Virus record (IMG/VR): IMGVR_UViG_3300036783_000051
Coordinates: 1 to 42,204 of that record
Source: a virus
Taxonomy: Duplodnaviria > Caudoviricetes
DNA length: 42,204 nt
Direction: 5' to 3' (one strand)
Part shown: positions 1 to 42,204 of the stretch, piece by piece
Numbering within the stretch: position 1 is the stretch's first letter
Layout of the letters: the number at the start of each line of letters is the position of its first letter
Notes under the pieces: generated by a model
Database searches by the model: none
Told to the model about the DNA's origin: nothing
What the model saw: only the letters and a program-made list of their open reading frames with translations
Translations under genes and position numbers: made by a program

Positions 1-81
1 GGGCTGTGTGAAATCGGAATCAATGCCACATGCCACTGATTGCACCTTCCCATATGCCACCGCGTCGGTTATACTCGTCTC

Positions 82-219
82 ATGGAGCCGCCATGCCCGC
101 ACTACTGGTCATTCCGCGATGAGTGGAAGGATGACCCTCCGCCACCCAATCTCGACGGGTGCCCGTACTGTCATGCTCCATGGCCTGAGCCAGGACTCGT
201 GAAGAGAGAGCCATCATGA
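82..219 (+). CDS. Small Cys/His/Pro-rich hypothetical protein (45 aa)
   Basis: Hand-translated: MEPPCPHYW...GCPYCHAPW...; stop overlaps the next ATG (ATGA 216-219). Not in the ORF track. Confidence 0.5.
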   Translation: MEPPCPHYWSFRDEWKDDPPPPNLDGCPYCHAPWPEPGLVKREPS

Positions 220-371
220 TGCCAACGCCCACCACGGATGTACCAGTCAGCTTCCGTACCGAGAACCTCACGGACAATGGCGAGGCGATCGTCACTGACT
301 GCCCTGAGTGCCTCTCAGTCATCAGACTGGTCAATCTAGCCGAGCATCGCGCCAAGGCCCACTCCTCATGA
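216..371 (+). CDS. Small C2H2 zinc-finger-like protein (51 aa)
   Basis: Hand-translated: ...TDCPECLSVIRLVNLAEHRAKAHSS. ATGA overlaps at both ends (216-219, 368-371). Confidence 0.65.
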   Translation: MMPTPTTDVPVSFRTENLTDNGEAIVTDCPECLSVIRLVNLAEHRAKAHSS

Positions 372-967
372 GCTTCTTCATAGGATACGTACACAGCGAG
401 CTGGTACACGCCGCATTCATGGAGTCAGTCATCCGCGAGGGCGAACTAACCGGCGCAATTATCAAGGGCCAGGAGTCTGAGCCCTACGTCGATCAAGCCC
501 GCAACTTCCTGGTCGAACAGTTCCTGGTGAGCGACCGCGAGTGGTTCCTGTCAGTCGACACGGACGTCATCCTGCCCGAGAGAGTCATCACCAGACTCCT
601 GGCGCGGAATCGGAAGCTTATCGGCGCACTCATCTATGTCAATGCCAAGCCGCCATTCCCGCAGATATACCAGAAGATTGCCGACTTCGGTGTTGGCGGT
701 TTCGGCACATACCTGGTCGACACAGACTGGGAGCCCGGCGACCTGATCAAGGCTGGCGCTACTGGCGCAGGGTGTATGCTCATCCACCGCGAGGTTTTCG
801 AGGCCGTACCTCCCAACAAGCCATTTCGCTGGTTCCAGCATGAGCAGCGTGGCGAGGACTTGTTCGGCGAGGACGTAGTGTTCTGTGAGCGGGCCAAGCG
901 AGCAGGCCACCAGCTCTACATCGACACCGCGGTCAAGGCCGGGCACATCAAGCCCAACGTCATATAA
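368..967 (+). CDS. GT-A fold (GT2-like) glycosyltransferase
   Basis: ARN..VEQFL, WFLSVDTDV (DxD motif), GAGCMLIHREVF, GEDVVFC and GHIK motifs. Start moved to ATG 368 (ATGA overlap). Confidence 0.85.
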   Translation: MSFFIGYVHSELVHAAFMESVIREGELTGAIIKGQESEPYVDQARNFLVEQFLVSDREWFLSVDTDVILPERVITRLLARNRKLIGALIYVNAKPPFPQIYQKIADFGVGGFGTYLVDTDWEPGDLIKAGATGAGCMLIHREVFEAVPPNKPFRWFQHEQRGEDLFGEDVVFCERAKRAGHQLYIDTAVKAGHIKPNVI

Positions 968-1025
968 GCGTGCGCCCGCGCGTATATCGCGCGAGGGAGC
1001 GCTCGTTGAGCTAGCCATCCCCCAG

Positions 1026-1041
1026 GTTCGTACGGTAGAAT
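1026..1041 (+). promoter_or_regulatory. Putative promoter for the packaging/virion operon (GTTCGTACGG box + TAGAAT -10)
   Basis: Intergenic TAGAAT at 1036-1041. The 12-mer GTTCGTACGGTA (1026-1037) recurs exactly at 40271-40282 on the - strand. Confidence 0.5.
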
Positions 1042-1207
1042 AACCGCTTGTGACGCTGGTCCTAACGGGACTCCAGAGGAGGTGGTCTATGCACGATGCT
1101 TCGTTCTGAGCGATCTCCGCTGGCCAGGCGGCTGTCCAAAAGGTCACAGCCCCCTATACGCTGAAGACTACTAGCCGCCTGGTCAGCAACTAGATGAAGG
1201 AAGTTGA

Positions 1208-1645
1208 ATGCCAGCACCAAAGAAGCGGCCCCGCGATCGCACGGGCACCGGAACTGGGCACGGGGATGACCCGCGCTACATCAAGGTGACGCAGGGCGCA
1301 TCTACTGGAGCTGGCCATCCGATACCATCAGCAGACACAAGCTGGAGACCGAAGGCTAGGAGTTGGTTTAATTCACTCAAGCTATCGGGCCAGTCTGAAT
1401 TCTTTGAACCTAGTGACTGGGCTACAGCCGTTGCCGCGGCTGACGCCTATGATGTATTCCTGCGTACGCATAACGCTAGCATTCTGGCGCAGTTTACTCG
1501 CCTGAGTGAGCGGCTCGGTGCTACCATCACTGACCGCAAGCGTAGTCGTATCGAGCTGGAAGAGCCCGCACCGGAAGATGAAGATGAGGCCGCCGCAGAC
1601 CAGGCCGTTCAAGGCTGGCAAGGCAGGCTTCATTCAGTGCCATAG
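1208..1645 (+). CDS. terS: Terminase small subunit (actinophage type)
   Basis: WFNSLKLSGQSEFFEPSDW...LGATITDRKRSRIEL pattern; upstream of the large terminase. Confidence 0.85.
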   Translation: MPAPKKRPRDRTGTGTGHGDDPRYIKVTQGASTGAGHPIPSADTSWRPKARSWFNSLKLSGQSEFFEPSDWATAVAAADAYDVFLRTHNASILAQFTRLSERLGATITDRKRSRIELEEPAPEDEDEAAADQAVQGWQGRLHSVP

Positions 1646-1745
1646 GGCCCATGGGAGAGGAACCATGTCCAGCTACTTGATTATAGGCAGTCTAGTATCA
1701 CCTTGCATGTCTTAGCATCCCACACGCCGGAGGGATCGCAGAGGC

Positions 1746-1844
1746 ATGTTGTTTTGGTATTTGTTTTTCGCCACGGGCATTCTTGGCAGCTTGCTGTGCG
1801 CTGGCCTTCTGGTCGCGTACGATAAGTACAGGAGCGGCCGGTGA
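1746..1844 (+). CDS. Small single-TM membrane protein (32 aa)
   Basis: MLFWYLFFATGILGSLLCAGLLVAYDKYRSGR; GAGG upstream; GTGA overlap with terL. Confidence 0.5.
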   Translation: MLFWYLFFATGILGSLLCAGLLVAYDKYRSGR

Positions 1845-3496
1845 GCATACTCATAGCTCCACGTGACCGTACCGTGACAATACCGGACGGTGTCCCCAAG
1901 CTTACCCTCGGCTGGGAGGCCATCCATTGGGCCTCTAAATACCTGCGCCAGCCCGACGGGCCGAAGACTGGCCAGCGCTGGGAGTTCATTGAGAGCCAGG
2001 TCCGGTTCATACTGTGGTGGTATGCCCTAGACGAGCGCGGACGCTGGCTATTCTACCACGGCGTGCGCCGATACCCCAAGGGGGCCGGGAAGTCGCCATT
2101 CGCTGCTGTTCTATCGCTGATCGAGCTACTCGCGCCAGTCAGGCTCAAGGACTTCGACAAGAGAGTGATCGGTGGTTGTGTTGGACGACCAGTCGGTATG
2201 CCTTTGGTGCAGATTGCCGCTACCAGTCATGATCAGGCTAACGTCAACACGATGCGCATGGTGCGGGCACTACTCCCACCCAAGTCTCGCATTCGTGCTG
2301 ATTATGATGTTGAGACGGGCAAGACTGTTTTCCATATACCGGGCGGTGGTCAGCTCATGGTCATCACGTCAAGCCCAGTCACTGAAGAGGGCGCCCTAGT
2401 CACGTTTGCAATCCTCGACCAGACGGAGTCATTCTTCCCAGTTAATGGAGGCGTGGCTCTCGCGGAGGTCCTAGACCGAAACGTCGGCAAGTCAGGAAGC
2501 AGGCTCCTGGAGACGAGCAACGCCTGGGAGCCCGGAAAGGAATCAGTTGCTGAGAATACGTTTGATGCCTGGGTCGCTCAAGAAGAGGGCAGGCTGCGCG
2601 GAACCGGCCGCATCCTCTATGACTCTAGGATGGCCCCTCCTGATATTGACTTCGAGAACGACAAGTCGATCGAGCGAGGTGTGGAGCATGCTTATGGTGA
2701 CGCCTTCTGGGTCGATGTCTATGACATCGTACAGAACCGAATCCTATCCCCCAAGAATCCGCTCGATGTCTCCAAGCGTTACTACCTGAACTGGCCAGAG
2801 GCCGCCGAGGACGCATGGACGACTCAGCAGCTCTGGTCGCGGATGTCCGATCCAGCATACTACATCAATGATGGCGACGACATCACCATGGGCTTCGATG
2901 GTAGCCGTGTTAATGATGCTACCGCTCTGATAGGCTGTCACGTTAAGACGGGCTTTACATTTAGCTTGGGTATCTGGGAGACGGATGATGGACGCAGGCC
3001 GATCCCAGTATGGGAAGTCAATGAGGCTGTTGAAGCAGCGCGGAAGCGTTGGCACGTCTGCGCATTCTTTGCGGATGTCAACGAGTGGGAAGAGCACACG
3101 AAGGTGTCGTGGCGGGCTATGTTTGAGGAGGACCTGCCTGTATGGGCGGTTCCGGCTGGACGAGACCCTCAGCCAGTAGCCTGGGATATGCGCTCGCATA
3201 TAGCAGAGTTCACCATGGCTTGCGAGATGGTGCTGAGCGAAGTTGAAGAAGGCAGCTTCGTTCACGATGGCGACAGCTTCCTCGGCCGACATGTAGTCAA
3301 CGCTCGGCGCCGGCCGAACCGCTGGGGAATCAGTATCGCCAAGGAAAGCCCCAAGTCGTCGCGCAAGATAGATGGCTGTGTAGCGATGATCATAGCTCGC
3401 CACGCACGGAGACTGGTACTAAGTAGCAAGACATTCAAGGAACAGAAGCAAGAGGCCGAGCGTGCCGGTAAGCGACAGATTTGGAGCTTCTCATGA
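1841..3496 (+). CDS. terL: Terminase large subunit
   Basis: Walker A-like RYPKGAGKS, Walker B AILDQTE, RNase H-like nuclease domain (MGFDGSRVNDATAL ... KIDGCVA). Confidence 0.96.
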   Translation: MSILIAPRDRTVTIPDGVPKLTLGWEAIHWASKYLRQPDGPKTGQRWEFIESQVRFILWWYALDERGRWLFYHGVRRYPKGAGKSPFAAVLSLIELLAPVRLKDFDKRVIGGCVGRPVGMPLVQIAATSHDQANVNTMRMVRALLPPKSRIRADYDVETGKTVFHIPGGGQLMVITSSPVTEEGALVTFAILDQTESFFPVNGGVALAEVLDRNVGKSGSRLLETSNAWEPGKESVAENTFDAWVAQEEGRLRGTGRILYDSRMAPPDIDFENDKSIERGVEHAYGDAFWVDVYDIVQNRILSPKNPLDVSKRYYLNWPEAAEDAWTTQQLWSRMSDPAYYINDGDDITMGFDGSRVNDATALIGCHVKTGFTFSLGIWETDDGRRPIPVWEVNEAVEAARKRWHVCAFFADVNEWEEHTKVSWRAMFEEDLPVWAVPAGRDPQPVAWDMRSHIAEFTMACEMVLSEVEEGSFVHDGDSFLGRHVVNARRRPNRWGISIAKESPKSSRKIDGCVAMIIARHARRLVLSSKTFKEQKQEAERAGKRQIWSFS

Positions 3497-5130
3497 TAGT
3501 TGACCTGCCTGAAATTCCAGAGCTTGCAAACCAGATGATGCAGATTCGCTCAGTCGAGCAGGTTCGCCTTGATCTGATCAGCAGATACATGCGCGGCAAG
3601 CATGCAAAGCCGTACGCGCCCAAGGGCGTCAACTCTGAGTACCGCTGGATCATGAGCAAGTCCAAGCGCAATTTCCTGCCGCTCGTAGTTTCTGTCATCT
3701 CTGAGAACCTTCACGTCGACGGCTACAAGCCTTCCGGGCAGACGACCATCGAGACGGCCTCCACTATCGACGTTGACCCCATGTGGAACACCTTCCGCGC
3801 TAACCGCATGATCTCTCGCCAGCACGGCGTTCACCGCGCTGTTTGCAAGTACGGGACGGCCTACGTGGTGGTGCTGCCTGGAAGCATGGCGACCGATGAA
3901 GAGCTTGAAGCTGGCGGCTCAGCCAACGTACCGGTTATGAGGCCGGTCAGCCCTCGGCGGATGACCGCGTTTTACCTTGACGACGTTGATGACGAGTGGC
4001 CTCAGTGCGCAATCGAGGTTCGTATCGCTGGAAATCCAGCACGTCCGCAGAGCCAGCGTGTTATCGCTAGCCTCTATGACGAGACAGCCCGCTACATCCT
4101 GACAAGCCAGGAAGGAATCCAAGGCTCAGCCGCTACGAATATCAAGCTCAGCATAGCGAGTCCAGGCGACCCCTACCTCAACGGGTTGCCGCCTATCTCA
4201 ATGCATAACCTCGGTATTTGCCCGGTCGTCAGGTTCCTGTATGAAGCCGACCTTGACGGCGAGACTGACTGTTCCGGCGAGGTGGAGCCGCTCATCCCGA
4301 TCCAGGACCAGATCAATGCTACGACGTTCAACCTGATGATGGCCGAGCAGTACGAGGCGTTCAAGCAGCGCTGGGTCACCGGTATGAGCCCATCAGACGA
4401 GTCGGGCCGTCCCAAGGCTCCATTCCAGCCGGGTGTCGATCGCGTGTGGGCGGCCGAGGATGCTGCCACCAAGTTCGGCGAGTTCAGCGAGGCCAAGCTC
4501 GACCCGTACATCAACGTGCGCGAAGCAAGTATCCGCCACATGTCGACAATCTCGCAAGTCCCGCCGTATCACCTCCTCGGCCAGATCGCTAACCTCAGTG
4601 CCGAAGCCCTGGCAGCAGCGCGGGATGGTCTCGATCGTAAGGTGGAAGAACTGCAGTCTACCCTGACTGATCCCTGGCGCAATAGCTTCCGCCTCAACGC
4701 GCTGGCCGCAGGAGATAAGACCAGCTGGGCCGACCTTAACGGCGAGGTCGTCTGGCGCGATACCTCCGCGCGTGCATTCAGCGCTACGATCGACGGGCTC
4801 GGCAAGGCCGCGCAGATGCTTGGTATCCCGGTTGAAGAGCTATGGCGACTCATACCGGGCGCGACCGCTGATGACGTGAACAGGTGGGTTCAGGCCAAGC
4901 AGCAATACCAGGCGAAGCAAGTCGTCAAGGATGCTGTTGCGGCAGCGCTCCAGTCTCAGCCGCAGTACACCAACGTCCAGCAGCAGATAGGTGGCGGCCC
5001 CGGTGGCGGCGGTATTCAGACATCAGTCCCAGTTCAGGTCCCAGCCGGCACTCAGGGCCAAGTGACAGGAGCTAACCCGGCCAAGGAATCCAGGCTGGCA
5101 ACCGGCGGTGGTGGAACGAATGTCCACTAG
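3493..5130 (+). CDS. Portal protein (SPP1 gp6-like) with Gln/Gly-rich C-terminal tail
   Basis: Follows terL (ATGA overlap); NFLPLVV, GEVEPLIPIQDQIN and ANLSAEALAAA motifs. Confidence 0.93.
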   Translation: MIVDLPEIPELANQMMQIRSVEQVRLDLISRYMRGKHAKPYAPKGVNSEYRWIMSKSKRNFLPLVVSVISENLHVDGYKPSGQTTIETASTIDVDPMWNTFRANRMISRQHGVHRAVCKYGTAYVVVLPGSMATDEELEAGGSANVPVMRPVSPRRMTAFYLDDVDDEWPQCAIEVRIAGNPARPQSQRVIASLYDETARYILTSQEGIQGSAATNIKLSIASPGDPYLNGLPPISMHNLGICPVVRFLYEADLDGETDCSGEVEPLIPIQDQINATTFNLMMAEQYEAFKQRWVTGMSPSDESGRPKAPFQPGVDRVWAAEDAATKFGEFSEAKLDPYINVREASIRHMSTISQVPPYHLLGQIANLSAEALAAARDGLDRKVEELQSTLTDPWRNSFRLNALAAGDKTSWADLNGEVVWRDTSARAFSATIDGLGKAAQMLGIPVEELWRLIPGATADDVNRWVQAKQQYQAKQVVKDAVAAALQSQPQYTNVQQQIGGGPGGGGIQTSVPVQVPAGTQGQVTGANPAKESRLATGGGGTNVH

Positions 5131-6067
5131 TCAGGATACGGCCTTCGACCGGACTCCTCAAACCGACCGGAGCGCGATTAGAGGCCGCGAGAACTTCGAC
5201 CCCTCACAGACCCCTAGGGACGGCCGCACAGCGACCCCTAGGCCGCGCCGGTTCTCGTTCAGTGGCACGAGCGATCCGCTGAACGCTATCGCCCCGGACC
5301 CGCCGACCTATATCACAACTGACTTCCAGCAGAAACAAGGCTCTATCAGGGATTACGTCGCCAGAGGCATCAAGGCGATGTGGGATCAGCACATCGACCC
5401 GGAGCAGTTCTCGGCGAGCTGGAAAGACCTAGGGCCGGTTATCAAGACGCTCATAGCGCAACACTTTGATGCGTCGGCCGCGAACGGCGCTGACTTCTAT
5501 CGCAACCTGACGGTAGCCAATGATCTGCCCCTGGCGCGGATACACCCGGCACGATTCTCGGGCCAGCATCTCAACAGGATGGCTGGTAGCGTTACAAACG
5601 GAACCTTCTACCATCAGCTCAACACGAAGGGAGCCGACCCGCTCACAGCATCAGATTCCGCGCGCAACACACTCTCTGGCGCTGGCGCCCGGTTCGCCCT
5701 AAACGGAGCGCGGAATACGGTCATCGCTAACGTTGCTCATGACCCGAACGCAACGGGCTGGGAACGGCTTATTGAGCCGGGAGCCTGCGCGTACTGCGCG
5801 GCCCAGGCTGCTAAGGGTCCATTCAAGCCAGGCAATACAAGCTTCCGCGCTCACGATAATTGCGCTTGTCTTGCTATGCCCGTCTTGCGCGGAGCTACCA
5901 TGAATCCGAACGGCGCACTACGTGATGAGTGGAACAGGATAACAGGAACATTCACTGGCAAGGAAGCGAGAGCTGCCTGGGACAGGTATTGGAGTGAAAA
6001 TGGCTACGACGAAAACCCCACCCCACGAGACGACAGCGGGACGGAAGAAGTTGGGGGCGCAGGGTAA
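5120..6067 (+). CDS. MuF-like / capsid maturation minor head protein
   Basis: GWERLIEPGACAYC...FRAHDNCACLAMPV Cys/His motif; post-portal position. Confidence 0.8.
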   Translation: MSTSQDTAFDRTPQTDRSAIRGRENFDPSQTPRDGRTATPRPRRFSFSGTSDPLNAIAPDPPTYITTDFQQKQGSIRDYVARGIKAMWDQHIDPEQFSASWKDLGPVIKTLIAQHFDASAANGADFYRNLTVANDLPLARIHPARFSGQHLNRMAGSVTNGTFYHQLNTKGADPLTASDSARNTLSGAGARFALNGARNTVIANVAHDPNATGWERLIEPGACAYCAAQAAKGPFKPGNTSFRAHDNCACLAMPVLRGATMNPNGALRDEWNRITGTFTGKEARAAWDRYWSENGYDENPTPRDDSGTEEVGGAG

Positions 6068-6287
6068 GGCGCTACCTAGCAAGAGCGGAGGGGCTCCGCG
6101 CTACCCGGTGCCGAACGTGGCATACCTCAAGAAGGCGATCAAGGCTGTCGGCCGAGGCAAGGGCGACCATTCCACGATCCGGCGTTACCTGATCCGTCGC
6201 GCCAACGCCCTGGGAGCGCGAAACCTAATACCCGATAACTGGAACGCAGATGGGAGTACGAGCTTATGCCAGAGGCAAGCCTCATGA
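6000..6287 (+). CDS. Small basic head-associated protein
   Basis: RYPVPNVAYLKKAIKAVGR...IRRYLIRRANALGARNLIPDNW resembles a helical domain recurrent in actinophage head modules (recalled, not searched). Confidence 0.65.
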   Translation: MATTKTPPHETTAGRKKLGAQGKALPSKSGGAPRYPVPNVAYLKKAIKAVGRGKGDHSTIRRYLIRRANALGARNLIPDNWNADGSTSLCQRQAS

Positions 6288-6544
6288 AGGCCAAGCCAGG
6301 AGACAAGTACAAGTACAAGCACCCAAACGGTCTTGGCTACGGCGAGCATAGCAAGAGTGAAGCCGGTTTCGGCGAGATGACCGCCGAGATGACTGAGCTA
6401 GACCTCAAGGATGGAATGTCGGTCGAGTTCGTCCAGCTCGACGAGGAATCAGGATGGCCTATCGTCAAGTGGACTGACAGCACGGGAATTCTCCGGCATA
6501 CCACAATAGAAGAACAGTACGTCGATATGTTCCCAGGAGCATGA
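6284..6544 (+). CDS. Hypothetical protein
   Basis: ORF with ATGA overlaps on both sides. Confidence 0.6.
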   Translation: MKAKPGDKYKYKHPNGLGYGEHSKSEAGFGEMTAEMTELDLKDGMSVEFVQLDEESGWPIVKWTDSTGILRHTTIEEQYVDMFPGA

Positions 6545-7020
6545 GGACACGCACTATGCCACTACTCAGCGCCGGCCAGCTAATGCAGTACGCGCAGCAG
6601 CAGGCTCTCAATGCGGTGTTCCTGAAGTCCCAGAGTCCGGCAGCCGCGGCCACGTATCTTGCCGTCAGTACTTCTGCGTCCTCGGGCGTGCTCAGCTCGA
6701 CGGAGACGGCCATGTCGGGCACTAGCATCAACGAGTACGCGACCGCGAGCGGGTACGCGCGTCAGGCGTACGGCCCGGTCGTAGCCACTGGGGCAAGCCC
6801 ATCGCTTATCTATAACACGAGCCAGATTACCTGGGGACCGTTCACCTCCGCGCCGGGTACAGCGCAATGGGCCATTGCAACTGACGCGGTATCGGGCGGA
6901 GCTGCGCATCCTATCGCTGCATATCTGCTCGCGGCTCCGCGTACACCCGCAATCGGCGACTCACTCCAGGCTGCTGCAGGCACGGGCAGTGCAGGCGTGG
7001 GATTCATCTGCCAGGTGTGA
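6541..7020 (+). CDS. Putative minor virion / fibre-associated beta protein
   Basis: YLAVST...EYATASGYARQA...ITWGPFT...WAIATD...RTPAIGDSL pattern, as in small phage minor tail proteins. Confidence 0.65.
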   Translation: MRTRTMPLLSAGQLMQYAQQQALNAVFLKSQSPAAAATYLAVSTSASSGVLSSTETAMSGTSINEYATASGYARQAYGPVVATGASPSLIYNTSQITWGPFTSAPGTAQWAIATDAVSGGAAHPIAAYLLAAPRTPAIGDSLQAAAGTGSAGVGFICQV

Positions 7021-7021
7021 C

Positions 7022-7306
7022 ATGACCATATTCGAGATCAGCCCGCTCATCCCAGACCTACATGTACCTCGCGCGTACCCGTGCGGAGCAATCGTGGCGC
7101 CTCCGGCTTTCCATTGTGGCGCCACGCCAGCTAGCCTGTACTTGCGGGTCTGCGGCGTAGCTGGGCATGAGCAGAAAGTATGGCTGTGCCCTATTCACGC
7201 AACCATGGCAACTCACGGAGCTGCCCTGTGCCGAGAGTGCGCCAAGCGCGGAGGTATCACGCCTGTCGTTCTATACCGTCTAACTGAACCACTGAGGTTT
7301 GTTTGA
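7022..7306 (+). CDS. Cys/His-rich hypothetical protein
   Basis: ATG 7022; CGVAGH, CPIH and CREC motifs. Confidence 0.55.
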   Translation: MTIFEISPLIPDLHVPRAYPCGAIVAPPAFHCGATPASLYLRVCGVAGHEQKVWLCPIHATMATHGAALCRECAKRGGITPVVLYRLTEPLRFV

Positions 7307-7662
7307 TGGCCATCACAAACTCCACCGCGTCGGGTTCGCTCGGCAGGACTACGCCTGTAGCTGGGGCATCAACGGCGGCCAGCTCTGTCCCTGGCGCGGT
7401 GGCTCAAACAGTCGCAACGGGAACCGTGTCTCTTGTTGCGGCTCTGGCTGGCATGGCCTATGGGGTATCAGCGGCGACTGGTGCGCTCAGGCTGATTGTT
7501 GTGCTAGCCGGCGGTGCGGTCTCGGCCAGCGGTGCTACGGGCTCCATCAGACTGGTCGGGGCTGTATCCGGTATGGCCACCTCGGTTGGCGCTGCTGCGG
7601 GCTCCATTGTGCTGGCCGGGGTGGTCACCGGATTGTTTCAACGACTAGTGCGAGGACGCTGA
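7306..7662 (+). CDS. Ala/Gly/Ser-rich repetitive virion (fibre-like) protein
   Basis: Repeating units of about 20 aa (xLAGxAxGVSAATGxLxL). Confidence 0.6.
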   Translation: MAITNSTASGSLGRTTPVAGASTAASSVPGAVAQTVATGTVSLVAALAGMAYGVSAATGALRLIVVLAGGAVSASGATGSIRLVGAVSGMATSVGAAAGSIVLAGVVTGLFQRLVRGR

Positions 7663-7663
7663 T

Positions 7664-7837
7664 TTGATACCTGATGAGATAACGGCGGTCGTCTGCGTTA
7701 GCAACGCACTAGCGGCTGAGATGTCTACTGATGCGATTAGCGCAACTGTTGTGTCGAATAGCCTCGGCGCAGTAGTTGAGACGGATACGGCTGAAGCTAC
7801 TATCGAAACTAACGAAATCAGTGCAGAGGTGATGTAA
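7664..7837 (+). CDS. Small acidic protein with about 9-aa repeats (57 aa)
   Basis: TTG start after GAGGA; STDAISATV/VSNSLGAVV/ETDTAEATI/ETNEISAEV repeats; TAATG overlap with the next gene. Confidence 0.55.
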   Translation: MIPDEITAVVCVSNALAAEMSTDAISATVVSNSLGAVVETDTAEATIETNEISAEVM

Positions 7838-8163
7838 TGGATATGCTAGCGTTGTTCTTCAAGCAGGGCGACGACATTGTCGTTACCGCCAAGTACCCTG
7901 AGATAACAGACGGTACGGGCATGACGGCGAAGTTCTATATCAAGGATGACAAGACGACGCCTGACACCGACCCAACGGTATTGACGTATGACAGCGATGT
8001 CATAGCAGACCCAGACAGTTCGGGCACAACTCTGTCACAATTCGACATCCCATCGACGGACACCCAAGGCGCTGGGGCCTTGTGGTGGAAGGTCAAGGTT
8101 TTCGATGCAACCAGCGACGAAAGGACCGCTAACCAGGGTCCACTGCTTATAGAGGCGATGTAA
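7837..8163 (+). CDS. BppU-N/LtfC-like beta-sandwich fibre adaptor
   Basis: FKQGDDIVV...AKFYIK...FDIPSTDT...WWKVKV...QGPLLI pattern. Confidence 0.55.
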   Translation: MDMLALFFKQGDDIVVTAKYPEITDGTGMTAKFYIKDDKTTPDTDPTVLTYDSDVIADPDSSGTTLSQFDIPSTDTQGAGALWWKVKVFDATSDERTANQGPLLIEAM

Positions 8164-8164
8164 C

Positions 8165-8401
8165 ATGGTAGCCGGCAAAGAGGTAACACCAAGCGATGTA
8201 TCGAGCACAGAACGGCTCATGAGGTATTGGGCGGAAGGGCCAGGCGCAGCCAAGATCGGATGGGGCACGAAGGATGACTTCTACAGGTGCGAGGCCCTTC
8301 TCAGCAAGTACGTCGGCCCAGATCAGGTGAAGGGCCTGTGCTCAAATCTACATGAGCGTGCCACCGGTTTCAGGCCGGGACACGCACCTTCGGAACAGTA
8401 G
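8165..8401 (+). CDS. Conserved actinophage head-associated small protein
   Basis: LMRYWAEGPGAAKIGWGT.DDFYRC...KGLCSNLHERATG motif. Confidence 0.7.
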   Translation: MVAGKEVTPSDVSSTERLMRYWAEGPGAAKIGWGTKDDFYRCEALLSKYVGPDQVKGLCSNLHERATGFRPGHAPSEQ

Positions 8402-8450
8402 CAAACGCTGTCCCGTATATAGAGCGCCGTGCCAGGGCTGCGTGAGGGCT

Positions 8451-8479
8451 TTACGTACGCGCTCGACTCAGCTATAATC
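8451..8479 (+). promoter_or_regulatory. Putative promoter for scaffold/capsid genes
   Basis: Consensus TATAAT at 8474-8479 in intergenic DNA, with CGTACG at 8454-8459. Confidence 0.45.
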
Positions 8480-8499
8480 TACGCGAGCAAGGATGAGGA

Positions 8500-9117
8500 A
8501 TGAGCGAGACTGCTACTGAAGACACTGGCGCTACCGGAGAGGCCGGCGCAACCGGAGCCGACGCTGCAGGAGAGCACCCCGAAGATCAAGGTGCCGAAGA
8601 GCAGCTCCACGAGGTCATGCAAGAGCAAGACCCTGACGAGCTGACGAAGCAGGTAGAGCACTGGAAGCAAATGGCCCGGCGGCACGAACGTACCGCTCGG
8701 GATAACTCTGGCGCTGCTAAGAAGTGGCGCGATCAAGAGGATGCCAACAAGTCTGAAGTTCAGAAGGCGCTAGAAGCCCAGCAAGCGGCAGAGCAAGAGC
8801 GAGATGCCTTGAAGATGTCGCAGAGCAGGATGACTGCAGCCGTCACTCATAACCTGTCGCCCGACCTGATCGACTACCTCGGAGATGGAACCTCTGAGGA
8901 GATCAGCGAACGGGCAGAGCGTTTGGTAGGTATCATCGAGGCAGAAGTCACGAAGCGGATGCAAGCACAGCAAGGCCAGCAAGGAAACGGTGGCCGCTCA
9001 GGCGGTGGCCGTCCAGCCGAACGGCTAACTGGTATGCGTGCAGGCGCAGCTCCGTCAGACAACGCGACGATGACATCAGACCAGATGTTCCGACGGCTTA
9101 TGACCGGTAGTGAGTAA
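8500..9117 (+). CDS. Capsid scaffolding protein
   Basis: Acidic N-terminus, HWKQMARRHE motif, coiled coil, directly upstream of the capsid gene. Confidence 0.88.
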   Translation: MSETATEDTGATGEAGATGADAAGEHPEDQGAEEQLHEVMQEQDPDELTKQVEHWKQMARRHERTARDNSGAAKKWRDQEDANKSEVQKALEAQQAAEQERDALKMSQSRMTAAVTHNLSPDLIDYLGDGTSEEISERAERLVGIIEAEVTKRMQAQQGQQGNGGRSGGGRPAERLTGMRAGAAPSDNATMTSDQMFRRLMTGSE

Positions 9118-9178
9118 TCCAATCTAGCGCAGGCCGAGCGTTACATCACAGTACCGCGCTTGCGCGGAAAGAGCAGTC

Positions 9179-10396
9179 ATGCCTACGTACGGAACGCATA
9201 TTGCGCGTACCACGACAGGCTCTGACCCGCTGATTCCTGAGCCTCTGGCAGCCGAGATCATCCAGATGGCGCCAACTCAGAGCGCGGCACTGAGCCTGAT
9301 GAACAGTACGACACTCTCATCCAAGACGCAGCGCCAGCCCGTCCTCGACGTGCTGCCGGTCGCGTACTGGGTCGGTGGCGACACCGGCATGAAGCAGACG
9401 ACCATGGAGCAGTGGAAGAACGTGGTCATGGTCGTCGAGGAACTGGCCGTCATCGTACCGATCCCCGAGGCATATCTTGACGACGCGGATGTGCCGCTCT
9501 GGGGCCAGGTCCAGCCTCGCATCGTGGAGGCCGTCGGCCAGATGATTGACTACGCCGTTATCTGGGGCGTCAACAAGCCGACCACCTGGGGCGAGTCTGT
9601 TTTCCAAGGCGCGCTCAAGTCCAGCCAAGCTCTTGTTGAGGGCGCATCAGCTTCAACCGACCTCGGCCAGGACGTGTCCAACCTCGGTTTCCTGATGGCG
9701 CAGAATGGTTACGCGGTCAAGGGCTTCGCGGCCCAGCCGGGTATCAACTGGCGTCTCGTCGGCATCCGCTCCGCGCAGGGCGTGCCGATCTACCAGCCCG
9801 ACATGCAGTCTGGGGCGGGCGGTACGCTGTACGGATACAGGATGGCCGAGATCGACAACGGCTCGTGGAACGCTACAGTGGCGAGCGGCGCTACGCTGAT
9901 CTGCGGAGACTTCAGCAAGGCGATCATCGGCCTGCGCAAGGACATCTCGTTCAAGATGTTCACCGAGGGCGTCATCTCGGACGACTCCGGCAAGGTCATC
10001 CTGAACCTCATGCAGCAGGACTCCGTGGCCCTACGTATGACGATGCGGCTCGCGTACGCGACGGTTAACCCGGTCACGATCATGCAGCCTAACAAGACGA
10101 TCACCCAGCGCTGGCCGTTCGGCGCTCTCCTGCCGAAGACCAGCACGCTGACCGCCGCGCCGCCTATCAACGTCATCCAGGCACCTCCGTACCCGTACAC
10201 CGGCAGCTTCATGGCCGACGACGGACCCGGCACGGCCGAGCTGGACAACGAGCAGGACACGCCGGCCATGGAGGCTCACAACCAGGCTGTCGACGAGACA
10301 CGCGAGGAACGCCAGGCCGTGACCTCGCGGTCAAGGCGTCAAGGCTCTCAGCAAGAGCGCCAGAGCCAGCAGGAACGACGCACCAGCAAGGAGTAG
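9179..10396 (+). CDS. Major capsid protein (HK97 fold) with C-terminal extension
   Basis: LIPEPLAAEII, AYWVG, EELAVIVPIPE, GDFSKAIIGLRKDI and NLMQQDSVALR motifs; strongly biased codon usage. Confidence 0.95.
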   Translation: MPTYGTHIARTTTGSDPLIPEPLAAEIIQMAPTQSAALSLMNSTTLSSKTQRQPVLDVLPVAYWVGGDTGMKQTTMEQWKNVVMVVEELAVIVPIPEAYLDDADVPLWGQVQPRIVEAVGQMIDYAVIWGVNKPTTWGESVFQGALKSSQALVEGASASTDLGQDVSNLGFLMAQNGYAVKGFAAQPGINWRLVGIRSAQGVPIYQPDMQSGAGGTLYGYRMAEIDNGSWNATVASGATLICGDFSKAIIGLRKDISFKMFTEGVISDDSGKVILNLMQQDSVALRMTMRLAYATVNPVTIMQPNKTITQRWPFGALLPKTSTLTAAPPINVIQAPPYPYTGSFMADDGPGTAELDNEQDTPAMEAHNQAVDETREERQAVTSRSRRQGSQQERQSQQERRTSKE

Positions 10397-10399
10397 CCG

Positions 10400-11086
10400 G
10401 TGACAACTCCGGCTGGAGGTCTGCCTAGTCTGGCTACGCCCGATGATATCGTGGCCAGGCTAGGCAGGAACCTGAACCAGACAGAGGCAGCTCGCGTCGA
10501 TGCGATGCTGAAGGATGGTAGCGCTATCATCCGTCGGCGGGCGCGGAACACCTTCATGTACGTGGCATCTGACCTGATCACCATGTCAGCGTCGGACGGT
10601 CTCATTGTGTTGCCCGGACGGCCGATCTATAGCATCATATCGGTAGTGGCGAAGTCTGGCAATGTGATGATACCGGACATCCCTATCACCTGGTTCATTT
10701 TCGACGGCATAGATACGGTTACCATTCCAGAGCCTAGCTTCTCGGGCATCATCAATTTGCCCAGCTTCTGGTACGTCGACCAGTGGTATAGTCACTCGTA
10801 TGACACTACGTATGAGCACGGCTACAAGGATGTGCCTGCAGACATTGAGGGCCTTCTGTGCTCGGCCATCATCTCGGAGCTAGCCACGCCGACGCAGTCA
10901 GCAACTATTCAGGCTGAGACGGTTGGAGCGTATAGCTATACGATGCGCCGGAACCTGAGCGCTGGCTCTAGCGGCGGGTCACCCGCAATGGCCGGTATCT
11001 ACGCGGCGCTCAGGGACTTCGGCATGGAAGAGATACTAGCCGACTACAGGATGAAGGCGGGCTCGATCGCGGTGAGGCGGAGTTAA
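10400..11086 (+). CDS. Head-to-tail adaptor
   Basis: LATPDDIVARLGR...ETVGAYSYT motifs; post-capsid position. Confidence 0.85.
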   Translation: MTTPAGGLPSLATPDDIVARLGRNLNQTEAARVDAMLKDGSAIIRRRARNTFMYVASDLITMSASDGLIVLPGRPIYSIISVVAKSGNVMIPDIPITWFIFDGIDTVTIPEPSFSGIINLPSFWYVDQWYSHSYDTTYEHGYKDVPADIEGLLCSAIISELATPTQSATIQAETVGAYSYTMRRNLSAGSSGGSPAMAGIYAALRDFGMEEILADYRMKAGSIAVRRS

Positions 11087-11433
11087 TGTATCCAGCACTG
11101 CCATACGGTAAGATGGTGACACTGCGTCGCCGTGTAGTGGCAGGACAGGATGAATACAACAACGACACCTTTACCATTACGGAAGTTACGGTCGGACCCT
11201 GTTCAGTGCAGCAGGGGCATAGCGCAGAGACGGTGTCATACACAGACCGCGTTACGACCGACATTACGGTGTATGTGCCGTACGGGACTGATGTTGGTTT
11301 CATTGATGCTATCATCGTGGACGGCGCAGAATACGAGATTACTGGAGACCCAGCGCATTGGGTGTCTCCGTTCTCTGGTCGTACCGCACCGATCCGCATC
11401 GAGGGCCAACTGGTGAAGGGAGCGTCCCCGTGA
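11086..11433 (+). CDS. Head-to-tail stopper
   Basis: DEYNND...VDGAEYEITGDPAHWVSPFSG; synteny. Confidence 0.85.
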   Translation: MYPALPYGKMVTLRRRVVAGQDEYNNDTFTITEVTVGPCSVQQGHSAETVSYTDRVTTDITVYVPYGTDVGFIDAIIVDGAEYEITGDPAHWVSPFSGRTAPIRIEGQLVKGASP

Positions 11434-11780
11434 GTTACGAGCCTGACCAAGTGGGTATGAGTCGCTTCCTCAATTCCGTGGGAATGCTGGGCGTAGTCAA
11501 GCATTACGGCGACAAGATCAAGGACCGCGCTGAGGCTCTAGCCCCGGTCGGTTCGCCATGGGAGCCGGATGAGCACGCGGGTCGATACAAGGCGAGCTTT
11601 AGCGTCGAGGTCCATACGCTTGGCGGAGCTACTCACGACCGCGCGGAGGCTATTGTCAGCAACGACTCGCCAGAGGCCGTGTATGTAGAGTTCGGCGAGA
11701 GGGGCGGCGAGCCCTATCACACTCTGCTCCGCGCGGCTATGGAAGCGAGGGGCCTGTTATGCCAATCGCTCGGGTTGTAA
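11430..11780 (+). CDS. Neck / HK97 gp10-like protein
   Basis: GTG start with GTGA overlap; GRYKASF...AVYVEFG...HTLLRAA. Confidence 0.8.
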   Translation: MSYEPDQVGMSRFLNSVGMLGVVKHYGDKIKDRAEALAPVGSPWEPDEHAGRYKASFSVEVHTLGGATHDRAEAIVSNDSPEAVYVEFGERGGEPYHTLLRAAMEARGLLCQSLGL

Positions 11781-12172
11781 CTGTTATGCCGGACGTGGAG
11801 ATTGCTCTGTTGTACGCCCTCGGGCAGATGGAGCCGAACATTCGGTTTGTGACCGAAATGCCGACCGGCGACCTGGCGAGGATTACATGCCGTATCAGGC
11901 GTATTAGCGGGACGATGGGAGTCCATATATGGATGGACCATCCCGTCGTGGACATAGACCTCTGGGGACAGGTAAACCAGGGAATCAAGATGGCAGACGT
12001 ATCTGCCGCCGCGCGGAATGTTCAGGCAGACATGCAGTCCCTGAACAGCGCCATAGTATTGAACGGAGTGATACAGCATATAACGGTAATCAGCGGTCCC
12101 AAGTTTGTATCGGAGGTAAACCCCGGCCTGTTCCGTAACAACGCGACATATCTCGTTCGCATTCATCCATAG
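11759..12172 (+). CDS. Tail terminator
   Basis: PDVE...RIRRISG...DHPVVDIDLW; directly upstream of the tail tube gene. Confidence 0.8.
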   Translation: MPIARVVTVMPDVEIALLYALGQMEPNIRFVTEMPTGDLARITCRIRRISGTMGVHIWMDHPVVDIDLWGQVNQGIKMADVSAAARNVQADMQSLNSAIVLNGVIQHITVISGPKFVSEVNPGLFRNNATYLVRIHP

Positions 12173-12180
12173 GAGTAGAA

Positions 12181-12909
12181 GTGTCTACAGCAGAAAAGAA
12201 TTACCAGGAAGCCAACCCCCAGGTTACCGCAGATGACCCCACCCAGTTCGGACTCACTCCCCCGGCGACTGGCCCGTACAAGGACAACAACCTGCTCTAC
12301 GCCGCTGGCGATGTCGTGGTCTGGGCCGGACTCCCCAACCTCGGCGCTCCGCTCGGCTTCGAGGACCCGTCAGGTATCACCGCCGGCACATACAAGTGCC
12401 TCGGCTGGGTCGACGTGACCGGCTACATCTTCAAGCTCGACGAGACCGTCAAGGACGTACCGGCTGCTGGCGTGCTCACCCCGATCCGTACCCTACTCAC
12501 CGGCGGCACCAAGACCGTCCAGGCGACGTTCCTGGAAGGCATGAACCCGTACGTCCTGGCGATGTACGATGACGTGCCAGTCTTCCCTGTGGCATCGTCT
12601 CCTCTCAAGGCCACGACTACGGCAACGTCGGCTCTCCCCATCAACTCCGCGGTCTATACGATTCCCGACCCGCCGGCCGACAACCGGTATGGCCTGATCT
12701 TCGACAGCATCGACGGCACGAAGCAGGAGCGCCTGTACGCGCCGTTCGCCAAGGTGACCGCTCGCGGGAACCGGCAGGCCCAGCAGGGCGACATCATCTC
12801 GACGGACTTGACCTTCACGTTCTACCCCGGCACCATCGGGTCGAACACCCAGGCCGTCGCGCAGCGGGCCGTGAACTACGGCAAGGCCATGACAACCTAC
12901 TTCACCTGA
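12181..12909 (+). CDS. Major tail (tube) protein
   Basis: CLGWVD..G, TVQATFLE, RLYAPFAKVTARG and DLTFTFYP; synteny; biased codons. Confidence 0.9.
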   Translation: MSTAEKNYQEANPQVTADDPTQFGLTPPATGPYKDNNLLYAAGDVVVWAGLPNLGAPLGFEDPSGITAGTYKCLGWVDVTGYIFKLDETVKDVPAAGVLTPIRTLLTGGTKTVQATFLEGMNPYVLAMYDDVPVFPVASSPLKATTTATSALPINSAVYTIPDPPADNRYGLIFDSIDGTKQERLYAPFAKVTARGNRQAQQGDIISTDLTFTFYPGTIGSNTQAVAQRAVNYGKAMTTYFT

Positions 12910-12921
12910 TAGGCGGTCATC

Positions 12922-13329
12922 ATGGCTGTTCCAAAGTCAGAGCGCGATCAAGCCGCTCTTCAGCCCGCGTACGATCCAGGCGACCAAGATGTGCCAGAGG
13001 TCGACCTTGACCTCGACATGATGGATGAGCAGCTTCGCAAGGAACGTGTTGGGAAGCCAGTTACTGTCAGACTTGACGGTACGGTCATTCACATCACAAA
13101 CGCGGCCGACTGGTCATCATCAGCGATGGAGCTTGCCTCAACCGGTAGCTGGACGGGGTGGGCTCGCGAAGTCATCGAGGATGACGACGAGTACAAGGCA
13201 TGGGTTGGCGCTGACCTGAAGAACTATCAGGTCGAGGCAGTGTTTGACGAGTGCGGACGGAGTTCCCGCCTGGACGCGGGAAAATCTCGGAAGCAGTCTG
13301 GGTCACGTCGAGGTTCCCAGAGGAGATAG
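12922..13329 (+). CDS. Tail assembly chaperone (gpG-like)
   Basis: Between tail tube and tape measure; slippery site near its 3' end. Confidence 0.85.
   Translation: MAVPKSERDQAALQPAYDPGDQDVPEVDLDLDMMDEQLRKERVGKPVTVRLDGTVIHITNAADWSSSAMELASTGSWTGWAREVIEDDDEYKAWVGADLKNYQVEAVFDECGRSSRLDAGKSRKQSGSRRGSQRR
13278..13284 (+). other. -1 programmed ribosomal frameshift site G GGA AAA
   Basis: GGGAAAA in frame at DAGK; the -1 frame continues GKISEAVW to the stop at 13775. Confidence 0.88.
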
Positions 13330-13775
13330 AAGCTGATCTAGCAAGGTATTACGGCCTGGACTTCGTAGACCTGTTCATGCCGGGTACCATGCTGACGTGG
13401 CGCAAGCTGCTTGTGCTGCTCAAGTTTCTGCCTCCAGAGGGCGCGTTGAACACGGCCATGCGCAATGAGATGCCGGAGGGCGAGCTATTCCGAGAGGATG
13501 ACACCAACGATCCCGCTAAGGGGCGTTGGAGTACCATCGAGATGATGCTCGCCACCCTGATAGACGAGGTTCGGATGAACACATGGGCGACTGTACAGCT
13601 CAAGTCTGAGAAGAAGTTGCCGCGCCCAGAGCCCATCCGTCGTCCTGGCCGTAGCAGCAGGCCTGCCGCCAAGAGGATGTCTCTTGAGGACGCCCAGAGG
13701 CTGGACCCGCGTCTGCGCGGAAAGACTGCCGAGGAAGCCCAGGCTATGCTAGACCAGATTAGAGGGCTAAACTGA
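13278..13775 (+). CDS. Tail assembly chaperone, frameshifted C-terminal part (gpGT-like)
   Basis: IEADLARYYGLD...LTWRKLLVLLKFLPPE...PEPIRRPG; no good independent start. Confidence 0.85.
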   Translation, partial: GKISEAVWVTSRFPEEIEADLARYYGLDFVDLFMPGTMLTWRKLLVLLKFLPPEGALNTAMRNEMPEGELFREDDTNDPAKGRWSTIEMMLATLIDEVRMNTWATVQLKSEKKLPRPEPIRRPGRSSRPAAKRMSLEDAQRLDPRLRGKTAEEAQAMLDQIRGLN

Positions 13776-16700
13776 TGGCTGACAATATATTCGTAGGGTC
13801 AGTCTCGGTAGGCGTTGTTCCTGACCTAACCGGTTTCAACGAGAAGATGCGGAAGGAGCTGCTGCCTGCAGCTAACCGCATCGGCCGGGATATGGGAAAG
13901 GAGATCACGAGTGGCATAATCAAGGAATTTGATATAGCCAAGGTGGTCAAGAGTGTTACGCCTAAGGCTACAGTCGCGGCCAAGGTCATGGGCACCGCGA
14001 TGGGAAGGGAGGCAATCAAGGGATTTGGTGATGTCTTTGACATCGGCAAGATAGTTCTTGAGGCCACTGTTAGGGCAAAGCCTCAGGCTAGGCTAGCGGG
14101 GCGCGCGCTAGGCGATGTCTATGGCAGGGAGTTCAGGCGAGGGCTCGATGACGCGCTGAAGGGCATCAAGCCCAAGGTCGATATTGACATAAACAAGGCA
14201 TCCCTGGCGAGAGCCGCGAAAGAAGTCAGGGACTCTGTTGGCGGAAGCGTAAAGGTCGGAGTCAGCAAGGGCGTTGGCGATGGAGTCAGTGACGCTACAA
14301 AGGGACCTAACAGCGGCAAGATCGGGAATGAGATTGGCAGCTTCTTTGGCACCGGTATCCTTTCTGGTTTGGCCGGACTTCCGCCACAAGTGCAGATAGG
14401 TCTCGGCGCAGCAGCGGCAGCCGCAGCTCCGTTCATAGGCCAGGTTATCGGCGGCAGCATTATCTCGGTTCTCGGCACCGGCTTGCTTGCGGTCGGCGTT
14501 GCTGGGGCAGTAGGCGTTGGGAAGACAGTCCCGTCAAGAGTGGTGACTGAGGATCAGCAGAAGCTAGATGCCGCTAACCAGAGGGTCATAGCTGCTCAGC
14601 AGCGCCTGAATACTCTACAAGGTGGCGGGGCAACCTCTGCCTCGGCCTTGGCTTCGGCTCGGGCTAGTCTAGCTAGCGCTCAGGACGGCCTTAACAGGGC
14701 AGAGGGCTCTGGTACGACTACTGCTTTGGGCCTACATGCCGCTAGTCTCAGGGTATCGGCGGCCCAGGATCGGTTGAATAAACTTCAGTCTGGGGGCAAG
14801 GCTAGCACACAACAGCTTGCGTCGGCCGAGGCCAGACTGGAGACCGCGAGGGCCACTCAGTCAGCAGCGCAGCACAAGAGGCAGATAGACGCCGAGAATG
14901 CCCTGACAAAAGGCCAGGAGGGCGTACGCAAGTCATTTGAGAATTTGCAAAATCAGTTTACTGATAGTCTGTCTAAGATAGGGCAGTCGTTCGTCCCGGT
15001 GCTGAATTCACTGGCTGGCGTAGCATCCGGTGTTCTCGGGAAGATTACTCCTGTATTCACAACTGCTGTCAAGGCGCTAGCCGAGCCATTCGCAAACATG
15101 GCAACGGTTTTCTTGAAGAGCTTGGCCGACCCGCAGGTTGTATCAGCGATACAGGCCGTGGCAAATGCATTCGCTGATATCATGATAGCATTCGCTCCTG
15201 ATATTCCTGGTATTGTCAATTCATTCGCCGACTCTATCGAGCGGATAGCCAATGCTGTAGCGAAGAATCCAAAGGCATTCGCAGACTTCCTAAACTTCAT
15301 TTTCCAGATCGGCATCCTCGCTCTCAACACTATAGCCTACCTGACTGATATCGCGGTCTGGATTGAGAAAAACTGGAACTGGATTAGATGGATTGTCATA
15401 CCGGAGATAATAGGGCTAGAACTAGCGATACACTACATTATCAAGTTCCGTCATGATATCGCTCACTGGTTTGACGATATACGGCATTATGTCTCTAATC
15501 AATGGGATTTGATGTGGCAGGATACTATCGGCAATACTATCCGGGCCCAGCGACATCTTCAAATCCTGATAACTGCTTGGTTGCATAACCTGGCACACTG
15601 GTTTGATGTAGCTAGGCATGATGTTGCGCACATCTGGGACTTGATGTGGCAGGACACGGTCGGGTCAACTATCAGGCAGCAGCGACACCTACAGCAACTG
15701 ATAACGAGCTGGCTACATAACCTAGCGCACTGGTTCGACGTAGCCCGTCATGATGTATCAGCCGCGTGGGACTCTATGTGGAGCCATCTCTTCGACTGGG
15801 CCGTCAAGGGCTGGGGCAAGATTTACAACAACGTCTGGGTGCCGGTACGAGACTTCTTCACGAGGACTTTGCCTGGTTGGTTCCGTACTGCTGTCAATTC
15901 GATTGGCGATGTCTGGGATAAGATTAGAGCTAAGATATCAGCGCCTATACAGTGGGTCGCCGCGCACGTCCTTGGCGGGCTGTTCGATGCTATTGACAAG
16001 ATCACCAGCTTTGTCGGCATCGGGGCTCCGCTCAAGGGCGCGTCCGACTCCCTGAAGAGTATCGGCAAGGCTCGCGGAGGCTACATCAGCCAAGGCGATC
16101 CCGGCCGAGACTCTGTCTTCTCCATGCTCAGGTATGGCGAAGTCGTTGTGCCTACCGAAATGGTCAATGCCGGGGCTGTCGACCACCTGCGCGGAATGCT
16201 GCCTGACTTCCCGGCTACCGGTTATGCACATGGAGGACGGGCGTCGCAGCCAAACAAGGTTGTGAAGCATCCCGATAGCGACGTTGGCTACATATTCTTC
16301 CCCGGCGTAGTTCCGCAGTTTGCCTCGGGTGGCCAGGTCGAGCAAAGTATGCTCAACTTCATGCTATCGAAGCGCGGACAGCCTTACTCGGAGGCGCAGC
16401 GCTGGGGCATGCCGCCGTGGGACTGCTCTAGCCTAGTTTGGACTGCCGCAAACCGTGCGGGCGTACCGATCCCGCAGTCGCAAGCCATTGCCGCGTCTGA
16501 GGCAAACTGGTTCGGCGGATACCCTGGTACGTACACGTACGGTAACCGCATGATGACTCAGGCCGGTGACATCCTGGCCTTTACTGGCGCAGCTCCTGGG
16601 CAGTCACGGTACGGCGGCGTCGGCCATATCGGTATGGCTGCTAACTCGTCGACTATGATCTCTGCGCTAGGCAGCAGGTACGGCGTCACGCTTTCGGGCA

Positions 16701-18817
16701 TCGGTCAGGACTTCGTTCAGGGCTTCAGGCTAGGCGGGCCGGGCGGCAAGAATATCCTGTCCAAGATTGGCGCATTCATCGGCGGTGCCTTCCGTACTCT
16801 AGGCGACATCTTCAGCGGATTGAAGAGGTTTGGGTCCATAGGTATCGACCTCGCCAAGGGAAACGTGTCTGGGGCGATCAGGGCCCTGCTAGGTCAGTTT
16901 AAGCCCGGTACGGGCGGAGCAAGCGGAGACCTCGGCAGGATGCTTCTTGGACTACCGCCGAAGCTGGTCGGTGAAGTGCTCAAGAAGATCGTTGGCTCTG
17001 TCAAGAGCTTCGCATCCAGCCAGCAGTCTGTTAGTGGTGCCCCTGGCGTACCGCCTGCTCATGGTAGCGCCCTGGCCGCTCAGAACTATGCCAGGGCTCA
17101 CCTGGCTCAATTCGGCTGGGGTCCCGGCCAGTTCCCGCCGCTGCTCTCGTTGTGGCAGGGCGAGAGCGGTTGGAACGCTAATGCGGTCAATCCGGGTAGC
17201 GGCGCGATGGGTATTCCTCAGGCCCTCGGCCACGGCCATGTGTTCAATCTCGGCGACTATGCTAACCAGGTTATGTGGGGCCTGAACTACATCAAGGGTA
17301 GTTATGGGTCACCGGCGGCAGCCCTTGCTAAGTGGCTGAGTCGTAGCCCGCACTGGTACGGTCGAGGGACGGGCTCCGATGGCGCGGCAGCCGGCTGGGG
17401 CATAGTGGGCGAGAACGGCCCAGAGTTCGTGAACTTCCACGGCGGCGAGACTGTCCTGCCTCACGGTATGATACCTGGGTACGCTAGTGGCGCTGCCGAG
17501 CAACTGATCCGCGCGGAGATTCAGCGGGATCAAGTCCAGCTCCGCGTTCTGGAGAACAGCCTGAGGCTAGCCGGTACGGCGATAGCTAGGGCGCACTACC
17601 AGGCCGAGATCAGGGTTGAGCAAGCCAGGATAGCTGTCCTGAATGAGAACCTCAGGAAGCTTACCTCAGCTCATGTCACTTCCCTGAACAGGCTAGCCGC
17701 GACCCAGATACGAGCCTTCCAGACTGCGGGCGCTACCGTAGCCGCAGCGTACGCTAAGATAACAACAGCTACTACGCCAGCGTCGTACGCGAGTGACCTG
17801 AGTAGGTTCCTGAAGGAGATCAGGCTATACTTCACTCCGTCGGTCGCAAACGCTCGCTCTAACCTGGTCATCTCGCAGAACAGACGGATGCAGTCGCTAG
17901 AGACTCAGATCAAGGACCTGGCAACGAAGATCACGAACGCCAATGCTCTGCAAAAGCAGGTTCAGGCTAGTATCCAGCGCACGACCGGACTGACTACGAT
18001 CGGCATTCAAGGCCAGGGCCGAGCTCAGAGCTACAACCTTCTGGCTAGCCTACGGTCGCAGACCGGGATCGTGCGAAACTTCGGCACTTCAATCAGGGAC
18101 CTAGCGCGGGCGGGCGCGTCGTCGGCGGTGCTACAAAGCGTAGCGCTGATGGACCCGACCTCAGGCACGACGTACGCGAAGAGCATGACTCGCGCCCTGA
18201 GGCGGCTACACGGTATCAAGGCCCCGCAGTCTATCATCAACCAGCTTGTCGCGGCTGGGCCTGAAGCTGCTAACGCTTACGTCGATGCCATCACCGCGGC
18301 TGGCCCCACGGTCAGGAACCAGATATTCGCAGCGGCTAACGCACTGGCCGCAGCCCAGCTTGGAGCCTCGCGCGGAGCTACCTCGCTAGTCTCGGGCGGC
18401 GGATACAACACCGGCGCTAGCTTCATCGCGGGGCTAAGGTCGCAGCAGACGCACCTTAATAACATATTCAAGGGGCTCGGGCGTACCATGGCCCAGGAGG
18501 CTATCAGGTGGTTCAACGTACCGGCGAACAGGAGGCCGCACGGCTACCAGCATGGCGGCTGGATCGAGGAGCCTATCAGCGGCGTCGGCCTCTGGTCCGG
18601 CAGCCCGTACACGTTCGCAGAGAATGGGCGACGCGAGTACGTCATTTCCGGGGACGATATACACCCGCGTGGGCACGACGGTAGCTCTCATGGAACCGAG
18701 TATCATGCTCACTTCGACGGCCTGACTCGCGCCGCGATCGAGTCTCATGTCAGGACAGCTTTCAGCGCTATGTCGCTAACGCAAGGCAGTTTCAACAGGC
18801 AGGGACGGAGGACCTGA
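13775..18817 (+). CDS. Tape measure protein with NlpC/P60 and lytic transglycosylase domains
   Basis: 1680 aa; VGSVSVGVVPD N-terminus; Trp-periodic repeats; WDCSSLV...GHIG; ESGWNANAVNPGSGAMGIPQAL. Confidence 0.95.
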   Translation: MADNIFVGSVSVGVVPDLTGFNEKMRKELLPAANRIGRDMGKEITSGIIKEFDIAKVVKSVTPKATVAAKVMGTAMGREAIKGFGDVFDIGKIVLEATVRAKPQARLAGRALGDVYGREFRRGLDDALKGIKPKVDIDINKASLARAAKEVRDSVGGSVKVGVSKGVGDGVSDATKGPNSGKIGNEIGSFFGTGILSGLAGLPPQVQIGLGAAAAAAAPFIGQVIGGSIISVLGTGLLAVGVAGAVGVGKTVPSRVVTEDQQKLDAANQRVIAAQQRLNTLQGGGATSASALASARASLASAQDGLNRAEGSGTTTALGLHAASLRVSAAQDRLNKLQSGGKASTQQLASAEARLETARATQSAAQHKRQIDAENALTKGQEGVRKSFENLQNQFTDSLSKIGQSFVPVLNSLAGVASGVLGKITPVFTTAVKALAEPFANMATVFLKSLADPQVVSAIQAVANAFADIMIAFAPDIPGIVNSFADSIERIANAVAKNPKAFADFLNFIFQIGILALNTIAYLTDIAVWIEKNWNWIRWIVIPEIIGLELAIHYIIKFRHDIAHWFDDIRHYVSNQWDLMWQDTIGNTIRAQRHLQILITAWLHNLAHWFDVARHDVAHIWDLMWQDTVGSTIRQQRHLQQLITSWLHNLAHWFDVARHDVSAAWDSMWSHLFDWAVKGWGKIYNNVWVPVRDFFTRTLPGWFRTAVNSIGDVWDKIRAKISAPIQWVAAHVLGGLFDAIDKITSFVGIGAPLKGASDSLKSIGKARGGYISQGDPGRDSVFSMLRYGEVVVPTEMVNAGAVDHLRGMLPDFPATGYAHGGRASQPNKVVKHPDSDVGYIFFPGVVPQFASGGQVEQSMLNFMLSKRGQPYSEAQRWGMPPWDCSSLVWTAANRAGVPIPQSQAIAASEANWFGGYPGTYTYGNRMMTQAGDILAFTGAAPGQSRYGGVGHIGMAANSSTMISALGSRYGVTLSGIGQDFVQGFRLGGPGGKNILSKIGAFIGGAFRTLGDIFSGLKRFGSIGIDLAKGNVSGAIRALLGQFKPGTGGASGDLGRMLLGLPPKLVGEVLKKIVGSVKSFASSQQSVSGAPGVPPAHGSALAAQNYARAHLAQFGWGPGQFPPLLSLWQGESGWNANAVNPGSGAMGIPQALGHGHVFNLGDYANQVMWGLNYIKGSYGSPAAALAKWLSRSPHWYGRGTGSDGAAAGWGIVGENGPEFVNFHGGETVLPHGMIPGYASGAAEQLIRAEIQRDQVQLRVLENSLRLAGTAIARAHYQAEIRVEQARIAVLNENLRKLTSAHVTSLNRLAATQIRAFQTAGATVAAAYAKITTATTPASYASDLSRFLKEIRLYFTPSVANARSNLVISQNRRMQSLETQIKDLATKITNANALQKQVQASIQRTTGLTTIGIQGQGRAQSYNLLASLRSQTGIVRNFGTSIRDLARAGASSAVLQSVALMDPTSGTTYAKSMTRALRRLHGIKAPQSIINQLVAAGPEAANAYVDAITAAGPTVRNQIFAAANALAAAQLGASRGATSLVSGGGYNTGASFIAGLRSQQTHLNNIFKGLGRTMAQEAIRWFNVPANRRPHGYQHGGWIEEPISGVGLWSGSPYTFAENGRREYVISGDDIHPRGHDGSSHGTEYHAHFDGLTRAAIESHVRTAFSAMSLTQGSFNRQGRRT

Positions 18818-18818
18818 T

Positions 18819-19727
18819 ATGTCTATGCCAGCGCCGCCTACTCCGCTTCAGATTGACTACATCGACCCGGACGGTAACGACTGGGACCTCAGCGACCTGA
18901 CATTTGTTAACGGCTATACCTGCTCTGCGATTAGCGGTATCGAGGGACTCGTTGTGGCTCTACAAACTATTCCGCTACTTGACGGCTCAGCAACTCCTAA
19001 TCAATATATTTCTCAGCCGGGCGCGATCAATCTTGCGATTGTGATAGGACGGCCTGCGAGCAACAACGAGTATGACTACTACATATTGCTCGACAGGATA
19101 ACTCGCGCTTTTTTCAATGTTCGCAATCAGACACCTAAGCCGGGTCACATACAGATTCAGCGACCGGATGGCTCTACTAGGCAGATAGCTGTATATACTA
19201 CAGCCGGTCTCAATAATCCCGATGTCGGGGTCAATAACATTACAGTCTATACATTTACTCTCCAGACCCCAGACCCGTACTGGGAAGACCTCGTACCGCA
19301 GCAGATGTCATTCCAGGGTAGCACTGCATCTGGCATCTTGCCTCTGCTTCCTATTCGTCTTGCTGGTAGCTCCATTGGGTCTAATATCAGCGTAACTAAC
19401 CCTGGTAATGCTCAGGCATGGCCGGTATGGACAATAACAGGACCAGGCACACCGACATTCAAGAATCTTACTAGCGGCAGGCAATGGGCCCTTAACACAT
19501 CTATCCCGGCTGGTCATATCGTACAGGTTGTTACGAAGCCAGGGCAGCAGATAGCCGCAGATGTTACCGCAGCCACCAACATATGGGACCAGCTCGTCCT
19601 AGGAGGCAACCTAAGTAATCTCTGGTCGTTGATGCCTGGAGTAAACCAGGTTAACATCGCAATGGCCGGAGCGACAGCGGCGACCTCGGTTGGGTTGTCC
19701 TGGGTGAATAGGTGGGCTAGGGCATAA
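18819..19727 (+). CDS. Distal tail protein (Dit)
   Basis: LQTPDPYW, NPGNAQAWPVWTITGP and LMPGVNQV motifs; follows the tape measure. Confidence 0.88.
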   Translation: MSMPAPPTPLQIDYIDPDGNDWDLSDLTFVNGYTCSAISGIEGLVVALQTIPLLDGSATPNQYISQPGAINLAIVIGRPASNNEYDYYILLDRITRAFFNVRNQTPKPGHIQIQRPDGSTRQIAVYTTAGLNNPDVGVNNITVYTFTLQTPDPYWEDLVPQQMSFQGSTASGILPLLPIRLAGSSIGSNISVTNPGNAQAWPVWTITGPGTPTFKNLTSGRQWALNTSIPAGHIVQVVTKPGQQIAADVTAATNIWDQLVLGGNLSNLWSLMPGVNQVNIAMAGATAATSVGLSWVNRWARA

Positions 19728-21673
19728 TGGCTGTTCCATATGTAGTGGGCCACGTTGCTACCGGGGCAGCTGCTACATCAGTCAATGTTCCAGTTACTAT
19801 TGCACCGGCGTTGAATGATACCCTTGTTGCTATAGTAAGCATTGCGGCAAACGCACTGACAATATCTGGGGTTACTGACAGCAAGGGCAATTCATGGACA
19901 GCTTATACGTCATCGACAACATCGCGTTCATTGGCTTTCGGTTACGCCATGAACAGCAAGGGCCTGACAACAAGCGACACCATTACTGTTTCGATCAGTG
20001 CTTCCCAGAATATGCGTGTGACTGTCATAGGGATTCCTGGTGCGTGGCGAGTAGACAAGACTCCGGCCGGAAACGGCGGCACTGGAACGTCCATGTCGGC
20101 GGCTACTGGCGCGCTCTCGGCCTCTGGAGAAATCTGTATAGGTGGATGTAGCCAGTCAGGCTCGACTCTGCCGACGAGCCCGTCGTGGACCTTGATCGAG
20201 AACTTCTCGACAGGCACGATCATATCAAGTGCTTACACGAACCCTGCCGGAACAACATCACAGACATACAGCCTCACTAACTCTGGTAACCCGCAATATG
20301 ACATCGGGGTCATTACTTTCCAGCCTGGACAGGCCCTGCCAGTTTCTGGCTCTGCTCAGAGTTCATCTTCAGCTAGTGGAAGTTTCGGCTCACTAACTAC
20401 CACTGGCACTTCCGTTACCGCGTCTGCAGCGGACGGAACATTGCTTCCGGCTGCAGTCTATGTTCTGCCTGGCGCAGGATCAACAGATGCAGTATGGGTC
20501 GAGGTACTAGACAGTAACCTGGCAAGCCAAGGCCCCATACAGTTCGTAAACCTAACTGCGCAGCTATATCATAACGCGGTCGGGTCATGGTCGCTGACTA
20601 CGCCGTACACTGACACGCTCTGGAACCTCATGATGGCCGGGGACTTCTTTGTGCAGGTGAACTGGCGAGGGCTCTTCACGTTCGGCGGTAAGTGCGAACA
20701 GCCGGGCTACTCTGACTCGATACCGGGCGCTGGTGGAGGCAGCCCCGGCTCTGGCTCGTTCATCACCCTGTCCGGCGCGGACTATCTTGGCTTGATGGCT
20801 AACCGGATATGCTACCCGTCGCCGGGTGTGGCCTGGAACGCCCAGACGGCTAGCGGCCAGGACCCGGTAACTGGCATTCCGCTAGAGAATGCTATCAAGC
20901 ACTACGTGAACAATAACCTTGGTCCTGCTACTACCGCCGCGCGGAGGATTAGCCAGCTAGATATAGCCGCCAATGCTAACCAGGGCGCGAACGTTACGTA
21001 CACGGTCAAATTCGGTAGCGGAGTGAACCTGAACCTGCTTGATGTGATCCGCGCTCTCATCTCCCAGACTGGGACCGGCAAGACCATGGGCATCAAGATC
21101 ACACGGAACCCGACGACACACCGGCTCTTGTTTGATGTATACGTTCCGCGCGACCTGACAGGCAAGGCGTGGTTCAGCCAGCAGCTTGGCAACCTGACAT
21201 CGGTACAGTTCAATCTGACCGACCCTACCGTTACCGACTCGCTAGTCCAGGGTGCCGGTACGACGTTCGTCCAGAAGACCGCATCTGGCACAACGCAATT
21301 CAACAAGGTGGAGCAGTTCAGTGACTCTACCGGCGAGTCTGACCTGAACAACCTGAACACTACCGCTTCGGACGCTATACTGTCTGGAGCGGCCGGGCCG
21401 ACGATGACCGTGACAGCGACTGACATTCCGTTCCTGACGTTCGGGCGAGACTACGGCCTAGGCGACATAGTGTCAGTCGAGGTCCGGCCTGGGGTTGTTT
21501 ACTCAGACGTAGTCAGCGGAGTCCAGCTAACAGCCGACCCGGCCGCTACGCCTAACATCAACGTTGTACCGACCGTAGGCAACAGCGGCAACTCTACGGC
21601 TACCGACCAGAGCATTATAGGGCAGCTAACTGCCAGGATCAAAGCCCTAGAGAAGCAAATGGCTACCAAGTGA
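19727..21673 (+). CDS. Tail hub/Tal-like minor tail protein with extra N-terminal beta domain
   Basis: C-terminal 400 aa with HNAVGSWSL, LLFDVYVPRD and FGRDYGLGDIVSV; N-terminal about 245 aa is Ser/Thr-rich. Confidence 0.85.
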   Translation: MAVPYVVGHVATGAAATSVNVPVTIAPALNDTLVAIVSIAANALTISGVTDSKGNSWTAYTSSTTSRSLAFGYAMNSKGLTTSDTITVSISASQNMRVTVIGIPGAWRVDKTPAGNGGTGTSMSAATGALSASGEICIGGCSQSGSTLPTSPSWTLIENFSTGTIISSAYTNPAGTTSQTYSLTNSGNPQYDIGVITFQPGQALPVSGSAQSSSSASGSFGSLTTTGTSVTASAADGTLLPAAVYVLPGAGSTDAVWVEVLDSNLASQGPIQFVNLTAQLYHNAVGSWSLTTPYTDTLWNLMMAGDFFVQVNWRGLFTFGGKCEQPGYSDSIPGAGGGSPGSGSFITLSGADYLGLMANRICYPSPGVAWNAQTASGQDPVTGIPLENAIKHYVNNNLGPATTAARRISQLDIAANANQGANVTYTVKFGSGVNLNLLDVIRALISQTGTGKTMGIKITRNPTTHRLLFDVYVPRDLTGKAWFSQQLGNLTSVQFNLTDPTVTDSLVQGAGTTFVQKTASGTTQFNKVEQFSDSTGESDLNNLNTTASDAILSGAAGPTMTVTATDIPFLTFGRDYGLGDIVSVEVRPGVVYSDVVSGVQLTADPAATPNINVVPTVGNSGNSTATDQSIIGQLTARIKALEKQMATK

Positions 21674-21679
21674 GGTATC

Positions 21680-22522
21680 ATGGCAACTTATGACGCGCGG
21701 CCCAGCGCATTCACCCAGCTGACATCAACATCTGACTGGGAGTACCTGCTAAGTATGGCTGGGCCACCTGCAGCCATCGACGGCTCGATCGGCAATGCCA
21801 TGACACCATCCCTTGATACCGGTGGCCGTAACGCTGTTATCGCTGACGGCGTCATCTTGATACGTGGCCAGCTATGGCGCTGCGACGCTCCAGTGAACAC
21901 GCCTATTCCGGCCGCGTCCGCTCAGAACAGAATCGACCGTCTAGTCATACGCCTGACACGCGGAGCTGGCACATCTGCTACGGTAGTAGCACCGGCTGTT
22001 ATTACCGGTACACCATCTGGCACGCCAACCATACCGGCGCTGACTCAGACCCCGACCGGCATCTGGGAGTATCCGGTGTCCCACTGGACCGCTACCTCGG
22101 CCGGAGCGCTTACCGGACTGGTTGATGACCGTAGGCTCACGAACGACCCGTGGCATGACATGCGGCCGCTCACCGGCGGATTCTTCGGCACTATATCCGG
22201 TAACACTCCGCCGCAGTACCGCTTCAGTGATGACACTAGGTTTGTAGAAGTAGCAGGGTGTGTTCAAACTCCGGCCGCCTCTGGCAACTATAATGGCATC
22301 GCGTTCTTCACTATGCCTCCTGCCTATCGCACGGTGGCGGCATCAACTGGGGCCCGCTGGTTTGTTGGTGATGTGCCGGATGGGGCTGCTACTCCTATCG
22401 TGCAGCTTCACTCTGATGGTTCTCTCCAGCTTCACTTCATGCCCGGATCACTCGCACAGACCATCATAACTATTTTCGGCCGGTATCCGCTCGATGACCA
22501 GAACGGCTTTATCCAAACATAG
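21680..22522 (+). CDS. Minor tail / tail-tip protein
   Basis: NRIDRLVIRL...PALTQTPTGIWEYP...DDRR baseplate-type N-domain plus a receptor-binding-head-like C-domain (FFTMPPAYR). Confidence 0.8.
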   Translation: MATYDARPSAFTQLTSTSDWEYLLSMAGPPAAIDGSIGNAMTPSLDTGGRNAVIADGVILIRGQLWRCDAPVNTPIPAASAQNRIDRLVIRLTRGAGTSATVVAPAVITGTPSGTPTIPALTQTPTGIWEYPVSHWTATSAGALTGLVDDRRLTNDPWHDMRPLTGGFFGTISGNTPPQYRFSDDTRFVEVAGCVQTPAASGNYNGIAFFTMPPAYRTVAASTGARWFVGDVPDGAATPIVQLHSDGSLQLHFMPGSLAQTIITIFGRYPLDDQNGFIQT

Positions 22523-22530
22523 GGAGGGAC

Positions 22531-22650
22531 ATGGTCTGGGAGTATGTGGATACGATCCTTGGCGGGCTTGCGCTTGCCATCTTGGTCATTCACATACGTT
22601 GGCATCACCTCTGGACCAGACATGATAACCGGCATCGTGACGATGAGTAG
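22531..22650 (+). CDS. Small single-TM protein (holin-like candidate, 39 aa)
   Basis: GGGAGG RBS; MVWEYVDTILGGLALAILVIHIRWHH...; upstream of the lysin. Confidence 0.55.
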   Translation: MVWEYVDTILGGLALAILVIHIRWHHLWTRHDNRHRDDE

Positions 22651-22696
22651 AGAGCGCCGAGTATAATAGGCTCAACACCCGCCCATAGGGAGGATC

Positions 22697-22915
22697 ATGG
22701 ACGACAGAGACAACACGGGCCGAGGTCGGCTCATCCAAGAGGGCGAGGTCGTCGACCTGGATGAAGTCCGGCGCGGAGTCCTGCGCCTACCGGACCCGCC
22801 AGAGCGTAGGCCAGAGCCCCCAGTAGAAGAGCAAGACGAGAAGTGGGCCAAGCTGGATGACCTGCCGCGCCGGCACCCGATACGTAGGTGGGTCAAGGGA
22901 AGGCTAGGTGACTGA
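22697..22915 (+). CDS. Hypothetical protein
   Basis: GGAGG RBS; TATAAT at 22662; TGATG coupling to the lysin. Confidence 0.6.
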   Translation: MDDRDNTGRGRLIQEGEVVDLDEVRRGVLRLPDPPERRPEPPVEEQDEKWAKLDDLPRRHPIRRWVKGRLGD

Positions 22916-23730
22916 TGGCTGTTCAAGAAGTCCTCTGCCTTACCGGCAACTACTCCGGGCGCGGAGGCGTACAGCCGATCAAGTTCGCGCTACACACGAT
23001 GGAAGGGTTCACTGGTCCGAACGGCGCGATGGACTGCGCCAAGTATTTTCAGGGCAACGTCGGCGCCAGCGCACACTGGTGTATCGACAACTTCCATACC
23101 AACCAGGCTGTCTGCGGAGTCTACGAGCAATACGCGGCGTGGACGCAGAGCAGCTACAACAGCCTGAGCTTCGGCGTTGAGCAAGCCGGCTATGCCTCGT
23201 ACTCCCGCGACAAGTGGCTCAACGAGCAGAGCACGCTGTTGCACACGACAGCCGCGCTCATGCGGCAGATATGCGACAAGTACGGCATCCCGATGCGTTC
23301 GCTGAGCGCGGGCGAGGCGCAGGACAGCTGGACCAAGGGAGTCTGCGATCATGTGGACTTCGGCTCCGGGGGCGGTGGTCACCATGACTGCGGCTCGGGC
23401 TACCCGATGGACAAGGTCATCGAGTGGGCGAAGTCTGGAACAGGAGGCGGCACTACACCAGAAGCAGGAGGAGAGTTCGTGTCATCAGCAGTAGCGTTCT
23501 ATGAAGGCAAGCGGATCATCGCCTACATCAACCAGTCGGGCCAGATTTGCGTCAATGGCGGGGCCATCGCGGGCTCGAATGCCCGAAGCGGCCCAGGGCT
23601 CGAAGTCGATCAGAGTAATGGCCGAAAGGTCATTACGTACACCAACACCAGCGGCAAGCTCTGTACGTACACCCAGGACCCTGGAAGCAATCAATGGGCC
23701 TGGTATGACACGGGATGGACCGCGAAGTAG
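22915..23730 (+). CDS. Endolysin, N-acetylmuramoyl-L-alanine amidase (Amidase_2-like)
   Basis: ALHTMEG, ASAHWCID, AAWTQ, GVEQAG, CDH...HHDCG Zn-amidase motifs; Gly linker and C-terminal binding domain. Confidence 0.9.
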   Translation: MAVQEVLCLTGNYSGRGGVQPIKFALHTMEGFTGPNGAMDCAKYFQGNVGASAHWCIDNFHTNQAVCGVYEQYAAWTQSSYNSLSFGVEQAGYASYSRDKWLNEQSTLLHTTAALMRQICDKYGIPMRSLSAGEAQDSWTKGVCDHVDFGSGGGGHHDCGSGYPMDKVIEWAKSGTGGGTTPEAGGEFVSSAVAFYEGKRIIAYINQSGQICVNGGAIAGSNARSGPGLEVDQSNGRKVITYTNTSGKLCTYTQDPGSNQWAWYDTGWTAK

Positions 23731-23814
23731 CGAGCTGCAAGAATTAGCTCGTTAACTTAGTACCCGGCCGAGGTACGAAAGAAACGAAGTAAATCGCAGC
23801 AAAAGGAGAAAGAG

Positions 23815-24024
23815 ATGACCGTATCAACGCCAGAGCCTCCGCGTAACGGAAGCTACATGGCCGCCTACGTCCTCACTGACCAGGAGGGTGGCGGCGAAGA
23901 CCTCCAGGCTCGCGCCCAGGTCTGCAAGACCTGCTCCGCTCTCGTCGCGGAGGACGGCATGGACGGGCACATGGGCCTTCACGAGGCGCTGGGCCAGGGC
24001 GGCTCAGGCCCAAAGAGCAGATGA
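23815..24024 (+). CDS. Small C2H2-like protein
   Basis: AAGGAG RBS; CKTC...HMGLH. Confidence 0.65.
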   Translation: MTVSTPEPPRNGSYMAAYVLTDQEGGGEDLQARAQVCKTCSALVAEDGMDGHMGLHEALGQGGSGPKSR

Positions 24025-24182
24025 TGGCTAGCGTCCTAGTCAGGCTCAAGAATTTCGAGAGCACGGAGGCTGCTAGCAAGACCGCCGAGGCCATCATGAA
24101 CGCGGGCGGCATCAACTACGTCGACCAGTCCACCAACGAGACAGTCAACGTGACGGTCGGAGATGTGACGGTGGAATCGTGA
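24021..24182 (+). CDS. Hypothetical protein (53 aa)
   Basis: Hand-translated MMASVLVRLKNFEST...; ATGA and GTGA overlaps. Confidence 0.6.
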   Translation: MMASVLVRLKNFESTEAASKTAEAIMNAGGINYVDQSTNETVNVTVGDVTVES

Positions 24183-24277
24183 CCACAACTCAAGGATGGG
24201 TCATCGTGGCAGAGGTCGGCATCATCGCGCTGTACTGCCTGATTGGCCTATTCCGTGGCGGACCTCGCGTACCATAA
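24179..24277 (+). CDS. Small single-TM protein (32 aa)
   Basis: MTTTQGWVIVAEVGIIALYCLIGLFRGGPRVP; GTGA overlap. Confidence 0.55.
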   Translation: MTTTQGWVIVAEVGIIALYCLIGLFRGGPRVP

Positions 24278-24287
24278 CAGGCAATAG

Positions 24288-24335
24288 GAACGGCCGACCA
24301 GGTGGGTGGATCGAGGGGGTCCTGGCCGGCCGTTC
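24288..24335. terminator. Probable bidirectional terminator at the junction of the two arms
   Basis: Inverted repeat GAACGGCCGACCAGG / CCTGGCCGGCCGTTC between convergent genes. Confidence 0.7.
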
Positions 24336-24345
24336 GTCTGTGCGG

Positions 24346-24978
24346 CTAGCACATATCTCGCGTAGACCACGCACTCCAGTCCGTGCCGTTTCCGCTCATA
24401 GCGATCGCACGCTGAGCGTTCTGGAATGGAACAAGCATCGACTGGCCGCCGTTATGTATCTGCCAGAGGCCCCAGTCGTCGGTCGGGCTGATCGCCCAGG
24501 GCTTGCCGCTCGACTCATGCTCGGCGATACACGCCGCATGGAACGCCGTCGCGGAGCTACCGCCAGCAAGCTCCCAGAGCCGCTCCAGTCCTATGTAGCT
24601 GTAGATGCTGGACGTGCCTGGGACGACCGCTGAACCGGCCGCGTAGCTAGAACCGCTGCTACTACTACTAGCGGAGCTACTACTGGAACTGGAGCCGCCT
24701 GTACCGCCGCAGGCAAGCCATATGTGCTCGCCGACACTGATCACGTTGGGGTTAGCGATACCATTTGCCTGGGCCAGCTCGTGATACTTGTTCGGGTCGT
24801 GACAGAAGTAGCCGGCGATGCCGCCGAGGGTGTCGCCCGACCGGACGATGTAGATGACCTTAGTGACTGATACTTCCGAGACGGTTTGCGGGTGGCCTCC
24901 TAGCTCTGCCTGTCCTCCTGCGACTACGCCGCTAGCTGCGATAGCCAGCGCTGCTACCTTCAGCGCCAATACCGGCAT
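24346..24978 (-). CDS. Secreted LysM + lytic transglycosylase (Rpf/SLT-like) protein
   Basis: Signal peptide; LysM (YIVRSGDTLGGIA...NGIANPNVISVGE); poly-Ser linker; CIAEHESSG...WGLWQI catalytic motif. Confidence 0.88.
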   Translation of the reverse strand: MPVLALKVAALAIAASGVVAGGQAELGGHPQTVSEVSVTKVIYIVRSGDTLGGIAGYFCHDPNKYHELAQANGIANPNVISVGEHIWLACGGTGGSSSSSSSASSSSSGSSYAAGSAVVPGTSSIYSYIGLERLWELAGGSSATAFHAACIAEHESSGKPWAISPTDDWGLWQIHNGGQSMLVPFQNAQRAIAMSGNGTDWSAWSTRDMC

Positions 24979-25131
24979 GAGGGTCCTCTCCTTGTAGGTC
25001 CATCCTACTGGGGGTGCGGGGTGCTGTTCGGATGGCTTACCCGAGGACGATACGCCGTAAGTACGGATGCGTCTAGCCCAATGGCAATCGACGCAGGCCG
25101 GGGCCGGTCGGACGCCTAACCCCGCGCAGCG

Positions 25132-25446
25132 CTACCGGGGCGAGCTAGGGGCCGTGTGAGCCCGTCCGGGGGAATCGGGTAGGGGCGCGTCCGAAACCGG
25201 CTTAGAGGCCGTTTTAGATGGCATCAATTCGATGAGCTTGCCGTCTTTGGTGATGTGCCAGACCCAGCTCTTGCCATAATCGGAGAGCGCGTTGTACTGG
25301 GCTTGGGTTATGCGGGGAGGGTGACGGGCTCGCAGAGCCTGGTTGGCCAGCATACGGGCGTTACGCCTAGCCCTGGCCGCACCCTCTGGATTTCCAGCCG
25401 CGTCCCGCATGCGTGCTACGTGGAGCCAGAGGTGGTAGGTGTTCAC
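25132..25446 (-). CDS. Hypothetical protein
   Basis: GTGA overlap with the upstream gene; the C-terminus runs into a low-complexity tract. Confidence 0.5.
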   Translation of the reverse strand: MNTYHLWLHVARMRDAAGNPEGAARARRNARMLANQALRARHPPRITQAQYNALSDYGKSWVWHITKDGKLIELMPSKTASKPVSDAPLPDSPGRAHTAPSSPR

Positions 25447-25835
25447 TTGTCTTTCTTGACGAGACGGTATGGCAGCCCTTGCGATGCGATGTACTCACGC
25501 AGTAGCTGCGGTATCGAGGTGACGCCGGTCCTGACTGATTCTGGGTCCTCGCCAAGACATATGGCGGTCAGCACGTCGAAGCGGTTATACATGGCTTTCT
25601 CTGCGACCCTGATTGCGTGCTGGAGAGTATGGTCGTATTCATCGAGCCCGGCCTTGACTAGCGTGCCAAGCTTTTCCAGCACCGCATCCGAGTTGAGGAA
25701 CTCATCTCGCAGCTCTCGCGCGGACTTCATGGCCTCGTTGAGGTCGCGGAGAGTCTCATGCGCTTCGCGGGTGGCCGCGCGCAGTTCTTGCAGCACTTCC
25801 AGCTCGCGCTGTAGGTGTTCTGGTATCCCGTCCAC
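25443..25835 (-). CDS. Hypothetical coiled-coil protein
   Basis: Heptad-rich ORF in a packed operon. Confidence 0.7.
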   Translation of the reverse strand: MDGIPEHLQRELEVLQELRAATREAHETLRDLNEAMKSARELRDEFLNSDAVLEKLGTLVKAGLDEYDHTLQHAIRVAEKAMYNRFDVLTAICLGEDPESVRTGVTSIPQLLREYIASQGLPYRLVKKDK

Positions 25836-25981
25836 TACACATCCTCAAGCTTGAGCGGCTTCATAGCCATCGACCGCCAGTCATAATACATGTCCTTCAC
25901 GGAAGGCGTATCAGGCTTAATTGTCTCGCCGAAGATGACCATTCCTTCGCCTGGAAACACGAACGGCACTGTAATGTCCAT
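25835..25981 (-). CDS. Hypothetical protein (48 aa)
   Basis: Hand-translated MDITVPFVFPGEG...; exactly fills the gap with 1-nt overlaps. Confidence 0.55.
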   Translation of the reverse strand: MDITVPFVFPGEGMVIFGETIKPDTPSVKDMYYDWRSMAMKPLKLEDV

Positions 25982-26370
25982 CACACATCCTCAGGCCTGG
26001 AGCCTGGCTTAGCCCAGAGTGTCCATACATAGCCGTCGCGGTCTGTCTGCTCGATTGTGATCAGTCCGCGCTTGGCAGGGTTGCGGCACTTGTAGGCTCT
26101 GCCGAAGTGCATGTTGAACCCGGTCACGGACTTGAACAGCTCGCCGCACTTCCGGCATAGACACGGCGCCAGGCGACCGGGCGGCAGTTCGTCGTGTTCG
26201 TCGGTCGGGTGACTGCCGTGGCATAGCTCGCACAGTCCGCGCTCGTCGCCGCTGTAAGCGCAGAACTGATGTACGGGGCAGATGCTATCTTCGTTAGGCC
26301 CGTACAACACCCAGCCGCCTCGTGCACGCCTCAGCTTCGGCAGCTCTATAGTATCTTCGCGGCGGTTCAT
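25981..26370 (-). CDS. Zinc-binding phage protein
   Basis: CPVH, CELCH and CRKCGELFKSVTGFNMH...CRNP motifs; ATG 26370 with ATGA overlap. Confidence 0.7.
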   Translation of the reverse strand: MNRREDTIELPKLRRARGGWVLYGPNEDSICPVHQFCAYSGDERGLCELCHGSHPTDEHDELPPGRLAPCLCRKCGELFKSVTGFNMHFGRAYKCRNPAKRGLITIEQTDRDGYVWTLWAKPGSRPEDV

Positions 26371-26636
26371 GGGGCCATCGCCGGCCCAACGGCGCGGACT
26401 ACAGCATATGTCCAGAGTGGGCTTAGTTCGGTGCCGACGAAGACCTCCTGCATGCTCATGTCGTCGATGTAACCGAAGCCCATCACCTTGACATGGAGTG
26501 GACCCGTAACCCGAGTGCCGTTGACCTCGTCTAGGCTCATTTGCCACGCACTATGTACGATTTCGTACAGTGCTTTCTTGTCCAGGTACAGAGTGCGCGG
26601 AATCGGTGTTGCCCACACGAATGTATCTAGGTGCAT
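26367..26636 (-). CDS. Hypothetical protein
   Basis: ORF preceded by AAAGGCAGGG. Confidence 0.6.
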   Translation of the reverse strand: MHLDTFVWATPIPRTLYLDKKALYEIVHSAWQMSLDEVNGTRVTGPLHVKVMGFGYIDDMSMQEVFVGTELSPLWTYAVVRAVGPAMAP

Positions 26637-26657
26637 TGAGTCCCTGCCTTTGGACTG

Positions 26658-26807
26658 TTAGTCGTCGTTGACGTCTACGTACAGCTTGATATCTATGGTC
26701 GGATTCTTCTCCACGAAGTCACCGATGAATACATTCTCGCAGTTTGCTTCTGCGCGGTCGATGATGTCTGCGGTTTCGTCGTCCACGGTGACGAGATAGA
26801 CCTTCAT
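26658..26807 (-). CDS. Small acidic hypothetical protein (49 aa)
   Basis: Hand-translated MKVYLVTVDDETADII...; ATGA overlap. Confidence 0.6.
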   Translation of the reverse strand: MKVYLVTVDDETADIIDRAEANCENVFIGDFVEKNPTIDIKLYVDVNDD

Positions 26808-27361
26808 GAGAGCACCGAGCAGAGACGGTCTGTCGCCTCGTCGATCTCATCGTGATGCATGATCTCGCCGTTGATGCTGGTGGCGATCTGGCCGTCAGGG
26901 AATACCGCGACCAGGCAACCGTCGAGTCCTGCGAGCTGCTTCCAGCCCCAGTTGTGGTTCTCGAAGAGTGCCTCGATTGCGCGGTCAACGCTGACCTCGA
27001 CTTCCTCTTCCTCGTGTGCATGCTTGTACCGGCGCAGTTCGTGCAGCCGGTGGTGGAATGAGCGGTACATCTGCTCTATCTCGTGCGGCATGTTAGCGGG
27101 TAGCTCCGCGAGGTCGGCCAGGCTGCCCTTGTGCCGCTTCGTGAAGTGAGCGGCGAACGTGGGGGTGTCCATGCTGCTAACCGCTACGACCATGACCGGC
27201 GGCTTTACTGATGCCGGCATTTCCTTGACTTTGACTACCATGGCTGGTATCCTTCCCGCCGCGAGGTGTATCTTCCATGCGGCTCTGCTCTGGTCTGTGT
27301 TCGGGACGTTACGGGCGCACCAGTCGTACTGGCGCCATGCCCACTCTTGTATCGGAAGCAC
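26804..27361 (-). CDS. Hypothetical His-rich protein (start uncertain)
   Basis: ORF track; HFTKRH and FHHRLH motifs. Confidence 0.65.
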   Translation of the reverse strand: MLPIQEWAWRQYDWCARNVPNTDQSRAAWKIHLAAGRIPAMVVKVKEMPASVKPPVMVVAVSSMDTPTFAAHFTKRHKGSLADLAELPANMPHEIEQMYRSFHHRLHELRRYKHAHEEEEVEVSVDRAIEALFENHNWGWKQLAGLDGCLVAVFPDGQIATSINGEIMHHDEIDEATDRLCSVLS

Positions 27362-27362
27362 A

Positions 27363-27773
27363 TCAGTTCATCCGGCGCTTGTTCTCTTCGCTCTTCTGCC
27401 TGAGCAGCCGGGTGAAGACGCGGGCATCCCTGTTGCTTTCGATCCGGCCGAGCGTGATGATGCCGGCGCTGATGAAGCAGTAGAGGAACGCGGGCTCTGT
27501 GAGCCACCATGGCGGTGACCAGTCTGCTATGCCGACGATCAGGACGGTTGCGATCGAGGTGATAGCAGATATGCCGTAGATGATGGTGCCCCAGATGCTA
27601 AAGACGCGCGGCACCTTCGTTGCTATTGCGATCGGGGTCGGCCGCGGTGGCATCCGCGATGGGAGGTCTTCGTTCACGTTAAGCAGCTTCCTTCTGCATT
27701 GACAGAGCAGGTCCGAAGGGCAAGCAGGCCCTCCGTTGATGCAATCATCTAGTCCGTGAAGAGGCTTGCTCAT
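27363..27773 (-). CDS. Membrane protein (2 TM)
   Basis: Two hydrophobic segments and a basic C-terminal tail. Confidence 0.65.
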   Translation of the reverse strand: MSKPLHGLDDCINGGPACPSDLLCQCRRKLLNVNEDLPSRMPPRPTPIAIATKVPRVFSIWGTIIYGISAITSIATVLIVGIADWSPPWWLTEPAFLYCFISAGIITLGRIESNRDARVFTRLLRQKSEENKRRMN

Positions 27774-28267
27774 GGTCCGGGCTCCTCAACTAGTGGGTCT
27801 GATCCGTCGACGGCACGGTGGATCATCTGGTTATAGATGCCGACGCCCTTGGCCAGTCGACGCTTGACTTCATCGGACGTACCAGGGAAGCAGCCGGGGC
27901 AGCCTTCCACAGTGCCGTCGTCGTCGTGGATGTGATTGCTTGTCCATCTGCTTAGACGTTCGCGCCGGAATGCTTCCGGGTCCTTGTCATGTAGCTCCAT
28001 GATCTGGTCGATGACTCGCTTCTGCCATTCCGTCAGGGAGAGGCCGCCGAAGTGCTTGTCGATGTAGCGTTGCGCAGCTTCGCGCCGCTCCTCATCGGTC
28101 AGCTCTACCGGGTCTGGCAATGGCTGCGGCGGAAGTATCTGCCAGATGCCGTGCGGCGTGATGACACTCTCGATGCGGGGCTCGGTGGGCTCGTCATCTT
28201 GCTCTGGCATGTACCAGTTCAGGAATGCTTCTTCGTTTTCGTCATCGGACGATGGTGTATGGCACAT
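27770..28267 (-). CDS. Hypothetical protein
   Basis: ORF in a packed operon; HIH...CPGC motif. Confidence 0.6.
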   Translation of the reverse strand: MCHTPSSDDENEEAFLNWYMPEQDDEPTEPRIESVITPHGIWQILPPQPLPDPVELTDEERREAAQRYIDKHFGGLSLTEWQKRVIDQIMELHDKDPEAFRRERLSRWTSNHIHDDDGTVEGCPGCFPGTSDEVKRRLAKGVGIYNQMIHRAVDGSDPLVEEPGP

Positions 28268-28565
28268 CTGGGAACGTCTCCCCTACATGTTGGGCTTGCT
28301 CGATTACTTCGATCGGGTTGTGTGACGTGACCATCCTATCGTGCTGGTACTTGACGCGGAAGTGCGGGCCTTTGCAGACTTGAGCTGGGCAGGCATCGGT
28401 CCAGCACCAGGCCAAGTCAAGCCAGCGTTCTAGCATCTTGGCCATCTGACTGGCATATGAGTATAGCTCATCAGCTTTGCGCTCGATGGTGCGCTGGTCG
28501 CTGTCTAGCGCACGGAACTGCTCGATGAGTTTCTTGGAGTCTGGGCCGAGATTGAGGTCACGCAT
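28242..28565 (-). CDS. Hypothetical protein
   Basis: ORF in a packed operon. Confidence 0.6.
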   Translation of the reverse strand: MRDLNLGPDSKKLIEQFRALDSDQRTIERKADELYSYASQMAKMLERWLDLAWCWTDACPAQVCKGPHFRVKYQHDRMVTSHNPIEVIEQAQHVGETFPDVPYTIVR

Positions 28566-28792
28566 CAGAGTGTGAATGCCCTGGCGCGGCGCTCACGGAC
28601 TTTCCAGCCTTCAAGAAGGAGGATGTCTGCGTGCGGCTTACAGGCCGGGATGGTCTCGGTGCTGCCGTTGAGGCCGGATGTCGCGACGAAACTCGCAGAG
28701 TTCTTGCATTGCGTTTCCTTGGCCGTATCGACCTTGCAACGATCCTTGTTGACGTGATACCATGGAACTAGTTTTGCGATTCTTTTGCTCAT
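28565..28792 (-). CDS. Small Cys/His protein
   Basis: C...C...CKPH putative Zn site; overlapping start and stop codons. Confidence 0.6.
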   Translation of the reverse strand: MSKRIAKLVPWYHVNKDRCKVDTAKETQCKNSASFVATSGLNGSTETIPACKPHADILLLEGWKVRERRARAFTL

Positions 28793-28998
28793 TGTCCGTG
28801 TCCTTCTGATAGTGGCTCGACTGACACCTTGCCGGATTCCGCGAGCTGTGATATGGCAACGATGTCACCGGGCATGACACGTACCATGATCGCTGGGCCG
28901 TCAAACGGCTCAAGCCTGAGGTAGACCTCGCCGGGCCAGCTATGGCTCAGCTCAAGCGACACGCGTCTGTAGAAGTGGATTGGGTCTTTGGACGGCAT
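28789..28998 (-). CDS. Hypothetical protein
   Basis: GGCAGGAG RBS; first gene after the promoter at about 29050. Confidence 0.6.
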   Translation of the reverse strand: MPSKDPIHFYRRVSLELSHSWPGEVYLRLEPFDGPAIMVRVMPGDIVAISQLAESGKVSVEPLSEGHGQ

Positions 28999-29033
28999 TT
29001 TGAACTCCTGCCTTTCTGCAGGCCCTGCCTCGG

Positions 29034-29078
29034 CCCGCCTATTCGATTATACCCTATTTCGTACGAATACGCGAATCG
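29034..29078 (-). promoter_or_regulatory. Promoter with TATAAT -10 and palindromic TTCGTACGAA box
   Basis: Reverse complement reads ...TATTCGTACGAAATAGGGTATAATCGAATAGGCGGG in intergenic DNA. Confidence 0.65.
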
Positions 29079-29090
29079 GGAGGCCCAGAG

Positions 29091-32000
29091 CTAATCCGGG
29101 TCGACTACCCACATGTCTCTAATCGCTATGCTGTTACCGAATCCAGAGTTTTTATAGCCCTCCACGACCACCACATCGTGCATGACTTCGATAGACTCAA
29201 GCCTGGCGCGGAACCTCTCGAAGTTGAAGCGATTGATCCTGATGTAGACCTCTTCAAGCCCCTGGCCGATGCACTGGAGCGTGCAGTACTTTCGCAAGTC
29301 CGGGTACTTCAGCGTCTTTACTATCTCGTCCAGATCGTTGCCGGTACGCGAGTGAATGTTTTCGACTACATCCTGGTAGATGCGAGCCTTGACGATGCCC
29401 GCGTACACGATTAGCTTGCCTTTATTCTTGCTGCCCCAGGGCGGGGCTATGATCGCAGATACCTCGTCGCCATCATGTGTAGGTATCGGCGCGTCTAGTT
29501 CCTTCTTGACGATCGAGGCAGTTACGCGGTCGATAATGTTCGAGGTAACCTTCAACTTGAAGGGGTCCTCATCTGAAGCGAACTGCTTCATGCTCTCGAT
29601 AGTCTTGACGCCGATTCCGTGCACGTTGATCATGTCGTTCCAGCCGCTGAAAGGATGCTCTTCCCTCGCGCGGAGGATGAGAGCCGCCTTCTTGTCAGCG
29701 ATTCCGCGCACCGAGGTCAGGCCAGCGGTCAGGTACGTTCCGCTCTTGTCGGTGAAAGGCTGCCAGGTCGGCCCGCTGGTCCAGTTCGGAGCGCGGACAG
29801 GAATGCCGTGGGCGATAGCATCCTGCATCAGCTTGAATTCGGTTTCCTTGCCGGGCTCGGACTTGGCGAGCGACGAGGCGTAGAACTCAACAGGGTAGTG
29901 TACCTTGAGGTAGGCGCACCACCAGCTGACGACCGAGTAGCTGACCGCGTGAGCGATGTTGAATGCGTAAGTGCCCGAGGTGACTAGCCGCTTCCATACT
30001 TCCTCAGCAGTTTTGGCATCCATACCGTGGAGCCGGTTTGCGCCGTCGATGAAGTTGCGCATGCTGACCTGGAAAGCAGCCTGGCCAATCTTCTTCGCAA
30101 TGATTCTGCGGATTTCATTGAGGTCCGTCCACTCGAAGCCGCCGACTTTCTGGAGGATGCTAAGGATTTGCTCCTGGTATACGATCTGGCCGAAGGTATC
30201 AGCGGTGATTTCGTCAACCACGGGATGGTAACGCTTAGCTCTTTTCTTCCCATGTTTGACTTCACAATAGTCCGCCGTCGTACCCGAAAACAATGGTCCC
30301 GGCCGTGATAGCGCGCTGACAGCAGCCACTTGCCAGAAGTTGTCTGGGCATACATCCCTATTGACAATTCGTGTAGCGCGACCCGCAAACTGAAATATTC
30401 CGATGACGTCATTACGCTGAAAAATGCCCAGCGTGTCTGGATCGTCGTCTGGAATCGCATAGAGGTCCTCCAGCGTCAGCCCGGTTAGCTCTAGGCACCG
30501 GGCGATCATGCCCATAGTGGTCAGGCCAAGGAAGTCCATCTTGAGCATGCCCGCGTACTCAGCATCGTATTTGTCGATGCTCAGTACTCGTCGTCCATCT
30601 CGTTCGTAGGTTGCGCATACATCTGTGAGCGGCGAGTTGGCGACAACCAGTCCGGCCGCATGAACGGACATTCCGCGCACGCCGCCTTCGAGTCTTGTAG
30701 CCAGCCACAGCGCAGGGAAGGCATCGAAGACTGCTTTAGCGTTAGGGAACATCTCGGCCGTATCCGCCAGGGAAGCATCGAACCGTGAATCACCACCAGA
30801 CCGCTCGATGATGAGATTCGAGACGATGTCCTTTGCAGCCTTAGGTACGGAATGCACCCTAGCCACATCAACGAGTGCGTTCTTGCCCCGATAACGGATG
30901 AAATTAGCAATAGTGCCCACACATTCAACACCGTATTTCCCCTCCAGGTATTCACGCACTTCGTGACGACGGTCATCTGCGAAGTCGAGGTCGATGTCGG
31001 GCGGGTCGACTCGCGTCGTGTCAATGAACCGCTCGAAGATCATGCCCGGATAGCGCAACGGATCAATCTCGGTAATCCGTAGCAGCCAACAGACGACGGA
31101 TGCGGCCGCGCTCCCGCGTCCGGGTCCGACCGGGATGGGTACGCCGTTACCGTCTGTTTTGCACCAGCGTACTACGTCCGAGGTGGCCAAGAAGAAGTCG
31201 ATGAAGTCTTTCTCAGTGATATGCTTCATCTCGTACTGGATGCGCTCGTGGAACCAGTCCTGCTCTTTCTGCGGCCGGTTACCGATCCTGCGATACCGCC
31301 AGCCCTCGCGGAGCCACTCCCAGATCAGCTCGTTCGCGTCCCATCCGTCAGGGCAGGGAAACTGAAGCCGCTCAGCTTTCGGCAGCGTAACATTACAACG
31401 CGCCGCTATCTCTGCGGTGTTCAGGACGGCTTGCCATGCCTGCTCGCGCGGAATGCCGGAGTCGATCAGCTTCTTGGCGATAATCTGATCTGTCTCTGGA
31501 AGCGTGAGCAGTACGTCGTAGTTCCAGCTCCGCAGCATCTCATCCGCGGTGGCCATACCGCGGCCTTGCGGTCCGCATGCGTGCAGAATAACCTGCATCT
31601 CGTTGTCGGACGGGAGGACGTAGTGGCAGTCAAGAGTCATTGCGAGCGGGATGCCGGTCACCTTGGACAGGTGCGCGTACGCCCGATTGATCTTGCGAGT
31701 GCTCTCCAGCTCAGGGAATGCCTGGACTTCAAGAAAGAACCGGTCGCCGAATGTACGGGCAAACCTGGTGGCGATGCCCTCGCACTCCTCAAACGCCTTC
31801 CACTTCTGCGCGGTAGTCTCAGGCTCTGGGATGCCTTTGCCGCCGACCATGGTGCAGGCCATGCGGCTACCGGAGCAACCGGACAGTACGATGAGCCCGT
31901 CATTGAACTCGGCTACGTCCGCGCCTGTCATGGTTGGGTGCCACTTGAAGTTCTTCCAGCTCCGCGTCACGGCGAGGTTCAGGTTGCGGTAACCGGTCTG

Positions 32001-32273
32001 GTTCATCGCCAGCATGGTGAGGTGGTACTTGGTCTGCCTGGGGTCCTCGAATGTTGGTGCTGTGTACGCCTCGATGCCGAAGATGGGTATGACGCCACCG
32101 ATCTTCTTGGCTGCTTTCTCGGCGCGGAAGTGTGAACTGGTATTGCCGTGCTCGGTAAACGCGAGGTGCGTGTAGCCTAGCTGGGCGGCGCGCAGGAGAT
32201 GTTGCTCTGGCGTACCGTGCCCGTCGAGGAAGCTGTACGTAGTGTGGTGATGGAGTGATACTGCTTTTGGCAT
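29091..32273 (-). CDS. dnaE: DNA polymerase III alpha-like (family C) polymerase
   Basis: PHP domain (LHHHTTYSFLDG, FTEHG, DCHY); GPGRGSAAAS; catalytic PPDIDLDF; HAAG; KMDFLGL; YQEQIL; YAFNIAHA. Confidence 0.96.
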   Translation of the reverse strand: MPKAVSLHHHTTYSFLDGHGTPEQHLLRAAQLGYTHLAFTEHGNTSSHFRAEKAAKKIGGVIPIFGIEAYTAPTFEDPRQTKYHLTMLAMNQTGYRNLNLAVTRSWKNFKWHPTMTGADVAEFNDGLIVLSGCSGSRMACTMVGGKGIPEPETTAQKWKAFEECEGIATRFARTFGDRFFLEVQAFPELESTRKINRAYAHLSKVTGIPLAMTLDCHYVLPSDNEMQVILHACGPQGRGMATADEMLRSWNYDVLLTLPETDQIIAKKLIDSGIPREQAWQAVLNTAEIAARCNVTLPKAERLQFPCPDGWDANELIWEWLREGWRYRRIGNRPQKEQDWFHERIQYEMKHITEKDFIDFFLATSDVVRWCKTDGNGVPIPVGPGRGSAAASVVCWLLRITEIDPLRYPGMIFERFIDTTRVDPPDIDLDFADDRRHEVREYLEGKYGVECVGTIANFIRYRGKNALVDVARVHSVPKAAKDIVSNLIIERSGGDSRFDASLADTAEMFPNAKAVFDAFPALWLATRLEGGVRGMSVHAAGLVVANSPLTDVCATYERDGRRVLSIDKYDAEYAGMLKMDFLGLTTMGMIARCLELTGLTLEDLYAIPDDDPDTLGIFQRNDVIGIFQFAGRATRIVNRDVCPDNFWQVAAVSALSRPGPLFSGTTADYCEVKHGKKRAKRYHPVVDEITADTFGQIVYQEQILSILQKVGGFEWTDLNEIRRIIAKKIGQAAFQVSMRNFIDGANRLHGMDAKTAEEVWKRLVTSGTYAFNIAHAVSYSVVSWWCAYLKVHYPVEFYASSLAKSEPGKETEFKLMQDAIAHGIPVRAPNWTSGPTWQPFTDKSGTYLTAGLTSVRGIADKKAALILRAREEHPFSGWNDMINVHGIGVKTIESMKQFASDEDPFKLKVTSNIIDRVTASIVKKELDAPIPTHDGDEVSAIIAPPWGSKNKGKLIVYAGIVKARIYQDVVENIHSRTGNDLDEIVKTLKYPDLRKYCTLQCIGQGLEEVYIRINRFNFERFRARLESIEVMHDVVVVEGYKNSGFGNSIAIRDMWVVDPD

Positions 32274-32440
32274 TGTCCCGGCCTGCCTCCGGTCGTCCTA
32301 GGTCGATCCTACCTCGCGAGCGCCCGCTCCGGTAGGGCTATACAACGCTACCGGGGCCGCGTAGGGGGCGCGTAGGGTCGCGCTAGCGTAACGGACTAGG
32401 GTCGGCCCGCCTAGGCCGTTAGAATCCGTTACGGAGCGTT

Positions 32441-32719
32441 TCATAGAGGTATCCTTGTGGGCTCTGCACTGACAGCCCGCATGTTCTCCGTGTTCTCCAT
32501 TGGGATGTCTTCCTTGAGGTACTGGAGCTTGAACTTGCTCATGTCCATGCCGAGAGTCTGGATGATGATGTCGCCGCACGCGCGGCATAGCTCCATCGGT
32601 CTGTACTCATCCTCGCCCACCACCTGATGCTGATTGGTCTGATGAATCTCTTGCATGTTGAGGCGCACGATAGTGTTGACGCATTCGTGATCGCACCTAT
32701 CGCAAAACGTCTTTCTCAT
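32441..32719 (-). CDS. Small C4 zinc-ribbon protein
   Basis: FCDRC...ELCRAC; ATG 32719 with ATGA overlap. Confidence 0.7.
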   Translation of the reverse strand: MRKTFCDRCDHECVNTIVRLNMQEIHQTNQHQVVGEDEYRPMELCRACGDIIIQTLGMDMSKFKLQYLKEDIPMENTENMRAVSAEPTRIPL

Positions 32720-33168
32720 AGCACGTACTTCCAAGTGCGCTCTAGGTCGTACAAGCGCTGATACTTCTCCGGCGTGGTATAGCCGTCGTATCCGTCGCAG
32801 TGAATCTCGACGCCGTTGAGGTGCTCGAACCACGGTAGCTCGGAGATATGGATATGCCAGGTAACCTGACCTGTTGGCAGGTGAATGCAGGCGACGTTGG
32901 CCCATGCTGGACCCCACTCTTCGCCGGGCGTGTCTGTGTGCCTGGTCAGGTGGGACGGGAATATCTTGGTCAGGGCTGCGATCACCTTGTCGCGCTCTGA
33001 GTAGGCTCCATCCCTTTGCTTCATCAGGTCCAGGATGGAGGCGTTGGCCGACTGAAGCTGTACGCCTAGCTCGCGGATAGCCTTCTGCTGCCGGTCGGCA
33101 TCCTCGGTCATCTCACGCAGACGGCTGCCGGGCACCTCGAACATGTCGCCGACTTGATCGCTTGCCAT
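32716..33168 (-). CDS. WDGH-type phage protein with N-terminal coiled coil
   Basis: AYSERD...IHLPTGQVTWHI...YDGYTTPEKYQRL; AGGAG RBS before ATG 33168. Confidence 0.75.
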   Translation of the reverse strand: MASDQVGDMFEVPGSRLREMTEDADRQQKAIRELGVQLQSANASILDLMKQRDGAYSERDKVIAALTKIFPSHLTRHTDTPGEEWGPAWANVACIHLPTGQVTWHIHISELPWFEHLNGVEIHCDGYDGYTTPEKYQRLYDLERTWKYVL

Positions 33169-33169
33169 G

Positions 33170-33358
33170 TCACTCTCCTGAATCGTGCGTAGTCTTGTTT
33201 TCGGCCGTGGCCAGGAATGCATGCCACGCCAACTTGGCTGAGAGCGGCGACTCATCGCCGGTGCCCATGTCCTTGCAGATTTCGTCTGCCTCTTCACGTG
33301 TTAGCAGCATCATTAGCAGAACGGTACCATCTTCGAGACGGTGTAGCTTCCACTTCAT
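33170..33358 (-). CDS. Hypothetical protein
   Basis: ATG 33358; fills the operon gap. Confidence 0.55.
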   Translation of the reverse strand: MKWKLHRLEDGTVLLMMLLTREEADEICKDMGTGDESPLSAKLAWHAFLATAENKTTHDSGE

Positions 33359-33359
33359 G

Positions 33360-33587
33360 TTACAGACCTGTCCACTTGCCGACTGTGAACTCTGGGTGCC
33401 AGAGACTGAGCGGCCAAAGGCCGACAGAGATGACGTACTGCGTGAGTGAGTGTAGCTCCTGGCCCGCGCCAAAGTTGCCGCTGAAGGTTGGGTAGTGCGG
33501 AGAGGCCGTGTTGACACCGATACCGATGACGATGTAGACACCTACGCGAATCCATGTGCTGTAAAACAGGCTCTTGATGAAGTCCAT
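33360..33587 (-). CDS. Small membrane protein
   Basis: Two hydrophobic segments (VYIVIGIGV; ISVGLWPLSLW). Confidence 0.65.
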   Translation of the reverse strand: MDFIKSLFYSTWIRVGVYIVIGIGVNTASPHYPTFSGNFGAGQELHSLTQYVISVGLWPLSLWHPEFTVGKWTGL

Positions 33588-33588
33588 G

Positions 33589-33741
33589 TCACTTCCCGAA
33601 TACGTAGAGGATTGAACGGAGTATCATCCCGGCGCATAGCATGATGATGAAGAGGTAGAGAGCTTGTTTCTTTGTCAGTCCGTGCCGTATGCGTACTACT
33701 GTTGCGGTCATGACATACAGCGCGGCGACGATGAATATCAT
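33589..33741 (-). CDS. Small 2-TM membrane protein
   Basis: AGGAG RBS before ATG 33741; MIFIVAALYV...LYLFIIMLCAGMIL. Confidence 0.6.
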   Translation of the reverse strand: MIFIVAALYVMTATVVRIRHGLTKKQALYLFIIMLCAGMILRSILYVFGK

Positions 33742-33758
33742 TGTGTCTCCTGGGTAGG

Positions 33759-33875
33759 CCGACCGGCTGGCCCCCGCTCGCGCGAGTGCGGGGTCAGTAA
33801 CGGCCCGCGCGGACTGCGAACCAGCGACACGGCAGGATGTGCGCGCTGATACGCTGCTGGGGGACCAGCCGGCCG
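33759..33875 (-). ncRNA. Candidate structured RNA element
   Basis: 17-bp closing stem whose only two deviations are G-U pairs on the - strand; nested internal hairpins. Confidence 0.45.
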
Positions 33876-33878
33876 GGT

Positions 33879-34139
33879 TCATCGGTAGTCGGCCGTCAGC
33901 TTGGCGACGATCCTACCGAACTCTGACATGTCCTTGGCGAAGGATAGGACGATGGACTCCATCGAGTCATCCGCGTCGTAGGACGGAGGCAGCAGGCTGC
34001 CGAGTTCTTCCATGAAGTCCTCGTGCTGCTTCTTTTCTGCCCTCAGCTCCTGGCACTCCTGCCGGAGAGAGTCATTCTCGTCGCGCAGAGCGTTAAGCTC
34101 TATCTCGTGGTTGGGATCGGGCGGCGTGATCTCAGGCAT
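33879..34139 (-). CDS. Hypothetical coiled-coil protein
   Basis: GGAG RBS; heptad pattern. Confidence 0.65.
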   Translation of the reverse strand: MPEITPPDPNHEIELNALRDENDSLRQECQELRAEKKQHEDFMEELGSLLPPSYDADDSMESIVLSFAKDMSEFGRIVAKLTADYR

Positions 34140-34755
34140 CGCGCGCTCCTGCCGGTTCGCCCGCGTCCCCGAACCTGCTGTCGGGGTCTGCGCGGAGCAG
34201 CATCCCCGTGAAGTTGATCAGGTCGAAGCCGCTGTCGTCGTGACGTATTCCCAGTGTCCAGGTGCGGTACCAGAGCCGCTCGAACTTCTTGCGCACGTCC
34301 CAGATGATGCCGAGGATACCCGCCTTGCGCCAGAGCCCGCCGGTCGGCTCGTACCCGCGATCGCACATGATGCGGAGGCACGGCACGAACACTTCGAGTA
34401 GCTGGCCTACCGCGTCGGGCGTCGGCTCCATGTGCATCGCACGCATGAATGCTTCCGCGTTCAGCTGCAGGTCGATATCATCGACAGTGTGCGCTTCCGT
34501 CACGTAGTGCTCGTACAGGTCTGGGTGGCGCCATTCGTCGGGGTCGCCGCGAGCCGCAGAGCGCAGGTTTGCCTTTGCGACATCGATGGTTTGCATGTCG
34601 ATGGTCTTGAACTCGTGATCCTTCCCGGCGTGTTCCTCGAAGCTGACGCCGCACCTAGCGCACACGACCGGGATTTGTCCTTCCGGTCTGTTCATGGCCC
34701 ATTCTGCGGCGTTGGGTTCCTCATTGCCGGGCAGGCCAGCCATCGGCACGCTCAT
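34132..34755 (-). CDS. DUF1599/Nmad1-like all-alpha nucleotide-modification-associated protein (MazG-like fold)
   Basis: RGY...GILGIIWDVRKKFERLW...DDSGFDLINFTGMLL pattern; N-terminal CARC..H motif. Confidence 0.6.
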   Translation of the reverse strand: MSVPMAGLPGNEEPNAAEWAMNRPEGQIPVVCARCGVSFEEHAGKDHEFKTIDMQTIDVAKANLRSAARGDPDEWRHPDLYEHYVTEAHTVDDIDLQLNAEAFMRAMHMEPTPDAVGQLLEVFVPCLRIMCDRGYEPTGGLWRKAGILGIIWDVRKKFERLWYRTWTLGIRHDDSGFDLINFTGMLLRADPDSRFGDAGEPAGARDA

Positions 34756-35507
34756 TGCTTCCTCCAGTAGATGCTGTGACCGTCGATGTTGTGCATCGAG
34801 CTATGGATGTGATGGCGAGCGCGGTACTCCAGCACGGCGTCCACAGCCATCTGGATGTTCCAGTCGTCGATGATGCAGAACCCTCCCGGCTGGAGTAGCG
34901 GGTAGAGCGCATTCAGCGCATCCATGGTCGACACATACAGGTCGCCATCGAGCCGTAGGATCGAGAGCTGGTCGACCGGGCCGGGCAGTGACTGGGCGAA
35001 GAATCCCGGTATGAACTGGACCTGCTTGTCCAGCAGGCCGTAGCGCTTGAAGTTGTCTCGCACGTCCTGCTCGGATACGGCCAGGTGCGCTTGATCGGGT
35101 TGAGAAGCGAGTGACTGGTCATCATCGCGTGTGGGCTCGGGGAATCCTTGGAACGAGTCCGCGACCCAGACGATGCGGTCGCGCACGTCGTACACCTTGA
35201 GGACGCCGCGCATGAAGATGCACGCACCTCCGCGCCAGACTCCCGTCTCGATGAAGTCGCCAGGCACGTTGTCGCTGAGCACCCGCTCGATGAGGCGCTG
35301 CAGGTTGTGAAGCCTCTTGAGCCCAACCATGGTGTGAGCACGGAGTGGCCAGTCACGGCCGTCGTAGCGGCGCTCTTTGTCATAGACGCTGACCGGGCTC
35401 CACGCGGTCGGTATGGACGGGTCCTCGTAGATGAATCCTGTCAGCGTCCGCTTGAGTAGGTTGAGGTAGAGGTGGTGGTCATGCTCCAGTTCGATGAGAT
35501 CGCTCAC
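34752..35507 (-). CDS. TylF/MycF/NovP-family O-methyltransferase
   Basis: YLNLLKRTL, DWPLRAHTMVGLKRL, PGDFIETGVWRGG, VADSFQG, LRLDGDLYVST and IIDDW; GTG 35507 overlaps the thyX stop. Confidence 0.93.
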   Translation of the reverse strand: MSDLIELEHDHHLYLNLLKRTLTGFIYEDPSIPTAWSPVSVYDKERRYDGRDWPLRAHTMVGLKRLHNLQRLIERVLSDNVPGDFIETGVWRGGACIFMRGVLKVYDVRDRIVWVADSFQGFPEPTRDDDQSLASQPDQAHLAVSEQDVRDNFKRYGLLDKQVQFIPGFFAQSLPGPVDQLSILRLDGDLYVSTMDALNALYPLLQPGGFCIIDDWNIQMAVDAVLEYRARHHIHSSMHNIDGHSIYWRKQ

Positions 35508-36433
35508 TTGTCGAACCCGCTCTTCTGCTGGCGGTAGACCCTCTTGCTTTCGAGAGCCCACGGCAGGTCGCATGTTTCCTCGACGCGCTCTGGGCCCTGG
35601 AACGTGCACATGTGCCGAGTCTCGCAGCTGATCTTGATGAACGGCTCCAGGTACGGGTGGTTCTCGATCAGGATACGCCCCATCTCGCGCGTGATCCAGA
35701 CCAGTTCTTCCTGGAACATGACGCAGGCGCGGTAGGCGTACATCTCCAGGAACGTACGCAGACTGTATTCGCAGTAGATGAAGGTAGTCGTGCCCTCCGG
35801 CAGGATGTAGCGAGCGTCCTTGTACTGAACGTCGGCGTCGATCGCCATGTTGTAGACCTTGTGGCACTCGATAACGCAGGCAATCCACTCGGCGCGGAGT
35901 GAAGGATTGACCCATACGCTTTCCGGCATCCTGAACTCGGGCATGTCGCCCTGCCAGGTGTCCTGCTGCGACTGTTGCTTGAATGCTGCCGCGCGGGTAC
36001 GGACGATCATGTGAGTGACGGCGCGAGAGACTCCGCGCACCCCGAATGAGAACCTGATGTCCTCAAGGCTTTGGTGCGCGAGCCCGCCCTCCAGGAACTC
36101 GTCTGGGTTCTTCTGCTCCATCAGCTCGGGCGGCGCTCCAGAGCCGGCCGACTGTGCCCAGCGTGAGATGAGTTCGACATCCTCGTCGTGGATACGCTGG
36201 ATGTACGCGACCTCGATGAGGTCGGTGCCGACCTGGATCATGCCGGTGTTGCTGGGTGATTCCGTACGCCTCATGTCCTGGGTTAGCCGACGGCTGTTGC
36301 GGTTGACCGTCCCGTGCCAGGTCTTGTCGATGACGCTCCTGGATGTTTGCCTGTTGTTATTTCCTGGAACCACGTCTGGGCCGAAGGTGGCTGCCTTGCG
36401 GTTAGATGCGTAGTCTACTGACTGAGTATCCAT
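35504..36433 (-). CDS. thyX: Divergent ThyX (flavin-dependent thymidylate synthase) homologue
   Basis: FSFGVRGVSRAVTHMIVRTR...QQSQ, DARYILPEG, SLR...R and C-terminal C...C...E motifs; ATG 36433. Catalytic signature deviates from canonical. Confidence 0.82.
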   Translation of the reverse strand: MDTQSVDYASNRKAATFGPDVVPGNNNRQTSRSVIDKTWHGTVNRNSRRLTQDMRRTESPSNTGMIQVGTDLIEVAYIQRIHDEDVELISRWAQSAGSGAPPELMEQKNPDEFLEGGLAHQSLEDIRFSFGVRGVSRAVTHMIVRTRAAAFKQQSQQDTWQGDMPEFRMPESVWVNPSLRAEWIACVIECHKVYNMAIDADVQYKDARYILPEGTTTFIYCEYSLRTFLEMYAYRACVMFQEELVWITREMGRILIENHPYLEPFIKISCETRHMCTFQGPERVEETCDLPWALESKRVYRQQKSGFDK

Positions 36434-36455
36434 TTCCGTGTCCTGCCTTTGATTG

Positions 36456-37256
36456 TTACTGAACTCTGTCCCAGCCGCTCTTTCGCAGCATTGAGATGAG
36501 GGCATCCCTCGTGTTGTAATATGCCGTATCGACCCACACTTCATTCTTCCACGCGCCGAACCTCCCGGTGAGCAGTACGTCAGGGTAGCAGTCGCAGTTG
36601 TGACTGATCGGCTTGTGGATCGTGATTTGCTCTAGCCCGTCCGGTGCCGTACCAGGGAGCCATTCTGTGCACTCGTTACCGAGCAGCCATGCCGACCGCA
36701 CCCACGGGTAGTAGTTGCCGGCATTGAATATGGTGGTGTCCTCGGGCTGGTCCGGGTATGACCGCTCCATCGTGATGACAACGGGCTTGGAGCGGAAGTT
36801 ATGGCCCTTGTAGCATAGGTCGCAGAGAGGGGCCGTGTTGATGACCAGGTCGAACTCATGAACCATGATAGCGATCTCACTGGATGTGACCTTCATGTCC
36901 ATACGCGCCGCCCGACCGAGGCCAGGCGTCATGTACAGCTGCCACAGCCGGTCGTACGTCTTGATGTGCTCCCAGCAGTGGTAGCCCTCCGCCAGAATGT
37001 TGCCCTGGATGCTGATGTTGATATCGCCGTATAGCTTGTACCGGTAGTCGAGGATGCTACCGCCGATAACGAGCTGCCTGATATAGCCGTCAGGATGATC
37101 AGTGGAGATTGCGGGTATCGGTCGCTGTAGAACTAGCGGGCCTCGCTGTGGCGAACGCTCGCCTGGCGAGTAGATGGTAACCCCCGCGCCGAGGCCGTGC
37201 GCTGCATGCGCTGCTGCTAGCCCGGCTGGACCGCAACCGATAACCGCAACCTTCAC
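36456..37256 (-). CDS. FAD/NAD(P)-binding oxidoreductase-like flavoprotein
   Basis: VAVIGCGPAGLAAA Rossmann motif; DLVINTAPL; C-terminal LLTGRFGAW. Confidence 0.85.
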   Translation of the reverse strand: MKVAVIGCGPAGLAAAHAAHGLGAGVTIYSPGERSPQRGPLVLQRPIPAISTDHPDGYIRQLVIGGSILDYRYKLYGDINISIQGNILAEGYHCWEHIKTYDRLWQLYMTPGLGRAARMDMKVTSSEIAIMVHEFDLVINTAPLCDLCYKGHNFRSKPVVITMERSYPDQPEDTTIFNAGNYYPWVRSAWLLGNECTEWLPGTAPDGLEQITIHKPISHNCDCYPDVLLTGRFGAWKNEVWVDTAYYNTRDALISMLRKSGWDRVQ

Positions 37257-37345
37257 TTCTCTGCTCTCCTACGTTGTAGCTCTTGCGCGACTCCCAGCCT
37301 GAGGCTGAGCATGAGCGCCTCTAGTCGGAGGTGGCTCTCGACGAT

Positions 37346-38323
37346 TCAGAACGGTGGGTCTTCTTTGCTTCCTCGGGCCCTGGTGGTCGGAGTACGGCTT
37401 GAGCGAGTCCTGCTCCCATCCTTTGCAGGACGGCTACGGCTGGAGCTAGCTGCTCTTGTAGAGCTTGCAGCCCTGGCGGGAGTACGACGGGCTCCGGCTG
37501 TACTGGCCTTGCGCTTGGTACGCGCTGGCGGTTCCTCTTCTTCTTGGTCTTCGTCCTCTGCCTCTTGGTCTTCTTCTTCGGCATCTTCATCCTCGTCGTC
37601 TAGCTCATCTTCGAGGTCATCGTCATCCTCGTCGTCGATGTCCTCGTCGTCCTCATCCTCGTCGTCCTCATCTTCCGGCTCAGCGCGACGGGAGCGGGCG
37701 GAAGCCGCCTTGGCCCCACGGGCCGGGGCCTGGGTAGAACGCGACCGCCGTGCAGGGCGTGCGGGTGCCTCTTCCTCTTCGTCGTCGTCATCTTCCTCGA
37801 TGTCGTCGTCCTCGACTTCATCTTCCTCATCGAGGGGCAGCCAGCCTTCGCGGTCGACACGGGACTGCCAGTCGTCGGCCCACCTCTTGCGCAGGATGAC
37901 GATCCTGCAGAGCGCGTCGTCGCTACCGACCTCCCAGCCGCCGAGGGACTCGATGACGTCTCCGATGCTGTCGGGCTCGTCCGAGACCACCATCTTGTTC
38001 TTGATGTCGAAGAGCGTGATACCGAAGCACTGCAGGAACGGCACGTACCTGAACGCGGCGTCGGGCTTGAAGACCAGGTACTCCCATGTCGGGAGTCCGT
38101 TGAACTTCTTCTTGTCTCCGGTGTTCTGCTCCGCGACCGCGAGCAGCTTGATCATCGAGGTTCCGTCCTCAGCCTGCGTCCACCACAGCTTGGTCACGCG
38201 GTGGATGAGTACGGTGCCGGTACGCGGGATGTCGCCGGTGTACCGCTTGAACTTACTGGGCTCGACCTTGACGTCGAGCTTCTTGGGGTTGAACTCGTTG
38301 GTGGTCAGCTTCATGCGTGGCAT
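37346..38323 (-). CDS. Putative ssDNA-binding protein with long acidic/basic disordered tail
   Basis: Globular N-domain (YTGDIPRTG); Asp/Glu tracts; Arg/Ser/Ala tail; ends in EDPPF; follows the AAA gene. Confidence 0.7.
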   Translation of the reverse strand: MPRMKLTTNEFNPKKLDVKVEPSKFKRYTGDIPRTGTVLIHRVTKLWWTQAEDGTSMIKLLAVAEQNTGDKKKFNGLPTWEYLVFKPDAAFRYVPFLQCFGITLFDIKNKMVVSDEPDSIGDVIESLGGWEVGSDDALCRIVILRKRWADDWQSRVDREGWLPLDEEDEVEDDDIEEDDDDEEEEAPARPARRSRSTQAPARGAKAASARSRRAEPEDEDDEDEDDEDIDDEDDDDLEDELDDEDEDAEEEDQEAEDEDQEEEEPPARTKRKASTAGARRTPARAASSTRAASSSRSRPAKDGSRTRSSRTPTTRARGSKEDPPF

Positions 38324-38332
38324 GGTTTCCTC

Positions 38333-39232
38333 CTACTTCCCTGCCTTGGCTGCCTTTCGCACTTCCGGCGCTGTCGCTAGAATGTCTGCGATCATATCGG
38401 TGATAAGGTCATACCTCCCATCTTCCTCATCTTCACCATCTGGTATGGTCTCCCACCGGGGCAGGACGTTGAACCTGTCCTTGGCGAAGTATGGCGGGAA
38501 CGTGTCATTGATAAGGATGCCCTCGCGCGGGTCATCGATGTTGCTGCGCTTCTTGACGCGGAGGCAGGACACGATGTCCATGTCCGCGCAGAAGTTCTGC
38601 GCAATCGCGTAGTCCTTGCCGACGATGTTTGGCAGAACGAGGTCGTCACCCTCCTCATCTTCCTTGCGCATCGCCGTGGCGACGAAGATGGTGTTGTACT
38701 TCGCGTCAATGAGATGGTTAACGAACCGCAAGAACATACGCTGCCACTTCTGGTGGTCCTGCAGCTGCGGGATGTCCTCGTCTCGCGCTTCGTTCTCTGC
38801 GTGCTGGATACCGAGCCACCAACGAATGACTAGCTCCTGCATCTTCGACACGCTGTCGACTATGAGAACGTCTTGTTCGGTCAGGTGTTTGTCGGCCCAC
38901 TCGATACTGGCCTCAACGTGATCCCAGTCTGGCGCGCGGAGTAGCTTGGCCGTGGAGCCGACACGCTTGGCTGATATGACGCCTTTCTCCGTGCTGAGGA
39001 TATACCCGCTTGGAGCGAATGAGGCGAACACCGTTTTGCCGACGCCGCTATCGCCGTAGATGCACCAGTTGAATGACTCGTTGAAGTCCGAGAGGTCTTC
39101 AACCTTGACTGTGATCTTCGGCCGGTTACGAGCTACAGCGATGTTGGTAACATTATCGTCGCCGTCGCCTCTGCCGTTGCTACTCCGCGCCTTGCGAGCT
39201 GGTCGCTGAGTCGGTCGCCGTGTGCCTGCCAT
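38333..39232 (-). CDS. AAA_24/Sak4-like ATPase (recombinase)
   Basis: IYGDSGVGKT Walker A; LIVDSVS Walker B; YFAKDRF. Confidence 0.85.
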   Translation of the reverse strand: MAGTRRPTQRPARKARSSNGRGDGDDNVTNIAVARNRPKITVKVEDLSDFNESFNWCIYGDSGVGKTVFASFAPSGYILSTEKGVISAKRVGSTAKLLRAPDWDHVEASIEWADKHLTEQDVLIVDSVSKMQELVIRWWLGIQHAENEARDEDIPQLQDHQKWQRMFLRFVNHLIDAKYNTIFVATAMRKEDEEGDDLVLPNIVGKDYAIAQNFCADMDIVSCLRVKKRSNIDDPREGILINDTFPPYFAKDRFNVLPRWETIPDGEDEEDGRYDLITDMIADILATAPEVRKAAKAGK

Positions 39233-39241
39233 GATCTGCTC

Positions 39242-40231
39242 CTACTCTGCCGCTGACTTTCGTAGTGGTGATGGACCCGCTACCGTGTACATCGCGTCCC
39301 GGTATTCCATCCAGGCTTTCCCTCCGCGCTCGTGCATTGCGCACATGGTGAAGAACGGGCAGTAGGTGCACATGTCGTTCTTGACCTTGTTCACAGGCAG
39401 CTTGCCGCGACGAACAAGATTCATGACGTATATCTCGTCAGCTAGCGCTCGCATCTGGTAGTTAACCTCGCGCGGAGTACGGTCCACAAACTCGCGCAGG
39501 AACCTCTTGGCCGGCTGAACCTTGCTCACTGAACCGTTCTTGTTCAGGTACGCTCCGGCCGCGTTACGCTGGCGAAGGTCAGGCATGGCCTTGCGCAGGA
39601 AGTTATACCGGATACCGTCAATGGTATCCTTGCTGCCGATGACACCCTGGTGGCGGAGTACGATCGTGGCTACAGCAAAGTAGGAGCCCGCCTGATTGTC
39701 TAGCGGAAGGTGCATGGTCTTGATGGAAGCTGCCGTTTTATGCTCCATCAGTTCCATCAGGTTGTCATAGTGGTTGATCTCTACGCCGTCGAAGATTCCG
39801 ATGAAGATCGCGATGACTTTGCCGTCGCGCATGATCTCTATCTCGAATGGCTGCTCAACAGCTAGCACTTCCCAGTACGGGTCATCCTCGTATTCCTGGA
39901 TGTATCCCCGGAGCATTGCCTCGCCTAGCTCGCCCGCTTCCTCATACACGGGCTGCTCAAACCATTCTCTGTCATGGTCAGCGTAGTTGGCCTTGATGTA
40001 CCTGATCTCATCGCCAACCCAGTTCTTCCAAGTCACTGCTGGGAGCGGGCCGCGTTCAAAGCCTGGTTCATACCAGAGTGCGAGGGCCTCGTGGACGCCG
40101 ATCCCGAACCATAGCGCATCGGCGGGTTTTGCTCTAGGCCGGAGATTGTCAATGTAAGCCCACTTCCAGCGTTGCGGACAGCGTCCGAACGTGTTGCGCT
40201 CACTATTGCTGATGATAGGTACATCGCTCAC
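39242..40231 (-). CDS. Cas4/AddB-like PD-(D/E)XK exonuclease
   Basis: SERNTFGRCP, GIGVHEALA, VEQPF, GIFD, EHKT and CTYCPFFTMC (4-Cys Fe-S staple). Confidence 0.88.
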   Translation of the reverse strand: MSDVPIISNSERNTFGRCPQRWKWAYIDNLRPRAKPADALWFGIGVHEALALWYEPGFERGPLPAVTWKNWVGDEIRYIKANYADHDREWFEQPVYEEAGELGEAMLRGYIQEYEDDPYWEVLAVEQPFEIEIMRDGKVIAIFIGIFDGVEINHYDNLMELMEHKTAASIKTMHLPLDNQAGSYFAVATIVLRHQGVIGSKDTIDGIRYNFLRKAMPDLRQRNAAGAYLNKNGSVSKVQPAKRFLREFVDRTPREVNYQMRALADEIYVMNLVRRGKLPVNKVKNDMCTYCPFFTMCAMHERGGKAWMEYRDAMYTVAGPSPLRKSAAE

Positions 40232-40252
40232 GGCTAGCTCCTGCCTGACCTT

Positions 40253-40296
40253 ACCCGCCTACGTATAGCTTACCGTACGAACGCCGTAAAGTCTAG
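40253..40296 (-). promoter_or_regulatory. Putative promoter of the recombination/modification/replication operon
   Basis: Reverse complement ...GTTCGTACGGTAAGCTATACGTAGGCGGG shares boxes with the 1026 and 29034 sites. Confidence 0.5.
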
Positions 40297-40302
40297 CCGG
40301 CC

Positions 40303-40419
40303 CTAGAAATGCGGATAGGCCCAGTAGCACTCTGCGAGCCACTGGGCCTATGCCCCCGACGCATGTCTAGAAATGGAACGCGGAGCGCCCGGTCATCTGG
40401 AGCCGGACGCCCCGCGTTC
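40303..40419 (-). terminator. Tandem hairpins, each followed by CATTTCTAG
   Basis: Inverted repeats at 40376-40419 and 40315-40351 downstream of the 40427 stop. Confidence 0.6.
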
Positions 40420-40426
40420 GTTCAGG

Positions 40427-41113
40427 TCAGGCCGAGACGGTTTCGCTCGGGCTGGCGGTCGGCGTGAAGATGTGGATGGGAGGCGTGACCTTGAAGACGA
40501 GGGCCTCGCCCTGGACGTTCACGTCGTTGAAGGAAGGAGCCGGCAGCCGGTGGCCGCCGAGGGTCAGCTCCCTCAGGATGGAGCGCGGGCTGACGCGCAC
40601 GAGCGGGCAGTGGCCGCGGACCAGGTTCCAGGAGAACATGGCGTTGAGGTCGAAGGTGCCACTGCCGGGGACGGAGCGGAAACCAGCATCCGTGCCGGTG
40701 TCCGCGATGATGGAGAACCGGCCGATCTGGTCGAGGGTGACCGTGCACGTGGGCAGGTTCACGTTGATGTTCGCGCTGGCGATGGAGGTGTGCCGGAGCG
40801 TGACGCTGTCACCGGTCGCGTCGTGGAACCTGTCGACGAACGGGTTGAGCTGGTCGTCGGTCCAGCCAACGGCCGGGAGCGGGTTGGTCGCCTCCACGTC
40901 GTTGACGCTGACCGCGCCGATCTGGGACTGCTGCAGGTCGAACTGCCACGGCGTGGGCCTGACGTGGTCCTTGTGGCGCTGGTAGTCCTGCTGCTGCTGT
41001 GACGGGGCAGGCGTCGGACTGCCCACCACGTGAGCGCTTGCCGTTGCAGCGGTCCCGGCGACGAGACCAGCCGCGAGTACTGCCGCGGCGATGGTGTTAC
41101 TACGCTTGGACAT
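40427..41113 (-). CDS. Secreted beta-rich protein of unknown function
   Basis: Sec signal peptide (MSKRSNTIAAAVLAAGLVAGTAATASA); two Cys; strongly GC3-biased codons. Confidence 0.8.
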   Translation of the reverse strand: MSKRSNTIAAAVLAAGLVAGTAATASAHVVGSPTPAPSQQQQDYQRHKDHVRPTPWQFDLQQSQIGAVSVNDVEATNPLPAVGWTDDQLNPFVDRFHDATGDSVTLRHTSIASANINVNLPTCTVTLDQIGRFSIIADTGTDAGFRSVPGSGTFDLNAMFSWNLVRGHCPLVRVSPRSILRELTLGGHRLPAPSFNDVNVQGEALVFKVTPPIHIFTPTASPSETVSA

Positions 41114-41206
41114 AACGTCCCTTCCGCTGTTTGGCGAGGGTTCTTTTCCCTCCCTATTCGTACGACGCCGACGCTACCGGAACGGTTTACCGCGTAGGGC
41201 CGGAAT

Positions 41207-41803
41207 CTATAACGATACGGTAACGGCGCTCTGTACGTCGTCGTCGCGCGGAGGGGCTGCTACGGGTTTAACCCACACACCGCGGAACCCAACCCGGTAA
41301 AGGCACGGCCAGCTGCGTGGCTTCCGCGCCGTGAACGTGGACATCAGCACTGCGCCCGGACGCATCATGTCCTGGACCAGGTTCTCCCACTTGACCTCGA
41401 AGACGTCATCCTTGAACGGACGCGCGGTGAATACGATGTCTGGTACTTCCCAGGATGGCTGATTGTCGAGGTTGCTGAGGTCGCGTATCTCGCATTGGAC
41501 GCCTAGCTCTTTTGCGGCGGCGACATAATCCTCGAACAGCTCGAAGCCATACTCGATGAGGCCCTGCTGCTTGGCCCACACAAGCTTGGTCCCGATACCG
41601 CTGCCGGCCTCCCAGAAGGATATGGGGCCGATGCTATGCGAATCCGTCCGCTTGTAGTACTTGACCGCTACATCGAGCATCTCTGCCCAGTCGCGTATGT
41701 CTGACGGACTCCAGCGCCATCTGTCTGGGTCTGGCTCACGCCCGTGCTCTTTGGCGAGCTGAGACATCTCCATGTCGAACAGTCTCTTCAGTGTGAAAGT
41801 CAT
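41207..41803 (-). CDS. Class I SAM-dependent methyltransferase
   Basis: FWEAGSGIG (motif I), YGFEL (motif II), DIVFTARPF, MRPGAVL. Confidence 0.8.
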   Translation of the reverse strand: MTFTLKRLFDMEMSQLAKEHGREPDPDRWRWSPSDIRDWAEMLDVAVKYYKRTDSHSIGPISFWEAGSGIGTKLVWAKQQGLIEYGFELFEDYVAAAKELGVQCEIRDLSNLDNQPSWEVPDIVFTARPFKDDVFEVKWENLVQDMMRPGAVLMSTFTARKPRSWPCLYRVGFRGVWVKPVAAPPRDDDVQSAVTVSL

Positions 41804-42063
41804 GCTTCATCTACCCACGTCTCGATGATACACTTGTCCCAGTCTGCGCTGGGCACGTACGGCTTGAACACCCGCGTCGGTTCGATAACGTCGTCGTCGT
41901 CCTGCAAGTCGTCTGGGGGCGCGTACGGGGTCGGCTCCAGACGGGCGAACCGGAAGACTACGACCGTAGGGTTACCGGGGTCGATTCCCACGCCCGCGAC
42001 GATGTAGGGCTGATCGGGGTGGTCGGGCTCGTCGTCCCTGCGACGGCTCCAGCCAACTGCCAT
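41800..42063 (-). CDS. Hypothetical acidic protein
   Basis: AAGGAG RBS; ATGA overlap. Confidence 0.7.
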   Translation of the reverse strand: MAVGWSRRRDDEPDHPDQPYIVAGVGIDPGNPTVVVFRFARLEPTPYAPPDDLQDDDDVIEPTRVFKPYVPSADWDKCIIETWVDEA

Positions 42064-42072
42064 TGTTGCTCC

Positions 42073-42123
42073 TTAGAAATGAAGGACCCCTGCCTGGGGA
42101 GGGTCGTCGCCAGACAGGGGTCC
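42073..42123 (-). terminator. Hairpin followed by CATTTCTAA
   Basis: GGACCCCTGCCTGG / CCAGACAGGGGTCC inverted repeat; the single deviation is G-U on the - strand. Confidence 0.5.
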
Positions 42124-42204
42124 ATCTAGGGGAGTGCCAAGCGCTTAACAGCTGGTCCCTGGCACTCCCGGCCTTGCGGCCCCCGGAGGGGTGGGAAAAA
42201 ACAC

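What the first reader, a model, noticed from the sequence alone, without database searches (positions are those of the whole stretch)
34132..37256. Candidate new DNA hypermodification operon: flavoprotein + non-canonical ThyX + TylF sugar O-methyltransferase + DUF1599/MazG-like protein
Seen: four consecutive - strand genes between the SSB/recombination module and a phage-encoded DnaE; the last three are coupled by GTGA (35504-35507) and ATGA (34752-34755) overlaps. Known: phages that replace or hypermodify a base typically pair a thymidylate-synthase-like enzyme with an all-alpha pyrophosphatase that removes the canonical dNTP and with their own polymerase. TylF/MycF/NovP enzymes O-methylate sugar hydroxyls in macrolides, novobiocin and glycopeptidolipids, and are not to my knowledge established nucleotide enzymes. 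Inference: the ThyX-like enzyme makes a modified pyrimidine nucleotide, the flavoprotein and TylF tailor it (an O-methylated sugar or a methoxy group), and DnaE incorporates it, giving resistance to restriction or CRISPR.
Basis: partly seen in the sequence, partly recalled or inferred. Interest (0 to 1): 0.88.

Follow-up and report, generated by a model that had tools for sequence, protein, structure and literature searches.

The report
Sugar methylase in phage thymine-modification module
An uncultured phage carries an antibiotic-type sugar methyltransferase inside a widespread flavoprotein-ThyX gene module that likely decorates thymine at TG sites with a sugar chain, and the methyltransferase is predicted to methylate that sugar, giving a testable route to the unexplained modified DNA of Pseudomonas therapy phages.

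Summary
The four genes and both overlaps are real. Flavoprotein, ThyX-like gene, small helical gene and DnaE form a conserved module of actinophages; remote homologues occur in Pbunaviruses, whose DNA carries sugar-modified thymidine at TG sites (362 U in F8, 390 U in 14-1; genes not identified, PMC12191111). TylF is a clade-specific insert: 9 of 42 de-duplicated loci, one clade, never together with a second methyltransferase family found in 12 of 42. That second family is present in 14-1 and missing from F8 as a clean single-gene indel; the masses differ by 28 U, two CH2 (the authors read 390 as a pentose ring instead). Strongly avoided 6-bp palindromes spare TG in the window (0 of 9) and in module genomes (4 of 101 against 24 of 106 in controls), while T-containing sites without TG are purged, so T is not fully replaced. 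Best reading: TG-biased sugar decoration of thymine, O-methylated by TylF (0.45). Main rival: TylF methylates a glycan made by a glycosyltransferase at 365-967. No chemistry is shown. The scan noted the core module before on other DNA; my look-ups returned no note with TylF or the 28 U link.

The parts
36456..37256 (-). Phage-type FAD flavoprotein (PHROG 8720), core of the module; fold shared with protoporphyrinogen oxidase, UDP-galactopyranose mutase and D-amino-acid oxidase
   Evidence: remote homologue of Pbunavirus JG024 gp66
35504..36433 (-). Non-canonical ThyX-like protein: RTR(145-147) for RHR, S155-Q-Q157 for SxR, no conserved His at the folate-side position
34752..35507 (-). TylF/MycF/NovP-family SAM- and metal-dependent sugar O-methyltransferase, DGDLY and IDD motifs intact
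34132..34755 (-). ORF4: variable N-terminus plus a conserved four-helix domain (about residues 85-200), probably DUF1599/Nmad1-like; activity unknown
33879..34139 (-). Small coiled-coil ORF overlapping the end of ORF4, kept downstream in the TylF-bearing relatives examined; no function assigned
29091..32273 (-). Phage DnaE (PHP + Pol III alpha), constant downstream partner of the module
365..967 (+). GT-A-type glycosyltransferase-like gene (DxD) before the terminase genes; outside the block, possible alternative source of a TylF substrate

Best explanation
The block is a clade-specific version of a widespread phage flavoprotein-ThyX-DnaE module that likely attaches a sugar-derived chain to C5 of a fraction of thymidines, probably those in TG steps, and the TylF enzyme is predicted to O-methylate a hydroxyl of that chain. 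Shown: gene content, linkage, TylF monophyly, altered ThyX motif, homology to Pbunavirus genes, TG-sparing palindrome avoidance, methyltransferase indel between 14-1 and F8. Inferred mechanism: the ThyX-like protein keeps the dUMP/FAD-side residues (R145, R147, S155, R208, R235) but has lost the folate-side His, so it would use the flavin-N5 iminium relay of ThyX to put a sugar-derived unit instead of a one-carbon unit on dUMP C5 (dU + pentose - H2O + 2H = 362.13, the F8 mass); the flavoprotein would activate or reduce the sugar donor; ORF4 and the MazG/HD/HAD enzymes that swap in relatives would tune nucleotide pools; DnaE would insert the product with context bias. I favour this nucleotide-level route over a DNA-level one by only about 55:45. 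TylF would stand in for the Methyltransf_11-type enzyme of other module phages; predicted nucleoside 376 or 390 U. Expected benefit: protection of TG-containing restriction sites.
For: Module conserved in 89 cultured actinophage records (neighbourhoods of 6 read) and in 5 of 5 near-complete terminase relatives. Pbunavirus homology: global hhalign 94.7%, E 1.2e-8; the three Lindbergviridae/Rhizobium flavoproteins are the only non-actinophage hits under E 0.01 among 2582 ORFs; Foldseek hit to Pbunavirus PA5 protein E 2e-6; JG024 flavoprotein and ThyX-like are 100% identical to 14-1's. F8 and 14-1 carry 362 U and 390 U thymidine derivatives on about a quarter of T, TG motif (PMC12191111 section 8). 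Palindromes: window 0 of 9 strongly avoided sites contain TG (14 of 50 eligible do; rank test p 0.002); 17 module genomes 4 of 101 against 11 controls 24 of 106; per-genome p 0.0013. TylF: one clade 100/99 with end branches up to 0.54, 9 of 42 loci, MT11 12 of 42, both 0; translationally coupled to ThyX or a neighbour. MT11 in 14-1 (6713-7207), absent from F8 as a ~500-bp gap; 390-362 = 2 x CH2. SP-15 makes a ribose-labelled C5-pentyl uracil before replication and has two Thy1-family genes, one beside a FabG-like reductase (PMC5977210 passages); FabG-like genes also sit in module phages.
Against: No enzyme or DNA of this phage was assayed. The flavoprotein link to Pbunavirus is remote (local hhalign only 74-76%; the window's profile missed JG024). 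The END authors read 390 U, with MS/MS I could not see, as a cyclised aldopentose, not a dimethyl product; the indel comparison is two phages. TA-containing palindromes are spared too (5 of 101 against 10 of 106); two controls (TM4 1.09, phiKMV 0.81) overlap the module range; the window alone gives hypergeometric p 0.038; module genomes are related and controls were hand-picked. TylF/MT11 exclusion is one acquisition, so one observation. Other viral TylFs sit by glycosyltransferases in 12 of 15 loci, and both TylF genomes where I could look (window, G001) encode a glycosyltransferase. No dNMP kinase was detected in the complete relative G001 (63 of 83 called ORFs scanned), and motif-specific partial modification is easier to explain after replication. 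21 of 42 loci show neither methyltransferase. SP-15 gp130 looks very divergent and no flavoprotein homologue was found in the 102 kb of 222 kb of SP-15 that I fetched.
Confidence: 0.45

Rival explanations
1. The core module modifies thymidine, but TylF is a passenger that O-methylates a virion or protein glycan made by the glycosyltransferase at 365-967, as suggested by Che8-like phages whose glycosyltransferase carries a TylF-like domain.
For: 12 of 15 other viral TylF loci have a glycosyltransferase neighbour; GT gene in window and G001; 18 F1 mycobacteriophage records carry a GT/methyltransferase with weak TylF similarity; Che8 virions are glycosylated (PMC11256854 passage citing Freeman 2023).
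Against: TylF sits 34 kb from the GT, on the other strand, overlapping ThyX or its neighbour in all 9 loci although the neighbour gene is swapped; GT homologues also occur in G002 and G017, where no TylF was found (72% and 65% complete); an unrelated methyltransferase fills the same slot in other module phages and tracks a +28 U shift in Pbunaviruses.
Confidence: 0.25
2. The sugar is installed after replication on DNA at TG steps (by the flavoprotein, or in this clade by the glycosyltransferase next to the terminase), the ThyX-like enzyme supplying only a small precursor; TylF then methylates the sugar on DNA.
For: Motif-restricted, partial modification in F8; no dNMP kinase detected in G001; known thymidine hypermodifications are post-replicative (PMC8989533 passages).
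Against: The GT is absent from 16 of 18 module genomes tested, including JG024, and from 5 of 5 near-complete relatives; the slot is filled with nucleotide-pool enzymes (MazG, HD, HIT, deoxyribosyltransferase-like, HAD); the paper reports no hmU background in the passages I read.
Confidence: 0.15
3. No modified base: the ThyX-like protein makes dTMP, perhaps with the flavoprotein as partner reductase; the other genes are pool-sanitising or host-directed enzymes.
For: dUMP/FAD-side residues kept; JG024's homologue passes the TIGR02170 cut-off, 88.1 against 87.9; no modification is reported for any actinophage with the module in my searches.
Against: Signature residues present in D29 and phiC31 ThyX are replaced; TG-sparing avoidance pattern; long retention of a sugar O-methyltransferase has no role in dTMP synthesis.
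Confidence: 0.15

Closest known systems
Pbunavirus thymidine hypermodification (phages F8 and 14-1; Yee et al., bioRxiv 2025.03.31.646159, PMC12191111)
   Same: Same gene logic: remote flavoprotein homologue, RTR-type ThyX-like gene, DUF1599-like helical domain, DnaE, optional methyltransferase; same sparing of TG palindromes (JG024 0.98 against 0.73/0.70; window 0.84 against 0.57/0.60).
   Different: Their pathway genes are not identified in the text I read; they carry a HAD fusion and a Methyltransf_11-type enzyme (14-1) or none (F8), no TylF; myovirus of Pseudomonas against an actinophage-like siphovirus.
SEA-PHAGES gene set 'oxidoreductase - phosphatase - (methyltransferase, FabG-like reductase) - DnaE - ThyX-like' of clusters D, R, BN, EF, DG, DV
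   Same: Flavoprotein 23-33% identical over full length, ThyX-like up to 49% (Onyinye), same position after exonuclease/Sak4 genes.
   Different: Annotated only, no function tested in the papers found; no TylF in 6 of 6 tested; the window's clade lacks the HAD phosphatase and places ThyX directly after the flavoprotein.
TylF/MycF/NovP sugar O-methyltransferases (PF05711; PDB 4x7u MycF, 2wk1 NovP, 4cdz/5i10, recalled as SpnK)
   Same: Full-length match, E 3e-81 to 9e-78, motifs intact.
   Different: Known substrates are sugars on antibiotics and glycolipids (own knowledge); here a phage clade coupled to a ThyX-like gene; nearest named actinomycete proteins are 51-55% identical.
Canonical flavin-dependent thymidylate synthase ThyX (PF02511, TIGR02170)
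   Same: Thy1 fold signature, conserved Arg/Ser residues, DAR and final Arg-Gln motifs.
   Different: RHR to RTR, SxR to SQQ, folate-side His lost, long N-terminal extension, four conserved Cys; below the equivalog cut-off.
Bacillus phage SP-15 5-(4,5-dihydroxypentyl)uracil
   Same: C5-linked sugar-derived chain on uracil, partial replacement of T, made before replication, Thy1-family gene beside a FabG-like reductase.
   Different: Its ThyX-like genes look unlike this clade by eye, no flavoprotein homologue in the 102 kb examined, further glucosyl and phosphoglucuronate groups.

Membership tests
Canonical ThyX | RHRxxxxxxxSxR signature | tested here: not met
   RTRAAAFKQQSQQ; D29 and phiC31 ThyX keep RHR...SQR. 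SQQ in 6 of 9 TylF loci plus 1 short locus without TylF; SQR in the other 3.
Canonical ThyX | TIGR02170 equivalog cut-off | tested here: not met
   51.9 against 87.9 bits
Canonical ThyX | Folate-side His (GH of GHxSxxEH; role recalled) | tested here: not met
   Aligns to L118/A119; neighbouring H120 is M, Y, F or K in relatives
Canonical ThyX | dUMP to dTMP activity, thyA complementation | not testable with these tools
   needs assay
TylF/MycF/NovP O-methyltransferase | Pfam PF05711 over cut-off, full length | tested here: met
   293.6 bits, E 1.5e-87
TylF/MycF/NovP O-methyltransferase | SAM-binding ETGVWRGG and acidic DGD / DD metal-catalytic motifs | tested here: met
   aligned unchanged to 4x7u, 5i10, 4cdz; motif roles recalled
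TylF/MycF/NovP O-methyltransferase | Methylates a sugar hydroxyl | not testable with these tools
   substrate unknown
DUF1599 / Nmad1 (PF07659) | Profile match | tested here: not met
   0 of 12 members match PF07659 at E 1; none of the 120 listed of 291 homologues carries a Pfam label; 8 positional counterparts in cultured phages also lack it
DUF1599 / Nmad1 (PF07659) | Four-helix fold and remote likeness | tested here: inconclusive
   Four helices, pLDDT 68; weak Foldseek list (best E 0.084) rich in Nmad/DUF1599/gp74 entries; Atlas lead 0.89, 16% of members DUF1599; hhalign to counterparts weak, E 0.17 and 0.004
MazG-type NTP pyrophosphatase | ExxE...ExxD metal motif / MazG profile | tested here: not met
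   No such invariant columns, no Pfam match; true MazG-like genes occur separately or fused in relatives. PDB fold search of ORF4 could not be run.
UDP-galactopyranose mutase | Closest fold and sequence family | tested here: inconclusive
   Z 12.6 (4dsg; rmsd 4.1, 251 aligned) tied with protoporphyrinogen oxidase Z 12.8 and others; sequence matches only over the Rossmann start
Pbunavirus-type T hypermodification | Modified thymidine in virion DNA | not testable with these tools
   uncultured; only the indirect palindrome signature
Pbunavirus-type T hypermodification | Flavoprotein + ThyX-like + helical domain + DnaE gene set | tested here: met
   that this set makes the modification is itself inferred
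Full base replacement (T4 hmC, SPO1 hmU type) | All T replaced, so T-containing restriction sites need no avoidance | tested here: not met
   CTCGAG 0 against 15 expected, TCCGGA 0/9, GAGCTC 1/16, ATCGAT 2/17

The most novel reading that the evidence does not exclude
A ThyX-family flavoenzyme repurposed to forge a C-C bond between uracil C5 and a sugar, the core of an undescribed modular pathway shared by Pbunaviruses and hundreds of actinophage-like viruses, in which interchangeable methyltransferases, here one recruited from antibiotic sugar biosynthesis, produce O-methylated sugar-thymidines; the 14-1 nucleoside is then the dimethyl ether of the F8 one.
Probability: 0.25. Interest if true: 0.92.

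Novelty: new variant of a known kind. Interest (0 to 1): 0.72.

Why it matters
Pbunaviruses are used in phage therapy and their modified thymidine has no assigned genes in the text I read. This work names candidate genes, gives a one-gene natural experiment (14-1 against F8) that a high-resolution mass can settle (390.164 against 390.127), and extends the prediction to cultured actinophages that any SEA-PHAGES laboratory can test. A TylF enzyme acting on a nucleotide or DNA would be a new substrate class for the family, and a ThyX that transfers a sugar would be new flavin chemistry and a tool for making modified DNA.

Tried and rejected
ORF4 against Pfam/PHROG/NCBIfam, phage tblastn (no match) and local profiles of cultured counterparts (none): no firm family. 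PDB sequence searches for the flavoprotein gave only Rossmann-start matches; no single fold family stands out, so I do not call it a mutase. A PDB fold search of ORF4 never ran. SQQ as a TylF-linked change: rejected as strict, 3 of 9 TylF loci have SQR and 1 SQQ locus shows no TylF. 4-bp palindromes show no TG sparing (window 0.77 against 0.96). Pfam GT2 search of G001, G002, G003 found nothing and missed the GT later found by PHROG; L093 and L095 were not searchable. One search missed its positive control and was set aside; absence of the flavoprotein in 11 controls rests on local profiles. The ORF-list comparison hid the 14-1 methyltransferase under an overlapping opposite-strand frame; the indel rests on the blastn gap and profile search of that call and. 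Paper searches listed no study assigning a function to this module or to a phage TylF on DNA; the library lacks most subscription papers. No sequencing-run or complex-prediction tools were used.
Full report
Observation. The window is a 42,204-base virus record, a partial siphovirus genome with actinophage-like genes. The four minus-strand ORFs and the GTGA and ATGA overlaps are as described. TylF is a firm call (Pfam E 1.5e-87; E about 1e-79 to MycF and NovP with motifs intact). The ThyX-like protein matches Thy1 (E 2e-23) but falls under the ThyX equivalog cut-off. Against D29 and phiC31 ThyX it has RTR for RHR, SQQ for SQR and Leu/Ala at the conserved His before the ExxEH motif, while R145, R147, S155, R208 and R235 are invariant or nearly so in 21 relatives; the roles of these residues are recalled. 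The flavoprotein is PHROG 8720, unknown function; its model (pLDDT 77) has the fold of protoporphyrinogen oxidase, UDP-galactopyranose mutase and D-amino-acid oxidase without a clear winner. ORF4 has no family match; four predicted helices, a weak fold list rich in Nmad/DUF1599 entries and an Atlas lead make DUF1599-like probable but unproven.

The core is widespread. The flavoprotein matches 89 cultured phage records, all actinophages, and 670 clusters at 50% identity at E up to 1e-10. In the six cultured neighbourhoods read it lies with a phosphatase, a small helical protein, DnaE and a ThyX-like gene, sometimes with a methyltransferase and a FabG-like reductase (same set in the table of PMC11385102, passage). 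All 5 near-complete contigs among 12 terminase relatives tested carry it. Pbunavirus JG024, Wifcevirus ECML-117 and Rhizobium phage RHph_Y65 have a like set; their flavoproteins are remote homologues by profile search (E 1e-4 to 7e-3 among 2582 ORFs), global hhalign (94.7%; local only 74-76%) and Foldseek (PA5 protein, E 2e-6).

TylF is an accessory. After merging loci at 97% ThyX identity, 42 loci remain: TylF in 9, a Methyltransf_11-type enzyme in 12, both in 0, neither in 21; 14 of the 42 do not reach DnaE. The 9 module TylF rows long enough for a tree form one clade among 35 viral TylFs (100/99) with end branches up to 0.54: one gain, long retention, with gene order and neighbour changing. 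TylF was found in 1 of 18 and 0 of 12 further records, many incomplete.

Outside evidence for function. Yee et al. (PMC12191111; section 8 read whole, other passages, figures and supplements not seen) report thymidine derivatives of 362 U in F8 and 390 U in 14-1 on about a quarter of T, with TG-containing sites resistant to cutting; the text read names no genes. Both phages carry the flavoprotein, ThyX-like and helical-domain genes. The methyltransferase family of the actinophage slot has a homologue in JG024 (E 2e-48), identical in 14-1 and absent from F8; 14-1 bases 6710-7210 are the only large gap in the first 33.8 kb of the alignment. The mass difference equals two CH2 (390.164), whereas the authors' reading, a cyclised aldopentose backed by MS/MS that I could not see, gives 390.127. 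This is a lead from two phages, not a proof. 362.13 also equals dU plus pentose minus water plus 2H, what ThyX chemistry would give with a sugar in place of the one-carbon unit; PMC8989533 (passages) describes the flavin iminium and exocyclic methylene steps. SP-15 offers a precedent for a ribose-derived C5 chain made before replication, with two Thy1-family genes (PMC5977210 passages and reference titles), but its genes are not close to this clade and no flavoprotein homologue appeared in 102 kb of its 222 kb. PMC13307970 and PMC13390438 (passages) added nothing on these genes.

A genomic signature. If T in TG is shielded, restriction sites with TG need not be avoided. The TG class was taken from the paper; thresholds (expected at least 8, observed/expected under 0.25) were set once after a first look. 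In the window 0 of 9 strongly avoided 6-bp palindromes contain TG, against 14 of 50 eligible; CTCGAG is 0 against 15 expected, CTGCAG 16 against 14. Over 17 module genomes 4 of 101 contain TG, over 11 controls 24 of 106; per-genome medians 0.70 against 0.14 log2 units, p 0.0013. Against: TA sites are spared as well (5 of 101 against 10 of 106), TM4 and phiKMV overlap the module range, 4-bp palindromes show nothing, genomes are related, some were only partly fetched, and controls were hand-picked. The purge of T-containing non-TG sites argues against full replacement of T.

Rival for TylF. Other viral TylFs neighbour glycosyltransferases in 12 of the 15 loci scanned (of 31 fetched outside the module). 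The window (365-967) and the complete relative G001 encode a GT-A-like protein before the terminase, and F1 mycobacteriophages with glycosylated virions have a GT with a TylF-like domain (PMC11256854 passages; Freeman 2023 not read). The GT is absent from 16 of 18 module records and present in 4 of 12 terminase relatives, none with a TylF found, so the module does not need it; but I found no TylF genome shown to lack it.

Mechanism and odds. Most likely (0.45): sugar-chain decoration of thymine in TG steps by the ThyX-like enzyme and flavoprotein, O-methylated by TylF; nucleotide-level synthesis is slightly favoured because the slot is full of nucleotide-pool enzymes, although no dNMP kinase was detected in G001 (63 of 83 called ORFs scanned). 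Rivals: TylF on a virion glycan (0.25), installation on DNA after replication (0.15), no modified base (0.15). All chemistry is inferred.

Novelty. Eight paper searches listed no functional study of the module or of a phage TylF acting on nucleotides; the library is incomplete. Earlier notes of this scan describe the core module on other DNA, some with the Pbunavirus link and with aminotransferase or carbamoyltransferase accessories (unchecked AI notes, read after I had reached the same link); none returned holds TylF with ThyX, none lies on look-alike DNA, none matched the F8/14-1 methyltransferase query. Verdict: new variant of a known kind, interest 0.72.

Noticed in passing
14-1 (W21) 6713-7207; JG024 L139:6795-7292: Methyltransf_11-type gene homologous to the module methyltransferase of actinophages; in 14-1, absent from F8; 131 phage records match (Pseudomonas 58, Gordonia 45, Mycobacterium 26, Burkholderia 1, Salmonella 1). 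It lies 40 kb from ThyX in Pbunaviruses.
   Followed up: yes
window 365-967 (+): GT-A-type glycosyltransferase-like gene just before the terminase genes; homologues in G001, G002, G017, G019, G022, G023; only 7 weak matches among cultured phages.
   Followed up: partly
L132:16482-17681 (G001): GmhB-GmhA fusion (heptose bisphosphate phosphatase + phosphoheptose isomerase) in the complete TylF-bearing relative; Rhizobium phage RHph_Y65 has a phosphoheptose isomerase near its module. Possible sugar-phosphate supply; this region is outside the window.
   Followed up: partly
window 41207-41803 (-): ORF with a SAM-binding-like EAGSGIG motif and DIVFTARPF, resembling by eye a class I methyltransferase; conserved at 56-70% in close relatives; no Pfam, PHROG or NCBIfam match.
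   Followed up: no
window 36459-37256, residues 148-152 and 221-223: Invariant C148, H152, C221, C223 in 15 close flavoproteins could form a metal site; the ThyX-like proteins keep C237, C270, C276, C288.
   Followed up: no
L011, L091, L095, L115: ORF4 is replaced by a different small helical protein family (pyrophosphatase-like by eye) in the same slot, keeping the ORF4-like N-terminal peptide in L115.
   Followed up: partly
L004:12193-12651 and L068:12974-13525: Microbacterium phage Sparcetus and coliphage ECML-117 share a FabG-like reductase, a glyoxalase-like protein (fold label by eye) and the same helical-domain subtype beside the module.
   Followed up: partly
window 24346-24978 (-): LysM plus lysozyme-like (SLT/Rpf-type) protein on the strand opposite the amidase endolysin.
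   Followed up: no
G012 38478-39257, G015 1370-2137, G017 39097-39867: Flavoprotein matches reported with 1-2 stops inside the matched range; not inspected, may be gene ends.
   Followed up: no
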